The notes under the pieces were generated by a model. That model worked only from the letters and a program-made list of their open reading frames with translations. It did not search any database and was not told where the DNA came from. The translations under genes were made by a program, and so were the position numbers. Below are positions 1-64,000 of a DNA stretch of 64,000 bases, piece by piece (positions within the stretch are counted from its first letter, which is position 1; every line of letters starts with the position of its first letter). The DNA comes from Clostridiales bacterium (GTDB taxonomy: Bacteria > Bacillota > Clostridia > Lachnospirales > UBA12420), in NCBI GenBank assembly GCA_003452395.1, contig DMOI01000041.1, positions 8,362 to 72,361 on the forward strand, read 5' to 3'.

Positions 1-1073
1 AACTCTTCTCCATTCGTTTTTTCATCTTGCTCTAGTTTTGTTACTATCGCATCAAGCTTGGCTATGTGTACTTCATTATTATCTATTAAATCGTTTATTT
101 TACCTATAGCTTTAGTTATATCTACCTCATCTACACTTCCTATAGCAGGCATGTCCAAAACATCTAGATAATAATCAACTTTAGGATCATATATAAGTCC
201 CGCTACTGGTATCCTTTGTTTTGCAGCAAATATTATACCATGTAGTCTCATACTTATCATGGTTTTAAAATTTGCTGTTACCCCAAGTACTTCAAGTGAA
301 GATAGCTTTTCAGTTATCATATATGATTTATTTTTCATTTTTGCTATTATCTTTTCTGAAACTTTTTTGTCCTGTTTGTACTGCATATTTAAAAAAACTA
401 TATTCATATTTTTGTTTTCTACCACATAATCACATATTTTAGCTATCCTTTCTACAAAATAGCTTTCTTTATTTTTCCACTCCCTTACAGATACTCCAAA
501 TAGCTCTTTATCAAGTGGTATATTGTTTCTTAGAAGGACATATTTATAATCATCTTTATAAAGTCTATCAAGCCCAAAAACTGAGTCAGCTGTAACAAGC
601 ATTTTGGGTTTTTTTACTCCAATACTCTCCAAAAATTCTCTTGAAGATTCTTCTCTAAAAGTTATTACATCCACATTGTTTACTATTTTGCTAGTTAATT
701 TTAAATTGAATTTTCCTGTTATTGGTCCCACCCCATTTGAATAAAGTATTACCTTCTTACCTAACAATTTTGCTGCAAATATAACACTTAGGTAATATAT
801 GATAGATCTTTTACTTGATCCATCTTGAAGTAATGTTCCTCCACCACCGAGTAACAAATTACACCTTATTACCCTCCAAAGCAGACCAAATGGATTAAAG
901 CGATAAACCGCATTAACCCCATATAGCTTTCTAGTCGTCTTAGGTCCATTTGATAATACTGTTATATTTATATCTTTATTAATATTTTCCAACACATCTT
1001 TTATGGATATTAATATAGCATCATCACCACAATTTTCATATCCATAAGCTCCTAATACTAATATGTTTTTCAT
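1..1073 (-). CDS. csaB: polysaccharide pyruvyl transferase CsaB-like (3' end runs off the window)
   Basis: Absent from the ORF track because it is open to nt 1. My translation from ATG at 1073..1071 gives MKNILVLGAYGYENCGDDAILISIKDVLENINKDINIT..., with the GxYGxxNxGDDAIL N-terminus typical of pyruvyl transferases. The frame stays open to nt 1 (...KLDAIVTKLEQDEKTNGEE). Confidence 0.7.
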   Translation of the reverse strand, partial: MKNILVLGAYGYENCGDDAILISIKDVLENINKDINITVLSNGPKTTRKLYGVNAVYRFNPFGLLWRVIRCNLLLGGGGTLLQDGSSKRSIIYYLSVIFAAKLLGKKVILYSNGVGPITGKFNLKLTSKIVNNVDVITFREESSREFLESIGVKKPKMLVTADSVFGLDRLYKDDYKYVLLRNNIPLDKELFGVSVREWKNKESYFVERIAKICDYVVENKNMNIVFLNMQYKQDKKVSEKIIAKMKNKSYMITEKLSSLEVLGVTANFKTMISMRLHGIIFAAKQRIPVAGLIYDPKVDYYLDVLDMPAIGSVDEVDITKAIGKINDLIDNNEVHIAKLDAIVTKLEQDEKTNGEE

Positions 1074-1092
1074 TTTTATTCCTCATCTCATA

Positions 1093-2340
1093 CTAATTAT
1101 TTTGCAACGTTGTTTCTCGTTTTGTGGTCAATGCTGCTCCTATGCCTACAACGATCCAAAACATTCCCACTACTCTAAAATCCGACCAAGTGTATTCAGC
1201 AAATCCATTTACAAGTATCCCTAAAAATGCAGCAAGTATACCTAATACAATATACTTCTTAAATTTATCATTTTCCTGAACATAGTTTTTCATTAAATTT
1301 ATTATAACACTAAATACGAAATATGCAAATACTAAAAACCCAATAATTCCTGTTTCTGCAAGTATTTCGAGATATAAATTGTGTGCATGAAGCGCCGTTA
1401 AGTATTGATGCTTATAAAATAAATATATACCCGAAAATGCAGCAACTCCAAATCCAACACCTGTCAAGAAGTAATCTTTTATTATCTGTATTACATCCTG
1501 CCAAAGAGTCATTCTACTTGAAATAGAAGTATCCTTTGTATTAAAGCTAGTAAGTAATCTTTCAAGTACTCTTGGAGCAAATATAATCAAAGCAATTATC
1601 GCTACAGGTATCATTAATATTAAAGCTTGTGTGTAATTTAAAATTCCTATTGTAAGCAAAGATACTATCAGTCCAAGCAAAGAGGCTCTTGAGTAAGTTA
1701 CTAATAAACAAACTAAAATCACTATATTAAACACAGCTAAAATAGATTTATGCCATAACTTTTTCTTATACATCATAAACATTATGCCAATTGGAAGAGC
1801 TAATAATAAATATTGTGATAATATATTAGGATTCCCTAGGACTGAATACGCTCTTACTTGTAAATCTGGGTTTACAGTAGCATCTACCCACTCAGTTTTA
1901 ATTGGCTTTTCAATAAAAAATTGATACAATCCATATAAACTTATGGTTACATTTGAAATAATTATCGCTGTTATAATGTTTATATAGTCTTGCTTCTTTT
2001 CTAAAATTTGTATACATATAAAACAAAAGAGTAATCCTAACGTGCTTATAATAAGATCTGTTATACTCTTTATTATACTTACAGATGTAAGTGTGGTAGT
2101 AATCCAGACTACAAAAAGCATAGAACCTGATACGTCAAAGAATGTTCTTTTATATAACGGTTGCTTACTTGAAATTATTCTAAATACTATCTTAAGTGCA
2201 AGTAACCCAACAATTAAGCATAGTACTTGTGCCTGTGATGCTCTTATGAAAGGCAAAATTAAAACTAAAAAATACAAACAAAATTTTTCATTATATATTA
2301 GTAGTAGGCCGCCTACTACTAGCATCACTAGATTCAACAT
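1093..2340 (-). CDS. O-antigen ligase / Wzy_C-family polytopic membrane protein
   Basis: 415 aa with many hydrophobic helices. TYSRASLLGL and HAHNLYLEILAETGIIGF match the Wzy_C signature. Lies between csaB and murJ. Confidence 0.7.
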   Translation of the reverse strand: MLNLVMLVVGGLLLIYNEKFCLYFLVLILPFIRASQAQVLCLIVGLLALKIVFRIISSKQPLYKRTFFDVSGSMLFVVWITTTLTSVSIIKSITDLIISTLGLLFCFICIQILEKKQDYINIITAIIISNVTISLYGLYQFFIEKPIKTEWVDATVNPDLQVRAYSVLGNPNILSQYLLLALPIGIMFMMYKKKLWHKSILAVFNIVILVCLLVTYSRASLLGLIVSLLTIGILNYTQALILMIPVAIIALIIFAPRVLERLLTSFNTKDTSISSRMTLWQDVIQIIKDYFLTGVGFGVAAFSGIYLFYKHQYLTALHAHNLYLEILAETGIIGFLVFAYFVFSVIINLMKNYVQENDKFKKYIVLGILAAFLGILVNGFAEYTWSDFRVVGMFWIVVGIGAALTTKRETTLQNN

Positions 2341-2344
2341 AATA

Positions 2345-2758
2345 TCATATCACTTCACTCTCTATCCAATCTATATACATACTATAAATCATGCTATTTT
2401 TATACACTTTGAGTAAATTTTCGAAACATCTTGTGCCTACTTTTTTGATAGCCCTCAATAATATAAATAATACACTATCATTAGACCACCTAATTAGACA
2501 CCTTAATATATCTCCCTTAATTTTGTATGCCCTTATTATAATCCTATATGTTATACTATTTTCAAAATATTCATTTTTCTTGTTTTCATTAAATATAAAC
2601 CCTACTACATAACTATTCTTTAACATATTAATAGCATGATCTATCATTCTTTGTGTAATTATATATATCATACTATTTTGGTAATAAATTTTTATATTGT
2701 GCATGATGATAACTAGACCTGAGTTATTAACTATATTCATGTGTTTACAACTCCCCAT
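2345..2758 (-). CDS. hypothetical protein
   Basis: 137-aa ORF ending 5 nt before the Wzy-like start. No recognisable motif and no SD before the first ATG; an internal ATG at 2740 follows GGGGAG. Confidence 0.3.
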   Translation of the reverse strand: MGSCKHMNIVNNSGLVIIMHNIKIYYQNSMIYIITQRMIDHAINMLKNSYVVGFIFNENKKNEYFENSITYRIIIRAYKIKGDILRCLIRWSNDSVLFILLRAIKKVGTRCFENLLKVYKNSMIYSMYIDWIESEVI

Positions 2759-2847
2759 TTTCGCATATGTTAATCAATTAAGCCCGCAAGGTATTAAGAT
2801 GTTCTAGAGGACAGATTACTATTTGTTATTCCAACAAATAGCAACAA

Positions 2848-3345
2848 TCATTCTTTAACTTCTATATTATATATAGTACCTGCAAACTTTATTTTTGAAG
2901 ATTTTATTACTATAGATCCGCCCGCTTGCCAATCTCTGTTTCCCAGCATAAGACCTTTTTGTTTATCAAATTGTCCCATTCCTTTAATAGTAATAGTAAC
3001 ATCTCTTCTTGTTACTACCTCTGCACTCACAACTCTACCATCATCAGTAGGTATTTCATTTTTTGTTACATCCGTTTCTACATTTGTTACTTCACCTATT
3101 TCAGCGTTTAACGCATCTTCAAAAATTATATCTTTAACTTTAACTTGTTCAGCCATTTCTGGAAGTATTGCTTTTACAAGAACTTTAATTTCATATGCCT
3201 TTTTGTCTTCTAATAAGTTTACCTTGTTCATAAAATTAATCTTCATTAGTACTACCCCACCAATAGCAACAATAAATAATATAACAAGTAAGTCTATAAT
3301 ATTTATACTACTAAACAATCTTCCTTTTTCATCAATAATTTTCAT
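2848..3345 (-). CDS. DUF4330-like membrane-anchored protein
   Basis: 165 aa. The N-terminus MKIIDEKGRLFSSINIIDLLVILFIVAIGG resembles the DUF4330 family as I recall it. Confidence 0.5.
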   Translation of the reverse strand: MKIIDEKGRLFSSINIIDLLVILFIVAIGGVVLMKINFMNKVNLLEDKKAYEIKVLVKAILPEMAEQVKVKDIIFEDALNAEIGEVTNVETDVTKNEIPTDDGRVVSAEVVTRRDVTITIKGMGQFDKQKGLMLGNRDWQAGGSIVIKSSKIKFAGTIYNIEVKE

Positions 3346-3356
3346 GTTTTTTCTCC

Positions 3357-4934
3357 TTATTTTATTATGATTTTTGTTATTTTCTTAAACAACTCTCTTG
3401 TTTGTTTTACATTTAAAATATATGTAGCTAATGAGTAAACTAAAATCCCAAAAATAGATGCTACTACAAGACTTATTAGATTATACACAAAGTTGCTGTT
3501 TATAGCAATAACTTTGTTGAAATTTGTTAATAAATAATTTACTGAAAAGTACATTATTAAACTTGCTATAAGTACCTTTATCACACTCGATGCAATCTCC
3601 ATATTATTCCACCTTCCATACTTTATTTGGAATACTACATACATAACAATTGCATTAAAGGTTATTGCTATAGATGTCGATAGTGCAAGTCCTTTCATAC
3701 CTAGTGGTCCTATTAATATAATATTTAATATAATATTTAACAAAACACTAAGTATTGCAGTAATTGTGGGGGTCTTTGTATCATTTACTGAAAAATATGT
3801 CTTACTAATTATCTCCTGAAGTGCAAAGCCCACAAGTCCTAAACTAAAAAATATAAACGCCGATTGTGTGAGGTTTGCAGAGTTTACATCAAACTTACCT
3901 CTCATAAATACCATTTCAACAAAAGGACGACTAAGAACTATAAGCCCCAACTGTGCTGGAATCATTACATAAAAAATATTATTTATTATATTTTGAGCAT
4001 CGTTTTTGAATTCCGTAAAATCCTTAGCATTATAATTATCCACTAGTTTTGGAAATAAAACTGCACTTATGCTATAAATGAGAGTTTGTGCTATTGCTGC
4101 ATACATCCCATATCCATAGTTTAATGCAGATACTCTGCCTTCTGGCAAACTAGATGCAAACCTTGAATCAATTATTGTGCTCACACTATAAATCAAAGTA
4201 GAAAATAGTATCGGCATAAATAATATAAAAAATTTTCTTATATCTTTGTCTTTTACAATTCTAAAATCAAGCGCATACTTCATTTTATCTTTTACAGTAA
4301 AAGGAATTTGAATAACTAGCTGAAATCCCCAAGCAACTAATGTTGAAACTACTAATCCATATATACCATAATCTCCAACCCAAAACATTAAATATAAAAT
4401 CAAAAACATGTTAAAAGGTACACTCATTATGGAATAGCCTATAAAACTTTCCCTTGATTGAAGGACTGCTCTTATTACATAAGCCGCAAATATGATAATA
4501 CAACTTGGAAATAATATTTTTACAAAATCTATGGTCAACCCTAATCTTTCACCTGTGAATCCTCCTGCAATTAATGATGTGTATTCTTTTGCAAAAAGCA
4601 ATACAAGTATTGAAATACCTGCCGATATTATTAAGAAAAATGTAATTACCTTATTAATAAATTTATTTGCTTTTTCATTTTCTCCATTAGAATAATACTT
4701 TGTTATTATTGGTACAACACTCACAGTTATTGCTGCACCTATGGCCATAAATATGGTTATTGTTACTCTCTGAGCCATTTGATATGCGTCTGCCTCAACG
4801 CCTGTCCCAAAGTTACTCCCTATAAGTGCTTCCCTAACAAATCCTAAGAGTTTGGTTGCAACAGTTAGTATTAGAACAATTATAACTGAATTTAAAGTGT
4901 TTTTTCTTTTATTAATATTTGTTGCATTATCCAT
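3357..4934 (-). CDS. murJ: lipid II flippase MurJ/MviN
   Basis: 525 aa, ~14 TM segments. N-terminal region LGFVREALIGSNFGTGVEADAY is typical of MurJ. Confidence 0.85.
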   Translation of the reverse strand: MDNATNINKRKNTLNSVIIVLILTVATKLLGFVREALIGSNFGTGVEADAYQMAQRVTITIFMAIGAAITVSVVPIITKYYSNGENEKANKFINKVITFFLIISAGISILVLLFAKEYTSLIAGGFTGERLGLTIDFVKILFPSCIIIFAAYVIRAVLQSRESFIGYSIMSVPFNMFLILYLMFWVGDYGIYGLVVSTLVAWGFQLVIQIPFTVKDKMKYALDFRIVKDKDIRKFFILFMPILFSTLIYSVSTIIDSRFASSLPEGRVSALNYGYGMYAAIAQTLIYSISAVLFPKLVDNYNAKDFTEFKNDAQNIINNIFYVMIPAQLGLIVLSRPFVEMVFMRGKFDVNSANLTQSAFIFFSLGLVGFALQEIISKTYFSVNDTKTPTITAILSVLLNIILNIILIGPLGMKGLALSTSIAITFNAIVMYVVFQIKYGRWNNMEIASSVIKVLIASLIMYFSVNYLLTNFNKVIAINSNFVYNLISLVVASIFGILVYSLATYILNVKQTRELFKKITKIIIK

Positions 4935-4955
4935 TCTTATTTCTCCATTCTTCTT

Positions 4956-5921
4956 CTATTGTTTACTCCATATCCTCGTGTTCAAATTTAACTCCTCAAC
5001 TATGCTTATCGCAAACTGCAAATCTTCAAAATACTGTTGCATTGGTGCAAAATCGTATAGTGTTTTAAATACATCAGGTTCAAATAGATTTCTATTATAT
5101 TGGATTGCTATGTGTATCTTATCACCTTTAAACGATGCATAAACAGGTCTTCCTGTTTTTTGTTTAAACTTCTTCAGTCTATCCATTAGACTTGGTGTTA
5201 ATATGTATCTTGCTTCTATTTGGTCAGTGCTATACACTTCAAAAAGCTTTTCAAACTCTGGGTCTTCTAGTGCTACTCTATCTTTGCTACCAAACAGCCA
5301 GTTTTTTCTATAGTCAGGTATTACTTTAGTAAATCCAGTAAAATTTTTGTTGTAATCTGCTATAAAAAATAATCCCTTAAATATTTTTTCCACATGTCTA
5401 TTCTTCCCTGATCCGGTTTCTCTTTCTGCATCTATTTCTGAAAATTCTATATTTGTTCCTTTTCTTTCTTGTGTTTTTTCAAGACATTCTTCATCAACAA
5501 TAAACCCCCGAACATAATCGTCTCCTGAATACCTATTTGGAATAGTATTAAATATCTTACAATCTTCAAAAATTGATTGACGAATACAGCATGCTTTTTC
5601 ATATTTAAAATTACTATCAAAAAAAGTTACTATTCTTTCTATTATTTTATCCTTAAACTCTGAAACATATGATTTTTTGAACCAATATAGTATTATACCA
5701 CACAAAAATATATACCCAACTATTATAAATTGAATTGCATCACCACCCATATTAAATATAAAGCTATGTCCAACTATTATTAAAAATATAGGTATGATTA
5801 TCATTATAGCAATGGCTACGGTACTCTTTCTCATCACTTTTATTCTTTCATTTTCCAATGGTTCTATTACTGGTTTTATTTCATTTTCAAAATAACCTCT
5901 AAACTCCTCTAATGTCTTCAA
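4956..5921 (-). CDS. DUF3137-like membrane protein
   Basis: 321 aa with two N-terminal TM helices followed by a soluble domain. The overall layout resembles DUF3137; this is recollection only. Confidence 0.4.
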   Translation of the reverse strand: MKTLEEFRGYFENEIKPVIEPLENERIKVMRKSTVAIAIMIIIPIFLIIVGHSFIFNMGGDAIQFIIVGYIFLCGIILYWFKKSYVSEFKDKIIERIVTFFDSNFKYEKACCIRQSIFEDCKIFNTIPNRYSGDDYVRGFIVDEECLEKTQERKGTNIEFSEIDAERETGSGKNRHVEKIFKGLFFIADYNKNFTGFTKVIPDYRKNWLFGSKDRVALEDPEFEKLFEVYSTDQIEARYILTPSLMDRLKKFKQKTGRPVYASFKGDKIHIAIQYNRNLFEPDVFKTLYDFAPMQQYFEDLQFAISIVEELNLNTRIWSKQ

Positions 5922-6039
5922 GATTTTTCCACCTTCCCTAATATAGTTCCATTATATATTCCTAATTTTGTGTATAAATTCATTTTATACTAAAACTCAA
6001 ATTTTTTCAACTATTATAGTAAAAAAGTAGGCAATTTTT

Positions 6040-6546
6040 TCAATTATCTGCTTTTTTATCTATATAATATCGTCGTTCTAAAACTTTTTTTTCGCACAGC
6101 ATTTCGAATTTTCCATCATATATAATATTAAGCAGGTCACTTGCACAACTTAATGCGTATAAAAGCTGTGTTTCTGTTATAAGCCCGTTTCTTCTTGCAT
6201 CTACTAGTTCATCTAAATCAACTACTTTAATTTTCCCATCTGGGTATACCACTACATCTACAAGTAAGTCTATCTCTGTATATACCTTTTTTTCGTCGTC
6301 AACTTCCACTTGCATTATATCACAGTAATAATGGTCAAGGTCTCCCTTTTGATTATATATTTTAGCTATTTTAAATCCTCTTTTTATATATAAATATGCA
6401 ATTCCTTCTTTAATATCCTCACGTTTATGTATTGGAACCCATTTGCTAACTAGTAACTCATCATCTAAATAAAGTATTTCATCACTTGATATATCAATTA
6501 CTTCATCAGGAATATATCTTTTTCGTATTAATGTTATGTCTTGCAT
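6040..6546 (-). CDS. DUF402 domain protein
   Basis: 168 aa. HYYCDIMQVEVDD...IDLLVDVVVYPDG matches the DUF402 core pattern. Confidence 0.55.
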   Translation of the reverse strand: MQDITLIRKRYIPDEVIDISSDEILYLDDELLVSKWVPIHKREDIKEGIAYLYIKRGFKIAKIYNQKGDLDHYYCDIMQVEVDDEKKVYTEIDLLVDVVVYPDGKIKVVDLDELVDARRNGLITETQLLYALSCASDLLNIIYDGKFEMLCEKKVLERRYYIDKKADN

Positions 6547-6579
6547 ATGTTTTATCCCCCCATTATGATATTTATTGTT

Positions 6580-7578
6580 CTACCTCACTTCATTTTCAAG
6601 TTCCTCACCTGCTCTATGTTTCCTTATGTTTTCTAGTGTTACGTGCGCAATACTGTCTAATGCTTCTTCCGTAAAAAAGGCTTGATGTGACGTGATTAAA
6701 ACGTTTGGTAGTGTGAGTAGTCTAGACAATACATCATCTTTTATTATCTCATCTGAATTATCCTCAAAGAAGTAATCTGCCTCCTCTTCGTAAACATCAA
6801 GTCCTGCATATCCGATTTTACCTGATTTTAATGCCTCTAGTAGTTCTACTGTATCTATAAGACTTCCTCTGCTTGTATTTATAATCATTACACCATGTTT
6901 CATCTTACTTATTGAATCTCTGTTTATTATGTGCATGGTTTCTTTCGTAAGTGGGCAATGAAGTGTAATTATGTTTGACTCTGTGTATAATCTATCTAAA
7001 TCAACATATAAAAATCCTTTCTCCTTTGCATAATCAAAGTTTGGATATGGATCGTATGCTAATATGTTTACGCCATATCCTTTTAATATATCAATCGTGA
7101 CTTTACCGATTTTTCCTGTACCTATTACTCCTACTGTCTTTCCGTGCATATCAAACCCTAATAATCCCTTAATTGCAAAATTATTTTCTCTTGTTCTAAA
7201 ATATGCTCGATGACATTTTCTATTTAGTGTCATCATAAGGGCTATAGCATGCTCCGCAACCGCATATGGGGAGTAATCAGGTACTCTCACAGCTTTTACG
7301 CCACTACCTAGTGCCTTCAAATCTACATTATTATACCCTGCACATCTTAATGCTATAAGTCCGACTCCATATTCTCTTAATTTTGATATTACTCGTTCAT
7401 TTACAGTATCATTTACAAAAATGCAAACTACATCATAATTCTTCGCAAGCTCTACCGTATCCTCATCTAGCTTGTACTCAAAGTATTTGATCCTTGCTTT
7501 ATGTTCTTCGTTATGCTTATTAAAAAACTCCATATCATATGATTTAGCATCAAAAAATGCAATTTTTGTTTTATTCAT
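6580..7578 (-). CDS. ldhA: D-lactate dehydrogenase / D-isomer-specific 2-hydroxyacid dehydrogenase
   Basis: 332 aa. Starts MNKTKIAFFDAKSYD, has the NAD-binding motif GVIGTGKIGKV, and a C-terminal TSHQAFFT catalytic His region. Confidence 0.85.
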   Translation of the reverse strand: MNKTKIAFFDAKSYDMEFFNKHNEEHKARIKYFEYKLDEDTVELAKNYDVVCIFVNDTVNERVISKLREYGVGLIALRCAGYNNVDLKALGSGVKAVRVPDYSPYAVAEHAIALMMTLNRKCHRAYFRTRENNFAIKGLLGFDMHGKTVGVIGTGKIGKVTIDILKGYGVNILAYDPYPNFDYAKEKGFLYVDLDRLYTESNIITLHCPLTKETMHIINRDSISKMKHGVMIINTSRGSLIDTVELLEALKSGKIGYAGLDVYEEEADYFFEDNSDEIIKDDVLSRLLTLPNVLITSHQAFFTEEALDSIAHVTLENIRKHRAGEELENEVR

Positions 7579-7739
7579 GAATCACACCTCCAACTTTGTA
7601 TTTCTTTATTGTATACTACTATAATAAAAATATCAATAAAAACAAATATATTATTTGCAATATTTTTGTTTTTATAGTAAAATAAACACGATAACAGTTG
7701 TTAGATATCAGATATGATTAATGAAAGGATTGAAATAAT

Positions 7740-8840
7740 ATGAAACTTGGAATAGTTGGATTGCCTAATGTAGGCAAAAGCACACTTTTTAACTGTCTCA
7801 CAAATAGCACAAATGCGGAGGCTGCAAATTATCCATTTTGCACTATCGACCCAAATGTTGGAATTGCACAAGTATCGGATGAGCGTTTAGCCAAACTACA
7901 AGCTCTTTACAAAGCACAGAAAACGTTACCTGCAATTGTAGAGTTTGTTGACATCGCAGGACTCGTAAAGGGTGCTAGCAAAGGCGAAGGTCTTGGCAAC
8001 AAATTTTTGTCGCATATAAAAGAGGTAGATGCAGTTTTACAAGTTGTAAGATGCTTTGAAGACTCTAATGTTACTCATGTTGAAGGTTCTGTAAATCCTA
8101 CCCGTGACATCGAGATTATAAACCTTGAGCTTATATTTTCAGATCTTGAAATAGTAGATAAGCGTCTACCAAAAGCAGAAAAAAACATGAGACAAGATAG
8201 ATTACTTGCAAAGGAATTTGATATGCTTAAAAGATTAAAAGAATCTCTTGAAAAGGGACTATTCGCGAGAACTTTTGAGACAGCTGATAATGAAGAATTA
8301 GAAATGCTTGAAACACTAAATCTTCTTACGTATAAGCCCGTTATATATGCTGCAAATGTTAATGAGGAGGACTTAGCAGATGATGGTGGGTCTAACCCGT
8401 ATGTTAATGCTGTCAGAGATTTAGCTGCAAAAGAAAATTCAAAAGTATTCGTTATATGTGCAAAAATAGAAGAGGAACTTGCAGGAATGGAAATAACCGA
8501 GAAAAAAGAATTCTTATCTGAGCTAGGACTTTCTTCTTCAGGACTTGATAAACTTATAGTTGCAAGCTATGACCTACTAGGCCTCATGAGTTTCCTTACA
8601 GCAGGCGTGAAAGAAGTACGAGCATGGACTATAAAAAAAGGTTCTACAGGACCTCAAGCAGCCGGCAAAATTCACTCCGATTTTGAAAAAGGATTTATTC
8701 GCGCTGAAGTCGTAAAATACAACGACCTTATAAATCTTGGCTCATATGTAGCTGCTAAGGAAAAAGGACTAGTCCGCATGGAAGGAAAAACATATATCGT
8801 TCAGGATGGAGATATTATAGAGTTTCACTTTAACGATTAA
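7740..8840 (+). CDS. ychF: redox-regulated ATPase YchF
   Basis: 366 aa. G1 motif GIVGLPNVGKSTLFN, and a C-terminal TGS-like ...IHSDFEKGFIRAEV. Confidence 0.95.
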   Translation: MKLGIVGLPNVGKSTLFNCLTNSTNAEAANYPFCTIDPNVGIAQVSDERLAKLQALYKAQKTLPAIVEFVDIAGLVKGASKGEGLGNKFLSHIKEVDAVLQVVRCFEDSNVTHVEGSVNPTRDIEIINLELIFSDLEIVDKRLPKAEKNMRQDRLLAKEFDMLKRLKESLEKGLFARTFETADNEELEMLETLNLLTYKPVIYAANVNEEDLADDGGSNPYVNAVRDLAAKENSKVFVICAKIEEELAGMEITEKKEFLSELGLSSSGLDKLIVASYDLLGLMSFLTAGVKEVRAWTIKKGSTGPQAAGKIHSDFEKGFIRAEVVKYNDLINLGSYVAAKEKGLVRMEGKTYIVQDGDIIEFHFND

Positions 8841-8875
8841 TGATAATAGTCATCACTATATATGCTAGACAAAGA

Positions 8876-8905
8876 GCGCATAAAACTTTTTTGAGTTTTA
8901 TGCGC
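8876..8905. terminator. hairpin between convergent ychF and spoVS
   Basis: Perfect 12-bp stem GCGCATAAAACT / AGTTTTATGCGC with loop TTTTTG. No clean U-tract on either side. Confidence 0.5.
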
Positions 8906-8943
8906 CCCACTACTTACAAATAACCTTTAGCTTACCTTACTTT

Positions 8944-9207
8944 CTACTTTCTACATTCTACTATTAATTTTACTGCTGTTCTTTCTTCTCCATCTATCTC
9001 TATTTCTGTAAATGCTGGAATACAAATTAAATCTATTCCAGCTGGTGCAACGTATCCTCTTGCAATAATTACTGCTTTTACTGCCTGATTAATCGCTCCA
9101 GCACCTACTGCTTGAACTTCTGCTGTTCCTTTTTCACGAATTGTATTTGCTAATGCTCCTGCCACGGAATTAGGATTAGATTTTGCTGCCACTTTTAATA
9201 CTTCCAT
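8944..9207 (-). CDS. spoVS: stage V sporulation protein S
   Basis: 87 aa. MEVLKVAAKSNPNSVAGALA is nearly invariant in SpoVS. Confidence 0.9.
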   Translation of the reverse strand: MEVLKVAAKSNPNSVAGALANTIREKGTAEVQAVGAGAINQAVKAVIIARGYVAPAGIDLICIPAFTEIEIDGEERTAVKLIVECRK

Positions 9208-9289
9208 TATTATTACCTCCTGGTATTGTGAAAATTTATTTTAAAATTATCTTAAGATTAAGAATAATTTTTTTGGCTGTCATTTGTAT

Positions 9290-10858
9290 TTATTTAGCGT
9301 ACTCTACTGATCTTGTTTCTCTTATAACGCTAACTTTTATTTGTCCTGGGTACTCCATAGAAGATTCTATTTGTTTTGCTACTTCTCTTGATAACACTAC
9401 CATTGCATCGTCATCAACTTCTTCTGGAATAACCATTACCCTGATTTCTCTACCTGCTTGAATAGCATAAGACTTTTCAATTCCCTTAAACGAATTTGCT
9501 ATACCCTCAAGTTTTTGCAATCTCTTTATATATGATTCGAGTGTCTCACGTCTTGCACCTGGTCTTGAAGCTGATATAGCATCAGCAACTTGTACTAACA
9601 CTGATATGATATACTTTGGTTCTTCATCTCCATGATGAGACGCAAGAGCATTCTTCACTATATCGTTTTCCCCGTATTTATTACACAACTCTAGACCTAT
9701 TTCAATATGTGTTCCCTCTTTTTCATAATCTACTGCTTTACCTATATCATGTAAAAGTCCTGCTCTTTTTGCCATGGCTACATTCTCACCAAGCTCAGCT
9801 GCAAGTAATCCAGATAAATGTGCAACCTCTATAGAATGTTTAAGTACATTTTGTCCATAACTTGTCCTATATTTTAGTTTTCCTAAAAGTTTAACAAGTT
9901 CCGGATTTATTAGTGTCACACCTAGCTCCATAAGAGCTTGTTCACCTGTTTCTTTTATTTCGTCTTTTATTTCTTTTTCAACTTTTGCGATAGTTTCTTC
10001 TATCCTAGCTGGATGAATTCTTCCATCAGCTATAAGTCTCTCTAAAGTAATTCTTGCAATTTCTCTTCTTACAGGATCAAATCCTGATAATATTACTGCA
10101 TCTGGTGTGTCATCTATTATCAAATCTATACCCGTTAGAGTTTCAAGTGCCCTTATATTTCTGCCTTCTCTACCTATTATTCTGCCTTTCATATCATCGC
10201 TAGGTAAAGTTACAACAGATACTGTGGTTTCTGCTACATGATCAACTGCACATTTTTGAATTGCACTTACTATCACTTCTTTAGCTCTTTTATTTGCCTC
10301 TTCTTTTGCCTTGTTTTCTTCTTCTCGTATTACCTTAGCCATCTCATGAGTCATATCATCTTTTACAGACTCTAGTAAATATACTTTAGCTTGTTCTGTT
10401 GTGAAATTCGACATTTTTTCTAGTAACTCTACCTCTTTTAATTTTAAACTTTCAATTTCATTTCTGGTTTCATCTAATTTTTCTAATTTCTTTTCTATTG
10501 TTTCTTCTTTCTTGTCAAGAGATGATGATTTTCTGTCAAGAGAATCTTCTTTTTGGATTAGTCTTTTTTCTGCTAATTGCAGTTCATCTCTTCTTACTTT
10601 AATTTCTTTTTCGATTTCTGATTTCATTTTCAGTTTTTCTTCTTTTGCTTCTAATATCATTTCTTTTTTTGTTGCTTCTGTTTGTTTTACTGCATTATCT
10701 ATAATTTGTTTTGCTTTTATTTCGGCACTTTCAATCTTCCCTTCAGCAAGTCTTTTCCTTATTACAATACCTGCTACGAAAGCTACTATTCCAGTAATTA
10801 TCGCCACTATCATCGTTATTAGTATATCGATGACTATCACCTCCTGTTTAAAGTACAC
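9290..10858 (-). CDS. rny: ribonuclease Y
   Basis: 522 aa: N-terminal TM helix, long coiled coil, KH ([12 protein letters not shown]) and HD (LLHDIGKA) domains. The track start is GTG with a poorly placed SD, so the exact start is uncertain. Confidence 0.93.
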
Positions 10859-10957
10859 TCCCTCCGACGCACTCGCGCCACCTCTCTCAAAGATGTAGAT
10901 ACTATATCTCCCCTCACTGAGGAAAACGTCACAATGGTGACAGAGGACGTGCCTATG

Positions 10958-11992
10958 TTATTCATTATCTTCCAATTTCTCTGTTTCTAGGTTTGAAATA
11001 GATTTTAGGTTAAAATGAGTTCTTACAGTATTCTCTATTTCAAAACATACATCTGTGTTTTCAACAAGGAATTGCTTTGCATTTTCCCTTCCTTGACCTA
11101 TCCTCATGTCACCATAAGAATACCATGCTCCGCTTTTTACTACTATATTTAGTTTTGAAGCTAAATCCAAAATATCTCCTTGTTTTGATATGCCTGTCCC
11201 ATACATAATATCAAATTCAGCTATTTTAAATGGAGGCGCTACCTTGTTTTTTACTACTTTTACTTTTGTCCTGCTCCCAATAAATTCTTCACCTTGTTTT
11301 ATTGTGTCAGTTTTTCTCACATCGAGTCTAATTGTTGCATAAAACTTAAGAGCTCTTCCACCTGTTGTAGTTTCTGGACTTCCAAACATGACCCCTACTT
11401 TTTCACGTAATTGATTTATAAATATAACAGATGTTTTTGACTTACTAACTATTGCAGTTAACTTTCTTAGTGCTTGCGACATTAATCTTGCTTGCAAGCC
11501 TATATGAGAATCACCCATATCACCTTCGATTTCTGCTTTTGGTACCAAAGCCGCAACAGAATCGACAACCACTAAATCTACTGCCCCTGAGCGTACCATT
11601 ATTTCAACTATCTCAAGTGCTTGTTCACCATTATCAGGCTGTGAAATATAAAGCGAGTCTATATCCACTCCTAATTTTTTTGCATACGCAGGATCAAGTG
11701 CATGTTCTGCATCTATAAAAGCTGCTATGCCCCCTCTTTTCTGAACCTCTGCTATCATATGTAATGATACCGTTGTTTTACCAGAAGATTCAGGTCCAAA
11801 TATTTCTACTATTCTACCTCTTGGTACTCCGCCAACTCCTAATGCAATATCAAGGCTTATTGAGCCTGTTGGAGTTGCAGGTATGTTTGAATGATCCATC
11901 GAATCTCCAAGCTTCATTATTGCACCTTTGCCAAACTCTTTTTGTATTTGTGTTAATGCTGAGTCTAATGCTTTTTGCCTATTTTCGTCCAT
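10958..11992 (-). CDS. recA: recombinase RecA
   Basis: 344 aa. Walker [10 protein letters not shown], plus [13 protein letters not shown]. Confidence 0.98.
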
Positions 11993-12143
11993 TTATAACA
12001 ATCATCCTTTCGAAGCAAATTATGTATGTAGTTTACTAGTAAATAGTTCATATTTCCTCACAAATGTCTGTTTCTACCATTCATTAGTGCATATTCTCCA
12101 TTTACTAACTTATAGTATAACTTAATTTTAAATAATGGTCAAT

Positions 12144-12184
12144 AAAAAAAGTCATAATTTTTTAAAAAATTATGACTTTTTTTA
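12144..12184 (-). terminator. rho-independent terminator after secF (palindromic, could act on both strands)
   Basis: AAAAAAAGTCATAATTTTTT/AAAAAATTATGACTTTTTTT, an inverted repeat flanked by A/T runs, 16 nt after the secF stop. Confidence 0.7.
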
Positions 12185-12199
12185 TAAAATTGAAAATAT

Positions 12200-13360
12200 T
12201 TAGGCATTTTTTTCATCATTTTTAATCATATCATACCATAATGGACTTGAATTTGCTATAGAAGAGTATGTCCCTATAATTATACCTACCATAAGAGGGA
12301 ATGTAAATTCTCTTAGTGCCTCCACTCCAAATGTAAATAAAACTGCTACCACCATAACTGTTGTAAGTGATGTGTTTACTGATCTACCAAAAGTTTCTGT
12401 TATGCTTCTATTTATTAATTCTGCTAAGTTGAGTTTTGTATATAGTTTTTTATTTTCTCTTATTCTATCAAATATTATTACCGTGTCATTTATAGAATAA
12501 CCTATTATAGTCAAAATAGCTGCAATAAAAGCGGTATTTATTGGTATTCTAAATATTGCATAAACCGCAAGTACAATCAATACATCATGTAATAACGTTA
12601 TTCCTGATGCAATACCCATTTTCATATCCCTAAATCTAAATGCTATATATACCATTATTAAAAAGGTACCTAGCAGTATAGAACCAATAGCATTTACTGT
12701 CATTTCATTACTTATTGTTGGTGATATATCTTCTGTAGATACAAATGCATCACTATTTAGCTCATATTTTTCAGTTAGTCCTTTTATTACCTCATCAATA
12801 TAATTTTTATACGTTGTAGTTTCCACTGTCTGTGCAGTTGTATCAGTAATTACCTCTGGCACTGCCTGCGTAGTTGTTTCATTTGATGTAGTCGCCGTAA
12901 CTGGTGTAACATCTTGTGTCACCTCTGTATTCAAAGGCTGTACATCAGTAGCTTGTACATCTTTCACCTGTACTTCTGATGCTTCTACTGATAATTGCTT
13001 ACTGATATCAGATGTCTGACTTTCTGGTAAAGCTGCCGCTTCTACTATATTACCTTGTACAACTTTTTCTGGTATTTGATATTTGATTATAACTGTATTT
13101 TCGCCTTGTACCTTTTGAACTTGTACACTTTCTGATTTTGTTACATCATAAACTATCTTCATTATATCATCTTTGTTAAATTCTTTTCCTATATTTACTT
13201 TCATTATCGTTCCGCCAGTGAAGTCTATATCATAATTTAACATAGTGTCACCATTCATAAATTTATACGTAAACATAGTAATAAAGCCTGCTAATATTAT
13301 AACTATTGAAAACGTATAGAACTTCATTCTATTCTCTATTATTTTCATTATTTTCATCAA
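12200..13360 (-). CDS. secF: protein translocase subunit SecF with a low-complexity insertion
   Basis: 386 aa. The C-terminal six-TM SecF core (IGYSINDTVIIFDRIREN) is present. Residues ~105-183 are a T/Q/V/E-rich insert. Confidence 0.85.
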   Translation of the reverse strand: MMKIMKIIENRMKFYTFSIVIILAGFITMFTYKFMNGDTMLNYDIDFTGGTIMKVNIGKEFNKDDIMKIVYDVTKSESVQVQKVQGENTVIIKYQIPEKVVQGNIVEAAALPESQTSDISKQLSVEASEVQVKDVQATDVQPLNTEVTQDVTPVTATTSNETTTQAVPEVITDTTAQTVETTTYKNYIDEVIKGLTEKYELNSDAFVSTEDISPTISNEMTVNAIGSILLGTFLIMVYIAFRFRDMKMGIASGITLLHDVLIVLAVYAIFRIPINTAFIAAILTIIGYSINDTVIIFDRIRENKKLYTKLNLAELINRSITETFGRSVNTSLTTVMVVAVLFTFGVEALREFTFPLMVGIIIGTYSSIANSSPLWYDMIKNDEKNA

Positions 13361-13393
13361 TTTCTCTCCTTTTCTTTTGGCAAGTGGATATAT

Positions 13394-15244
13394 TTATTTT
13401 TTCTTTAAATCCATAACTGTTTTAGATCTTAAACGTGCTCCAAATAAAGTTGGATTCTTTACGCCTAAATCAACAAACGAATTTAATAATATTTTGGTTA
13501 CTATTAAAGCTGTAAACATAGAAACTATTAAACCTATCATTAATGTTTGTCCAAATCCTTTGATAGGTCCTGTTCCAAACCAGTACAATATTAGTGCTAT
13601 TATGAACGTCGTTGCATTCCCATCTATTATTGCACTCATAGCTTTTTTAAATCCTGCAGCCATAGCTGCTCTTGTTGTTTTTCCTGCATTAAGTTCTTCC
13701 TTTAACCTTGAGAATATTATAACATTTGCATCAACTGCCATACCTATTGAGAGTATCATACCTGCTATACCCGGTAAAGTAAGTGTAACATTAAATAAGC
13801 TAAATGCTGCAAGTACTAGAAATACATACCCTACAAGAGCTATGTCTGCAACGATACCTGGAAATCTATACATTACAAACATAAACACTAACACTAATAA
13901 AGCTCCAATTATACCCGCCTTTATACTTCCTGCTAATGCATCTTGTCCTAGTCTAGCTTCTATAGCTGTTCTTTGAATGTCTCTAAGTTCAAAAGGAAGA
14001 GCCCCAGAATTTATCAATTCCGCTACTGATTTTGCTTCCTTTTCACCTTCCATACCTGTTATTACTGCTGAACCTGTATCAATTTCAACATTAACTTTTG
14101 GCATACTAAGTATATCATTATCTAATAATATCACTATATAATTGTTTATATATTTTTTAGTTGCATTAGCAAACTTTTTTGTCCCCACTGGTGTCATTTC
14201 AAGCTTTACAACTGGTTCTAGAGGGCTTACTTGTGAAGCTTGCTCATAATCCATGCTTGCTCTACTTATATCTTTACCTCTTAAAACTAGTTCACCTTTT
14301 TGTTGAATACCTTGTATTATAGCTGTTGGCATCATCCCTTGTATTTGTTCTTCGGTAGCTGTCATACCTAATTGTGCAAATAATGCTTCAACTTCTTTTC
14401 GAGCATCCGTTTGTATTCCTTTAAATTGTTCATCTGTTATCCCATAAAATTTTAGTTCCGCTGTTCTTCCTATTTCACTAACCGCTTTATTTGGATCACC
14501 GATCCCTGGTATCTCAACTCTTATTCTATTACTTCCTTGTAGAGATACTTCTGCTTCTGTATAATTTTTTTCATTTAGTCTTTTTCTAAGTAATTCTACT
14601 GCAGAGTCCATATCTTCTTTTGAAGGATTCTTAATACCTGCCTCATATACAATACTTACTCCACCTTTTAAATCGAGTCCCAAATTTATATGTTGATAAC
14701 TTAAAGGGTTATTAAACGTAAGTAATGGCTTTTTTGGAGCTTGCTTTACTGGTGCTGCAGTTGTAGTTGTTGGTGTTGGTGTTGTTACAGTTGGTTCTAC
14801 TATATCTTCACCTGTTGTAGTTATCTCAGGGGCAGCAACTGTAGTTTTTGCTGGTGTAGCATCTGGTGTTCCTGCTGGTGCTACTGTCTTTGCTCCTGTT
14901 GTAGTTGGTGCTATCGTTGCAGTTGCTGTTTCTGCTGGCACTGTAACTATTTCTGTATCAACTGTTGCCTCTTTTACTACTGGTGCTGGCTTAGCTATTG
15001 GAATTGTTGTTGCTAGTTCCTCATTGCCTACTACCGGTGTATTAGTCGTTGTTACATCTGGGGCAACAGCTCCATCTGTTTTTGGCACTACTTCCTTATT
15101 TTCTGCGCTTTGTTCAACATTTTTTGTTTCTACTTTTTTTTCTTCCCCACCAATTGTGATAACTTTACCTGATAAAACCATATATCCAATAATCGCTATC
15201 ACAAGTAATATTCCTAAAATTTTTAATAAACTCTTTGCTTTCAT
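13394..15244 (-). CDS. secD: protein translocase subunit SecD with a long T/P/A-rich insertion
   Basis: 616 aa. SecD core (GLDLKGGVSIVYEA, IGMAVDANVIIFSRLKEE) is present. Residues ~40-175 are T/P/A/V low complexity. Confidence 0.85.
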   Translation of the reverse strand: MKAKSLLKILGILLVIAIIGYMVLSGKVITIGGEEKKVETKNVEQSAENKEVVPKTDGAVAPDVTTTNTPVVGNEELATTIPIAKPAPVVKEATVDTEIVTVPAETATATIAPTTTGAKTVAPAGTPDATPAKTTVAAPEITTTGEDIVEPTVTTPTPTTTTAAPVKQAPKKPLLTFNNPLSYQHINLGLDLKGGVSIVYEAGIKNPSKEDMDSAVELLRKRLNEKNYTEAEVSLQGSNRIRVEIPGIGDPNKAVSEIGRTAELKFYGITDEQFKGIQTDARKEVEALFAQLGMTATEEQIQGMMPTAIIQGIQQKGELVLRGKDISRASMDYEQASQVSPLEPVVKLEMTPVGTKKFANATKKYINNYIVILLDNDILSMPKVNVEIDTGSAVITGMEGEKEAKSVAELINSGALPFELRDIQRTAIEARLGQDALAGSIKAGIIGALLVLVFMFVMYRFPGIVADIALVGYVFLVLAAFSLFNVTLTLPGIAGMILSIGMAVDANVIIFSRLKEELNAGKTTRAAMAAGFKKAMSAIIDGNATTFIIALILYWFGTGPIKGFGQTLMIGLIVSMFTALIVTKILLNSFVDLGVKNPTLFGARLRSKTVMDLKKK

Positions 15245-15473
15245 AAAATTCTCCTTTCGTTAATACAATGAACAATTTGCATTTTATAAATGCTAAATTT
15301 CATTGAGGACAAAGCCCGTTACAGTGTACTTTAAGGTATTTCATATGTATTGATATCTAATATTCTGATATCCATTTATACCTTCCATATTATAGTAGTT
15401 TTTTGTAAAATAGTCAAGCCTTTTATGCAATTTCATAGGATAAACTTATTAAAGGCTTTTCTTTCAAATGCAA

Positions 15474-15500
15474 AAGACAACCGCTTTCGCTAGTTGTCTT
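15474..15500 (-). terminator. terminator after the Rpn remnant
   Basis: AAGACAAC-11 nt loop-GTTGTCTT. On the minus strand it is followed by TTTTG. Confidence 0.6.
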
Positions 15501-15532
15501 CTGATCCTCTAATAGTAAAATCAGATTGAAAG

Positions 15533-16284
15533 TTATTGCCTTTTTGATTTTTCTTGCTCCATAATTACCTCAATTTTTTCTTTTGAAACCTTTGTTATTT
15601 TAGAAATCGTATCTTGATCCATATTTGAGTTTATCATATTTATTACAACACCCTCTATACCTTTTTCTATACCTTTTTCTATACCTTCTTTTATACCTTC
15701 TTTTATACCTTCTTCTCTTGCTCGTTCTTCTAGTCTTCGTCTTTCTCCCTTCCACATAGCTTCATCGTGTAGCCACATTTCTCTTCTTAGGTATTTGTCT
15801 CTTTCTTTTTCGTCTTCACTTATTTTTTCGAGTGTTTCATATGCCATTCGTATAGTCTCCTCTCTTTCTATAATTTTTTTGATTATTCTTTCTTTTTTCT
15901 CATCTCCTGCATCTCTTACAAATGTTAACCACATTTCTAGCTTGCTTAGTTCTTCTATATTTTCTTCTACGCCGAGTAACTTCTCTAATTCTATTATATG
16001 TATTTCTAGATCTTCAATATACTCAAAACCTTCTTCTACTTCTTTTATTTTATATTTTGTATGATATTTTTTTGTTTCTTTAATTAAGTTTTCCTTTAGT
16101 ATAACAACCTGTATTACTTTTTGGAGTTTCTCATATTCATTACCTTGGTTTAAATTATCTGTGTATAGCTTTGACCAATAATATAAAAACCTTTTTTTCA
16201 GTTGCTCACTAGAGGCTATTTGCATTCTGGTTTGTCTAGTCCAAATACTAGTTTGAACGCAAAGTCGATGGTCAAATCCATCAT
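15533..16284 (-). pseudogene. Rpn/YhgA-like (TIGR01784-type PD-(D/E)xK) recombination-promoting nuclease remnant with internal deletion
   Basis: The 230-aa ORF MQIASSEQLKKRFLYYWSKLY... matches only the part downstream of the nuclease core. Just upstream (16284..16219, other frame) I read MMDLTIDFAFKLVFGLDKPECK*, the family N-terminus (DxAFKxxFG). The core between them is missing and the frames differ. Confidence 0.6.
15656..15715 (-). repeat. 12-nt coding tandem repeat (5 units) encoding GIKE/GIEK
   Basis: Plus strand reads TATACCTTTTTC x2 then TATACCTTCTTT x2 and TATACCTTCTTC. The protein reads GIKEGIKEGIEKGIEKGIEG. Confidence 0.85.
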
Positions 16285-16654
16285 CTTAAATTTCTTATTT
16301 TGTGCCACTTATATCATCCTTTCTCTTTTGTATATTTTTATATTAGTATAGCATATTTTTTTTTATTTTCAATGCAGAATGCTGATTTTTGTATAGTTAT
16401 TTTTATATTTATTGTTTCAAAAATCGGCGGCTACGCCGCACTGATTTCCTAACTTACTCCCCTTCTCCATTTTCCTTCCTAAAAATAAAGCTCCTCCCAA
16501 ATAAAATTGCCCATCTAGGGCAATTTTATTTGAAGTCCGTTGCACTCTTCGAGTATAGTTTAACTAAGCTTTGAAAATACCAAAGCTAAGTTTCCACTTA
16601 CCGCGTACAACACTAATTCCGCGGCTCTTCTCTTCCAATATTTTTCCATCCTTT

Positions 16655-18037
16655 TTATTCCCACGTTATCGTATTTGCTTCCCCGACACTAGCTCCGCTC
16701 GCTCCATCTAGTGTCATACCCGACGGACTTAAAAACAAAGCCGGGCGAACACCCCTGTAACCGATATAGGCGACACTGACGTCCACCGTGCCAACCTCGG
16801 ACACGAGGCGGACGTGGCACGAACCAGGCGCATACGAGTCCCTTAACCAATAATACCAATACGCCCCTGTATTTAATCCTGCATTTGTGTATCCTCCTGT
16901 TGCACTTTGCGTTACTGCTTGACCCGTTGGATATGCTTTTGTCCATGCTTCTCTTTCTTCTAATGTTCCTAATACTACATTACTATATACATAGTCATTT
17001 AGTTCCTTTATTCCTAGTAAAAATACACTTTCTGTTGTATCTTTGTATCTTGCCATATTATAATCATTTACTCCTGTTGCTGCCCCATTATTATCTAATG
17101 CATATCTTGGATTTGTTGTCCAATATCCATGTTCTTCTGTTCCTCCCGTTTTTGCGACTGCATCTGTTGTTGCTAGTATTGTTTTATGGGTTACCGGCAT
17201 TATTTTACTTCTTTCTTCTCCGTCAAAGTTTCCTTCTGCTAGAAATCCTTTTTCTATATTATATGGGTTATACCCCGATGGTGCATTCAACAAGTGTGTT
17301 GCGTCTGGCGATATATATTCTAGCCAGTCTACTAAGTTCGCATTTGCACTACTGTTTAGCCATGCTTTTAGGTTGCTTTTATCCCAGTAGTTACTTCCGT
17401 ATAGTCCTCTATCTGCATCTCCCCCTGCTCCTGCTATATTCTCTTCTCCTGTTGCGTCAAATGCTTTTATACTTATTATTTTATCGCTAAATAGCATGAG
17501 GTCTCCCACATGTAATCCACTTCCTGGGTTTGCATCTAGGTATGCCTGGTCTACTTTGTTTATTACTCTCCATACTATATCTGCATCGTTATATTTGCCA
17601 AACTTTATATACTTCCCTACTGCCACATCTGCTACTACTGGTGGCTCTGGTTCTCCTCCTCCACTTGCTACTCCTGTTACTTCTACTACTATCGGTGTTA
17701 CTGTTGCTACTCCACTTGCGCTTACTGCTACTACGTATGGTCCTGCTTGTGGATGTCCTGCTGGTAATGGATTTGTTGGTACTTCTTTTATGTACCCCTT
17801 TGTTGCCATATCTTCTATTATATTTGCTTGTGGCATTGCTATTTCTTCTTGCCATAGATATGCCTGTGCTTGTGTTTGTAGTGTTGTCACATTAGCATTA
17901 TGTGCTATCTGCTTTGCTGTTTCACTCTTATTCATAAATATTGGTATCGCTATTGTTGCTAGCGCCGCTAGAATTACTAGCACTGCTAGTAATTCTAGCA
18001 ACGTAAACCCTTTTTTGTCATTTTTCTTTACTCCCAT
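16655..18037 (-). CDS. prepilin-type N-terminal methylation-domain protein fused to a large DUF6273-like C-terminal domain
   Basis: KKGFTLLELLAVLVILAALATIAIPIF is a class III signal / pilin N-terminus. C-terminal features are WRVINK...LMLFSDKII and YWYYWLRDS...GYRGVRPALFLS (WWLRS...GVRPAL pattern). Start moved to ATG 18037, preceded by AGAGGAGAG; the ORF is open to 18103. Confidence 0.7.
   Translation of the reverse strand: MGVKKNDKKGFTLLELLAVLVILAALATIAIPIFMNKSETAKQIAHNANVTTLQTQAQAYLWQEEIAMPQANIIEDMATKGYIKEVPTNPLPAGHPQAGPYVVAVSASGVATVTPIVVEVTGVASGGGEPEPPVVADVAVGKYIKFGKYNDADIVWRVINKVDQAYLDANPGSGLHVGDLMLFSDKIISIKAFDATGEENIAGAGGDADRGLYGSNYWDKSNLKAWLNSSANANLVDWLEYISPDATHLLNAPSGYNPYNIEKGFLAEGNFDGEERSKIMPVTHKTILATTDAVAKTGGTEEHGYWTTNPRYALDNNGAATGVNDYNMARYKDTTESVFLLGIKELNDYVYSNVVLGTLEEREAWTKAYPTGQAVTQSATGGYTNAGLNTGAYWYYWLRDSYAPGSCHVRLVSEVGTVDVSVAYIGYRGVRPALFLSPSGMTLDGASGASVGEANTITWE
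16681..16870 (-). other. GC-rich, sense-strand adenine-depleted 3' segment of the pilin-like gene
   Basis: Hand count over 16681-16860: about 57% G+C and about 15% A on the coding strand. The rest of the gene and its neighbours are AT-rich. Third codon positions switch to G/C/T. Confidence 0.7.
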
Positions 18038-18113
18038 GTTTTTTCTCTCCTCTTTCGCTGTCTTATTTTCCCTAATATTATCATTTTTTAGATAGTGAGT
18101 CAAGAATTTTTTG

Positions 18114-19124
18114 TCATTTTTTTACGGTTTCAACAAAGTTAAGTCCAAAATGTTGATACGTAAGTTTTGTTGCAATTCGTCCTCGTGGTGTTCTATCAAT
18201 ATATCCAAGTTTTATAAGATAAGGCTCATACACATCTTCTATCGTTCCTGCATCTTCGCCAATCGATGCAGCTAGAGTATCAAGTCCTACAGGCCCACCT
18301 GAATACTTGTCTATTATGCAAGTTAGTAGCTTTCTATCTACATCATCAAGTCCAACTGTATCTATCTCTAAAGCATTTAAAGCCTCATTTGCTACGTTCT
18401 CCGTTATAACACCATCATGCATAACCTGAGCAAAATCTCTCACCCTCTTAAGTAATCTATTTGATATTCTCGGGGTTCCTCTAGACCTTCTTGCTAATTC
18501 TTTTGCACCTGTTTCATCTATTCCCACTGATAATATCTTCGAAGAACGATTCACAATTTGAGTTAACTCTTCATTATCGTAAAATTCGAGTTTATGAATC
18601 ACTCCAAATCTATCCCTAAGCGGAGATGATAGTAGTCCTATCCTTGTAGTTGCACCTATTAGCGTAAATTTAGGTAACTCAAGTCTTATAGACTTTGCGC
18701 CCGGCCCTTTACCTATAATTATATCAAGTGCATAATCCTCCATAGCAGGATACAAAACCTCTTCTATTGTCTTATTTAACCTATGTATTTCATCAATAAA
18801 AAGGATATCATTCTCGTCAAGACTAGTCAAGATAGAAGCCAAGTCCCCAGGCTTTTCTATTGCTGGTCCCGATGTTATCTTTATATTCCCCTTCATCTCA
18901 TTAGCTATTATCCCTGCAAGTGTAGTCTTTCCAAGCCCCGGAGGACCATATAGCAAAACGTGATCGAGCGGCTCACTTCTCTGCCTAGCTGCTTGTATAA
19001 AAATATTTAGATTCTTCTTAATCTTACTCTGCCCAATATACTCATTAAGACTAACAGGCCTAAGCTTAGGCTCTAAATCCTTATCCTCACTATCAATATC
19101 CGCAGTAATTATCCGTTTTTTCAA
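18114..19124 (-). CDS. ruvB: Holliday junction branch migration helicase RuvB
   Basis: 336 aa. Walker [12 protein letters not shown], plus [20 protein letters not shown] start preceded by GGGGAGG. Confidence 0.97.
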
Positions 19125-19360
19125 TAAAATCGCCTCCCCTCAGTTTTATAACTTGTTTTTTATTTATTACAACCACTACTACCCTCACCCTACCCTCTCC
19201 CTACAACAAAGGGAGAGGGTAACCAACTCTTTATCTTTTATTTTTTTTGTTTTTTATTTTTTGTTTTTTATTTCTTATTTCTTATTTTTTATAAATTTGC
19301 GAAGCTCCTTACTCACAATCGTGCGTGTGACGCGATAGCGAAGTAGCTAAGTTTGTGAGC

Positions 19361-19432
19361 CATCCCCCTTAAAGGGTAAGGGGTTAGGGGTTTTGAGTTT
19401 TTTTGTTACTTTTTTTTGAAAAAAAGTAAGAG
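19361..19432 (+). repeat. dispersed ~70-bp element, copy 1 (G/C hairpin + TTAGGGG + AT palindrome)
   Basis: CCCCTTA-aaggg-TAAGGGG hairpin followed by TTAGGGGTTTTGAGTTTTTTTGTTACTTTTTTTTGAAAAAAAGTAA. The 35-nt core 19395-19429 is identical to 45467-45501. Confidence 0.8.
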
Positions 19433-19474
19433 AGCTTTTTTATATTTATTACTTTTTTAAAAGCAAAATACTCC

Positions 19475-20596
19475 TCATTCAAACAAAGCCTCCACAAATT
19501 GCTCCGCATCGAATTCTTGCAAATCTTCAATGCCTTCCCCAACCCCAATATACCTCACAGGAATACTGAGTTCCTTATTTATTGCCACCACAATACCACC
19601 CTTAGCAGTACCATCAAGCTTAGTAAGTATAAGTCCATCTATATCAACTATCTCCCCAAAAAGCTTCGCCTGTTGCAAAGCATTCTGCCCTGTAGTCGCA
19701 TCAAGTACAAGCAGCATCTCCTTCTGGGCTTCTGGATACTCCTTCTCTATTATCTTATATATCTTTTTCAATTCATCCATAAGGTTTTTCTTATTATGGA
19801 GTCTCCCCGCTGTATCACAAATCAACAAATCTATCTTCCTAGCCTTCGCAGCTGCTATCGCATCAAATACAACTGCCCCAGGATCTGCACCCTCTTTATG
19901 CTTTATTATATCTATATTTGCCCTATTAGCCCATTCCGCAAGCTGCTCTATCGCAGCGGCCCTAAATGTATCGGCAGCAGCCAGTAAAACCTTCTTTCCC
20001 TCTTTTCTATACTTACTTGCAAGCTTTCCAACGCTTGTTGTTTTCCCTGCTCCGTTTACACCAATTATAAGCATTACCTTTTTGCCTGTACCTTCATTTA
20101 TTTCTTTTTTATCAGAACCAATTAAGATCCTCACAATTTCTTCTTTAAGCAAACTTTTTATCTCACTTGGCTCCTTAAGTCTACCATCTTTCGCCTTTTG
20201 TCTCAAATCTGCTATTATATCAAGTGTCGCGGCAACACCGATATCTGCCATAATAAGCTGCTCCTCAAGCTCCTCGAAAAGTTCTTCATCAATCTTTGTA
20301 AAACCTTTTAGTACGTTATCTATATTACCTATTATGTTGCTCTTAGTTTTAGAAAGACCTTTAACTAACTTCTGAAAGAAATTTTCTTTCTTTTCTTCTA
20401 TCGTAACCTCTTCTTGCATTTCTTCTTGTATTTCTTCTATATTTCTTTCTTCAACTTTTATTTTATCCTCTACAATATCATGAGTTTTGTCCTCTACTTG
20501 TACTTCCTTTTTTTCTCCCTCATTCTCTTTCCAAGTCACTGGAATAATCTTTTTTTCTTCCTCTTTCTTCTTAAATATATTATCAAACAATCCCAT
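19475..20596 (-). CDS. ftsY: signal recognition particle receptor FtsY
   Basis: 373 aa: acidic N-terminal domain, GVNGAGKTTSVGKLA, DTAGRLHNK. Confidence 0.95.
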   Translation of the reverse strand: MGLFDNIFKKKEEEKKIIPVTWKENEGEKKEVQVEDKTHDIVEDKIKVEERNIEEIQEEMQEEVTIEEKKENFFQKLVKGLSKTKSNIIGNIDNVLKGFTKIDEELFEELEEQLIMADIGVAATLDIIADLRQKAKDGRLKEPSEIKSLLKEEIVRILIGSDKKEINEGTGKKVMLIIGVNGAGKTTSVGKLASKYRKEGKKVLLAAADTFRAAAIEQLAEWANRANIDIIKHKEGADPGAVVFDAIAAAKARKIDLLICDTAGRLHNKKNLMDELKKIYKIIEKEYPEAQKEMLLVLDATTGQNALQQAKLFGEIVDIDGLILTKLDGTAKGGIVVAINKELSIPVRYIGVGEGIEDLQEFDAEQFVEALFE

Positions 20597-20618
20597 TATT
20601 GTACCCCTTTCATCAATA

Positions 20619-20870
20619 TTAATTATACTTTTGCCAAACTTTTCTTATCAAACCCAAAGACTGCGTTGATAAGTAGAAACCTATTACTGGTATTAATGCA
20701 CTAAAAAATACATTCTGTGTATTTACACTTTTCATGAACATTACAGCAATTATGTAAGTTATAAAGCATATAAAAATCACCCTCGTCTTACTTGTCTCCC
20801 ATAACTTGTCCGTCTCTACTTTTTTATTCCTTTCTTCTATTATTAATATTCTTTTTTCTAAGTCTTTCAT
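20619..20870 (-). CDS. small two-TM membrane protein, hypothetical
   Basis: 83 aa, lying between smc and ftsY. SD-like GGAAGGG sits inside the smc 3' end. Confidence 0.4.
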   Translation of the reverse strand: MKDLEKRILIIEERNKKVETDKLWETSKTRVIFICFITYIIAVMFMKSVNTQNVFFSALIPVIGFYLSTQSLGLIRKVWQKYN

Positions 20871-20873
20871 CTT

Positions 20874-23800
20874 CTACCCTTCCACTTCCTCAAGCTTCAC
20901 CGAAATCACCTTACTGATTCCCTTCTCCTGCATCGTCACCCCATACAGGTAGTCCGAAATCTCCATCGTTCCCTTTCTATGAGTTATAACTAAAAATTGC
21001 GTATTCTTCGAGTAGTTTTTTATGTAGTTTGCATACCTCGTAACATTTGCGTCATCTAAGGCTGCCTCTATCTCGTCTAGCACGCAAAATGGTGATGGTC
21101 GTAGCTTTAATATCGCAAATAATAGTGAAATGGCTGTTAGTGCTTTTTCTCCGCCTGATAGTAGCATAATGTTTTGAAGATGCTTTCCTGGTGGCTCGAC
21201 AACTATTTCTATGCCTGATTCTAGTGTATTCTCTTCATTTACTAGTTTTAGATGGGCTCGACCTCCACCAAACATTTCTTTAAATATCTCATCAAAATTC
21301 TTATCTATTTCTTTAAATTCGTACTCAAATTGTTTTTGCATGGCTTGTAATAATTCTCTTATTATTTCTTCTAGTTTTTTCTCTGCCTTCTGTATGTCGT
21401 CTCGTTGATATACAAGAAAATCATACCTTTCCTTTATCGTCTTATATTGCTCTATCGCATCTAGGTTTACATTGCCAAGCCTTTCAATCTGTGATTTATA
21501 TTCTCTTATGCTTTCCTTTGCTTTATTATAGCTAAATTTATCATTTTCATGGGCTTTTGCCTCATCATATGTAAGTTTATATTTTTCAAACAACTGTTCT
21601 TCTATGTTTTCCATTTTTATTTTGTACTCTACGTTACTATTTTCAAGCTTGTATATCTTGTCTTGAGTTGCATTAATCTTAGTACTTAGCTCTATTATCT
21701 CTTCATCTGCTACTTTCATCTTATTTTCAAAATCGATAAAAGTTTTTCCATCTACTTCTGTTTTTTTAGATAGCCCTATAATAATATCTTTTTCTATCTG
21801 AATCTTTTGGATTAAAAGTTTCTTAGCTTCTACGTTCTTATCTATTAAAACATTATGACCTTCTATCTTTGTTTCCAACTCTTTTACTTCGTCAGCTATT
21901 CCCGAAACTTCCTGTTCTAGCCTGCTTTGTTCTTCTTTCCCTGTTGTATTTTTTTGCATGATTCCCGAAAGCTCTACTTTAATGGTAGTAATCTCTTCCG
22001 TTATATTAAATTTTGAGAGTTTCTCCGCATCAAGTGAGCTCCTATGTGTTTCTATCTTTTGTTTACTTTCCTCAATATTTTCTTCTACCTCTTTTACTTT
22101 CATTTCTTTATATTTAATTTCTTCCTCTATTTCAATAAGTTGTTTTTTTATGCTTGCCTTCTCGAGAGTACTCCTGCTATTTTTCTCTAAGCTATCGCTC
22201 TTTGCTCTTTCTATCATTTCATAATTATTTTTTATTTTCACAAGTTCATATTCTAGATTTTGAAGTTCTTTATTCTTTATTATTAATTCGCGTTCTTCTA
22301 ATTGTTTACTCTCTGTTACTTTTTTAATATCCTCATGTTGTCTATTTATGTCTACTTCAAGTTTTTCTATATTTACTTTTAACACTTCTATTTCACGACT
22401 ACGTGTAAAAAGATTTGCAGTATTTGAAGAAATACTTCCTCCTGTTACAGAACCCCCTGCATTAAACACTTCTCCCTCAAGAGTCACTACTTTATATGCA
22501 TATTTATACTTTTTAGCAAAGATTATAGCGTTTTCTATATTATCTATTACTATAGTTTTGCCTAACATACTATCTACTATGGAACTGTATATATCTTCAC
22601 ACGTTACAAAATCACTCAGAACTCCAAGTACACCTGCCTCTAGTAAAATGTTTTTTGCTAGACTCTTTCTCTCATTTGATTTTACAGAACTAATAGGTAA
22701 AAATGTGGCTCTTCCATGTTTGTTTTGTTTTAGAAAATCAATTACCTCTTTTGCAGTTTTTTCCTCATCTACAACTATATTTTGTACTCGTGCCCCAAGC
22801 GCCACATCCACCGCAATTTCATAGCCTTCATTAACATTAATAAGTTCGCCAAGCACGCCACATATACCTTTCCACTTTATTTCATTATTTTTCTTTAGCT
22901 CTAAAATGGTCTTTATGCTTTTACCATAACCTTCGTGGTGATTTTTCATATCAACGTATACATTATGTTTTGAGCGTATATTACTTAGATCTTTACTACT
23001 TTCTCTTTCCTTATTCTGCAGATTTATTATCTCTTTTGCATATTCAGTTTGTTTATTCGTAAGTTCTGATATCTTATCTCCTACATTTTTCTTTTGCAAA
23101 AGATATAAATCAAGTTGTTTTTTGTTTACTATGATTTCGTTATCTATTCCAAGGGCAGTCTTATCAGTATTTGCTATTTCACTTATAAGTGATGCCAGCT
23201 TTTCTTTCAAACTATCTACTACAAATATAAGTTTTTCTTTTTCAGTCTTTAAATCATACGACTTATTTATTTTATCTGCTATATCAGTTTTTATATTTTC
23301 CAAATCATTTTCTTTATCTTTTGTCGCAGTATCTAGCATTTCATAATGTTCTTGCTTTAGTAATAACAGTTGCTCCTTCTTTTCTATGTTAGATAAAATA
23401 ATTTTATATTCTGCACTAACCTTTGATAATAGTTCTTGCTTTAATTTTAATGCATCTAGGAGAGAATTTTTTCGTTCATTTAACTCCTTTATACCTGACT
23501 GTGCATTATTTATTTTTTCTTCTATTATTTTGGTTTCTCCATCTTTTCTCTCAACTTCAAGCTCCAAATGTGAAAGCTCTCTTTTTTTATTTTCCATTTC
23601 TTCTTTTACTTTATTATGCTCTTCATACAACTTAGTCTTGTCCGATTTTACTTGCAAAAGCTTATCACTTGCACCCACATTTTCCTTTTTTAAAGCGTCT
23701 TCCTTACCTTCTATATTATCTACCTGCTCTTTAGCTTTTTTATAATCATATATGTATATATTTAACTCATCTTCTTCTAGCTTTTCTTTAATAATCAGAT

Positions 23801-24443
23801 ACTTCTCGGCCTTCTCTGATTGCTCACACAAAGGTTCTATTTGATTCGTGAGTTCTGACACAATATCATTAACTCGAGTTAGATTTTGCTTTTCTTCATC
23901 TAGCTTCTTTTCAGTATCCTTAAGCCTTATCCTATACTTACTTATACCCGTAGCTTCCTCAAAAAAGCTCCTACGTTCAGCAGGCTTGTTATTGAGAATC
24001 TCATCTATTTTACCTTGCCCTATTATTGAATATCCTTCTTTACCTATTCCCGTATCGTAAAAAAGGTCATAGATATCCTTGAGTCTACACGCAGAGTCAT
24101 TAATTAAATACTCAGCTTCTCCAGATCTATAAACTCGCCTTTTAATCTCAACCTCGTTAAACTCAGTATTTAATTTACCTTGCGAATTATCGATATGCAT
24201 GCATACCTCAGCCATACCAAGTGGTTTTCGAGTTTGTGTACCAGAGAATACTATCTCATCCATCTTTGCACCACGCAAAGATTTCGCACTCTGCTCACCC
24301 AAAACCCATCTTATAGCATCTGCGATATTTGATTTTCCACTTCCATTTGGTCCAACTATGCACGTTATTCCATCATCAAATTCTAGATTAAGTTTATCCG
24401 CAAAAGATTTAAAACCTTTTATCTCAAGTCGTTTTAGTTTCAA
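20874..24443 (-). CDS. smc: chromosome segregation protein SMC
   Basis: 1189 aa. N-terminal GPNGSGKSN, a long coiled coil and hinge, C-terminal LSGGEKALTAISLLFA and VLDEIEAALD. Confidence 0.97.
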   Translation of the reverse strand: MKLKRLEIKGFKSFADKLNLEFDDGITCIVGPNGSGKSNIADAIRWVLGEQSAKSLRGAKMDEIVFSGTQTRKPLGMAEVCMHIDNSQGKLNTEFNEVEIKRRVYRSGEAEYLINDSACRLKDIYDLFYDTGIGKEGYSIIGQGKIDEILNNKPAERRSFFEEATGISKYRIRLKDTEKKLDEEKQNLTRVNDIVSELTNQIEPLCEQSEKAEKYLIIKEKLEEDELNIYIYDYKKAKEQVDNIEGKEDALKKENVGASDKLLQVKSDKTKLYEEHNKVKEEMENKKRELSHLELEVERKDGETKIIEEKINNAQSGIKELNERKNSLLDALKLKQELLSKVSAEYKIILSNIEKKEQLLLLKQEHYEMLDTATKDKENDLENIKTDIADKINKSYDLKTEKEKLIFVVDSLKEKLASLISEIANTDKTALGIDNEIIVNKKQLDLYLLQKKNVGDKISELTNKQTEYAKEIINLQNKERESSKDLSNIRSKHNVYVDMKNHHEGYGKSIKTILELKKNNEIKWKGICGVLGELINVNEGYEIAVDVALGARVQNIVVDEEKTAKEVIDFLKQNKHGRATFLPISSVKSNERKSLAKNILLEAGVLGVLSDFVTCEDIYSSIVDSMLGKTIVIDNIENAIIFAKKYKYAYKVVTLEGEVFNAGGSVTGGSISSNTANLFTRSREIEVLKVNIEKLEVDINRQHEDIKKVTESKQLEERELIIKNKELQNLEYELVKIKNNYEMIERAKSDSLEKNSRSTLEKASIKKQLIEIEEEIKYKEMKVKEVEENIEESKQKIETHRSSLDAEKLSKFNITEEITTIKVELSGIMQKNTTGKEEQSRLEQEVSGIADEVKELETKIEGHNVLIDKNVEAKKLLIQKIQIEKDIIIGLSKKTEVDGKTFIDFENKMKVADEEIIELSTKINATQDKIYKLENSNVEYKIKMENIEEQLFEKYKLTYDEAKAHENDKFSYNKAKESIREYKSQIERLGNVNLDAIEQYKTIKERYDFLVYQRDDIQKAEKKLEEIIRELLQAMQKQFEYEFKEIDKNFDEIFKEMFGGGRAHLKLVNEENTLESGIEIVVEPPGKHLQNIMLLSGGEKALTAISLLFAILKLRPSPFCVLDEIEAALDDANVTRYANYIKNYSKNTQFLVITHRKGTMEISDYLYGVTMQEKGISKVISVKLEEVEG

Positions 24444-24569
24444 AATAATTCATTCCCTTCTCAAATTAATCCGTCTACCTCATCATTTATCCTCTTAAAA
24501 AATTCAACCATATAATTATGCCTTTCCTCTGCTATTTTCTTGCCTTCTTTTGCTAAATCTCCTATTTGC

Positions 24570-24875
24570 TCATCTCTCAAACACGACTTTACCCACCCTA
24601 TCAATATGTTCCTTTAAATCCTTATTGCTAATAGTTTCATAATTCACAATGTCAAACAGGTATGGCATTGGGCTTTCTTCTTCTAAAATAGTATGAAGCC
24701 TTGCTACTGTCCCAAATGAAATGCTATCCCCAAATATAGCAATGTCAATATCTGATCCTTGCTTATAGTTCCCTTTTGCACGCGAACCGAATATAACAGC
24801 TTTTTTTATTTCTTCGAACTGTGCAATTTTTTCTGTTATGAATTTTGTATCATCTTCTCTAAGTCCAAAATTCAT
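24570..24875 (-). CDS. mntA: minimal nucleotidyltransferase (MNT/MntA-like, type VII antitoxin candidate)
   Basis: 101 aa. GSRAKGNYKQGSDIDIAIF matches the GSxxxGxxxxxSDxD NTase motif. Overlaps the HEPN gene by 4 nt. Confidence 0.8.
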   Translation of the reverse strand: MNFGLREDDTKFITEKIAQFEEIKKAVIFGSRAKGNYKQGSDIDIAIFGDSISFGTVARLHTILEEESPMPYLFDIVNYETISNKDLKEHIDRVGKVVFER

Positions 24876-25267
24876 AGCAGTTCACCCATCTTTATATAAA
24901 GTTCATTTAGTATTACGTAGTAATTATTTCTAATCAACTCTTCTGCTTGATTAATCAAATTTTCATCATAAGTATGTGCCATTAAATTTCTTTTTTCTAG
25001 TGCATCAATCCACGCATGTCCATCCATTACAAGACTAGACTGAAATGCAGATTGTATTGTTTCTCTCGGACTTTTTACTTCAAATCCCTGTTCCTCAAGG
25101 TAATCTTTCATGGTCTTCCATCCAAGTTCAAATGTGTACTCAAAACATTGCACAAGTCCTTGCTTTTCAAATTTATTTAGTTCAGGTTTCTCAACAAATT
25201 CAGTTAATTGTGTAATCGCCTTTTTGAAATTGCCAAATCTTTGTTTCCACCTAATATCTTCTTTCAT
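24872..25267 (-). CDS. hepT: HI0074-family HEPN protein (HepT-like toxin candidate)
   Basis: 131 aa. FEYTFELGWKTMKDYL and RNLMAHTY (Rx4HxY HEPN motif). Confidence 0.8.
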   Translation of the reverse strand: MKEDIRWKQRFGNFKKAITQLTEFVEKPELNKFEKQGLVQCFEYTFELGWKTMKDYLEEQGFEVKSPRETIQSAFQSSLVMDGHAWIDALEKRNLMAHTYDENLINQAEELIRNNYYVILNELYIKMGELL

Positions 25268-25273
25268 AAGCTA

Positions 25274-25984
25274 TCACTCCTCCAGTATCTTAAAATTCTC
25301 CAACGCTTCTTTTGCTGCGTTTTGCTCTGCTTCTTTCTTAGATTTTCCTGTTCCAATTCCAATAACTTCATTACCATGCATAACTTGTGATACAAACTCT
25401 TTGTCATGTGCGGGACCTTTTTCTTTTATAATATTATATTCTATTTTTTTATTGCTTTTCTTTTGCAGTATCTCTTGCAGTCGAGTTTTTTCATCATTTA
25501 TACTAAAGTTAAAATCAACCTTTTCAATTATATACTCTTCTACAAATTTTTTTACCACACTATAACCACCATCTAGGTAAATAGCTCCTACTAAAGCCTC
25601 AAGGGCATCAGCAAGAATAGATGGTTTATTTCTTCCTCCACCTAGATTTTCACCTTTTGCTAGATATATATAGTTTCCAAGATTTATTTTTTTAGCAAGT
25701 CTAGCAAGAGTCGATTCACAAACCCCATTTGAACGCATTTTAGTAAGCTGACCCTCAGGCACATCTGTGTATTTACTATACAAATATTCACTAACAATAA
25801 TTTCGAGCACAGCATCCCCTAAAAACTCAAGTCGCTCGTTGCTCTCAAATTTCGCCCCATTATTTTTGGCATCATTAACATAAGACCTATGCATCAAGGC
25901 TTTCTTTAAAAGTGTAGTATCCTTAAATTTATATCCTATTTTTTCTTCTAAAACATCTTTTTTTTCGTCTGTTTTTGATGTCAT
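25274..25984 (-). CDS. rnc: ribonuclease III
   Basis: ERLEFLGDAVLE signature and a C-terminal dsRBD (KSKKEAEQNAAKEAL). The ORF is open to 26098, but that would overlap plsX by 74 nt, so I prefer the ATG at 25984 (MTSKTDEKKDVLEEKIGYKF). Confidence 0.9.
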   Translation of the reverse strand: MTSKTDEKKDVLEEKIGYKFKDTTLLKKALMHRSYVNDAKNNGAKFESNERLEFLGDAVLEIIVSEYLYSKYTDVPEGQLTKMRSNGVCESTLARLAKKINLGNYIYLAKGENLGGGRNKPSILADALEALVGAIYLDGGYSVVKKFVEEYIIEKVDFNFSINDEKTRLQEILQKKSNKKIEYNIIKEKGPAHDKEFVSQVMHGNEVIGIGTGKSKKEAEQNAAKEALENFKILEE

Positions 25985-26024
25985 CTTCTTTATTTTATCA
26001 ATTATATTATCTATTTGCTTCAAA

Positions 26025-27050
26025 TCACTCACCCTTTTCTTCTTCCTTATCGTTCTCCATCTTTTTAGCAATTTCATTTGCAATATCTTGTTCAACAAAT
26101 TTTACACATTGATTTAATGCCGCCTGTATATCACTTGCTTTAGAACTTCCATGCGCCTTTACAACTAGATTTTCAAGCCCCAGAAGTGGAGCTCCACCGT
26201 ATTCCGAATAATCAAAAATTTTCTTTATATTTTTAAAAGCACCTATGGCAAACAATGCCCCTATTTTAGACATTATGCTGCTATTTAGCTCTTTTTTAAT
26301 AAGTCCGAATATATCTTTCACTAAACCTTCACTATGCTTTAAAATAATATTTCCAACAAAAGCATCGCAAACTATTATGTCTGCTTCCCCTCTAAATATA
26401 TTTCTTGCTTCCAAGTTTCCTGTAAAATTTAAGTCAGAATCCTTTAAAAGTTTAAAAGACTCGCGCACTAGCTCATTTCCTTTTTTATCTTCTGTTCCTA
26501 TATTTACAAGCCCTACTCTAGGCTCTTTTACACCGACTACATTTCTAAAATATATCGACCCCATTTGGGCAAATTGTTTTAAATAAATCGGCTTCGCATC
26601 TACATTCGCTCCAACATCTATAAGTAAAGAGATACCATTAAGTGTAGGAAACATACAAGCAAGTGCAGGCCTTTTTACACCTTTGATCCTACCCACTATA
26701 AGCGTACTACCTGCAACAAGAGCGCCTGTGTTACCAGCAGATATAAAAGCATCAATCTTTTTTTCTTTCAACATATATAATCCTATAACCATTGAAGATT
26801 GTTTTTTAGTTTTTATAGCTTCAGTTGGAGAATCATCATTAGATATGATTTCCGATGCATCTACTACATCTATCATATCCTGCGAATACTTATATTGTAA
26901 AAGTTGACTATATATTAGATCTGCCTTACCAACCAATATTACCTTTACCTTATTTTTATTAATAAATTCAACTACTCCTTTTACAATCTCTGTTGGTGCA
27001 TTATCTCCACCCATTGCATCAACAGCAATCTTTATTTCACTTATATTCAT
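26025..27050 (-). CDS. plsX: phosphate acyltransferase PlsX
   Basis: 341 aa. IAVDAMGGDNAP N-terminus and GAPLLGL...VVKAHGSS. Confidence 0.95.
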   Translation of the reverse strand: MNISEIKIAVDAMGGDNAPTEIVKGVVEFINKNKVKVILVGKADLIYSQLLQYKYSQDMIDVVDASEIISNDDSPTEAIKTKKQSSMVIGLYMLKEKKIDAFISAGNTGALVAGSTLIVGRIKGVKRPALACMFPTLNGISLLIDVGANVDAKPIYLKQFAQMGSIYFRNVVGVKEPRVGLVNIGTEDKKGNELVRESFKLLKDSDLNFTGNLEARNIFRGEADIIVCDAFVGNIILKHSEGLVKDIFGLIKKELNSSIMSKIGALFAIGAFKNIKKIFDYSEYGGAPLLGLENLVVKAHGSSKASDIQAALNQCVKFVEQDIANEIAKKMENDKEEEKGE

Positions 27051-27099
27051 TATATCACCCCTATGTTTTACTATTCTATCCCTAATAACTTATTATAGC

Positions 27100-27147
27100 A
27101 TATATAGAAAAAAATTCAAGCACAGCTTGAATTTTTTTCTATATATG
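27100..27147 (-). terminator. perfect 22-bp hairpin between the small ORF and plsX
   Basis: CATATATAGAAAAAAATTCAAG-cacag-CTTGAATTTTTTTCTATATATG. Confidence 0.7.
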
Positions 27148-27157
27148 TGGCTTTTTG

Positions 27158-27328
27158 TTACATTAACGCATCTTCTAATTTGTCTAAATGCTCAATTGGA
27201 AAATGTTTCAAAAGCTGTTTATACTGATTTTGTGTAAGTCCTTCTAAGGTAGTATAAATTTTTATTTTTCCATCTATATCTGCATTTTGAAACTCCTCAC
27301 TTACTTCTCTAAATTCCTTAGTATCCAT
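27158..27328 (-). CDS. small hypothetical protein (56 aa, below the track cutoff)
   Basis: My translation: MDTKEFREVSEEFQNADIDGKIKIYTTLEGLTQNQYKQLLKHFPIEHLDKLEDALM. Strong SD AAGGAGAAATAT-ATG, followed by the 27100-27147 hairpin. Confidence 0.45.
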   Translation of the reverse strand: MDTKEFREVSEEFQNADIDGKIKIYTTLEGLTQNQYKQLLKHFPIEHLDKLEDALM

Positions 27329-27449
27329 ATATTTCTCCTTTCCAGTGTTTTTTTTTATAATTTGAGATTGTGATATTGCTTTTTTATGCTTTTTCTATTA
27401 TAATAAATTAGTTGAGATTTATTATAGTTTATTTATGGGGGATAGATAG

Positions 27450-28766
27450 ATGTTAAAACGACATAAGTTATTTATATGTTTATTTATAATGTTCATTTTT
27501 TTACTTAATATTATTGTTTCTCATGCTGAGAATAATATACCAACAATTTCAGCTGAATCAGCAATCGTTTACTGTATAAATACAAAACAAATATTATATG
27601 AAAAAAATATATATGAAAAACACTTTCCTGCTAGCATAACAAAAGTAATGACGGCACTGCTAGCTATCGAGAATAATAAACTCGATGATAGAATTACTTA
27701 TTCAAGTACTGCAGTCAACTCTATAGACCGTAATAGTAGCCATCTTTGGGTTGTTGCTGATGAGCAAATTACAGTGGAAAATTCACTTTATGGTCTACTC
27801 ATGAAATCTGCAAATGAAATGGCAAATGGTTTGGCAGAGAAAACAAGCGGTTCGATATCCGAATTTGTAAATTTGATGAATAAAAAAGCAAATGATTTAG
27901 GTTGCATAAATACTCATTTTGAGAATACAAATGGGCTACCAAATGATAATCATTATACCACTGCTTACGATATGGCTCTCATTTCTGCTGAGGCATTTAA
28001 GAGTTCTACTTTTAGAGAAATTATAGGAACTACAATTCATACAATTCCACCTACAAATAGAAACGTAGAACGTGTAATTGGGAATTCACATAAAATGCTT
28101 TTAAATACTAAGTATCATTATGATTACTGTTTAGGTGGGAAAACTGGTTACACTGTTGTCGCTGGACATACATTAGTAACCTATGCAGAAAAGGATGGTA
28201 TGCAGCTTATCTCTGTCTTACTAAAATCAGATAAAGAAAATCTATATCTTGATGCCACAAAGACACTTGATTATGCTTTTAATAACTACAAGCTTATAAC
28301 ACTTACTGAACAAAATAAAGCAATAAAAAAATTACCTGTTTTTCAAGGTAATAAAATAAAAGATAATATATCCGCTCTTAGCTCTCAAAAGTTTGTATTT
28401 GCAGTACCTTCGGATTACATTGAATCTGACATACGAGTAGAGCACAGTATACCTGAACAATTTAAAGAAACTGTAGCTAAAGGTGTGAAACTAGGAACTA
28501 TAAAGTACTATTACAAAAACAATGTAATAGCCTACACAGATTTAGTTTCTGATAAAACAGTTGAAATCAAACCATCAATCTTTGATTTTAAAGATGGGTT
28601 ATTTTTAGGACTTATAGGGTTAGTAATTGCACTGGTCATGCTTATATTGAAAATCTTATTAACACTTGTTTTAATAATTATTCTACTTATTATTGTTGCT
28701 AAAATGTTTAAATTTAAGATAAAAGTTAAAAGAAAAAGGAAAAATAATGCTATACTAAAAGATTAG
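27450..28766 (+). CDS. serine-type D-Ala-D-Ala carboxypeptidase (PBP5/DacB-like) with C-terminal membrane anchor
   Basis: 438 aa: signal peptide, SITK (SxxK), SAN (SxN) and KTG motifs, and a C-terminal TM helix plus basic tail. Confidence 0.85.
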   Translation: MLKRHKLFICLFIMFIFLLNIIVSHAENNIPTISAESAIVYCINTKQILYEKNIYEKHFPASITKVMTALLAIENNKLDDRITYSSTAVNSIDRNSSHLWVVADEQITVENSLYGLLMKSANEMANGLAEKTSGSISEFVNLMNKKANDLGCINTHFENTNGLPNDNHYTTAYDMALISAEAFKSSTFREIIGTTIHTIPPTNRNVERVIGNSHKMLLNTKYHYDYCLGGKTGYTVVAGHTLVTYAEKDGMQLISVLLKSDKENLYLDATKTLDYAFNNYKLITLTEQNKAIKKLPVFQGNKIKDNISALSSQKFVFAVPSDYIESDIRVEHSIPEQFKETVAKGVKLGTIKYYYKNNVIAYTDLVSDKTVEIKPSIFDFKDGLFLGLIGLVIALVMLILKILLTLVLIIILLIIVAKMFKFKIKVKRKRKNNAILKD

Positions 28767-28773
28767 TATAGCA

Positions 28774-29376
28774 TTATTTTTTTGAGTACCACTCATATGC
28801 TTCTTTCGTCAGATAACATAATTTCAGTTTTCTTTCTTCCACGTATTTTATCGTTCTCTCTAATATAAAACCAACAGCTTTATCTAAATCTTCGCATGCA
28901 AGCTTTCTTCCTTCTTCTAGATATCCATACTCTTCTCTACCGGGTTCAATAGCATCTGCTAAATAAACTATTTTCTCAAGTACTGTCATATCTGGTTTTC
29001 CTGTCGTATGATATTTTATAGCACCCAGTATTTCTTCATCTTCTATGCCATACTCTATTTTAGCTACAAATACCCCTAGAAAACTATGAATTACTTTAAG
29101 GTGTTTTAATATATCATAATCTAATTTTATATCATGCTTTCTTGCAAAATCCTCGTATTTATAAAATTTTGCACAGTCATGTAACAATGCTGCTACCCTC
29201 GCCTTTTCTACATCCGCACCATACATCTTAGCTAGCTTTTCGGCAGTTTCTACCACACCGAGAGTATGTGTAAATCTTTTTTCAGCATATGCTACATCTT
29301 CAGGCGACTTACCTCTTGTAAAGTTTTCATGTAATTGTTGTTTAAGTTGTTCAAAGTTATAGTTTGTATTCGACAT
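28774..29376 (-). CDS. yqeK: HD-domain bis(5'-nucleosyl)-tetraphosphatase YqeK
   Basis: 200 aa. RFTHTLGV...ALLHDCAK...YLADAIEPGR. Confidence 0.8.
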   Translation of the reverse strand: MSNTNYNFEQLKQQLHENFTRGKSPEDVAYAEKRFTHTLGVVETAEKLAKMYGADVEKARVAALLHDCAKFYKYEDFARKHDIKLDYDILKHLKVIHSFLGVFVAKIEYGIEDEEILGAIKYHTTGKPDMTVLEKIVYLADAIEPGREEYGYLEEGRKLACEDLDKAVGFILERTIKYVEERKLKLCYLTKEAYEWYSKK

Positions 29377-29394
29377 GTTGTTCCTCCTATCATC

Positions 29395-30675
29395 CTACTC
29401 CATATACTCAAACTCTATGTCATATATTCTCACTGTATCGCCTTCTTTTAATCCTTTGCGCTTTAGTTCATCTATTATTTTGTGTTCCTTCATAAATTTT
29501 TGTACGAAGTCAAGTCCTTTTTCTGTTTCAATATTTGTGTAGCCTATCATTTTTTCTACACCTCTACCCTCAACTACATAATAATCATCACTGTATTTTG
29601 TTACTGTAAATTCATTATATTTTTCATCAGTATTCTCACTAATAAAATACTCTTGCTTAAATTCTACATTTTCAAATTCATTGTTATCAAGCATTGTTGC
29701 AACGTAGTTAAACAATTCATCTAATCCCTTGTGAGCAAATCCAGATATAGGAAAAACTCTAACATTAGGTTCAAATTCTGATTTTATTTTTTCTATTATG
29801 TCATCACCCTCTGGTAGCACATCTATCTTATTAGCAGCTATAACCTGTGGCTTTTTAGCTAATTTTTCACTGTATGAATGTAACTCATTATTTATCTTTT
29901 CTATATCAACAAGTGGATTTCTCCCTTCTGTTCCTGCTGCATCAACCACGTGTATCAGTACTTTTGTTCTTTCTATATGCCTCAAAAATTCAAATCCTAA
30001 TCCTGCACCTTTGTGTGCATCTTCTATAAGCCCCGGTATGTCTGCCATAAGAAAGGTCTTTCCTGATTTTATTTTCACAACTCCCATGTTAGGTGATAGC
30101 GTCGTAAACTGATAACTACCTATTTTAGGGTTTGCATTTGTCACAGCAGAAAGTAGAGTTGACTTTCCTGCATTAGGGAATCCAACTAATCCAACATCAG
30201 CTATCGTTTTAAGCTCAAATATAACGAGTAGTTCTTTCCCTTCCTTGCCATTTTCTGCATATCTAGGTGCTTGCTGTCTCGAAGTCGCAAAATGCTGATT
30301 CCCAAGTCCACCCTTACCACCTTTAAGTAACACAAACTCTTGATTTTCCTTATTCATATCTATTATTACCTGACCAGACTCCGCTTCTTTCACAACAGTC
30401 CCAACTGGTACTTTTATAATAAGATCATCCGCACTTTTTCCATGGCAGTTTTTCTTTAAACCCTTTCCACCATTTTCAGCTCTAAAATGCTTTTGGTGTT
30501 TATACGCTATCAGGTTATTCATTCCTGTATCTGTCTTTAGGATTATGTCCCCACCATTACCACCATCTCCACCATCTGGTCCACCAGTTGGAACATACTT
30601 TTCTTTTCTAAATGATGACGACCCATTCCCACCATCTCCAGCTTTTACATATATTTTTGTTTTATCTATAAACAT
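29395..30675 (-). CDS. obg: GTPase Obg/CgtA
   Basis: MFIDKTKIYVKAGDGGNG, glycine-rich Obg fold, GFPNAGKSTLL, C-terminal TGS/OCT. Start set at ATG 30675 (SD AAGGAGAA 7 nt upstream); the ORF is open to 30702. Confidence 0.95.
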   Translation of the reverse strand: MFIDKTKIYVKAGDGGNGSSSFRKEKYVPTGGPDGGDGGNGGDIILKTDTGMNNLIAYKHQKHFRAENGGKGLKKNCHGKSADDLIIKVPVGTVVKEAESGQVIIDMNKENQEFVLLKGGKGGLGNQHFATSRQQAPRYAENGKEGKELLVIFELKTIADVGLVGFPNAGKSTLLSAVTNANPKIGSYQFTTLSPNMGVVKIKSGKTFLMADIPGLIEDAHKGAGLGFEFLRHIERTKVLIHVVDAAGTEGRNPLVDIEKINNELHSYSEKLAKKPQVIAANKIDVLPEGDDIIEKIKSEFEPNVRVFPISGFAHKGLDELFNYVATMLDNNEFENVEFKQEYFISENTDEKYNEFTVTKYSDDYYVVEGRGVEKMIGYTNIETEKGLDFVQKFMKEHKIIDELKRKGLKEGDTVRIYDIEFEYME

Positions 30676-30777
30676 ATTCATTTCTCCTTCGCAATCTAAC
30701 ATTACTATTTGTTATTATAATATCATATTTTTACCATTTTATCAATGTTTTTTAGAAACTAAAAAAACCAGAAAATT

Positions 30778-31386
30778 CTATTCCTGATTTTTATTGTTTA
30801 TTTCATAGTCCAATTGTCTTTTTATATACTCTTTTAAATCAGTTATATTAAGAACCGACTTCCTCATTATGTCAAGATACTCTTCCTTATTTATCATATC
30901 AAACCTCAGGTTATGTCCTGCTGCCTCAGCTAAAAGTTCTATAAATTTTCTTATTGTGCGCCCATTGCCTTCACGAAAAGGATGAATTATATTAAATTCT
31001 GCTTTATAATATGCAAGCCTTTCTGATAATCTATCACTATCCATGTCTTTCAAATAATTATCGTCCTTTAACTCCCCAAATACTCTTTTAAGTTCACTTT
31101 TTATATTTTCAGGATAGGCAAAAGTAGTATTGTCTTTATGTATTCTTACCTTTCTATATTCTCCTGCCCAATCAAGAATTTCTTCAAGCAAAAACTTATG
31201 AATAGCTTTAAAATACTTTTCATCTAAAACCTTGCCTAACCTTTTTGTTTCTATCTCAATAAGTTTAAGCCCTGTGAGGTCACGCTCAAGGCTTATTAGT
31301 TTTTCTTTATCCCTTATGTTAAACTTATTTTTTAAGACACCTGTATTCTTGTAACAATAAATATCATCCTGTATATCATAATCCAT
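30778..31386 (-). CDS. fic: Fic family protein (AMPylase-type toxin candidate)
   Basis: 202 aa. The Fic motif HPFREGNGRTIR is intact. Confidence 0.85.
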   Translation of the reverse strand: MDYDIQDDIYCYKNTGVLKNKFNIRDKEKLISLERDLTGLKLIEIETKRLGKVLDEKYFKAIHKFLLEEILDWAGEYRKVRIHKDNTTFAYPENIKSELKRVFGELKDDNYLKDMDSDRLSERLAYYKAEFNIIHPFREGNGRTIRKFIELLAEAAGHNLRFDMINKEEYLDIMRKSVLNITDLKEYIKRQLDYEINNKNQE

Positions 31387-31392
31387 AATCCA

Positions 31393-31569
31393 TCACCCTA
31401 TATATTGATTTAAAATCATTTTTCTTGCAGCATCTATAGTACATTCTCCAATAAGTACTTGCCTATACAAATCAATAGTTTCTTGTGGCAATTTCATTCC
31501 TTCAAACTCCATGGTACATTTTATATTATTTAGCTTCTTTTCTACCTCATTATGAGTATGTTTTTTCAT
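31393..31569 (-). CDS. VbhA-like Fic antitoxin candidate
   Basis: Small protein directly upstream of fic. It contains TMEFEG, which fits the (S/T)xxxE(G/N) inhibitory motif. Start moved to ATG 31569 (MKKHTHNEV...); the ORF is open to 31605. Confidence 0.6.
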   Translation of the reverse strand: MKKHTHNEVEKKLNNIKCTMEFEGMKLPQETIDLYRQVLIGECTIDAARKMILNQYIG

Positions 31570-31699
31570 GAATTCAATCCTTTCTTTATATATTATACTA
31601 CACACAAAACAATCTCTACTTACAGATAATTATCCTAATTTCATTATACTACAAATTAAATATTTTTCAATACATTGTTATAATCTTTTATCCATTATA

Positions 31700-31757
31700 A
31701 TAAATTCACCCTAAAAAATTATCATAAAACTATAATAACTTTTTAGGGTGAATTTAT
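31700..31757 (-). terminator. long hairpin after the 153-aa gene
   Basis: AAATTCACCCTAAAAA ... TTTTTAGGGTGAATTT, a 16-bp perfect stem with a ~22-nt loop. Confidence 0.6.
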
Positions 31758-31786
31758 TCAAGACCATTTTATATCTTACGCTCTTA

Positions 31787-32248
31787 TTACTCTAATTCTG
31801 CCAGCTCAACCTTTAACTCTAGTCCTGAAAAATCTCCTGTTAAGTTAGCTACAAATTGTTTACTCCCATTTGCTTGTATTTTATCTGCAAACGCATTTGC
31901 AGTTATTACTAGTTTATTATTATTATCATAAAAATATATGTTCATATATGGAGTAATTACGTCACTCGTTAAGTTTTCTATTGTCCCTGTTACTGTTGTT
32001 ATGTTATCTTTCACACTTGATGTTATACTAGAAAATTTTACTTTATCTTGTATTTTCTTTGTTTCTTCCGATACTTCTATTTTTAGCTCTTCTGGATTTT
32101 CTACTTTTATTTGTACTTTTTCTTCTGCATTTTTAGTATCTGCTCCATTAATTGTTTCCTGCTTTGAATTATTACCTATAATAGACATTATGATTATTAT
32201 TAACCCTATTGCGATTACTGCTCCTATTATTATTTTTTTCTTTTCCAT
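31787..32248 (-). CDS. membrane-anchored hypothetical protein
   Basis: 153 aa with an N-terminal TM helix. NIYFYDNNNK weakly resembles FxLYD-domain proteins. Confidence 0.35.
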   Translation of the reverse strand: MEKKKIIIGAVIAIGLIIIIMSIIGNNSKQETINGADTKNAEEKVQIKVENPEELKIEVSEETKKIQDKVKFSSITSSVKDNITTVTGTIENLTSDVITPYMNIYFYDNNNKLVITANAFADKIQANGSKQFVANLTGDFSGLELKVELAELE

Positions 32249-32377
32249 TTACTTATCTCTCCTTTTTATTTTAGTATATACTATACTTCTTATTAATATA
32301 ATACTACTTTTTTCACCTTTTTGCAATAGCTTTTAACATTTTTTAATGTATATCCGTCTGTTTTACTAAACATCAAT

Positions 32378-33208
32378 TTAAAGCACTGCAATCCCTACAG
32401 CCCCAGGCCCTAGATGCACTCCTATAGTAGGTCCCATATCGCATTTATGTACACTACTCGCTCCGTATTCCGTTTTTAATCTTTCTATCATTTTTTCAGC
32501 TGCCTCATCACATGCAGCATTCAACACAAATATATCAGAATCTTCTTTTATGTAATCTTTCATATACTCCAATATGTATGTTACACCTTTCCCAGTTCCG
32601 CGAACCTTATCAAGAGTATCAATACGACCATCTTTTAGTACAAGTATTGGTTTTAAATTGAGAACTGTTCCTATCATAGCTTTTGCAGCTGATAGTCTTC
32701 CGCCTTTTTTTAAATACTCAAGAGTATCTGCCATAACAACAAGTTTAGAATTACCTTTTATCTGCTCTATCTCTTTAACTATTTCATCTATCGTTTTTCC
32801 TTTTTCTATTAGTTTTGCAGCATGTAAAATTATACCTCCCAAACCAACAGTAACATTTCTAGAATCTATTATGTGAATTTTATCACTCTCTATTAACTCT
32901 TTTGCAATTTGAGCTGAATTAAAAGTACCACTTAAATCACTAGATATAAATATACCTAATACCTCGTCTTTTGCTTTTAAAATTTCTTCAAATATATCTT
33001 CAAACTCCGCTGGATTTACTTGAGATGTTTTTGGAAGTTCCTCACAAGTCTTCAATTTTTCATAAAACATTTTTGCTGAGATTTCTACCGTATCCTTGTA
33101 ACTTTTATCTTTAAAATGCACAGTAAGTGGTGCTATTTTAATATTATACTTCCTTATTAGCACGTCATTTAAATCCGATGTACTATCAGTTACTATCCTT
33201 ATCCCCAT
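32378..33208 (-). CDS. DegV family fatty-acid-binding protein
   Basis: 276 aa. IRIVTDSTSDL N-terminus and the overall DegV pattern. Confidence 0.9.
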   Translation of the reverse strand: MGIRIVTDSTSDLNDVLIRKYNIKIAPLTVHFKDKSYKDTVEISAKMFYEKLKTCEELPKTSQVNPAEFEDIFEEILKAKDEVLGIFISSDLSGTFNSAQIAKELIESDKIHIIDSRNVTVGLGGIILHAAKLIEKGKTIDEIVKEIEQIKGNSKLVVMADTLEYLKKGGRLSAAKAMIGTVLNLKPILVLKDGRIDTLDKVRGTGKGVTYILEYMKDYIKEDSDIFVLNAACDEAAEKMIERLKTEYGASSVHKCDMGPTIGVHLGPGAVGIAVL

Positions 33209-33337
33209 ATCATCAGCTCCCCTATGTTTTTTGATATTTAAATATATTCTACCTTTTTATCTATCATATGTCAAGTGAATTTATGTACAATAACTTAGTA
33301 TGTATCCCTAAGTCAAAGTCTTTCACTTTCAACTTAC

Positions 33338-34486
33338 TTAGTCCAAACTCTTTCTAAACCTCAGCACCGCAATGGTAAGTATAACAACCCCAAATATCAT
33401 CAGTGCAACAACATCTTGCCATATATATTCTAATCCCACACCCTTTGACACTATTCCTCTTATTATATTCAAGAAATATGTAACGGGTATTGCATATCCT
33501 ACCCAATTTATAGCTGTGGGCATTGCTTCTCTTGGAAATATATATCCTGAGAGTAGTATACTTGGTAGAATTACTAATATAATAAACATCATCGCTTGCA
33601 TTTGGTTATTTGCGAATGTGGATATAAGCATTCCAATAGCTAGTGAACATACCACAAACAGGAACCCTAGCACAAGTAAGAGTGGTATGCTTCCGACTGG
33701 CCATATTCCAAACCAAAATATGCATATCGCGAGTGCGAACAAAAATCCTGCATAACCTATAAATATGTACGGTATCAATTTTCCCAGTATCAGTTCTACT
33801 GGTCTAATGGGTGATACCATGAGTTGTTCTATCGTTCCTCGTTCTTTTTCACGTACTAGTGCAAATGCTGTTAGCATTATAGTTATGTTCTGAAGTATGA
33901 TTCCTACAAGCCCCGGTATCGTGAATTTATTGCTTTCAAGATTGGGATTATAAAAAACCTTTGTATTTATTTTAACACCTGGCATGTCTAAAAAGGATAG
34001 CCCTTTCTCTTTCAACATTTTCTTTTTGAATTCTGTAGAATATATTTCATTGACAAGCACGCCACTACTCATAGCCGTTCTAGCAGTCGTAGGATCAGTT
34101 CCATCTATAACAAGCAATGTTTCTGGGGTCTTACCTTTGCTAATATCCTCTGCATAATTCGCAGGTATTACGAGTCCTGCTTTTATTTTACCTTTGTCAA
34201 TAAGATTTGCCATCTCTTTATCACTAAGGACATAATCAGTAACTTCAAAATAATTGGATGCCTCGAATTTATCTATATACTCCCTGCTTTCTTGTGTCCT
34301 ACTTTGATCAAATATAGCCGTTCTTATATCATCAACTTCAGTATTAACAGCATATCCAAATAAAAGCATCATCATTATTGGCATAGCAATAGGTAGTCTA
34401 AGTGCAATTGGATCCCGTCTCATCTGAATAAACTCTTTTTTTACTATTGCAAAAAACCTTTGTAGATTAAAACCCATGTAGATCAC
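33338..34486 (-). CDS. ABC-2 type transporter permease
   Basis: 382 aa: one N-terminal TM helix, a large extracytoplasmic loop, then five C-terminal TM helices. Follows the ATPase gene by 3 nt. Confidence 0.8.
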   Translation of the reverse strand: MIYMGFNLQRFFAIVKKEFIQMRRDPIALRLPIAMPIMMMLLFGYAVNTEVDDIRTAIFDQSRTQESREYIDKFEASNYFEVTDYVLSDKEMANLIDKGKIKAGLVIPANYAEDISKGKTPETLLVIDGTDPTTARTAMSSGVLVNEIYSTEFKKKMLKEKGLSFLDMPGVKINTKVFYNPNLESNKFTIPGLVGIILQNITIMLTAFALVREKERGTIEQLMVSPIRPVELILGKLIPYIFIGYAGFLFALAICIFWFGIWPVGSIPLLLVLGFLFVVCSLAIGMLISTFANNQMQAMMFIILVILPSILLSGYIFPREAMPTAINWVGYAIPVTYFLNIIRGIVSKGVGLEYIWQDVVALMIFGVVILTIAVLRFRKSLD

Positions 34487-34489
34487 CTC

Positions 34490-35266
34490 CTACTCATTCA
34501 AAAACTTCATATCTCCAAACGAACTTACCTTTATTCCATTTATCTCTTCAACATACTTTATAAATACATCCTCTAAGTCTTTCGAGTTTGCGTGTGCAAT
34601 TATGTCGCTCGGTGCAGCTATTTCCCCTATCAAATTACCATTAAATATAAAGCCTATCATATCACAGCTTTCAGCTTCATCCATATAATGAGTTGTGACA
34701 AGTATAGTTATTCCCTGGGTAGCAAGTTTGTGTATTATCTCCCAGAATATCCTTCTCGACACAGGGTCTACTCCAGCAGTAGGCTCATCTAATACTAATA
34801 GCTTTGGTTTATGTATAAGAGCGCAGCCTAGTGCAAGTCTTTGTTTCCAACCTCCAGAAAGATTTTTGGCTAATGTTTTCTCCTTACCATTTAGACTTGC
34901 CATAAATATTAGTTCTTCTTTTCGTTCATCCCTAACCTTTCTATTTAAACCATATACTCCTGCATAAAAATCTAGATTTTCTTCTACAGTCAAATCATCA
35001 TATAAGCTAAACCTTTGTGACATATATCCTAGATTTTGTTTTACTTTCTCTGGGTTTCTTAATATATCATATCCCATAACAGTTCCCGTTCCCGATGTAG
35101 GGGTCAAAACTCCACATAGCATTCTTATTGTCGTAGACTTTCCTGAACCATTAGGTCCTAGGAATCCAAATATCTTGCCTTTTGGAATTTTAAAACTAAT
35201 ACTATTTACAGCTACATAATTATCAAATTTTTTAGTAAGATTATCTATTTCTATTGCATACTCCAT
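34490..35266 (-). CDS. ABC transporter ATP-binding protein
   Basis: 258 aa. GPNGSGKST, LSGGWKQRL, LLVLDEPT. Confidence 0.9.
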   Translation of the reverse strand: MEYAIEIDNLTKKFDNYVAVNSISFKIPKGKIFGFLGPNGSGKSTTIRMLCGVLTPTSGTGTVMGYDILRNPEKVKQNLGYMSQRFSLYDDLTVEENLDFYAGVYGLNRKVRDERKEELIFMASLNGKEKTLAKNLSGGWKQRLALGCALIHKPKLLVLDEPTAGVDPVSRRIFWEIIHKLATQGITILVTTHYMDEAESCDMIGFIFNGNLIGEIAAPSDIIAHANSKDLEDVFIKYVEEINGIKVSSFGDMKFLNE

Positions 35267-35282
35267 GTTTTCACCCCCTAAT

Positions 35283-35379
35283 GAAAGTTGAAAGTTGAAA
35301 GTTGAGAGTTGAAAGTGAAGAACTAAAAATTAACTACGTAATAACTTTTCACTTTTCTTTTCAACTTTCCACTTTCAAC
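35283..35379. repeat. palindromic GTTGAAA-heptad array between the hlyD-like and ABC ATPase genes
   Basis: The left arm 35287-35321 reads GTTGAAA GTTGAAA GTTGAGA GTTGAAA GTGAAGA. The right arm 35346-35379 is the imperfect reverse complement (TTTTCAC TTTTCTT TTCAAC TTTCCAC TTTCAAC) and overlaps the hlyD stop. Confidence 0.85.
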
Positions 35380-36490
35380 TTAATATAACGTCCAACGTCA
35401 TACCTGGTCTTAGTTTTTCAATATTATCCAGTACTTCAACTTTTATCTTAAATACTGTGTTTTCTTTTGCCTCACTTGTTTCAGTATTTTTAGGTGTATA
35501 TTCAGCTTCCGATGATATATAAGTAATCTTACCTTTAATAATTTGTTTAGGATTTAGATTTGATTTTAGTGTAACTTCATCATTAACCTTAACTAATCCT
35601 AAATTTCTTTGCGTAACATAAGTTGTTATAAACATATTTGAAAGATCAGATACTGTTCCTATGTTTGTTCCCATGTTTACGATATCACCAATCTCTAGAT
35701 TTTTTTGTACCAAGGTACCTCTCACCTGAGATTTTATCTCATATCTTGAAAGCACCAATTTTGCTTGTTCGAGTAATATTTTCGATGATTCTAGTTCCGC
35801 TTCTACCATTTTTATTGCTTCTACTGTAGAACCACTTTTTAGTAATTCTAAATTTGCAACTGCTTGTTCTACCCCTGCATCAGCCACTTTTATAGTTTCC
35901 TTTGTAGGTCCATTTTTTAAAAGTTCAAGACTCGCAATTGCAGAATTATAATTACCCAAAGATGTATCAAATTTATACTTTATTTCTGCTAGCTCATCAT
36001 TTGATATTGCATTTGTTTCATGTAACTTTTTGGCTTCTTCATATTTTTCTGACAAATAATCATAACTTATTTTTGCCGTATTCACAGCTATTTGGGCCTT
36101 ATTTATCTCTTCTTGTCTTGTACCATGTTTAAGCTCATCAAGTTTAGTCCTTGCTGCTTTGACTTGTGCTTCGGCTTGCTTTATCTGTTCTTTCCTCGTA
36201 CCTGCCTTTATATCTAAGAGCTTCAGCTCCTTTAATTTGACGTTTTCCTCAGCTGATTTAACTAAAAGTTTTTGGTTCTCAGAATCTACAATTGCAACAA
36301 TCTCTCCTTCTTGTACACTGTCACCCTCTTCTTTTAGAACTTTTGTAATTTTCCCCTGAACCTCTGAATTAATATCAATTTGCACGGTCTCTATCGTCCC
36401 ACTGATATTAAACTTCTTTTCATTACAACCAGTAAAAATAAAACATTCAACTAATAAAATTATTAATATATTTACTTTAAAACAATTCAT
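35375..36490 (-). CDS. HlyD-family / periplasmic adaptor lipoprotein
   Basis: Lipobox FIFTGC, biotinyl-lipoyl-like GEIVAIVD, long coiled coil, C-terminal beta-barrel. Start set at ATG 36490 (SD GGAAGGGAG); the ORF is open to 36517. Confidence 0.8.
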   Translation of the reverse strand: MNCFKVNILIILLVECFIFTGCNEKKFNISGTIETVQIDINSEVQGKITKVLKEEGDSVQEGEIVAIVDSENQKLLVKSAEENVKLKELKLLDIKAGTRKEQIKQAEAQVKAARTKLDELKHGTRQEEINKAQIAVNTAKISYDYLSEKYEEAKKLHETNAISNDELAEIKYKFDTSLGNYNSAIASLELLKNGPTKETIKVADAGVEQAVANLELLKSGSTVEAIKMVEAELESSKILLEQAKLVLSRYEIKSQVRGTLVQKNLEIGDIVNMGTNIGTVSDLSNMFITTYVTQRNLGLVKVNDEVTLKSNLNPKQIIKGKITYISSEAEYTPKNTETSEAKENTVFKIKVEVLDNIEKLRPGMTLDVILS

Positions 36491-36604
36491 ATCAACACTC
36501 CCTTCCTCACTATTCATTCCTTACTTCTATAATACTAAATTTTTTAAAAATTGCAAGGTCTTAAAATAAAAAAGAGCAGCTTTGGCCCTTTTTTTATTAT
36601 TCGC

Positions 36605-36961
36605 TTATTGTCTACACTTATCTAATTGCCATTTATATACATATGCTCGTAAATTTTTTTCCGTATTATATGGCATCTTTTCAAACTTCGCCCCGCATTT
36701 ATGCATTTTATTTTCAGAACTCACTCTAATTATTTTACAAATAATTATTTCAATTGTTTGGTTTATCTGCAATTCTATTATATATCTTTTTCCTTCCTCT
36801 ATCTTCTCATCAGTAATAAAATGTATCCCTGTTGCACTTATGTCAGAAATTTCTACATTAAATTTATCTTTTTCCATTACTTGTTCCCTTGGGTAATCTA
36901 ATGCCTTAGCCATTTTTACTATTATATTACAGTGTGCCCTTAAATCATTCCTGTGTTGCAT
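36605..36961 (-). CDS. PilZ domain protein (c-di-GMP receptor candidate)
   Basis: 118 aa. RNDLR (RxxxR) near the N-terminus and DISATG (DxSxxG). Confidence 0.7.
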   Translation of the reverse strand: MQHRNDLRAHCNIIVKMAKALDYPREQVMEKDKFNVEISDISATGIHFITDEKIEEGKRYIIELQINQTIEIIICKIIRVSSENKMHKCGAKFEKMPYNTEKNLRAYVYKWQLDKCRQ

Positions 36962-36995
36962 ATTATCCTCTCCTCATATGTTTTATTATACTTTT

Positions 36996-37682
36996 TTAAT
37001 AATTTTTCTCTATCCTTGCTGGAAGCGTTCCAATAAACTCTAGTTTATCGTCATCTATATATAATTGACCAATAGAAAGTCCAACATATTTTGAAATTAT
37101 AAAGTTAGCAAATGGTGATAACGATACTTGAACTTTATCTACTACCTCAGTTCCCAAATGAATATTCCCTATATATATTGTTTCTACAGATGCGTCTATA
37201 TTATATTTACCGTATGAATTAATCTTTCCTTTCATATATACAGGAGTACCCACCATCATATCTAAGAATGATGCGTACTTGCCCATCTTAGGATCTTCCT
37301 TAGCTGTCTCCTTTAAAAAATCAACAGTAGCTTTTTCTAAAGTGAAGTTTACCTCCATTTCATTATAATTTAAAAATTTTACTTTTATATTACTTATAGG
37401 TCCAAGTTCATCATTCGCTGTAGACAATATTGCGCTCATTTCTTTACTTGAAAAACTAGTTTGTACTACATTTTGTCCGTAACATATAATTTTATTATTC
37501 AATGCATCTGTTAAGTTTAAATCATTAATATTTCCAACTGCCAGTTTTGTCTTTTCTATTCCGCTTTCATAATCAGCCGTAGTCCACTCTACTTCAACAT
37601 TTTTCGTCATCCGTAAAAAACATGTAAAGCCAATAGCAAAAATTATTAAATCAAAAATTATAAATTTTATAAATTTATTCAT
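36996..37682 (-). CDS. membrane-anchored hypothetical protein
   Basis: 228 aa with an N-terminal TM helix. No motif recognised. Confidence 0.4.
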   Translation of the reverse strand: MNKFIKFIIFDLIIFAIGFTCFLRMTKNVEVEWTTADYESGIEKTKLAVGNINDLNLTDALNNKIICYGQNVVQTSFSSKEMSAILSTANDELGPISNIKVKFLNYNEMEVNFTLEKATVDFLKETAKEDPKMGKYASFLDMMVGTPVYMKGKINSYGKYNIDASVETIYIGNIHLGTEVVDKVQVSLSPFANFIISKYVGLSIGQLYIDDDKLEFIGTLPARIEKNY

Positions 37683-37789
37683 TTAGCACCTCCCCTTATA
37701 GATTCGCAATGCTAATATCAACTATCATATGTATGATTTTATTCCAATATATTAATAATAACTCAACACTATTTTATACATTTCTACAT

Positions 37790-37820
37790 AAAAAGTCAAG
37801 CACTATTTGCTTGACTTTTT
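37790..37820 (-). terminator. rho-independent terminator after nifJ
   Basis: AAAAAGTCAAGC-loop-GCTTGACTTTTT, with a U-run on the minus strand. Confidence 0.85.
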
Positions 37821-37867
37821 ATATCTATAAATGACACACTTAATTATTTCTTTTAATTGTACATGTT

Positions 37868-40800
37868 TTAGTATTCCATCTTACTCATTCTTATGTATCC
37901 TTCATATCTATCTTTCGCTTGTTCTTCAGCTTCTTCAAACATTTTGTCAGCTATTTTAGGGAATTGTTTTTGAACTGCTGTGTATCTTACTTCGCCCTCT
38001 AAATATTCTCTAAAGCTCATTTTAGGTTCTCCTGAGTCTAGTACAAATGGATTTTTACCCTGTTCTTTTAATCTTGGGTCAAATCTCCACAAATGCCAGT
38101 ATCCTGAATCAACAGCAAGCTTCATTCGTTCTTGGGTCCTTCCCATACCTGCTTTTATTCCATGATTTATACATGGAGCATATGCGATTATAATTGATGG
38201 CCCATCATAACTTTCAGCCTCTTGCACTGCTTTCATGAATTGATTTTTATTTGCTCCCATAGCTACTTGGGCTACATATACATATCCATAGCTAGAAGCC
38301 ATAATACCTAAATCCTTTTTCTTTGTTCTCTTTCCTGCAGCTGCAAATTTTGCCATTGCAGCAGTTGGAGTTGATTTTGATGATTGTCCACCTGTATTTG
38401 AGTAAACTTCTGTATCAAATACAAGTACATTTACATTAGCACCTGACGCAAGAACATGGTCAAGTCCACCGTATCCTATGTCATATGCCCATCCATCTCC
38501 ACCTAATATCCATATTGATTTTTGTGTTAGATATTCATGATTAGCCTTAAAGAAATCTGTTATTTCTTGTAACTCATTATCGTTATACTTATATTCAAGT
38601 ACCTTATCGAGTTCTATAGTTGCTTCTTTAGATGCTTCGTAGTTATCTTTTCCGTCTATCCATTTTTTAAATGCTGCTTTAACATCATCACCAACATTAA
38701 GTTCTAATAAACTTTCTGCTTTTGTCTTTAACTGTTCTCTAACCTTCTTAATACCTAGTGACATACCGTATCCATACTCTGCATTATCTTCAAATAATGA
38801 GTTAGCCCATGCTGGACCTTGCCCTTTATCATTTTTGCAGTATGGAGTAGAGGGTGCTGAAGCTCCCCATATAGAAGAACATCCTGTCGCATTAGCTATA
38901 ACCATTTTTTCTCCAAATAATTGCGTAACAACCTTAATATATGGAGTTTCTCCACAACCCGCACATGCACCACTAAATTCAAATAATGGTTGGGAAAATT
39001 GTGATCCCTTAACATTATCTTTTGACACTAAATTATCCTTCGCTGGAAGAGCTCTGACATAATTCCAATTTTTTATTTCCATTTCTGTTTGAGTTTCAAT
39101 CGGTTTCATTTCAAGTGCCTTTTGTTTTGCTGGACATACTTCAGCACAGTTTCCACAACCAGTACAATCTTTTGTTGAAACTTGTATTTTATAATTCAAG
39201 CCTTCGAGGCCCTTTCCTATTGCCTTCTTAGTTTCTATTCCTTCTGGTGCATTAGCCAACTCTTCATCTGTAAGTAAGAATGGTCTTATTGCAGCATGAG
39301 GACATACAAATGAACATTGATTACACTGAATACAATTTTCTGGTATCCATTCTGGTACATTTGTAGCTATACCCCTCTTTTCATATGCCGCAGAACCATT
39401 TTCAAAAGTACCATCTTCTGAATTCTTAAAAGTACTTACTGGTAGTTTATCTCCCTCGAGTGCATTCATAGGAATTAGTCTATCTTTTATAAAAGTTGGC
39501 AAATTACCCTCATCTAAATCTTTAAATAATTCTAGCTTACTCCATGCCCCAGGAACATTTACTTTAACTATATTTTCTATTCCTTCATCTACTGCATCGT
39601 AGTTCATCTTAAGAACATCCTGTCCTTTTTTTCCATATGATTTATCTATTGCATCCTTTAAATGTTTTATAGCCAAATCTAGAGGTATAACATTTGCAAG
39701 CTTAAAAAATACTGCTTGCATTATCATATTTATCTTTCCACCTAATCCTAAATCCTGAGCAAGTTTTGTAGCGTTTATTGTATAGAAATTTATATTGTTT
39801 TCTGCTATGTATTTTTTTATTTTTACATGTAATTTTTCTTCTATTTCTTTTTCATTCCATATACAGTTTAGAACAAAAGTTCCACCCTTTCTGAGTCCTG
39901 CTATCACATCATATTGGTCCACATATGCCTGAGCATGACATGCAATGTAATCAGCTTCGTCTATAAGATAAGTTGACTTTATCGGTTGCTTACCAAATCT
40001 TAAGTGAGATACTGTTGCCCCTCCTGATTTCTTAGAATCATACGAGAAATACCCCTGAGCATATAGCTCTGTATCATCACCTATAATCTTGATTGCATTT
40101 TTATTTGCTCCAACTGTACCATCTGAGCCAAGACCATAAAATTTACATCTTACTGTTCCTAGTTTTTCTGTAACTATTTTATCTTTTATATCGAGTGAAA
40201 GATATGTAACATCGTCATTTATACCTATTGTAAAATTATTTCTTGGATTATCCCGAGTCATATCAAATACTGCCTTAATTTGAGATGGAGTCGTATCTTT
40301 TGAACCAAGTCCATATCTACCACCAACTATCTGTGGCTTGTTTTCTATGTCATAAAACATATTTCTAATATCTTTATATAATGGTTCTCCTTCTGCTCCT
40401 GGTTCTTTAGTCCTATCAAGTACAGCGATTTTCTTAACTGTGGCAGGAAGTACATCAAAAAGATATTTAGCCACAAAAGGTCTATATAATCTTACTTTGA
40501 TAAGACCCACTTTTTCACCCTTTGCCATTAGATAATCTATTGTTTCCTCTATCGTTTCACATACTGAACCCATAGCAACTATTATCCTATCAGCATCTGG
40601 TGCTCCATAATAGTCAAATGGCTTGTAGCTTCTACCTGTAAGCTCTGATATTTTATTCATATAATCAACAACAGTATCAGGTAACCTATCATAAAAACTG
40701 TTTGAGGCTTCTTTTGCTTGGAAAAAAATATCTGGGTTTTGAGCAGTCCCCCTCGTAACTGGTCTCTCTGGGTTTAAAGCCCTATTCCTAAAAGCTTGAA

Positions 40801-41401
40801 TAGCATCGTGATCTACTAGTTTATTAAATTCTTCATAACCTATTGTTTCAATCTTCTGTACTTCATGTGAAGTTCTAAATCCATCAAAAAAATGAAGAAA
40901 AGGAATCCTAGATTTGATAGCCGAAAGATGAGCTATTCCTGCTAAATCCATAACTTCTTGAACTGAACTTGATGCAAGCAGAGCAAAACCAGTTTGTTTT
41001 GCAGCCATAACATCGGAATGATCTCCAAATATCGATAATGCATGCCCCGCAAGAGCCCTTGCAGTTACATGAAATACGCAAGGGAGTAATTCACCTGCTA
41101 TTTTATACATATTAGGTAACATGAGTAACAAACCTTGTGATGCAGTAAAAGTAGTCGTAAGTGAACCACCTTGAAGTGAACCATGAACTGCCCCTGCTGC
41201 TCCCGCTTCTGATTGCATTTCCGCAACTAGTACCTCCTGTCCAAAAATATTTTTCTTACCTTGTGATGACCATTCATCAACCACTTCCGCCATCGTTGAT
41301 GATGGTGTTATTGGATATATAGCCGCTACCTCAGTAAATGCATAAGCTACATAAGCAGCTGCTGTATTTCCATCCATAGTTTTCATAACTTTATTTGACA
41401 T
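37868..41401 (-). CDS. nifJ: pyruvate:ferredoxin (flavodoxin) oxidoreductase
   Basis: 1177 aa. Two 4Fe-4S motifs (CIQCNQCSFVCPH, CTGCGNCAEVCP) and a TPP-binding GGDGWAYDIG. Confidence 0.97.
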   Translation of the reverse strand: MSNKVMKTMDGNTAAAYVAYAFTEVAAIYPITPSSTMAEVVDEWSSQGKKNIFGQEVLVAEMQSEAGAAGAVHGSLQGGSLTTTFTASQGLLLMLPNMYKIAGELLPCVFHVTARALAGHALSIFGDHSDVMAAKQTGFALLASSSVQEVMDLAGIAHLSAIKSRIPFLHFFDGFRTSHEVQKIETIGYEEFNKLVDHDAIQAFRNRALNPERPVTRGTAQNPDIFFQAKEASNSFYDRLPDTVVDYMNKISELTGRSYKPFDYYGAPDADRIIVAMGSVCETIEETIDYLMAKGEKVGLIKVRLYRPFVAKYLFDVLPATVKKIAVLDRTKEPGAEGEPLYKDIRNMFYDIENKPQIVGGRYGLGSKDTTPSQIKAVFDMTRDNPRNNFTIGINDDVTYLSLDIKDKIVTEKLGTVRCKFYGLGSDGTVGANKNAIKIIGDDTELYAQGYFSYDSKKSGGATVSHLRFGKQPIKSTYLIDEADYIACHAQAYVDQYDVIAGLRKGGTFVLNCIWNEKEIEEKLHVKIKKYIAENNINFYTINATKLAQDLGLGGKINMIMQAVFFKLANVIPLDLAIKHLKDAIDKSYGKKGQDVLKMNYDAVDEGIENIVKVNVPGAWSKLELFKDLDEGNLPTFIKDRLIPMNALEGDKLPVSTFKNSEDGTFENGSAAYEKRGIATNVPEWIPENCIQCNQCSFVCPHAAIRPFLLTDEELANAPEGIETKKAIGKGLEGLNYKIQVSTKDCTGCGNCAEVCPAKQKALEMKPIETQTEMEIKNWNYVRALPAKDNLVSKDNVKGSQFSQPLFEFSGACAGCGETPYIKVVTQLFGEKMVIANATGCSSIWGASAPSTPYCKNDKGQGPAWANSLFEDNAEYGYGMSLGIKKVREQLKTKAESLLELNVGDDVKAAFKKWIDGKDNYEASKEATIELDKVLEYKYNDNELQEITDFFKANHEYLTQKSIWILGGDGWAYDIGYGGLDHVLASGANVNVLVFDTEVYSNTGGQSSKSTPTAAMAKFAAAGKRTKKKDLGIMASSYGYVYVAQVAMGANKNQFMKAVQEAESYDGPSIIIAYAPCINHGIKAGMGRTQERMKLAVDSGYWHLWRFDPRLKEQGKNPFVLDSGEPKMSFREYLEGEVRYTAVQKQFPKIADKMFEEAEEQAKDRYEGYIRMSKMEY

Positions 41402-41424
41402 ATAAAAATCCCCCCTATTAAAAT

Positions 41425-41475
41425 AATTGAAAATTGAAAGTGAAAAAATATTTTTTCTGTTTTTAATTTTCTATT
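41425..41475. repeat. degenerate heptad palindrome in the nifJ leader
   Basis: AATTGAAAATTGAAAGTGAAAAAATA / TATTTTTTCTGTTTTTAATTTTCTATT, imperfect inverted arms. Lies between a possible promoter (TTGTAA-17-TATAAT, 41513..41485 minus) and the nifJ SD. Confidence 0.6.
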
Positions 41476-41555
41476 TGTATAACCATTATATATTTCTTTT
41501 GATAATTTTACAAGAAAATTATAGAAATTTTTAAAAGGTTTTATGTTTTTTGGGA

Positions 41556-41592
41556 TAAAAACACAACCTAAGATTATGTTAGGTTGTTGTTT
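41556..41592 (-). terminator. terminator after the 96-aa gene
   Basis: ACAACCTAA-loop-TTAGGTTGT. On the minus strand it is followed by GTTTTTA. Confidence 0.7.
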
Positions 41593-41630
41593 GATATATT
41601 TTATATTACGTTTTTGATTATAAATGTATG

Positions 41631-41921
41631 TTACATAGTCATTTGATTATTAGCAAGTGTTTCATCTAGTATGCTTAAACTAGGACCATTTTCCTTTTCT
41701 ATTTCTGTCCAATCATACATACTTGGATATTCTTTACTTTGCAGTGTTCCCTCATTTTTCAATATACGGTCTAGCCTAGGTTGCTCTTCCATTCTATAAC
41801 GCTCAATACCAACCTCTGATATCCTCTTTTCGTGCTTTTGATAACAAATATCATTCCAGTTTAATATTTTAGTTACTACTTGTAAAGGATCTACAACATA
41901 TCTTTCATATCCAATCGCCAT
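41631..41921 (-). CDS. hypothetical protein
   Basis: 96 aa. Good SD (AGGAGGTTTTAAG-ATG). No motif recognised. Confidence 0.45.
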   Translation of the reverse strand: MAIGYERYVVDPLQVVTKILNWNDICYQKHEKRISEVGIERYRMEEQPRLDRILKNEGTLQSKEYPSMYDWTEIEKENGPSLSILDETLANNQMTM

Positions 41922-42105
41922 CTTAAAACCTCCTAGTATTTTTTTTATATTATATGATTTGTTTGGATAAAAGTCAATACCTTTTGAATTTTTTTACATT
42001 TTTTTATAACACTATTAAAAAATTACAAATTACGTAAATTGTCCAGTTGACATATTTTATAATTAATGATATATTTTTTATATTATATTTAAGGAGGTTT
42101 TATTA

Positions 42106-42300
42106 ATGGCCAATCATTTAAAATTAATTATTAATAATGGAGTTAAGGTGTCTGAATTTCCTAAAAAAGTTCCTAAAGAAACAGATATTGCAACTGATTT
42201 ATCGGGAAAATTTTTTGCGTCACCTGAAGACATTGGTATTCATCCATATAATTCAGAAGTTAATACAAGTATTGCAGACGAACCAGAATTATCTAACTGA
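42106..42300 (+). CDS. hypothetical small acidic protein
   Basis: 64 aa. SD AAGGAGG, promoter-like TTGACA-17-TATATT at 42047-42075, followed by a terminator. Confidence 0.45.
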   Translation: MANHLKLIINNGVKVSEFPKKVPKETDIATDLSGKFFASPEDIGIHPYNSEVNTSIADEPELSN

Positions 42301-42307
42301 TTATAAA

Positions 42308-42350
42308 TAAAAGAGATCTTTTTGTAAAACTCATCAAAAGGATCTCTTTT
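42308..42350. terminator. bidirectional terminator between the 64-aa gene and the GH18 gene
   Basis: AAAAGAGATCTTTTTG ... CAAAAGGATCTCTTTT, a near-perfect inverted repeat. Confidence 0.8.
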
Positions 42351-42356
42351 ATTTCG

Positions 42357-43697
42357 TTAATTTGACATACTACTTATCTTACTCATATATGCTGCATCCT
42401 CTAGTCCAAGTCTCCATATCGCCACACCCAAAAGTCCATAATCATTCACCATATTTAGTTTAAAAGGTATGCTATATGAGTTTTCGAACCACACTTCATG
42501 ACTTACTCCTAGTGTATCAATATAAGTGTAATGTGGTGTTTGTGATACTGAATCCCATATTATAGTTGCACCATATGTAGTTGCTATCTCATATGCTTTG
42601 CTTACACTATATGATTTTGTACCGCTACTAGACCAATCATATCCATATGCTGCAACGCCTAACAATATTTTTTCTTTTGGTATTACTGTAACTGCATATT
42701 CCACAACTCTTTTTACCCAACCATATGATGCTATAGCCCCTAGTGTTCCCCCTGGATAATGTTCGTCGTATGTCATTATCACTATTTGATCTGCATACAT
42801 ATTTAAACTTTTATAGTCAAACGCTCCATTCCAGCCATCTGTTGTACTGTCATATGTTTTTGCTGGAACTGCTATTGTGACCAAATATCCCTTTGGATTC
42901 AAAGTCTCATATAATTCTTTCATAAATGTAGTCATATGCTCCCGGTTAATTGCATAAACCCCTTCTATATCAACATTTACCCCTGCATAGCCATACTTTC
43001 CTATCTCTACTAATATATTGTTTATTAGTGTCGCCCTATTTGTAGCACTTTCTAGAAGTTGTTTAGCAACAAGGCCGCTAAATTGATTTGAGATAGAAGC
43101 CTGAACTTTTATGTTATTACTTTTTGCATATTGTATTTGCTCTAAAGGAATGATTCCAGTAAGATTTCCGCTCCCATCTACTGTATATGTATGAGTAACT
43201 ATTTCATCAATCGCATCTTTGTTTGCAACCATGGAGTTATATGATGACTTGTCCCCTGAATAATAATAAGTAGCATATCCAAGGACCACTTTTTCAGTAC
43301 TTACAGGTGGGGTTATCACTGGTAATGCCTCTGTTGTAAAATTTACATGTACTGATTCACTTGAAACTGTAAATTTGTTAAATGCCACTATGTAATACGA
43401 ATAAACAGTACTTGACTGTAAATTAGTATGATTATAGTTCATTGCATACACTGTGCCTAGCAACTTGTAGCTAATATCACTAGAAGTAGCCCCATAAACT
43501 CTATATCCTGTGGCATTCACTACACTATCCCATTGCAAATCTATTTCATCTTTCGTAATACTCCCAGCAATCAAATTTGTAGGTGCTGTTAAAATATTTT
43601 TTGTTGTCCCTTTTCCAGCCTCTGTTACACCAACAAAACATGTAACAAACATAACAAAAGCCAAAAATACTGCAAAGTACCTTTTTAAACATTTCAT
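42357..43697 (-). CDS. secreted FN3 + glycoside hydrolase family 18 (chitinase/YaaH-like) protein
   Basis: 446 aa: signal peptide, FN3-like LTAPTNL...WDSVVNATGYRVY, and the GH18 motif YAGVNVDIEG. Confidence 0.75.
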   Translation of the reverse strand: MKCLKRYFAVFLAFVMFVTCFVGVTEAGKGTTKNILTAPTNLIAGSITKDEIDLQWDSVVNATGYRVYGATSSDISYKLLGTVYAMNYNHTNLQSSTVYSYYIVAFNKFTVSSESVHVNFTTEALPVITPPVSTEKVVLGYATYYYSGDKSSYNSMVANKDAIDEIVTHTYTVDGSGNLTGIIPLEQIQYAKSNNIKVQASISNQFSGLVAKQLLESATNRATLINNILVEIGKYGYAGVNVDIEGVYAINREHMTTFMKELYETLNPKGYLVTIAVPAKTYDSTTDGWNGAFDYKSLNMYADQIVIMTYDEHYPGGTLGAIASYGWVKRVVEYAVTVIPKEKILLGVAAYGYDWSSSGTKSYSVSKAYEIATTYGATIIWDSVSQTPHYTYIDTLGVSHEVWFENSYSIPFKLNMVNDYGLLGVAIWRLGLEDAAYMSKISSMSN

Positions 43698-43785
43698 AGT
43701 AAAACCCCCTTATATTGTATTGGTTACCTATATTTACATTATAAATCTTTTTTGTGTATAAAACAATGGGAATAAAGCCTAAATA

Positions 43786-43808
43786 AAACAGGACCGAAGT
43801 CCCGTTTT
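43786..43808 (-). terminator. terminator after the CDF transporter gene
   Basis: Minus strand reads AAAACGGGAC-ttcg-GTCCTGTTTTATTT. Confidence 0.7.
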
Positions 43809-43857
43809 AGCATAATACTATTTTTTTACTGTTTTCGATTTTTTTGTTCTTTGTTCC

Positions 43858-44748
43858 TTACTCTCCCGGTTCTATATGTATAAGCACATCCGTATTTTTC
43901 AATACTTCCTCTAAATCTCTCTCTATCTCTTCACATATTTCATGTGACTCCTCTACAGATAGTCTTTTATTTACAGTCATATGAAATTCAATATATTTTG
44001 TATTACCTGCTTTTCTTGTACATAAATTATGATAATCTATTATATGATCCTTATAACTCTCCATAACAATACAAATCTTTGCTTCTTCTTCCTCTGATAA
44101 TCTCGAATCTATTAGTGGTTTTAATGCATTATCACATAAATGATAGGCTTCTTTCATAATGAGTAGTGCAACACTAATAGCAATCAATGAATCGAGTATT
44201 ACAAGCTTTGTTATTTCTAAAGCTATAAGCCCTACCCCTACTCCTATCGAAGTATATACATCTGTTTTCAAATGAAGTGCATCTGCTTCTAGTGCCATAG
44301 AATCTTCTTCTTTTGCAACTTTATATAAAAATTTTGACACCACAACATTAACTATTGCAGATACAAACATAATAATTATCCCTATCCACGTTTCTCCCAC
44401 TTCACTTGGATTAATTAATTTAACAACAGCTTCATTAATAATAAAAAACGCAGCTATAAATATAAGCAATCCCTCTATAAGTCCAGAAAAATTCTCGATT
44501 TTTCCATGTCCATATGGATGCTCATAATCTGGTGGTTTCGATGAAATTTTAACTGAACAGTACGCAATAAATGAAGCAATCAGGTCAATACCTGAGTGTA
44601 TAGCTTCACTTATTATACTTACAGACCCACTCAAAATCCCCGCAAATACTTTAAGAGTTATTAATGATGTGTTTGATATTACCGATATGAGTGCCGCATT
44701 TGCCTTTTTATTATCTGCTTTAAATTTCAATTTTGCATCCCCTCTCAT
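43858..44748 (-). CDS. cation diffusion facilitator family transporter
   Basis: 296 aa: six TM helices, HSGIDLIAS and HLKTDVYTS metal-site helices, and a C-terminal cytoplasmic domain. Confidence 0.9.
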   Translation of the reverse strand: MRGDAKLKFKADNKKANAALISVISNTSLITLKVFAGILSGSVSIISEAIHSGIDLIASFIAYCSVKISSKPPDYEHPYGHGKIENFSGLIEGLLIFIAAFFIINEAVVKLINPSEVGETWIGIIIMFVSAIVNVVVSKFLYKVAKEEDSMALEADALHLKTDVYTSIGVGVGLIALEITKLVILDSLIAISVALLIMKEAYHLCDNALKPLIDSRLSEEEEAKICIVMESYKDHIIDYHNLCTRKAGNTKYIEFHMTVNKRLSVEESHEICEEIERDLEEVLKNTDVLIHIEPGE

Positions 44749-44754
44749 ATACTC

Positions 44755-44862
44755 ATACGATAAAAAACAGTGGTACCTATAATGTTGCTATAGTCCCACA
44801 GTTCATACTGTTGCTAGATTCCTAGCCCGAGTCATGCTATTTACATACCCTGCTCTATATTT
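44755..44862 (-). promoter_or_regulatory. probable czcD (NiCo) riboswitch
   Basis: Minus-strand leader reads AGAGCAGGGU...GGGCUAGGAAUCUAGCAACAGUAUGAACUGUGGGACUAUAGCAAC...GGUACCACUGUU. The GAGCAGG, GCAACAG and CUGUGGGAC blocks match my recollection of the czcD motif. It is directly 5' of a CDF transporter, the usual context. Confidence 0.55.
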
Positions 44863-44931
44863 AAAATATTCACTTTTATAAAAATTATATCAAATAATTA
44901 TAAATTGTCAATAAGTTTTTTTAAAATTTAC

Positions 44932-44960
44932 TTGACAAAAAATGTATTTTATACTATATT
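44932..44960 (+). promoter_or_regulatory. sigma-A-type promoter for the tyrS leader
   Basis: TTGACA (44932-44937), 17-nt spacer, TATATT (44955-44960). Confidence 0.65.
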
Positions 44961-44974
44961 ATATAGAACTAAAT

Positions 44975-45255
44975 AAAAAGTCTATGATAGAGACACAGTA
45001 GATATTTGTGGTTACAACCCCAGAGAGTGAGTTACTCGGTGCAAAACTCACAGCACACAAACAATCGAATTACACTCAGGAGACGGGAGAAAATGAAGAA
45101 GTTGAAAGTTGAAAGTTGAAAGTTGAAAGTTAAAAGAATTACTTAACTCTCGGTCTCAACCTCAATCCCCTTAACTTAAACTTGGGTGGTACCACGGGTA
45201 AAAAACTCGTCCCATATAATACACACGTATTGTATGAGACGAGTTTTTTCAATTT
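44975..45255 (+). promoter_or_regulatory. T-box riboswitch, tyrosine specifier (UAC)
   Basis: Stem I elements (GATAGAGA, CAGTAG, CCAGAGAG...GGTGCAAA). Specifier loop GAATTACAC contains UAC followed by A. T-box AAACTTGGGTGGTACCACGG. Terminator AAAAAACTCGTC...GACGAGTTTTTT at 45200-45249. Confidence 0.85.
45101..45135 (+). repeat. GTTGAAA heptad tandem array (4 perfect + 1 degenerate unit) inside the T-box leader
   Basis: GTTGAAA x4 then GTTAAAA, read directly from the sequence. Confidence 0.9.
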
Positions 45256-45434
45256 CTATGTTAGTTTTAATTTTAGTTTTAACGAACACGCAGGGATGTC
45301 CCGGCGCTCAGTACTTTTGAGCGGAAAGGGCAGACCGTCAACCTTACTCTCACCAAAAATAAATTAATCTTTTTTCCTAATCCGCAAACTGTTTGAGTAA
45401 GTGCAGCGAATGCGTAACGAACGAGTTCTTGCGG

Positions 45435-45504
45435 CTATCCCCCCAAGGATGGGGGGTTAGGGGGCTGAGTTTTTTTGTTACTTTTTTTTGAAAAAAAGTA
45501 ATTA
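45435..45504 (+). repeat. dispersed ~70-bp element, copy 2
   Basis: CCCCCC-aaggat-GGGGGG hairpin followed by TTAGGGGGCTGAGTTTTTTTGTTACTTTTTTTTGAAAAAAAGTAA. The core 45467-45501 is identical to 19395-19429. Confidence 0.8.
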
Positions 45505-45635
45505 AGTTTTAAGTAATTAAATTTTAAACTTTTTAAGTCTTTAAATTTTGAAATTTTTAAGTCTTTAAGTTTTTAATTATTACCCAATTAAGTTATTAAA
45601 TCTTTTATCATTCAATAAAAAACGGAGGTTTTCAC

Positions 45636-46847
45636 ATGAACGCATTTGATATTCTAAAAGAAAGAGGCTTCATAGCCCAATGTAGCAACGAACAAGAAAT
45701 AAGAGAAAGTTTCGAAAAAGGTCAAGTCACAATGTACTGTGGTTACGACGCAACAGCCGACAGCCTAACAGCTGGCCATTTCCTAACCCTAATGGCACTA
45801 AGCCACCTACAAAAAGCCGGGCACAGACCCATAATTCTAATAGGTGGAGGCACAACAATGATAGGTGACCCATCCGGCAAAACAGACATGCGAAAGATGC
45901 TAACCATAGAAGACATAAACTACAATGCAGAATGTTTCAAAAAACAAATGGCTAGATTCATGGACTTTTCAGACGGTAAGGTTATTATGGATAACAATGC
46001 CAATTGGCTCCTTGGTCTTGAATACCTTCCATTCCTCCGAGATATTGCAGTTCATTTTTCTGTAAATAGAATGCTATCTGCAGAATGTTACAAATCTCGC
46101 TTAGAAGAAGGCTTAACATTATTTGAATTCAACTATATGGTTATGCAATCATACGACTTCCTAGAGCTATACAAACGCTACAATTGCACGCTTCAGGTAG
46201 GTGGCGACGACCAATGGTCAAACATGCTTGGTGGTATAGACCTAATCCGCAAAAAAGAACGTGCGAGTGCTAACGTTATGACATTCACCCTGCTCACTAC
46301 TAGCGAAGGCAAAAAAATGGGTAAAACAGAAAAAGGAGCACTATGGCTTGACCCTGCTAAAACAACTCCTTACGAATTCTACCAATACTGGAGAAACGTA
46401 GAGGATGTTAATGTAGAAAAATGCCTAGGACTGCTCACATATCTACCAATGGATGAGGTTAGAAAACTCGGAGAACTCAAAGATGCAAAAATAAATAAAG
46501 CAAAAGAAATCTTAGCATTTGAAGTTACCAAAATAGTCCACGGTGAGGCAGAAGCACAAAAAGCACAAGAAGCCGCCAAAGCTTTATTTAGCGCTGGTGG
46601 AGACATGAGTAACGTACCTAGCTTTGAACTCGAAAAAGACGATGTAGATATTTTATCACTTATGGTTACAACCAAACTTGCACCTTCACGTGCCGAAGCA
46701 AGACGTTTAGTAGAACAAGGTGGTGTTATAATCGGAGGAGAAAAAATTGACAATACAAATTACATAGTGACTAAAGATGCCTTTAAAAATAATGAACTTA
46801 TTATACAAAAAGGAAAGAAAACATTTTTAAAATTAGTAATAAAATAA
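45636..46847 (+). CDS. tyrS: tyrosine--tRNA ligase
   Basis: 403 aa. A HIGH-region variant (TAGHFL), KMGKT (KMSKS), and a C-terminal S4 domain. Confidence 0.97.
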
Positions 46848-46868
46848 GCCCTTGTGGGCTTTTTTTAT
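46846..46868 (+). terminator. rho-independent terminator after tyrS
   Basis: AAGCCC-ttgt-GGGCTT followed by TTTTTTT. Confidence 0.85.
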
Positions 46869-46870
46869 TG

Positions 46871-47599
46871 TCAACTTATTGACTGTTCCATTATATCATC
46901 GTATGCCACCTCATTCACTAAAGGTAATATTACTGCCTTTTCCGGTAAAGGTGATAAACCTGCTTTTTTTGCTAAAGTCGCTAAAACTTTAGGGTTTAAA
47001 GTTCCGAGAATTTTCTCTAACAACTCCATGTATTTCCTATCTACTACTCTATCCCGCATTGAATGATATTTTACTTTTTTCCCATTATTATTGAAAATTA
47101 ATTCAACTGCATATCCAGAGTTTTCATTACCTTCTATCGTTATTGAATTATTTTGTTTGAATTTTTTATCTTCTTCTTTATCTATTGATACTTCCTCACT
47201 ACTTAATAATATCATTTGTTTTTCTTCCCATAAATGAAATTGGCTATTACGTTTTACAGAATGAATACTATAATCTATTTCAACTTTATGATTACTCATA
47301 CCCATAAAACATATATAATCTTCACTTATAGTCTTACCAACTTTATCTTTTTTAACATTAGCAGCTTTTAAAATTATTCCATTTTGTGAATTTGTTTCTT
47401 TGTATCCTTTATCTTCACTTGCAGCTGGTTGAGGTATATCATATTCTGTTGGAATTCCATTTTCCATTTCCCTTGCAGTCTTAAGGCTAAAACTAAATTT
47501 CCCAAGTTCCATTTCTATATAATCATTTAAACCTTCTTTTTCCTTTATACTTTCTTCTACAACATCGTCTACTTGCATTATGTACGTTCCAAAATTCAC
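46871..47599 (-). CDS. hypothetical protein downstream of the FliI-like ATPase
   Basis: 242 aa, soluble, no motif recognised. The track start is GTG with a weak SD; the alternative ATG is at 47578. Confidence 0.4.
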   Translation of the reverse strand: MNFGTYIMQVDDVVEESIKEKEGLNDYIEMELGKFSFSLKTAREMENGIPTEYDIPQPAASEDKGYKETNSQNGIILKAANVKKDKVGKTISEDYICFMGMSNHKVEIDYSIHSVKRNSQFHLWEEKQMILLSSEEVSIDKEEDKKFKQNNSITIEGNENSGYAVELIFNNNGKKVKYHSMRDRVVDRKYMELLEKILGTLNPKVLATLAKKAGLSPLPEKAVILPLVNEVAYDDIMEQSIS

Positions 47600-47693
47600 C
47601 CTGCTTTTTTAATAATTTATTCAATATATCTCACCTAGTTTTAGCCATTAACAGGTATATGATGGCGCTCAGTATCTTTGAAATGAACGTCGT

Positions 47694-48992
47694 CTAATCC
47701 TTAAATATCCCACTCATAATTTCCAGTGTTTCAAATAAAGTAAAGTTCTCCTCAACCCGTTGTGTCAAAAATTCATTCGCCTTCCCTATTTTAGCTATTG
47801 CATAATCTATCTCCTTATTACTCCCTTTTACGTATGCCCCTATATTTATCAAATCTTCTGCCTCTTTATATATGGCCATTATTTTCTTTATATTATTCGA
47901 AAGTTCCTTCTGCTCAGGAGTAACTACATCTGACATAACCCTCGATATACTTTGCAGTATGTCTATTGATGGATAATGGTTTTTGTGCGCAAGTGACCTT
48001 GACAAAACAATATGTCCGTCCAGTATACTCCTCGCAGTATCTGATACTGGTTCCGACATGTCATCCCCCTCTACAAGCACAGTATATATACCTGTAATCG
48101 AGCCCTTATCTGAGTTACCCGCTCTCTCTAGTAACTTAGGCATGGTAGTAAACACCGATGGGGTGTATCCCTTACTAACTGGAGGCTCACCTACTGCAAG
48201 CCCTACCTCTCTCTGTGCCATAGAAAATCTCGTGAGAGAGTCCAGCATTAGTGCGACATCTTTCCCTTGTCCCCTAAAATGCTCTGCTATACTAGTTGCC
48301 ACATATGCCGCCTTGAGTCTGATAAGCGATGGCTGATCTGATGTTGCCACAACTACAACCGAGCGTTTAAGCCCTTCTTCTTGTAAATCCTTTTCTATAA
48401 ATTCCCTTACTTCACGACCTCTCTCACCTATAAGTGCAATAACGTTAACATCTGCTACCGCGTTTCTAGCTATCATACCCAAAAGAGTACTCTTACCTAC
48501 CCCGCTTCCTGCAAATATACCTATCCTTTGTCCTTTACCGACTGTAAGCATTCCGTCAATGGCTTTAACACCTAATTCAAGCGGCTTTGTTATCCTATTT
48601 CTTTTAAGTGGTGTCGGACAATCATTGAGTACACTACATTGCACTTCGTGACTTATATCACCTAAATCATCAATAGGTCTTCCCAGCCCATCAAGTACAC
48701 GTCCTAATATATTGTCGCATATATTAATTTTAAATATTTCACCTGTAGCTTCTACTAAATTTCCAGGTCCAACACCCTGCATATCACCAAGTGGCATAAG
48801 CAACAAGTTTTTGCTTTTAAAACCAACAACCTCTGCTAATATATGTTTTTCCTCTGTGTATATTTTACACACCTCACCCATAGTAGCTTGTGGTCCAGTT
48901 GACTCTATTGTAAGCCCCACTATTTGCGAGACTTTACCATAATATTTTACATGATCTTTATCTATAACACGTTCATACTTTTCAAAATCCAT
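47694..48992 (-). CDS. fliI: FliI/YscN-family (type III secretion / flagellar export) ATPase, orphan
   Basis: 432 aa. Walker A GSGVGKST, RGREVREF, DSLTRFSMAQREVGL, and the overall FliI pattern. Good SD GAGAGGTGA. Confidence 0.85.
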   Translation of the reverse strand: MDFEKYERVIDKDHVKYYGKVSQIVGLTIESTGPQATMGEVCKIYTEEKHILAEVVGFKSKNLLLMPLGDMQGVGPGNLVEATGEIFKINICDNILGRVLDGLGRPIDDLGDISHEVQCSVLNDCPTPLKRNRITKPLELGVKAIDGMLTVGKGQRIGIFAGSGVGKSTLLGMIARNAVADVNVIALIGERGREVREFIEKDLQEEGLKRSVVVVATSDQPSLIRLKAAYVATSIAEHFRGQGKDVALMLDSLTRFSMAQREVGLAVGEPPVSKGYTPSVFTTMPKLLERAGNSDKGSITGIYTVLVEGDDMSEPVSDTARSILDGHIVLSRSLAHKNHYPSIDILQSISRVMSDVVTPEQKELSNNIKKIMAIYKEAEDLINIGAYVKGSNKEIDYAIAKIGKANEFLTQRVEENFTLFETLEIMSGIFKD

Positions 48993-49071
48993 ATTTATTC
49001 ACCTCTCAAATCAATACCCTATCATAAATTAGTGTACCTTAACTCTTCATTGTTTTATTCTATCCTATAAG

Positions 49072-49105
49072 CAAAAAAATTGCAACCATTTAGTTGCAAC
49101 TTTTT
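49072..49105 (-). terminator. terminator after the transglutaminase-like gene
   Basis: Minus strand reads TTGCAAC-taaatg-GTTGCAA followed by TTTTTTT. Confidence 0.8.
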
Positions 49106-49129
49106 ACTATTCTATCTTAAACCACTCTT

Positions 49130-49930
49130 CTAATATTCTTTATCAGTTGTATAGTTTGATGCGCTCTTTTTAAATGTATAGCTTCTGTCATGTTGTTCTT
49201 TGTATGCATCATATGTTGTATCTACTATAACCCATTTACCATTTATATAAACTTCATTCCAAGCATGATATACATCTGTTACCTTTGAGTATCCTTTAAT
49301 AAGTTTTGCTTTTACATCAACACTTCTTAACATTGCTGCATATAATGATGAGTAATCATAACAAATACCTTTTTCATCTTTTAATACTTCATCTATGTCT
49401 GGTACATAATTTGAACTTATTGTTTTAATTTTTTTGCTATCATATTTTATGTTTTTTACTATGTATTTGTATATTGCTTTTGCTTTTTCTTCATCATTAT
49501 CTGCATCTTTTGTTAACTTTTTAGCTAGCTTTACTGCTGCACTATCTTCATCGTATTTTATATTTTGTACTGATTTAGTATATATACTTTCTTCATCTTC
49601 TATTTGCACATTAATTGTATCTTCAAATACCCTTCTATATTTTGTTCCATATACATTTTCATAAACTACTAATGTATATTCACCATCTCCCATTTGTAAA
49701 GAAAATTCTTCATATCTATCTGTGTTTTTCAAACTATAATAATCCTTTTTTGAATCCTTTTCTATCATAAATTTAGCTTTGTCTACATCTTCATTTTCAT
49801 ACAAAACTTTTACTATTCCTTCATCTGCATCCGTAGTATCAACTTCAACTGTTCTTTCGGAATATGCTATAGTTGTAAAAGCTATCATAAACACAAGAAT
49901 AGCAACTAGTGAACCAACTTTTTTAAACAT
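49130..49930 (-). CDS. secreted transglutaminase-like cysteine protease-fold protein
   Basis: Signal peptide MFKKVGSLVAILVFMIAFTTIAYS. Putative Cys-His-Asp triad: GICYDYSSLYAAMLR ... YHAWNEVYINGKWVIVDTT. Start set to the second ATG (49930) because AAGGAG abuts the first ATG at 49939. Confidence 0.75.
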   Translation of the reverse strand: MFKKVGSLVAILVFMIAFTTIAYSERTVEVDTTDADEGIVKVLYENEDVDKAKFMIEKDSKKDYYSLKNTDRYEEFSLQMGDGEYTLVVYENVYGTKYRRVFEDTINVQIEDEESIYTKSVQNIKYDEDSAAVKLAKKLTKDADNDEEKAKAIYKYIVKNIKYDSKKIKTISSNYVPDIDEVLKDEKGICYDYSSLYAAMLRSVDVKAKLIKGYSKVTDVYHAWNEVYINGKWVIVDTTYDAYKEQHDRSYTFKKSASNYTTDKEY

Positions 49931-49940
49931 ACCAACCATC

Positions 49941-50032
49941 TCCTTCGATAACTGGCTACCACCTGCTTATGCAGAAGGCCCTTTAGTTTTGCGTCCTTAT
50001 CTTTCGATAAGTTTGCCATTTTCGGGTGAAAA
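49941..50032 (-). promoter_or_regulatory. c-di-GMP-I (GEMM-I) riboswitch
   Basis: Minus strand reads AAAAUGGCAAACUUAUCGAAAGAUAAGGACGCAAAACUAAAGGGCCUUCUGCAUAAGCAGGUGGUAGCCAGUUAUCGAAGGAG. It shows the GGCAAAC, GAAA tetraloop hairpin, GGACGCAAA, GGGCC and GGUAGCC blocks of GEMM-I. The 3' end runs into the SD. Confidence 0.8.
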
Positions 50033-50235
50033 GTTAAGTTTAGTTTGTTTTGTCAAGCTAAATCTAGCTTATCACTCATTACTTTACTTTTTCCTGTATT
50101 AAATTGTACTTGATATTTTTTATCTTCCTTACACATATATAATACCATATTTTTACACTTTTTGCAATAGATTTTGTTAATATTTATGTAATATTTTGTT
50201 GATTTTTGCAAATAAAAAAAGGCTAATGCCCTTTC

Positions 50236-50763
50236 CTATCTTGCTTCTTTCTCTAATTCCTCAAGAACCTCTGCAAACTCCGTATCTGGTGGATACGCCT
50301 TAGCTTTAGCAAATCCCTTTATCACCAACATAGCATTAAACATCCTATCCCTTATTTCATCTTTCGAGTAATTATTTGGTACACCTATCCAAACGTACCT
50401 AAGGAGTCGCCCATATTTATCTGTCTCAGATATATCTTTAGTGAGCCATATTTCTCTTCCAACATATAATATTTGCTTAGTATAGTTCGTAGCGTCTTGT
50501 CCAAGATTTTCACCTTCTTTTTCAGCATTAATCATTTCTGGTGTATCCACTCCTATTAGCCTTACTTTATATGTTTTATTATTAATCTGTACTTTTATAG
50601 TATCTCCATCCACAATATATATTACCTTTGCTTTAGTTATCTCTGTAGTATACGTTTTATTAAATATCTCATAAATTAAGCCTTTTTCTGTAATACCTAC
50701 CTTTATCAAAGCTGCAAATACTAAAATAATAACTATTATTCCATATAATATGGCTCTTTTCAT
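50236..50763 (-). CDS. thermonuclease (SNase) family protein, membrane-anchored
   Basis: 175 aa. DGDTIKV...RLIGVDTPE...YGRLLRYVW. Confidence 0.85.
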   Translation of the reverse strand: MKRAILYGIIVIILVFAALIKVGITEKGLIYEIFNKTYTTEITKAKVIYIVDGDTIKVQINNKTYKVRLIGVDTPEMINAEKEGENLGQDATNYTKQILYVGREIWLTKDISETDKYGRLLRYVWIGVPNNYSKDEIRDRMFNAMLVIKGFAKAKAYPPDTEFAEVLEELEKEAR

Positions 50764-50778
50764 ATATAAAATCCCACC

Positions 50779-51213
50779 TTATGCATCTCTACAAAGCTTT
50801 CTAAATATACTCTCAAACCTTTCATCATCCGATTTCTTTCTTTTTTTATGCTTCGAACAAGTCCTACCAGTTTGTCTACTCTTTCTTGCCATCTCTCTTT
50901 CAAATAGTAAACTGTCTATGTTTTCATTTGTAAATATCAGTCCATTTTGATTTATGACATATGCACGTTTAGAAAGTGCTATCGTAGCCACACCATAATC
51001 TTGCGTTACTACAATATCTTTATTTTCTATCCTGTTTACTAGTGCCATATCAACTGAGTCTTTACCTTTATCTACTGTGATAATCTCCGCATAGTCATCA
51101 TATAAAATATGACTCGTATCAATAAGCATGATAACTTTTATCTCAAACTCTTTTGCTACCTTTATTATTTCGTCCTTAACTGGACAAGCATCAGCATCTA
51201 CTAATATTTTCAT
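50779..51213 (-). CDS. YaiI/YqxD family (UPF0178/DUF188) protein
   Basis: 144 aa. MKILVDADACPV N-terminus and VVTQDYGVA. Confidence 0.8.
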   Translation of the reverse strand: MKILVDADACPVKDEIIKVAKEFEIKVIMLIDTSHILYDDYAEIITVDKGKDSVDMALVNRIENKDIVVTQDYGVATIALSKRAYVINQNGLIFTNENIDSLLFEREMARKSRQTGRTCSKHKKRKKSDDERFESIFRKLCRDA

Positions 51214-51227
51214 TGCTTTCTCCTCTA

Positions 51228-52841
51228 TTAATCAACCTTAAACACATTTGTCCCTGTATAGTAAAATCTCAGTATTTCATCATATTTAAAGCCTTCTTCG
51301 GCCATACCTTTCGCTCCGTATTGGCTCATGCCTACTGCGTGCCCCCAACCAGAACCACGCAATACAAACTTATCATCTGACAAATTTGTAGTTTGAGTAG
51401 TCAGTTTTTTTGAGTTTTCCGAGCCCTTTATTACTAATGTACCCGTACTTGAATCAATCTTCTTGACACTACCATCTACTCCACGAACATACGTGCCAGC
51501 AAATATATTTTTATTATTCGCACTTTCACTTCCTTTTATATAAACAGTACTCGAACCTATATCACTTGACTTTATTACATCAAAATCTCTACTTTTTAGT
51601 ATGCTTCCTAATATAGGTTTGAAGAAGGTTCTTATACTCTCTTTTTGCAAAGTATGTGTCCCGCTTGTACCAACAATAGTAAAATCTAAAACTCTACCTG
51701 ACACTTCAGATTTTTTTACTTTTAAATCCACTATATCACCAATATATTTTCCTAAACTTAATAAAGTAGTATTTATATCATTTTTGCTAATAGTTACCTC
51801 CCAATTACTATGGCTATTAGTCTTTTCATAAATATCTTTTACTGCTTTTAAATACGCTACCGTATTTGTCCATACATTTTGAGAGTCCTCCGTATATCCA
51901 CCACTACTTGAAAAATAAAATGTACTTGCTAACTTTCCATCATATAAAAGTACCTCACCTGTAGTTTCATTTACCGCTCTACGTGCATTTTCACTCTCGA
52001 TACTATAGCCCTTATATGCCTGATCATTTGTCGTATCAGATATATTATAATACTTATATTTTTTATTATTTATAATCAGTATCACGTAGTTTTTAATTGC
52101 AATTGTTTGAGCCTTTAGTGCCTCTATATGCCACGAAGGACCCATTTCTGCGCAAACAACTCCATATAAATACTCATTAAATAAAACTGTATTTACTGCT
52201 GTCATCTTACCACTATCTACTCTCACAAACTGAATATAACCCTTATACTTCCTAGTTATAAGACTTATCAATCTATCTCGTGTAGTAAAACAAACGTATC
52301 CATCACTATTTTCAAAGATTATTTTGTCATTACTGTCTTTCGATACTATATAGTTTCGTGTTAGCGTTGCAACAACGGTTTTTAGTTTTAATTCTGGATA
52401 TGTTTTTGCAAGTGAAATCATCCCGCTATTCATTTCAGATTGGCTTGCATACTCTCCCAAATATATCTCCCACATACCATCAGAAACGTATGCTACACAT
52501 TTACTCACTCCACCAATTTCTAAAGCACCTAACGCACTTTTTGCGTCAGCATATGTAAAATATTCTTTATCAATACCTACGTAAAATTTATAATCTGCAT
52601 ACATACTAAATCCACTATTTGAACTCATACTAAAAAGCTCTGTAAACTTATCGCCATCTAGATTACCTGCTACAATCTCTTTCGAGCCTATATCAATCTT
52701 ATTAAGCTCTTTATAATAAGACTCAAGCCCCACTCTAATCATATCTGGCATTTGTATATCAAGTGCAAATACTGTATGTACGAATAACACCATAAATAAT
52801 ATACTTGTAACTATGTACTTTAGCTGTTTCATAATATTCAT
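51228..52841 (-). CDS. SpoIID/LytB domain protein
   Basis: 537 aa with a signal peptide. EYLYGVVCAEMGPSWHIEALKAQTIAIKNY and the C-terminal GSGWGHAVGMSQYGA are SpoIID hallmarks. Confidence 0.8.
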   Translation of the reverse strand: MNIMKQLKYIVTSILFMVLFVHTVFALDIQMPDMIRVGLESYYKELNKIDIGSKEIVAGNLDGDKFTELFSMSSNSGFSMYADYKFYVGIDKEYFTYADAKSALGALEIGGVSKCVAYVSDGMWEIYLGEYASQSEMNSGMISLAKTYPELKLKTVVATLTRNYIVSKDSNDKIIFENSDGYVCFTTRDRLISLITRKYKGYIQFVRVDSGKMTAVNTVLFNEYLYGVVCAEMGPSWHIEALKAQTIAIKNYVILIINNKKYKYYNISDTTNDQAYKGYSIESENARRAVNETTGEVLLYDGKLASTFYFSSSGGYTEDSQNVWTNTVAYLKAVKDIYEKTNSHSNWEVTISKNDINTTLLSLGKYIGDIVDLKVKKSEVSGRVLDFTIVGTSGTHTLQKESIRTFFKPILGSILKSRDFDVIKSSDIGSSTVYIKGSESANNKNIFAGTYVRGVDGSVKKIDSSTGTLVIKGSENSKKLTTQTTNLSDDKFVLRGSGWGHAVGMSQYGAKGMAEEGFKYDEILRFYYTGTNVFKVD

Positions 52842-52955
52842 CTCCCATACCTAATCTTTGTTCTCATTTTACCACACTTTTTGCTTTTTTTCATTATAAT
52901 TATATAAAAAAATAATTTTTCCAAGTTGGTACTGGTTTTACTGCAGATTAATACA

Positions 52956-52995
52956 TAAAAAGAGCAGACTCTCTTTTTTAGATCGTCTACTCTTT
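52956..52995 (-). terminator. probable terminator after lysS
   Basis: Minus strand reads AGAGUAGAC-15 nt-GUCUGCUCU (one G-U pair) followed by UUUUU. Confidence 0.55.
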
Positions 52996-53075
52996 GGTTT
53001 ACACTTGATATTGTTACATTTTATCTGTATTTTAAATACCATTTCAAAATTCAGCTTTTTCTATAATGTAAATAC

Positions 53076-54557
53076 TTATTTTTGCTCATCATCATCATTT
53101 ATAGGTCTCATTACCGGAAACAACACACAATCCCTTATATTGTCAGCATTAGTAAGTATTTGAACTATCCTATCTATTCCCATACCCCATCCTGAAATAG
53201 GTGGCATACCATATTCCATTGCTTCTATATATTCTTTATCCATCACCATTGCATCTTCGTCTCCATTAGCATTTAGTTTTGATTGTTCTTCAAGTCTTTT
53301 CTCCTGTTCTATCGGTTCAACCAACTCTGAGTATGCATTAACTACTTCAGCTCCATTTATAATAAGCTGAAATCTATCAGTAATATTAGGATTTTCATCA
53401 TTTGCTCTTGCGAGTGGTGACAAATCTATTGGGTGCTCAGTCAAAAATGTAGGATTTATTATTTTGGGTCTACTTACTTTTTTATATAGCACATCAATTA
53501 AATTACCAAAACCTAAAACATTTATACTCGTTTCCGAATCTAATTCTATTTTTTTATCAGCTATTTTTTTTCTTAATTCATCTGCTGTTTTACATTCATT
53601 TATATCTATACCACAATCTTTTAAAATTATTTCTCTAAATGTAACTATTTCCCATTCTTTATCAAAATTAATTATTTTATCATCAATTGTTATCTCATAC
53701 TTTCCAAACAAATCATATATTACCTTTTTCATCATATCTTTTATTAAAATCATATTGTCCTTATAATTATAATATGCACAATAACATTCTAGCATCGTAA
53801 AGTCTTGTAAATGTACTGGACTTATACCTTCATTTCTAAAACATCTTGCAAATTCAAATACCCTAGTAAATCCACCAACAATCGCTCTCTTTAAATACGT
53901 TTCCGGAGCAATTCTCAGATATACATCTATATCTAATGCATTATGATGAGATATAAAAGGCTTTGCTAATGCGCCTGCCGGTTTATTAATTAATGTAGGC
54001 GTTTCAATTTCTAAATACCTATTTTCCTCTAAGTAATTTCTTATTTTACTAATAAACTTAGACTTGAAAATAAATCTATTTTTTGATTCGTCATTCATAA
54101 TTAAATCTAAATATCTATTTCTATAGCATAACTCTTTATCTGACAATCCATGCCATTTTTCTGGTAATGTTTTCAAGCTTTTCCCCAAAAATGTAAACTC
54201 ACTAACTCTAACTGTCTTTTCACCTGTCTGCGTTGTAAACATTTCACCTTTTACACCTACAAAATCACCTATATCAACATAGTTCATAAAAAATTCATAT
54301 TTTTCATCTCCAAGTACATCCTTTTTAAAAGCAACTTGCAGTTTCCCTTTTATATCTTTAATCATTGCAAAAGTAAGCTTCCCCATTTTCCTCATAAAAA
54401 CAATTCTTCCCGCAATACTTATGTTACTTTCACCATCATTTAATGACTGTGCATCTTCGAGTTCATGAGTAACCTCATATCTTTCTGGATACGCATTTAC
54501 ATGGTTTTTGATTTCTTCTAATTTATTTCTTTTAATTATCTCTTGTTCCGAATACAT
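53076..54557 (-). CDS. lysS: lysine--tRNA ligase (class II)
   Basis: MYSEQEIIKRNKLEEIK..., an OB anticodon-binding domain, and class II motifs (FRNEG, GxGxGxDR as GWGMGIDR). Start set at ATG 54557 (SD AAGGAG, 8-nt spacer). The longer track ORF to 54608 would cover the promoter. Confidence 0.95.
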   Translation of the reverse strand: MYSEQEIIKRNKLEEIKNHVNAYPERYEVTHELEDAQSLNDGESNISIAGRIVFMRKMGKLTFAMIKDIKGKLQVAFKKDVLGDEKYEFFMNYVDIGDFVGVKGEMFTTQTGEKTVRVSEFTFLGKSLKTLPEKWHGLSDKELCYRNRYLDLIMNDESKNRFIFKSKFISKIRNYLEENRYLEIETPTLINKPAGALAKPFISHHNALDIDVYLRIAPETYLKRAIVGGFTRVFEFARCFRNEGISPVHLQDFTMLECYCAYYNYKDNMILIKDMMKKVIYDLFGKYEITIDDKIINFDKEWEIVTFREIILKDCGIDINECKTADELRKKIADKKIELDSETSINVLGFGNLIDVLYKKVSRPKIINPTFLTEHPIDLSPLARANDENPNITDRFQLIINGAEVVNAYSELVEPIEQEKRLEEQSKLNANGDEDAMVMDKEYIEAMEYGMPPISGWGMGIDRIVQILTNADNIRDCVLFPVMRPINDDDEQK

Positions 54558-54579
54558 TAAACCAACTCCTTTTTTAACT

Positions 54580-54608
54580 ATTATAAATGCTTTTACCAAA
54601 TTAGTCAA
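54580..54608 (-). promoter_or_regulatory. promoter for lysS
   Basis: Minus strand reads TTGACT, 17 nt, TATAAT. Confidence 0.55.
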
Positions 54609-54667
54609 TATTTTGTTAGTTAATTTTTATATATATAAGAATTGTACTATAATACAAAAAGTCCCTC

Positions 54668-55264
54668 TTAACCCAAAGAGAGACCTCCAATCGTACTTCC
54701 ATAACTATTTTCAGTTGTTGTTTTACTTGGGATTACTATATCTTCAATACGATATATTATTCTAGTAAGCTCTTCAATCATTATATCATTATGATAATTT
54801 GCTACTGGATCTATTGTTTTTTCTTTTTCTAAGATTTCTATACTATCTGCCATAAAGCGAACTACGTCCTCTATTCCAGTTTGATTTGTACCACTTCTAA
54901 TTCCTATTTCAGAATTCAACCCATTATAAATACTTTCATCGAAACTTACTGTTTCCCCAAACATAATCAAACCACAATTCGGCTTGCTAAATCTGTCATC
55001 TTGCCTTTGTTCATCTTTAAATAAAATTGTACCATCATCCAGTGTTTCCCTACTCGTCTTTTTATGTACCTTCCCTTGATTTTTGCTTTTATCTGTTTCC
55101 CTTGATTTATTATTTGCCCTCGCTTTATGCCTCATATCAGTCAATTCACCTTCGCAGGTCCCTTTTATCATCTCTAAGATTTCTTTTTTACTATCCTTCC
55201 TCAAACTATCTCCGGCATATCCAATGAAATTTAAAACTGCAATACAATTATCATTATACCACAT
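54668..55264 (-). CDS. hypothetical protein (reading frame stays open 64 codons upstream of the first ATG)
   Basis: 198 aa from ATG 55264, with no motif recognised. The same frame is stop-free up to 55456 (KCRFIEKQKKLAEAKTYTLKGGIKVTPQYIVIGDKRFVIDKNIRDWLEERIINEGFENIEVDKQ-M...) but has no ATG, GTG or TTG there. Confidence 0.4.
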   Translation of the reverse strand: MWYNDNCIAVLNFIGYAGDSLRKDSKKEILEMIKGTCEGELTDMRHKARANNKSRETDKSKNQGKVHKKTSRETLDDGTILFKDEQRQDDRFSKPNCGLIMFGETVSFDESIYNGLNSEIGIRSGTNQTGIEDVVRFMADSIEILEKEKTIDPVANYHNDIMIEELTRIIYRIEDIVIPSKTTTENSYGSTIGGLSLG

Positions 55265-55469
55265 TTGTTTATCAACCTCAATATTCTCAAATCCTTCATT
55301 AATAATCCTTTCCTCAAGCCAATCACGAATATTTTTATCTATTACAAATCTTTTATCACCGATTACTATATATTGTGGAGTAACTTTTATTCCACCTTTT
55401 AAAGTATACGTTTTTGCTTCAGCTAATTTTTTTTGTTTCTCAATGAATCTACATTTTTAGTAATATTTA

Positions 55470-55991
55470 TCAATGACCAATTTTTTGTTCTTCTAATTCT
55501 TTTAATTCACTTTCAGAAAGATGCTTATAAATATCCCCGTTTACGCCAAATTCCTGTATATATACTTTAATGTTTTCTATTCCTAGACTTTCGATTTCCT
55601 TTTTGTCAAGCTTCTTAAGTTTTTCAGCTATCCACTCAAAAATATGCCTATTTATACGAATAACCCTATCTTCAATTATTATATCTTGGCACCCTTGTAT
55701 ATTATTTCCTATTTGCCACTGGGCTTGAATTATTTGTGTACCGTCCCCTAACTTATAAATAACCTTAGAATTATTTTCATTGGATTTCGTTACAACTTCC
55801 TTTTCTTTTATCCCACTTTCTTGTTCTTTTAATCGTACATATTTCTCAATATCTTCTATTGCTAAAGATTCCTGATTACCTTTTTTATCAATATTCGACA
55901 TTTGATTAATATTCTCTATCACCTTAATGCCCGCATTTATTCTCTGATCTCGTATTTTTCCGTGTTCCTTATTTCTAGTACGTCTAGCCAT
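55470..55991 (-). CDS. hypothetical protein with a basic N-terminus
   Basis: 173 aa. Strong SD (AAGGAG, 8 nt, ATG). No motif recognised. Confidence 0.5.
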   Translation of the reverse strand: MARRTRNKEHGKIRDQRINAGIKVIENINQMSNIDKKGNQESLAIEDIEKYVRLKEQESGIKEKEVVTKSNENNSKVIYKLGDGTQIIQAQWQIGNNIQGCQDIIIEDRVIRINRHIFEWIAEKLKKLDKKEIESLGIENIKVYIQEFGVNGDIYKHLSESELKELEEQKIGH

Positions 55992-56423
55992 TCTAGCATC
56001 TCCTTTTGTTTTAATCTAAATATCTTTTTATATATATTTATTAATACTACTTTTCTACGCTTAATACTCGTTCAATAAAACCCTAACATTTACACTTTAA
56101 TAATATACCATATTTTACAGTTTTTGTCAATATTTTGTCGATTATTATTATATTTTTTAACACTATATAATTAAATACATATCCTTTTGATACAACTTTT
56201 CTATTGCTTTATCGACCTGTTGTGTTCCTTGAATTATCTTTGGTAGTGGCGTTTCTTTTACTTCTATTAATAAGTGTATACCCTATTCATTTTAATTTCT
56301 CCTTACTTTTCTATTTTATTCTGTATTTTAATAATTCTAATCAAAGGTTTTTACCTACCGTTCGTACGAACATACACTTCGCTAGTATCACTCCTACATT
56401 TTTCATCTAGACTTTATTAACTC

Positions 56424-56482
56424 AAAAAATATCGTGTTACACACTTTAATTATACCATAATCAGTGTATCTACACGATATTT
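56424..56482 (-). terminator. long hairpin downstream of the SLH-cohesin gene
   Basis: AAATATCGTGT ... ACACGATATTT, an 11-bp stem with an internally paired loop. A T-run follows on the minus strand. It lies ~120 nt after the stop. Confidence 0.55.
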
Positions 56483-56604
56483 AAACTACATTTTATCTCG
56501 AAGAATTTTTATTTCCTAAAACTACTCTCTATATTCATTACTTACTACATCGTTCATTGCACTCTTGCTTCAATTCTACCTGTAATTACACTTAATACTA
56601 AATT

Positions 56605-58257
56605 TTACAATATATCTACTTCACCATTCATAGTTTCGCTTATAATTGGGTTTGCATCAAAGTCATATAACTTTGCGTTCTCAATACTAACTCCCGTACT
56701 TCCTTTTTCTACATCTTTTATTTTAAAAGTAATTATAAATAAACTTCCTGCTTTAGTAATCGGTTTTGTACCTGCCCACGTTGCTCTAATTTTATTTACT
56801 GTATATTTTTCATTAGATATTGCTAACATATCTGACATCAGTTCTCCTGAGACTACACTTATAACTTCCAACTTGTTGTTGTCATAAACTAAATTAAAAC
56901 TACCTCCGCAAACCTGTGATTTTTCAGTCAATTGAACATTCACTATTACGTTTGCTTCAGTTTTCCCGCTAACTCTACCCACAGTAATTGTTGGTGCTGA
57001 TAATGTTTCTGGTACTATTGATGTTTCTGGTATAGTTATTGTTATTATGTTACTTGCATCCCTGTTAAAATATAAATTTGAATTAAAATAACTCGTATAT
57101 TTATAGGTCTTACCTGATTCTGCAGTAGTATCTATATAAAAATTCTCATCTTTATCTATCGTTCCAGCTAAGCAAATGCCATCTCTATATATATCTGTTG
57201 TATAATCTTTTTTATCCCATGTTAATTTTACTGTTCCATCATCCAAAAGAATTCCTTTAAAATTCGATGGTGCTTCTAAATGAACAGTTTTATAGTCATT
57301 TGCTGTACTTGTCATTTTAACTACTTTTTCTGGTTCTGTACCCATAGTCCAAAACTTCCATGTCCCATCAGTTTGTTTTCTAATAGTCATATACCTGCTA
57401 TTTATTCCTTTTTCCCATCTCGTGCTTTGTGGATTAATTGCATCTATTTTTACACTATACTCAATTCTATTGTTTTTATCAATCTCATTAACATATACTT
57501 CATATGATTTTAAAACATAATTTTGATCAGCTTCGAAACATTCTTTTAATGCCGCTTCAGCTTTAACTTCATCTTCACTTTTTACTATACCATTATCAAC
57601 CAGATTTGTTGTTTCATCTAAATTAACCGCAACTACTTTTTCACCTTTTGCCTTGTATAGTAGCACACATGCCTCAGCCCTTGTCAAAGTCTTTTGCGCA
57701 TTGAAGTTTGTACCATCGCCTTCCATTATTTTATTTTTCACTGCTATAGCTACATATCCTCTTAAATCCATTGATATATCATTTTTATCTGCAAATTTAT
57801 CTAATAACGTTAGGTCTGGAGTTTCTTTCAACAACCCCTTTGCTCTTACGATTGCTACTGCCATATCTTCCCTTACTGCATTCTCGCTACCCCTAAAAGA
57901 CATTGTGCTTCCAATTTTATACCCCGTAAGGTATTGTTTTGCTGCCTCTACATATGTATATGCCCATTCTGATTTAGTTACATCGCTGAATGTTTGTGTT
58001 GTTTCAGTATCTTTTGGCAAGTTTAATGCCAAAACTAATATTTTTGCAAATTGTTCTCTCGTTACTGGTTCTTCTGGTCTAAACGTACCATCTTCAAATC
58101 CTTTTATTACTCCCTTATTAACCATATCACTTACTGCATTATATGCCCAGTGGCTACTTGGTAAATCCTCAAAACCTACTACTTGTGCATTTGATACTGG
58201 TACTATTTGTACCATCATTGCTAAACACATTATAAAACTGATAATTCTTTTTACCAC
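56605..58257 (-). CDS. cell-surface protein: signal peptide, 3 SLH domains, FN3-like module, C-terminal cohesin-like domain
   Basis: 550 aa. SLH repeats (FEDLPSSHWAYNAVSDMVNKGVIKGFEDGTFRP, FSDVTKSEWAY..., FADKNDIS...). C-terminal GGSFNLVYDNNKLEVISVVSGELM...GSLFIITFKIKD fits the cohesin pattern. Confidence 0.75.
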   Translation of the reverse strand: MVKRIISFIMCLAMMVQIVPVSNAQVVGFEDLPSSHWAYNAVSDMVNKGVIKGFEDGTFRPEEPVTREQFAKILVLALNLPKDTETTQTFSDVTKSEWAYTYVEAAKQYLTGYKIGSTMSFRGSENAVREDMAVAIVRAKGLLKETPDLTLLDKFADKNDISMDLRGYVAIAVKNKIMEGDGTNFNAQKTLTRAEACVLLYKAKGEKVVAVNLDETTNLVDNGIVKSEDEVKAEAALKECFEADQNYVLKSYEVYVNEIDKNNRIEYSVKIDAINPQSTRWEKGINSRYMTIRKQTDGTWKFWTMGTEPEKVVKMTSTANDYKTVHLEAPSNFKGILLDDGTVKLTWDKKDYTTDIYRDGICLAGTIDKDENFYIDTTAESGKTYKYTSYFNSNLYFNRDASNIITITIPETSIVPETLSAPTITVGRVSGKTEANVIVNVQLTEKSQVCGGSFNLVYDNNKLEVISVVSGELMSDMLAISNEKYTVNKIRATWAGTKPITKAGSLFIITFKIKDVEKGSTGVSIENAKLYDFDANPIISETMNGEVDIL

Positions 58258-58514
58258 TAAAATACAACTCCTTTTATTTTTAGATTTAACTTAAGTTTTT
58301 ATAAGTTAATTGTACCTTATTTTCTATATACTGTCAATTGTTTTCCTACAGTTTTTCAGTATAAACACTTAAATTGCAAAACTAAGTTCAACCCTTTTCT
58401 TATTTTATAGTTGACTTTAGTCTTGCAAACTTATGGGTTGATGTTAATCTTGCAAATTTATGTTCCTCATTATAAAATATTATCATGTTATTCTTTGTGG
58501 TGCCTCTACAAAGG

Positions 58515-58657
58515 AACATTCGGGGTCAGGCATGAATTTTAGAGTTTCTTTTATAGGTTTCCACTACTGAAATAGCATATTCTGTTAGGTTGATGTCTCT
58601 ATTTTTAATCTTAGATACCATAGTTGCATCTATGTTTAACTTGTTACTTATACTTAT
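58515..58657. repeat. direct repeat A (fragment copy of the 3' part of the HTH gene at 63.7 kb)
   Basis: 143 nt. Differs from 63656-63797 by two substitutions and one extra T by my alignment. In this copy the indel breaks the HTH reading frame. Confidence 0.9.
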
Positions 58658-58898
58658 GCTGTATACCTTGCATTATTTTAGCTGATTTCGTTTTTACTAC
58701 CTCTATAAGCATATGTGCATGATTATCCATGATGCAGTATGCATAAAATTTAAATTCATACTTTTCTTTATAGTTTGTAATTATATCTAAGTAATGCATT
58801 TTGTCTTGCATATCCTTTAAAATATATTCTCCATTATTACCTCTAACCATTATGTGATACAATGCACCTTCGTAATGTATCCTTTGTTTTCTTGCCAC
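58644..58898 (-). pseudogene. truncated IS200/RAYT-like HUH (Y1) transposase
   Basis: 84 aa from a GTG start. ARKQRIHYEGALYHIMVRGNN...YAYCIMDNHAHMLIE carries the HUH motif (HAH). The C-terminal half with the catalytic Tyr is missing, and the ORF ends where repeat A begins. Confidence 0.7.
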
Positions 58899-59046
58899 TA
58901 TTCCTCACCCCTTGACATTACAATATCATGTGCTTGTGCAATTATCAAGATTGTTCTCTTTAAAATCCTAAAATTCATGCCTTATCCCATTTCTTTTTTC
59001 TTTATCCGCCTAATTTAAAGCCGACTTGTTTGTTTCTATAAATTAC

Positions 59047-59075
59047 TTGACATTTTATATAATACATTGTATAAT
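59047..59075 (+). promoter_or_regulatory. consensus sigma-A promoter for the histidine-phosphatase-fold gene
   Basis: TTGACA (59047-59052), exactly 17 nt, TATAAT (59070-59075). SD GGAGG lies before ATG 59125. Confidence 0.7.
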
Positions 59076-59124
59076 TATGGAAATTGTTATGATATATTCA
59101 CATACTTACTAGTGGAGGTACAAT

Positions 59125-59958
59125 ATGAAGAAAATAATTTTTTTCAGGCATGGTGAGTCTTATAAGAATGCAACTGATATAACTGGCGGAAACGGAGCAC
59201 CATTAACACCTAATGGTAAAAATCAAGTCAATGACATTTCGACTAGGTTAAATACTATACTAGAAGATAGTCAAGAAAAAATAAATATTTATATGTCATG
59301 TAATCGTGTACAAGTACAAGAAACAGCTAACATCATTAAAGAAAACCTAGGAATTACTGATCAAATTAATATGTCATCGGATTATAGACCTTGGAAATTG
59401 GGAGTGTTTGATTCACTAAGTGCAGAACTAAGAAAATCCAGATACCCTGAAGCTTATGAAAAATCAAGATTATGGTTATCTGGGAATTTAGATGTGAAAA
59501 GTGCACGAGCTCCAGGTATGGAAGATATCGTAACATATTATGATATGATTAATGGGTTTATTGAGCAATTACCTGATAATGAGATTTATATTATGGTTGG
59601 AGTTAGGTCAGACTTAGAAGCCTTTATTAATATATTTAATAACGGTTCTCCTCGCGAAGAAATGAAATATAAGCATTACGACACTACATATTGTGAAGAA
59701 ATGGTTTATGATGAGAGAAATGGTAATTATTCTTTAAATTGTGACCAGAGTTCACCAGAAATGATCCTAAAAATTGTACAAGTTACCTCTGACCAAAAAG
59801 TTTCAGAAACTATTGAAAGTATCTCATCTCCTAATCCCGATTTGGATAATAAGAATATTGATGATGATTTTTGTAATCTTCTTGCAGATGGTTGTCTCAA
59901 TGCTTCCGATAATACTTTTGAATTAGTTTCCTCTGAAGAAGACGAGAAGATTTTATAA
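59125..59958 (+). CDS. histidine phosphatase superfamily (PGM-like branch) protein, divergent, with an acidic C-terminal extension
   Basis: 277 aa. IIFFRHGESYKN carries the RHG motif. The region where the second catalytic His (SHG) is expected reads MVGVRSDLEAF. About 80 extra C-terminal residues are D/E/S-rich. Confidence 0.65.
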   Translation: MKKIIFFRHGESYKNATDITGGNGAPLTPNGKNQVNDISTRLNTILEDSQEKINIYMSCNRVQVQETANIIKENLGITDQINMSSDYRPWKLGVFDSLSAELRKSRYPEAYEKSRLWLSGNLDVKSARAPGMEDIVTYYDMINGFIEQLPDNEIYIMVGVRSDLEAFINIFNNGSPREEMKYKHYDTTYCEEMVYDERNGNYSLNCDQSSPEMILKIVQVTSDQKVSETIESISSPNPDLDNKNIDDDFCNLLADGCLNASDNTFELVSSEEDEKIL

Positions 59959-59975
59959 TACCTACGTTTTATAAA

Positions 59976-60021
59976 TTGCAAATAAGAACAGCATTATTAT
60001 ATTTGCTGTTTTTATTTGCAA
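59976..60021. terminator. bidirectional terminator between convergent genes
   Basis: TTGCAAATAAGAACAGCA-loop-TGCTGTTTTTATTTGCAA, an 18-bp stem with one mismatch. Confidence 0.8.
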
Positions 60022-60118
60022 TTTTAAATTAAATCTTCTTGTTTTTCATTATATTCTATCTCTATATTCTTAATCTCTATTTTAAATTTTTTCCATCTTA
60101 TATTTTCCTGTAGATGAA

Positions 60119-60952
60119 TCATTTATACAATAATATTGCCAATAATTGAGTAATGTTTTTCATCTTAGTTCTATTTACTTCTATATAATCTTGATGTTTA
60201 TATACCACTTGACATTCTTCTTTCTTTTCTACAAACAATTCTTCATTAATTATATTACTGCTTAAACATATTCCTTTTTCCCTTACTTTACTAATTAAAT
60301 TACAATCCTCTAAAATGTTATCAACATTACTTTCTATATGTATATTTTTTATTTTATTTAATTGCAACTTATTATAGTAATATTCTGCAACAAAGTCTCT
60401 ATACGGCAAGTCTGCTTTATTCAGCTTTAAACTTTTAAAATTTTTTATAAACTCAGAAAAATACTTTTCTCCTTCTTCACTATCTTCATGTACTATTATC
60501 TCAAATTCTATAAATTCTCCTACGTTTAAAATTGAATCAATAAGAATATTATATGTAATCTCATTTTCTGTTTTGCTATAATAATCCCTTATCTTATCTA
60601 CAACTACATATGAATGATATCCAAAAACTTTAAACAATTCAACTATGTTTTCATATGACTTTACTTCTGATATAATATTAGACTCTTTCTTTGCATAGAA
60701 ACTCGAAAATATCTCTGATTTACCTTTGTACGTTATTTCAAGTTCCTTGTCATCTATTGTCCTAATCCTCAAGCAGGTCCTATTTTTTATAAATTCGCCT
60801 GCTAAATCAGTAAAGTATTCATCCTTTTCGTTTATTCTTTTTATAAACTTAAATCCTTCTTTTTCTATTTTATTTTTTATTATCTCAGTATCACTATCAC
60901 ACAAAAACTTCTCTTCGATTTCTACAACTGTTCTATGGTCAGATTTTTTCAT
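60119..60952 (-). CDS. CYTH-domain protein (class IV adenylyl cyclase / triphosphate tunnel metalloenzyme-like) with a C-terminal extension
   Basis: VEIEEKF (ExExK), CLRIR, TYKGK and NVGEFIEFEI follow the CyaB/CYTH pattern. Start set at ATG 60952 (SD GGAGGA 8 nt upstream, 1 nt after the upstream TGA); the ORF is open to 60994. Confidence 0.75.
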   Translation of the reverse strand: MKKSDHRTVVEIEEKFLCDSDTEIIKNKIEKEGFKFIKRINEKDEYFTDLAGEFIKNRTCLRIRTIDDKELEITYKGKSEIFSSFYAKKESNIISEVKSYENIVELFKVFGYHSYVVVDKIRDYYSKTENEITYNILIDSILNVGEFIEFEIIVHEDSEEGEKYFSEFIKNFKSLKLNKADLPYRDFVAEYYYNKLQLNKIKNIHIESNVDNILEDCNLISKVREKGICLSSNIINEELFVEKKEECQVVYKHQDYIEVNRTKMKNITQLLAILLYK

Positions 60953-60953
60953 A

Positions 60954-63494
60954 TCAGCATTCCTCCAGCTCTTTAATGTTTTTATGTTCATCATAAATTT
61001 TTATGAGAATTTCAGCTAATTCATCAAAAACATCAACTTCAATACCCTCAAAACTATCTTTAGTAGCTAATGTATTTTCTAGGACACATACACATTTTAA
61101 TCCTGCTCTTTTCGCGGCTTCTATACCTCTTTTTGAATCTTCAAAAACTATACATTTTTCTTTAGAAGTTTTCATTTTATTTAAAGCTTTCAAGTAACTT
61201 TCAGCATCCGGTTTATACTTTTCCACATCGTCTCTAGAAATTATTACATCAAATACATCATCTGCATCTAATTTGTTAAGAATATTTTTTACAAACTCTT
61301 TTTTTGAAGATGTTACCAATGCTAACTCCAACCCTTTTTCTTTTAATTTCTTGATAAGCCTGATATTTTTCAAACCTTCCGTCTCGCTGGTTATCACATC
61401 TATTCTGTCTTTATATTCTTCATATACCTTATCCATCATTTCTTTTTTATCAACTTTTTCATCTATCTCTTTTCTTGCTTTTAAGTATACCATTAGTTTT
61501 TCATTGTTCTCTAACTCATATTTTATGTAATCTTCTTTCTCTATTTGAACACTATAATCCCTTCCTAAAATAAATTGCCACGATTCAAAAAATACTTTTT
61601 CTGATGGCACTATAGTCCCATCTAAATCAAATAGTATTCCATTAATATTCTTTAAATCTCCTAACTTCCCTATCTGTTTTCTTGATATAATATCTCTGTA
61701 CGGTTCACATGCAGGTATTAAGTTCAATTCTTTAAATTGAGACATAAATTCATTAAACTTATCTTCTAACTTTTGCTTATCATCAGATATAATCTCAAAT
61801 TCAACAAAACTTCCAATATTCTTTATTTCGTCAAAATAAATATTATACTCATATTCCTTTGTACTTTTAGTATAAATTATCCTTTCTTTGTTTATTTTTA
61901 CATACTTATAAAAATTCAACATTTCAAGTATCTTCTTTGTTTTCTCTAGTCCTTCTTTATTTATTGAAACGTTAAACTCTCTCTTTGAATATTGATTGCT
62001 ATAGTCTTCGGATTCTCCTTTATATGTGAGTATAAAGTCTTTTGATTCATTCTTCCTAATTCGCAAGCATGTTCTATTATCAATAAATTCTCCTTCACTA
62101 TCTGTAAAGTATAAATCCTCTTCTTTTCCCTTTGTTTTATAAATATATCCAATTTTCTTAATATACTGTAATATTTCATCTTTTAGCTTATCGTCAAGTT
62201 CGAACTTTCCTTGTTTAACAAAAACTTTATTTTCATTGTTTTTTATACTTATTTTATGCTTCTTTACGATTTCAGCAATCATATATCTTCCTTGAATATT
62301 TGTAAAATAGTTATAATTTATTTCTGCCTCATTTTCAAATAGATTATTTAATAACTCTTCAAATGCTTCTTTACTTAAATATGCTCCACCAACATCCCCA
62401 AGAAACCCCATATACCAATACTTATTTAAAACATATGGGAAGCCTCCCATAATTTTCGGATCCTCTATTTCAACGATAACTATTTTTTTAGATACTTCAA
62501 ACATTTTCCTTAACATACCTATCAGATGGTCTTTACCAGGCATATGATGAAGCGTATTACTACAATATGAAACATCAAATATGCTCTCTTTAAAAGGAAA
62601 ATAAACTGCATTATGATTTGTAAATAGTACTTTTGGGTTTTTGATTTTACTGCTTAGGATTTCTATTTGACTCCAACTTATATCATTTCCTATCACATAT
62701 TTTGTAAGATTTAAATCTGCCAATTTTGATAAAAAGGAATCTTCCCCGCATGATACATCAACTATTCTCTCAGCAGAACCTATAGCCTTATTTATAATCA
62801 TATTGAATTCATTTTTTCTTTTTCTCTTATCTGTAAGAATATACTTTTTTATTATATTGTTATGCAGCAAATACCTGCTTTTGTAGTTTTCATTAGTTGA
62901 AATTTCATCATCTTGAAAATCTGATTTTTGAGTATTTATAAATTTTTTAAATCTTTTTTCAAAAATTCTAACAACTTCTCTATTTGCAAATCTATTTATA
63001 CTTTCTAATTCTTCTTCAGTAACTTCAACAAAACTACCTGTAAAATTCCTTGTATTGATATCCTCTTTATTTCTAATTCTCGCTATAAACGCAAGCCCAT
63101 TATGTTCATATTCTTGTGAATCATAAGTGAATTTATTTTTTATATATGCAATAGGTTCTACCTCTCCTATTTTTATTTCTTTCGATATCTTCTCTGATGT
63201 TCTTTTAATTGCATTATGAATATTTTCACTCTTATATATACTTCCACCCGGAACAGACCAAAACAACTTATCTTGCATATTCTTTTCCAAATAAACTTTT
63301 CCTTCATTATCATATATAAGAAGAAGTATAAAGTATTTTCTTTGTTTTACATAATCATATAGTCTTTTAGAAACCTCTCCCTTATAAGTAATGTCATTTA
63401 AGTCATATATTTCTCTATAAACTTCAAAAGCAAACCTTGTTTCCCCTACACTTTCTTTAAATATTTTATCACACAAAATATCCACGTTTCCCAT
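60954..63494 (-). CDS. four-domain fusion: Nudix-like / class I SAM methyltransferase / CYTH / HAD-IA hydrolase
   Basis: 846 aa, with four recognisable modules. Residues ~52-178 are a Nudix fold with a degenerate box (GGSIYKSENIHNAIKRTSEKI). Residues ~225-345 are a methyltransferase (IVDVSCGEDS, GNDIS, FDVSYCSNTLHHM). Residues ~423-603 are CYTH (CLRIR, TYKGE, IGSFVEFEI) with ExExK replaced by VKQGK. Residues ~617-815 are HAD (FDLDGT, LVTSS, KPD, FEDSKRG). Confidence 0.75.
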   Translation of the reverse strand: MGNVDILCDKIFKESVGETRFAFEVYREIYDLNDITYKGEVSKRLYDYVKQRKYFILLLIYDNEGKVYLEKNMQDKLFWSVPGGSIYKSENIHNAIKRTSEKISKEIKIGEVEPIAYIKNKFTYDSQEYEHNGLAFIARIRNKEDINTRNFTGSFVEVTEEELESINRFANREVVRIFEKRFKKFINTQKSDFQDDEISTNENYKSRYLLHNNIIKKYILTDKRKRKNEFNMIINKAIGSAERIVDVSCGEDSFLSKLADLNLTKYVIGNDISWSQIEILSSKIKNPKVLFTNHNAVYFPFKESIFDVSYCSNTLHHMPGKDHLIGMLRKMFEVSKKIVIVEIEDPKIMGGFPYVLNKYWYMGFLGDVGGAYLSKEAFEELLNNLFENEAEINYNYFTNIQGRYMIAEIVKKHKISIKNNENKVFVKQGKFELDDKLKDEILQYIKKIGYIYKTKGKEEDLYFTDSEGEFIDNRTCLRIRKNESKDFILTYKGESEDYSNQYSKREFNVSINKEGLEKTKKILEMLNFYKYVKINKERIIYTKSTKEYEYNIYFDEIKNIGSFVEFEIISDDKQKLEDKFNEFMSQFKELNLIPACEPYRDIISRKQIGKLGDLKNINGILFDLDGTIVPSEKVFFESWQFILGRDYSVQIEKEDYIKYELENNEKLMVYLKARKEIDEKVDKKEMMDKVYEEYKDRIDVITSETEGLKNIRLIKKLKEKGLELALVTSSKKEFVKNILNKLDADDVFDVIISRDDVEKYKPDAESYLKALNKMKTSKEKCIVFEDSKRGIEAAKRAGLKCVCVLENTLATKDSFEGIEVDVFDELAEILIKIYDEHKNIKELEEC

Positions 63495-63638
63495 GCTTGC
63501 CTCCCCTAAAATATCACACTTAAATCATGATTAATTGAGTGTTTATTCACTTTTCATATCTTACCATATTATAATTTTTTCTGCAATAAAAAAACATAAA
63601 TTACAAGAGAAACTGAAAATTGCAAATTATATCAAATT

Positions 63639-64000
63639 TTATTTTCTTATAGAAAAACATTCGGGGTCAGGCATGAATTTTAGAATTTCTTTATAGGTTT
63701 CCACTACTGAAACAGCATATTCTGTTAGGTTGATGTCTCTATTTTTAATCTTAGATACCATAGTTGCATCTATGTTTAACTTGTTACTTATACTTATATT
63801 GTTTATTTCACAATTTGTCTCTGATAAAATAATAATAGCTTTTCTTATATCAGAAATATTTCGTTTTTTTGTCTTCTTTACTATTTCTTCAACCTCTACC
63901 ATTTCTTGTTTTGAAACCTCTTCAATTAAATCTTCTATATTTATCAGCTTTTTACTACATCTCAGTTTAAACCTTTGTGCTTCTTCTATTTTATATTCCT
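63639..64000 (-). CDS. helix-turn-helix protein (5' end may lie beyond the window)
   Basis: The track gives 87 aa from ATG 63902, but the frame is open to nt 64000 (...EYKIEEAQRFKLRCSKKLINIEDLIEEVSKQE-MVEVEE...). ISNKLNIDATMVSKIKNRD looks like an HTH. Confidence 0.5.
   Translation of the reverse strand, partial: EYKIEEAQRFKLRCSKKLINIEDLIEEVSKQEMVEVEEIVKKTKKRNISDIRKAIIILSETNCEINNISISNKLNIDATMVSKIKNRDINLTEYAVSVVETYKEILKFMPDPECFSIRK
63656..63797. repeat. direct repeat B (inside the intact HTH gene)
   Basis: 142 nt, ~98% identical to 58515-58657. Confidence 0.9.

Follow-up and report, generated by a model that had tools for sequence, protein, structure and literature searches.

A four-domain bacterial protein with a Nudix-like/methyltransferase core, and the CYTH-containing gene encoded next to it

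Each domain of the protein described here belongs to a known superfamily. Hen1, of bacteria and eukaryotes, is known for 2'-O-methylation of the 3'-terminal ribose of RNA. RebM and AtmM are sugar O-methyltransferases of indolocarbazole N-glycosides, which work as stand-alone tailoring enzymes. SaTTM, PH1819 and CthTTM/NeuTTM are tunnel-fold proteins of the generic CYTH/TTM triphosphatase type. The mannitol-1-phosphate dehydrogenase/phosphatase MtlD of Acinetobacter contains a fused HAD domain, which removes the phosphate from what its partner domain produces. Nudix modules with a degenerate box serve as ligand-binding units in NrtR regulators and in the NUDT9-H domain of TRPM2, where they are joined to DNA-binding or ion-channel domains. 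Their combination in the present protein, above all a rigid core made of a Nudix-like domain and a methyltransferase, has no characterized representative.

The window, i.e. the whole stretch of 64,000 nucleotides of Clostridiales DNA that was analyzed, contains the gene for this protein and, directly downstream, a shorter second gene (Table 1). The long ORF has one stop codon, at its end. The preliminary description, which was made from the translation only, had named an assembly or frameshift artefact as one finding that would overturn it. This is ruled out because the same protein, 100% identical, is present in three independent assemblies (NCBI, JGI and Logan), because an ortholog of equal length shares 92% identity and because dN/dS is 0.05-0.08 in each of the four domains, a sign of purifying selection. 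All motifs quoted in that description lie in the translation where it had placed them. In total the protein has 48 homologs; about 30 of these are full-length, with 38-44% identity, and come from Patescibacteria, uncultured Bacilli, Clostridia and Bacteroidota. The family is under strong selection in very small genomes (Patescibacteria and Mollicutes-like gut Bacilli), where genes that are kept tend to matter. An AlphaFold model of the protein is confident in each domain, and a Foldseek search with the full model gave matches to the HAD and CYTH domains only.

Table 1. Position in the window of the two genes and of the domains encoded by the longer one.
Feature	Position	Strand	Evidence
Four-domain protein, 846 aa: Nudix-like, SAM methyltransferase, CYTH without ExExK, HAD-IA phosphatase	60954..63494	-	
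Residues ~1-195: N-terminal helices and Nudix-fold domain with degenerate box	62910..63494	-	Pfam, family profile, alignment, dN/dS
Residues ~196-420: linker helices and class I SAM methyltransferase	62235..62909	-	Pfam, alignment, AlphaFold, Foldseek
Residues ~421-605: CYTH/TTM tunnel domain, ExExK replaced by VKQGK	61680..62234	-	Pfam, Foldseek, alignment
Residues ~606-846: HAD-IA phosphatase, four motifs and helical C1-type cap (~631-705)	60954..61679	-	
Partner protein, 277 aa: CYTH paralog with intact ExExK (EIEEK) and shrunken, inactivated HAD relic	60119..60952	-	

Searches of the literature and of curated family models returned no publication that describes the family and no model for the four-domain architecture, in agreement with the earlier statement that no characterized protein has this domain order. 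The order itself is not fixed; it is one of several arrangements around a conserved core of about 400 aa, the Nudix-like domain plus the methyltransferase, which also occurs widely as a separate protein. When residues 1-420 were searched exhaustively, 701 relatives were found, many of which are about 400 aa long and cover residues 22-410. AlphaFold predicts the two domains of the core as one rigid unit (pLDDT 93.8, pTM 0.91). The fusions found were core+HAD, HAD+core, core+CYTH and core+CYTH+HAD; one relative carries a TIR domain, and in other genomes the parts are separate genes in operons of two or three genes. Independent fusions have linked the core to CYTH, to TIR or to a HAD domain placed at one end or the other. 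No phage or plasmid was found to carry it.

Our preferred reading, to which we assign a probability of about 0.45, is that the enzyme works on a nucleotide in several steps, which include its methylation and its dephosphorylation. The preliminary description had left the choice between a sensor-effector and a multi-step modification enzyme. The second of these fits the data better, and no evidence for a sensor-effector or defense function was obtained. PADLOC gave no match for the fusion protein, the partner gene or a His_Phos_1 neighbor, and PHROGs matched the HAD part only (a phage polynucleotide-kinase PHROG, 6.6e-8); both results argue against a defense system.

A catalytic Nudix box follows the pattern Gx5Ex7REUxEExGU and includes the metal-binding glutamates. 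In the corresponding region of the 846-aa protein, PGGSIYKSENIHNAIKRTSEKI at residues 82-103, G83/G84, E90 and R98 are present and REUxEE is replaced by RTSEKI, so that the box departs from the catalytic pattern. When the protein was searched alone, Pfam NUDIX (PF00293) scored 3.7e-3 and 17.7 bits, which is below the gathering score of 21.1; the threshold is passed in relatives (25.3 bits in P0130, and a precomputed PF00293 match in the short form). A profile of the region from 23 diverse family members (A5) matched solved Nudix structures at 8e-7, as expected of a Nudix fold; MutT-type, NUDT18, NUDX1 and RppH structures were matched at 1e-6 to 1e-4, and in this comparison no ADP-ribose-binding Nudix subfamily stood out as specifically similar. 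All long forms have a degenerate box and the other subgroups keep only one or two of the glutamates, which amounts to a stepwise decay of the catalytic box across the family. Because the degeneration is family-wide, it is likely that the domain functions in binding or as a scaffold, as had been suggested from this one sequence. With a dN/dS of 0.05 the domain is kept under selection. In this respect, and in its fold, its degenerate box and presumably in binding a ligand, it is similar to NrtR and to the NUDT9-H domain of TRPM2; the difference is that here the domain is packed rigidly on a methyltransferase.

The motifs of the methyltransferase (VDVSCGEDS at 245-253, GNDIS at 269-273 and FDVSYCSNTLHHM at 306-318) are intact, in support of the preliminary description, and they are conserved in the family. 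In an alignment of 69 sequences, D246 and G250 of motif I and D271 do not vary; N270, N313, H316 and H317 are invariant in the domain as well. Pfam Methyltransf_25 matched at 7e-11 and Methyltransf_11/23/31 also matched. A Foldseek search with the domain gave more than 1000 methyltransferase matches, and the Rossmann-like fold, the glycine-rich motif I and the acidic residue that ends strand 2 are those of class I SAM enzymes. Bacterial Hen1 proteins made up the top seven matches (best E 1e-9, TM ~0.71), and NodS, 3l8d and similar small-molecule methyltransferases score nearly as high as Hen1/RebM. The best sequence matches in the PDB were RebM (1e-4) and AtmM (5e-4), which resemble the domain in their Methyltransf_11/25 type and in an 'LHHMP' segment after strand 4; they differ from the present protein in having neither a Nudix-like domain nor phosphate-handling partners. 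The likeness to Hen1 and RebM is on the level of fold and motifs only, with 12-17% identity.

Like Hen1, the domain has a short helix behind strand 4 and another behind strand 5, in the regions that carry the metal ligands in Hen1. N313-x-x-H316-H317 (N313-T-L-H316-H317) lies in the short helix after strand 4, and in the AlphaFold model E344-D345 precede the short helix that follows strand 5. We propose that N313/H316/H317 together with E344/D345, which in the model stand where Hen1 has its metal ligands, form a putative metal site. The Hen1 ligand motif is, however, E-x-x-E-H, as compared to N-x-x-H-H here, the identity to Hen1 is 12-14%, and the match to the Hen1 NCBIfam model (TIGR04074), which takes in the helices before motif I, reaches 21.1 bits where the cut-off is 340. 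By score and by ligand set (E-x-x-E-H and His) the domain falls outside the Hen1 family. Furthermore, Hen1 has no Nudix-like domain, while the 846-aa protein has neither a Pnkp partner nor double-stranded-RNA-binding domains.

The top structural match to Hen1, with its weak NCBIfam counterpart, and the presence of RppH among the Nudix profile matches suggest that the family could act in RNA-end processing or repair. The methyltransferase would then 2'-O-methylate the RNA 3'-terminal ribose like Hen1, the CYTH domain would be an RNA 5'-triphosphatase like Cet1, the HAD domain a 3'-phosphatase like that of T4 Pnk, the Nudix domain would grip the RNA 5' end as RppH does, and P-loop kinases encoded nearby would be 5'-kinases. 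We consider this scenario unlikely; it has the low Hen1 score against it, and the other domains and the gene neighborhoods also bear on it, as described below.

The fused CYTH domain was identified by Pfam (PF01928, 1e-14) and by Foldseek, with TM values of 0.75-0.80 to SaTTM, PH1819 and YpAC-IV, the first two being the closest; it thus has the eight-stranded tunnel fold. Its motifs are CLRIR (476-480), TYKGE (~489-493) and FVEFEI (563-568). It keeps RxR (478/480), K492, K536/R538, ExE (565/567) and DxY (460/462), and R478, R480, K492, K536, R538 and E565 are invariant in the alignment. The ExExK hallmark is indeed missing, with VKQGK at 426-430. This loss is not a family trait, since 27 of the 32 long forms and all short forms retain ExExK; it is limited to a few lineages. 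The family shares with SaTTM, PH1819 and CthTTM/NeuTTM the fold, small-x-R-x-R, K, ExE and DxY, and most members as well as the 277-aa partner also share ExExK; the fused CYTH of the 846-aa protein differs in having neither glutamate of this motif.

Class IV adenylate cyclases are distinguished by an HFxxxxExExK extension and by the loss of the central tunnel arginine (PMC8233210). No aligned member has HF upstream of ExExK, and C-L-R-I-R retains both arginines, which separates the family CYTH from the class IV (CyaB) cyclases. The NCBIfam model cyaB (TIGR00318) scored 64.5 bits, above its cut-off of 57.95; this model does not separate cyclases from triphosphatases. By the published criteria, as applied to its motifs, the CYTH domain is of the generic triphosphatase type, neither a cyclase nor a thiamine triphosphatase, and the public annotation of many family proteins as 'class IV adenylate cyclase' is probably wrong. 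The similarity is to bacterial and archaeal PPPi/NTP triphosphatases and not to Cet1, which speaks against a function at RNA ends.

The same data bear on a signaling function, in which an inactive Nudix and CYTH pair would respond to a nucleotide, for example a triphosphate alarmone or ADP-ribose, and thereby control the output of the methyltransferase and the HAD domain, or in which the CYTH domain would make a cyclic nucleotide, in line with the public annotation. The degenerate Nudix domain, by analogy to the binding modules of NrtR and TRPM2, the cyaB score, the TIR domain in one relative and LysR regulators, which adjoin family genes in 20 Bacilli loci, are consistent with such a role. 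Yet the HF motif of cyclases is missing and the arginine that cyclases lose is present, most family members have a CYTH that is catalytically complete as judged by its motifs, a match to a defense system in PADLOC is lacking and the genomic contexts are of the housekeeping kind. In addition there is no effector-type domain, the HAD domain and the methyltransferase being metabolic catalysts. A sensor is therefore very improbable, and a nucleotide-modifying enzyme remains our preferred interpretation.

The 277-aa partner gene offers a second CYTH. Its ATG is 1 nt past the stop codon of the 846-aa gene and its ribosome-binding site, GGAGG, is inside the end of that gene; the two genes are translationally coupled. 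The partner has a dN/dS of 0.11. In a sibling genome the pair is retained despite wholly different flanking genes; the His_Phos_1 gene that adjoins the cassette is not conserved there. The CYTH of the partner is 39.5% identical to the fused one and, in a neighbor-joining tree without bootstrap, groups with CYTH genes of split operons. On both counts a recent tandem duplication was rejected as its origin. Genes with an intact-ExExK CYTH and a dead HAD recur in split operons. Because the partner keeps ExExK while its own HAD has decayed, the cassette of two genes retains one intact copy per activity, the CYTH on one chain and the HAD on the other, as judged by motifs. The pairing of a dead with an intact CYTH corresponds to one evolutionary event, shared by two genomes that are close relatives. 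The gene downstream of another member without ExExK (P0025) was considered as a second case of CYTH complementation and rejected; it is a different gene, not a CYTH, and weakly resembles 2H/LigT phosphoesterases, a resemblance that would suit RNA-end processing. The present locus is a clear natural example of complementary decay and could help to dissect the roles of the CYTH and HAD activities.

In the HAD domain the four motifs, DLDGT at 623-627 (D623/D625), LVTSS at 726-730, KYKPD at 759-763 (K ~761) and FEDSKRG at 784-790, are intact, as the preliminary description had it, and conserved in the family. Pfam HAD_2 matched at 8.8e-37. TIGR01509 (HAD-SF-IA-v3) scored 65.3 bits, above its cut-off of 29.4, and the AlphaFold model has helices at 631-705, between motifs I and II, where the cap is expected; this places the domain in subfamily IA. 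Sequence and structure matches make it beta-phosphoglucomutase-like. The best HAD matches, Acinetobacter MtlD, TM1254, YniC and BT2127, share the four motifs and the cap; MtlD-type enzymes differ from the 846-aa protein in partner domains and substrate. The PHROGs match to a phage polynucleotide kinase would agree with an action on RNA ends, but the domain has a large helical cap and its nearest relatives are small-molecule phosphatases of the beta-phosphoglucomutase type. In the established HAD classification, polynucleotide 3'-phosphatases are without a cap.

Small molecules other than nucleotides also have to be considered. In that case the family would carry out O-, N- or C-methylation and dephosphorylation of a phosphorylated sugar, vitamin precursor or pterin, with the Nudix-like and CYTH domains taking care of a di- or triphosphate leaving group, e.g. 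that of an isoprenoid diphosphate or of dihydroneopterin triphosphate. Among the substrates of sequence relatives of the methyltransferase are natural-product sugars, quinones and phosphoethanolamine, the nearest HAD relatives are sugar-phosphate phosphatases and pyrophosphatases, NUDX1/geranyl diphosphate hydrolase is among the Nudix profile matches and a transporter of the Vut_1/YhhQ type is encoded close by in four loci. The gene neighborhoods point the other way. No biosynthetic gene cluster was found in any locus examined, and the partners with the widest distribution over distant lineages are nucleotide kinases, which belong to three families: Tmk-like (12 family loci, with varying gene order), ADK-like and AAA_28, the latter two being further P-loop kinases near family genes. 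Ham1 ITPase and canonical, MutT-type Nudix genes among the other neighbors suggest nucleotides as well; a phosphoribosyltransferase is also found. A non-nucleotide substrate is thus unlikely as well, and we retain a nucleotide as the preferred one.

The neighborhoods have a further bearing on RNA ends. GreA-like neighbors, in 12 family loci, are in favor of such a function. On the other hand, the kinases are not Pnk- or Clp1-like, and no ligase or Pnkp-like gene was present in about 50 neighborhoods, in contrast to Pnkp/Hen1 RNA repair, where a Pnkp with kinase, metallophosphatase and ligase parts is encoded alongside. Across phyla the four-domain form has no shared neighborhood; the contexts differ. 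Part of the tmk/greA/ham1 signal may stem from a gene order that related small genomes have inherited, with no functional link behind it. Two ORFs of the window, 173 and 198 aa long, were considered as GreA or Tmk partners and are neither. A search for Rfam elements, including riboswitches, near family genes found none in nine loci, and the signal of a promoter/terminator scan was at background level.

The analysis established which domains are present, the state of their motifs, how they are conserved and selected, and which architectures and neighborhoods occur. From this a sequence of steps can be drawn up for the preferred reading; we infer in it the nucleotide substrate, the O-methylation of ribose and the order of the steps. 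The Nudix-fold domain, devoid of the hydrolytic glutamates, would hold a nucleoside (poly)phosphate. The Hen1/RebM-like methyltransferase would O-methylate a sugar (ribose) hydroxyl on this ligand, perhaps in a pocket formed jointly by the two domains. The CYTH/TTM domain of the generic triphosphatase type would bind or hydrolyze a tri- or diphosphate, and the capped HAD-IA domain would take the last phosphate off the resulting small molecule, as does the fused HAD of MtlD. In the present protein and its sibling the fused CYTH probably only binds phosphate, or has reduced or altered activity, because the ExExK glutamates are lost but the basic tunnel residues and purifying selection are kept. 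The triphosphatase motif missing from the fused copy is supplied by the CYTH of the 277-aa partner.

A wider idea, more doubtful than this scheme, is that the core, together with a dedicated divergent Tmk-like kinase, a TTM triphosphatase and a HAD phosphatase, may constitute a hitherto unrecognized pathway for making or removing a free nucleotide or nucleoside with a methyl group on a ribose oxygen (or elsewhere). If true, this would add a new branch to nucleotide metabolism or to pool sanitation, concentrated in Patescibacteria and other bacteria with reduced genomes. Because the core was joined to phosphatases, to a triphosphatase and to nucleotide kinases repeatedly and independently, a new nucleotide-methylating pathway is a concrete hypothesis that can be tested. 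The Tmk neighbors had also brought up SAM-dependent thymidylate synthesis, which is unlikely since an invariant cysteine that could serve as nucleophile is absent from the core.

It speaks against the preferred reading that kinases and phosphatases occur in one system, a combination that would seem futile if the steps had no order or regulation.

The 846-aa protein is encoded in one uninterrupted reading frame, and each motif quoted in the preliminary description was found at its place in the translation (see table). An identical protein is present in the NCBI MAG GCA_001797235.1 (Clostridiales bacterium), in a JGI metagenome and in a Logan assembly, and a second groundwater Clostridiales genome carries an equally long 92% orthologue. 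When the two orthologues were compared (dS ~0.5), dN/dS came to 0.05-0.08 for every one of the four domains, the two apparently inactive ones among them. The independent assemblies, the orthologue and the dN/dS values together rule out an assembly artefact; the gene is genuine.

Features of the two-gene cassette (nucleotide positions in the window, residue positions in the 846-aa protein)
Feature	Position	Strand	Detail
846-aa four-domain ORF	60954..63494	-	one uninterrupted frame, 846 codons
Nudix region motif PGGSIYKSENIHNAIKRTSEKI	residues 82-103		G83/G84, E90, R98; RTSEKI in the REUxEE position of Nudix hydrolases
Methyltransferase motif VDVSCGEDS	residues 245-253
Methyltransferase motif GNDIS	residues 269-273
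Methyltransferase motif FDVSYCSNTLHHM	residues 306-318
CYTH motif VKQGK	residues 426-430		at the ExExK position
CYTH motif CLRIR	residues 476-480
CYTH motif FVEFEI	residues 563-568
HAD motif DLDGT	residues 623-627
HAD motif LVTSS	residues 726-730
HAD motif KYKPD	residues 759-763
HAD motif FEDSKRG	residues 784-790
277-aa partner gene	60119..60952	-	start ATG at 60952, 1 nt past the TGA of the 846-aa gene

The Pfam models HAD_2 (8.8e-37), CYTH (1e-14) and Methyltransf_25/11 (~1e-10) match the protein, while NUDIX is sub-threshold for this sequence by itself (3.7e-3, 17.7 bits vs 21.1). A profile of the Nudix-like region from 23 diverse members matched solved structures of MutT-type, NUDT18, NUDX1 and RppH proteins at 1e-6 to 1e-4. 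In the full-length AlphaFold model the domains are individually confident and their relative placement is not (pLDDT 86, pTM 0.52).

A search of 5.8 billion proteins returned 48 relatives. The full architecture is found in about 32 of them (777-854 aa, 38-44% identity), from Patescibacteria (Uhrbacteria, Nomurabacteria and others), uncultured Bacilli, Lachnospiraceae and Bacteroidota/Muribaculaceae; a further 11 are a HAD-less form of ~570 aa. All genome matches of the family are metagenome-assembled genomes, none from a cultured organism. Several of these, at loci L012, L013 and L014, are titled 'uncultured Gammaproteobacteria'; the labels look doubtful because contigs so titled (e.g. CAZJPG010000003.1) have a Patescibacteria-like gene content and close homologues in Patescibacteria.

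With residues 1-420 as the query, an exhaustive HMMER search retrieved 701 relatives, 103 of them with E <1e-30. Many are ~400-aa proteins spanning residues 22-410, which identifies the Nudix-like and methyltransferase domains together as the conserved core; AlphaFold models this module from 69 diverse sequences as a single rigid body (pLDDT 93.8, pTM 0.91). Around it we found core alone, core+HAD, HAD+core with an N-terminal HAD, core+CYTH, core+CYTH+HAD and, once, core+TIR. The same parts also occur as split operons, either as a core of 412 aa followed by a CYTH-HAD protein of 423 aa or, in gut Bacilli, as LysR, a core of ~350 aa and a CYTH with inactivated HAD of ~355 aa, after which some genomes have a separate HAD or CYTH-HAD gene. 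The fact that these parts are fused in varied orders and fissioned into adjacent genes is strong evidence that the core, CYTH and HAD activities work jointly. The TIR-bearing relative, P0162 with its cluster (604-662 aa; TIR_2, 1.6e-9), is labeled 'internalin A' in its source database; through it the core may be connected with nucleotides derived from NAD or ADP-ribose.

The catalytic box of the Nudix-like domain decays across the family. Some stand-alone cores retain R-x-x-x-E-E-T-G-L and the ~570-aa form keeps one Glu (RIVLKETGL); every long form has lost all of these glutamates, so that the degenerate box described earlier extends well past the window protein. A dN/dS of 0.05 for this domain in the two-orthologue comparison shows that it is maintained, presumably for a non-hydrolytic role.

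In the methyltransferase, D246, G250, N270, D271, N313, H316 and H317 are invariant in the 69 sequences. The nearest solved proteins by sequence are the sugar O-methyltransferases RebM and AtmM; the seven best structural matches are all bacterial Hen1, an RNA 3'-terminal ribose 2'-O-methyltransferase. The NCBIfam Hen1 model matches weakly, reaching into the helices that precede motif I, and since the match scores 21 bits where the family cut-off is 340, we regard this as resemblance, not membership. Hen1 binds its catalytic metal through E-x-x-E-H, located on a short helix that connects strand 4 to helix 4, and through a His after an Asp, on a short helix past strand 5; both helices have been termed Hen1-specific (PMC10781085). 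The core model also has short helices at both places, the second preceded by E344-D345-P346, but the first carries N313-x-x-H316-H317 in place of E-x-x-E-H.

The closest structures to the fused CYTH domain are SaTTM and PH1819. A true class IV cyclase requires HFxxxxExExK and has lost the central Arg, while thiamine triphosphatase has WxRxR (PMC8233210). With C-L-R-I-R, ExE and DxY present and HF absent, the family CYTH is by these criteria predicted to be of the generic triphosphatase type, and the public annotation as 'class IV adenylate cyclase' is probably mistaken. Of the 32 long forms, 27 have an intact ExExK, as does every short form; the loss noted in the window protein is shared only with its sibling P0002 and with P0017, P0025 and P0030. 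The plant enzymes TTM1/2 lack ExExK and are pyrophosphatases. The fused CYTH of the window has retained ExE, DxY and the basic residues of the tunnel, so that phosphate binding may persist or the activity may be altered. In the Lachnospiraceae protein P0025 the fused CYTH is strongly decayed; the tightly coupled downstream gene (L010:7148-7783, 211 aa) is not a CYTH and weakly resembles 2H phosphoesterases (2_5_RNA_ligase2 1.4e-3, CPDase 8.9e-3).

All four HAD motifs are intact, as originally reported. The best matches are beta-phosphoglucomutase-like phosphatases (TM1254, the MtlD phosphatase domain, YniC and the BT2127 pyrophosphatase), and in the AlphaFold model residues 631-705, which separate motif I from motif II, form a helical insertion that we take to be a C1 cap under the established HAD classification. 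Such caps are typical of small-molecule phosphatases. Resemblances to Hen1, to an RppH-like Nudix, to a Cet1-like CYTH and to a Pnk-like HAD, together with the weakly 2H-like neighbour of P0025, would also suit the main rival explanation, an enzyme that heals and modifies RNA ends; but the HAD is capped, the CYTH is of TTM type, neither a ligase nor Pnkp was found in the neighbourhoods surveyed and the neighbouring kinases are of other types, and we consider this explanation unlikely.

The gene after the 846-aa gene, which the preliminary description had missed, has a GGAGG within the 3' end of the upstream gene; a 291-aa ORF is merely its longest-ORF extension. Its product is a family CYTH (E 3e-34 against the fused CYTH-linker region) with an intact EIEEK and a C-terminal tail of ~80 aa that aligns with the HAD domain and lacks motifs I, III and IV. 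The gene is under purifying selection (dN/dS 0.11) and is retained in the sibling genome with identical coupling, although every flanking gene differs. A recent copy of the fused CYTH was ruled out, as the two are 39.5% identical, compared with up to 44% to distant members. In a neighbour-joining tree without bootstrap support the partner groups with split-operon CYTH genes; genes for a CYTH with ExExK and a dead HAD recur in Bacilli operons, and locus L029 has two CYTH paralogues like the window. With the HAD intact on the fusion and the CYTH intact on the partner, the cassette has one apparently intact copy of each and would be a natural case of complementary domain decay.

No neighbours of the four-domain gene are conserved across phyla: one genome has it between ackA and asnB, another between gatC and gatA, and a third beside Rhs toxin genes. 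This fits a self-contained enzyme. At L006, L013 and L015 (Patescibacteria and related MAGs) it is found inside the amidotransferase operon, with gatC and gatA on either side, immediately after an NAD-dependent DNA ligase gene.

In a survey of ~50 loci of the wider family, a divergent thymidylate-kinase-like (Tmk) gene adjoins the core at 12 and a GreA-like protein gene at 12, in variable order (Tmk-GreA-core and core-Tmk-GreA among them); LysR regulators are neighbours at 20 Bacilli loci. At L056:6001-8346 a core methyltransferase, an overlapping Tmk-like kinase and a GreA-like gene have transposase genes on both sides, as if the unit were mobile as a cassette. The Tmk-like partners share an F-Y-K-T-P segment where E. 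coli Tmk reads F-T-R-E-P-G-G-T. F-Y-K-T-P or V-H-T-P replaces the canonical dTMP-binding T-R-E-P-G-G-T in L055:4879-5445, L056:7223-7810 and the cluster-2 genes of L007, L011, L030, L032, L033 and L047, which suggests that these kinases serve a different nucleotide and are not housekeeping thymidylate kinases. An adenylate-kinase-like P-loop kinase and an AAA_28 kinase are further neighbours, and canonical Nudix genes, Ham1 ITPase, a phosphoribosyltransferase and a Vut_1/YhhQ-type transporter also recur. Part of this signal may be gene order inherited among related small genomes. Three nucleotide-kinase families beside the core in distant lineages nevertheless point to a nucleotide substrate; a role in non-nucleotide small-molecule metabolism is unlikely. 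We found no PADLOC defence matches, no family copies on sequenced phages or plasmids and no riboswitch at the nine family loci scanned.

We favour, with a probability of about 0.45, a multi-step nucleotide enzyme, for which substrate, chemistry and step order are all inferred. The Nudix-like domain would hold a nucleoside (poly)phosphate against the methyltransferase, which would O-methylate a sugar hydroxyl of the bound nucleotide; the TTM domain would handle the tri- or diphosphate and the capped HAD would remove the last phosphate. Such an enzyme would either produce a methylated nucleoside or nucleotide or dispose of one that is aberrant; Ham1 and MutT-type Nudix, as house-cleaning neighbours, fit the latter. 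The earlier proposal of a sensor-effector or multi-step modification enzyme thus survives in its second half, while a signalling or sensor role is improbable. The descriptive parts taken jointly (a real family, the core module, the motif states and the paired CYTH) are highly probable.

Each domain belongs to a known superfamily. The four-domain architecture and the core were not found in the literature searched, the architecture is not among the CYTH fusions listed there, and on the core every NCBIfam model scores far below its cut-off, in agreement with the earlier statement that no characterised protein with this order is known; source annotations of the family are generic or misleading. 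What emerges is a conserved, function-unassigned enzyme family, found mainly in bacteria with reduced genomes, for which a concrete biochemical hypothesis can be stated.

The DNA in which the cassette lies seems to be variable and may have been acquired horizontally. The region 60001-64000 has the lowest GC of the window (0.26-0.27 vs ~0.32), and an 84-aa truncated IS200/Y1 transposase fragment (PF01797, 8e-10) is at 58644-58898 (-). In the sibling genome the cassette is amid gene fragments, an AAA_14/DUF4143 ATPase and a GmrSD gene. A convergent 277-aa histidine-phosphatase gene at 59125-59958 (+; His_Phos_1, 3e-9) is probably unrelated to the cassette because it is not beside it in the sibling. 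The gene at 56605-58257 (-) encodes an anchoring protein of the cell-surface or cellulosome type, 550 aa long, with SLH and cohesin domains.
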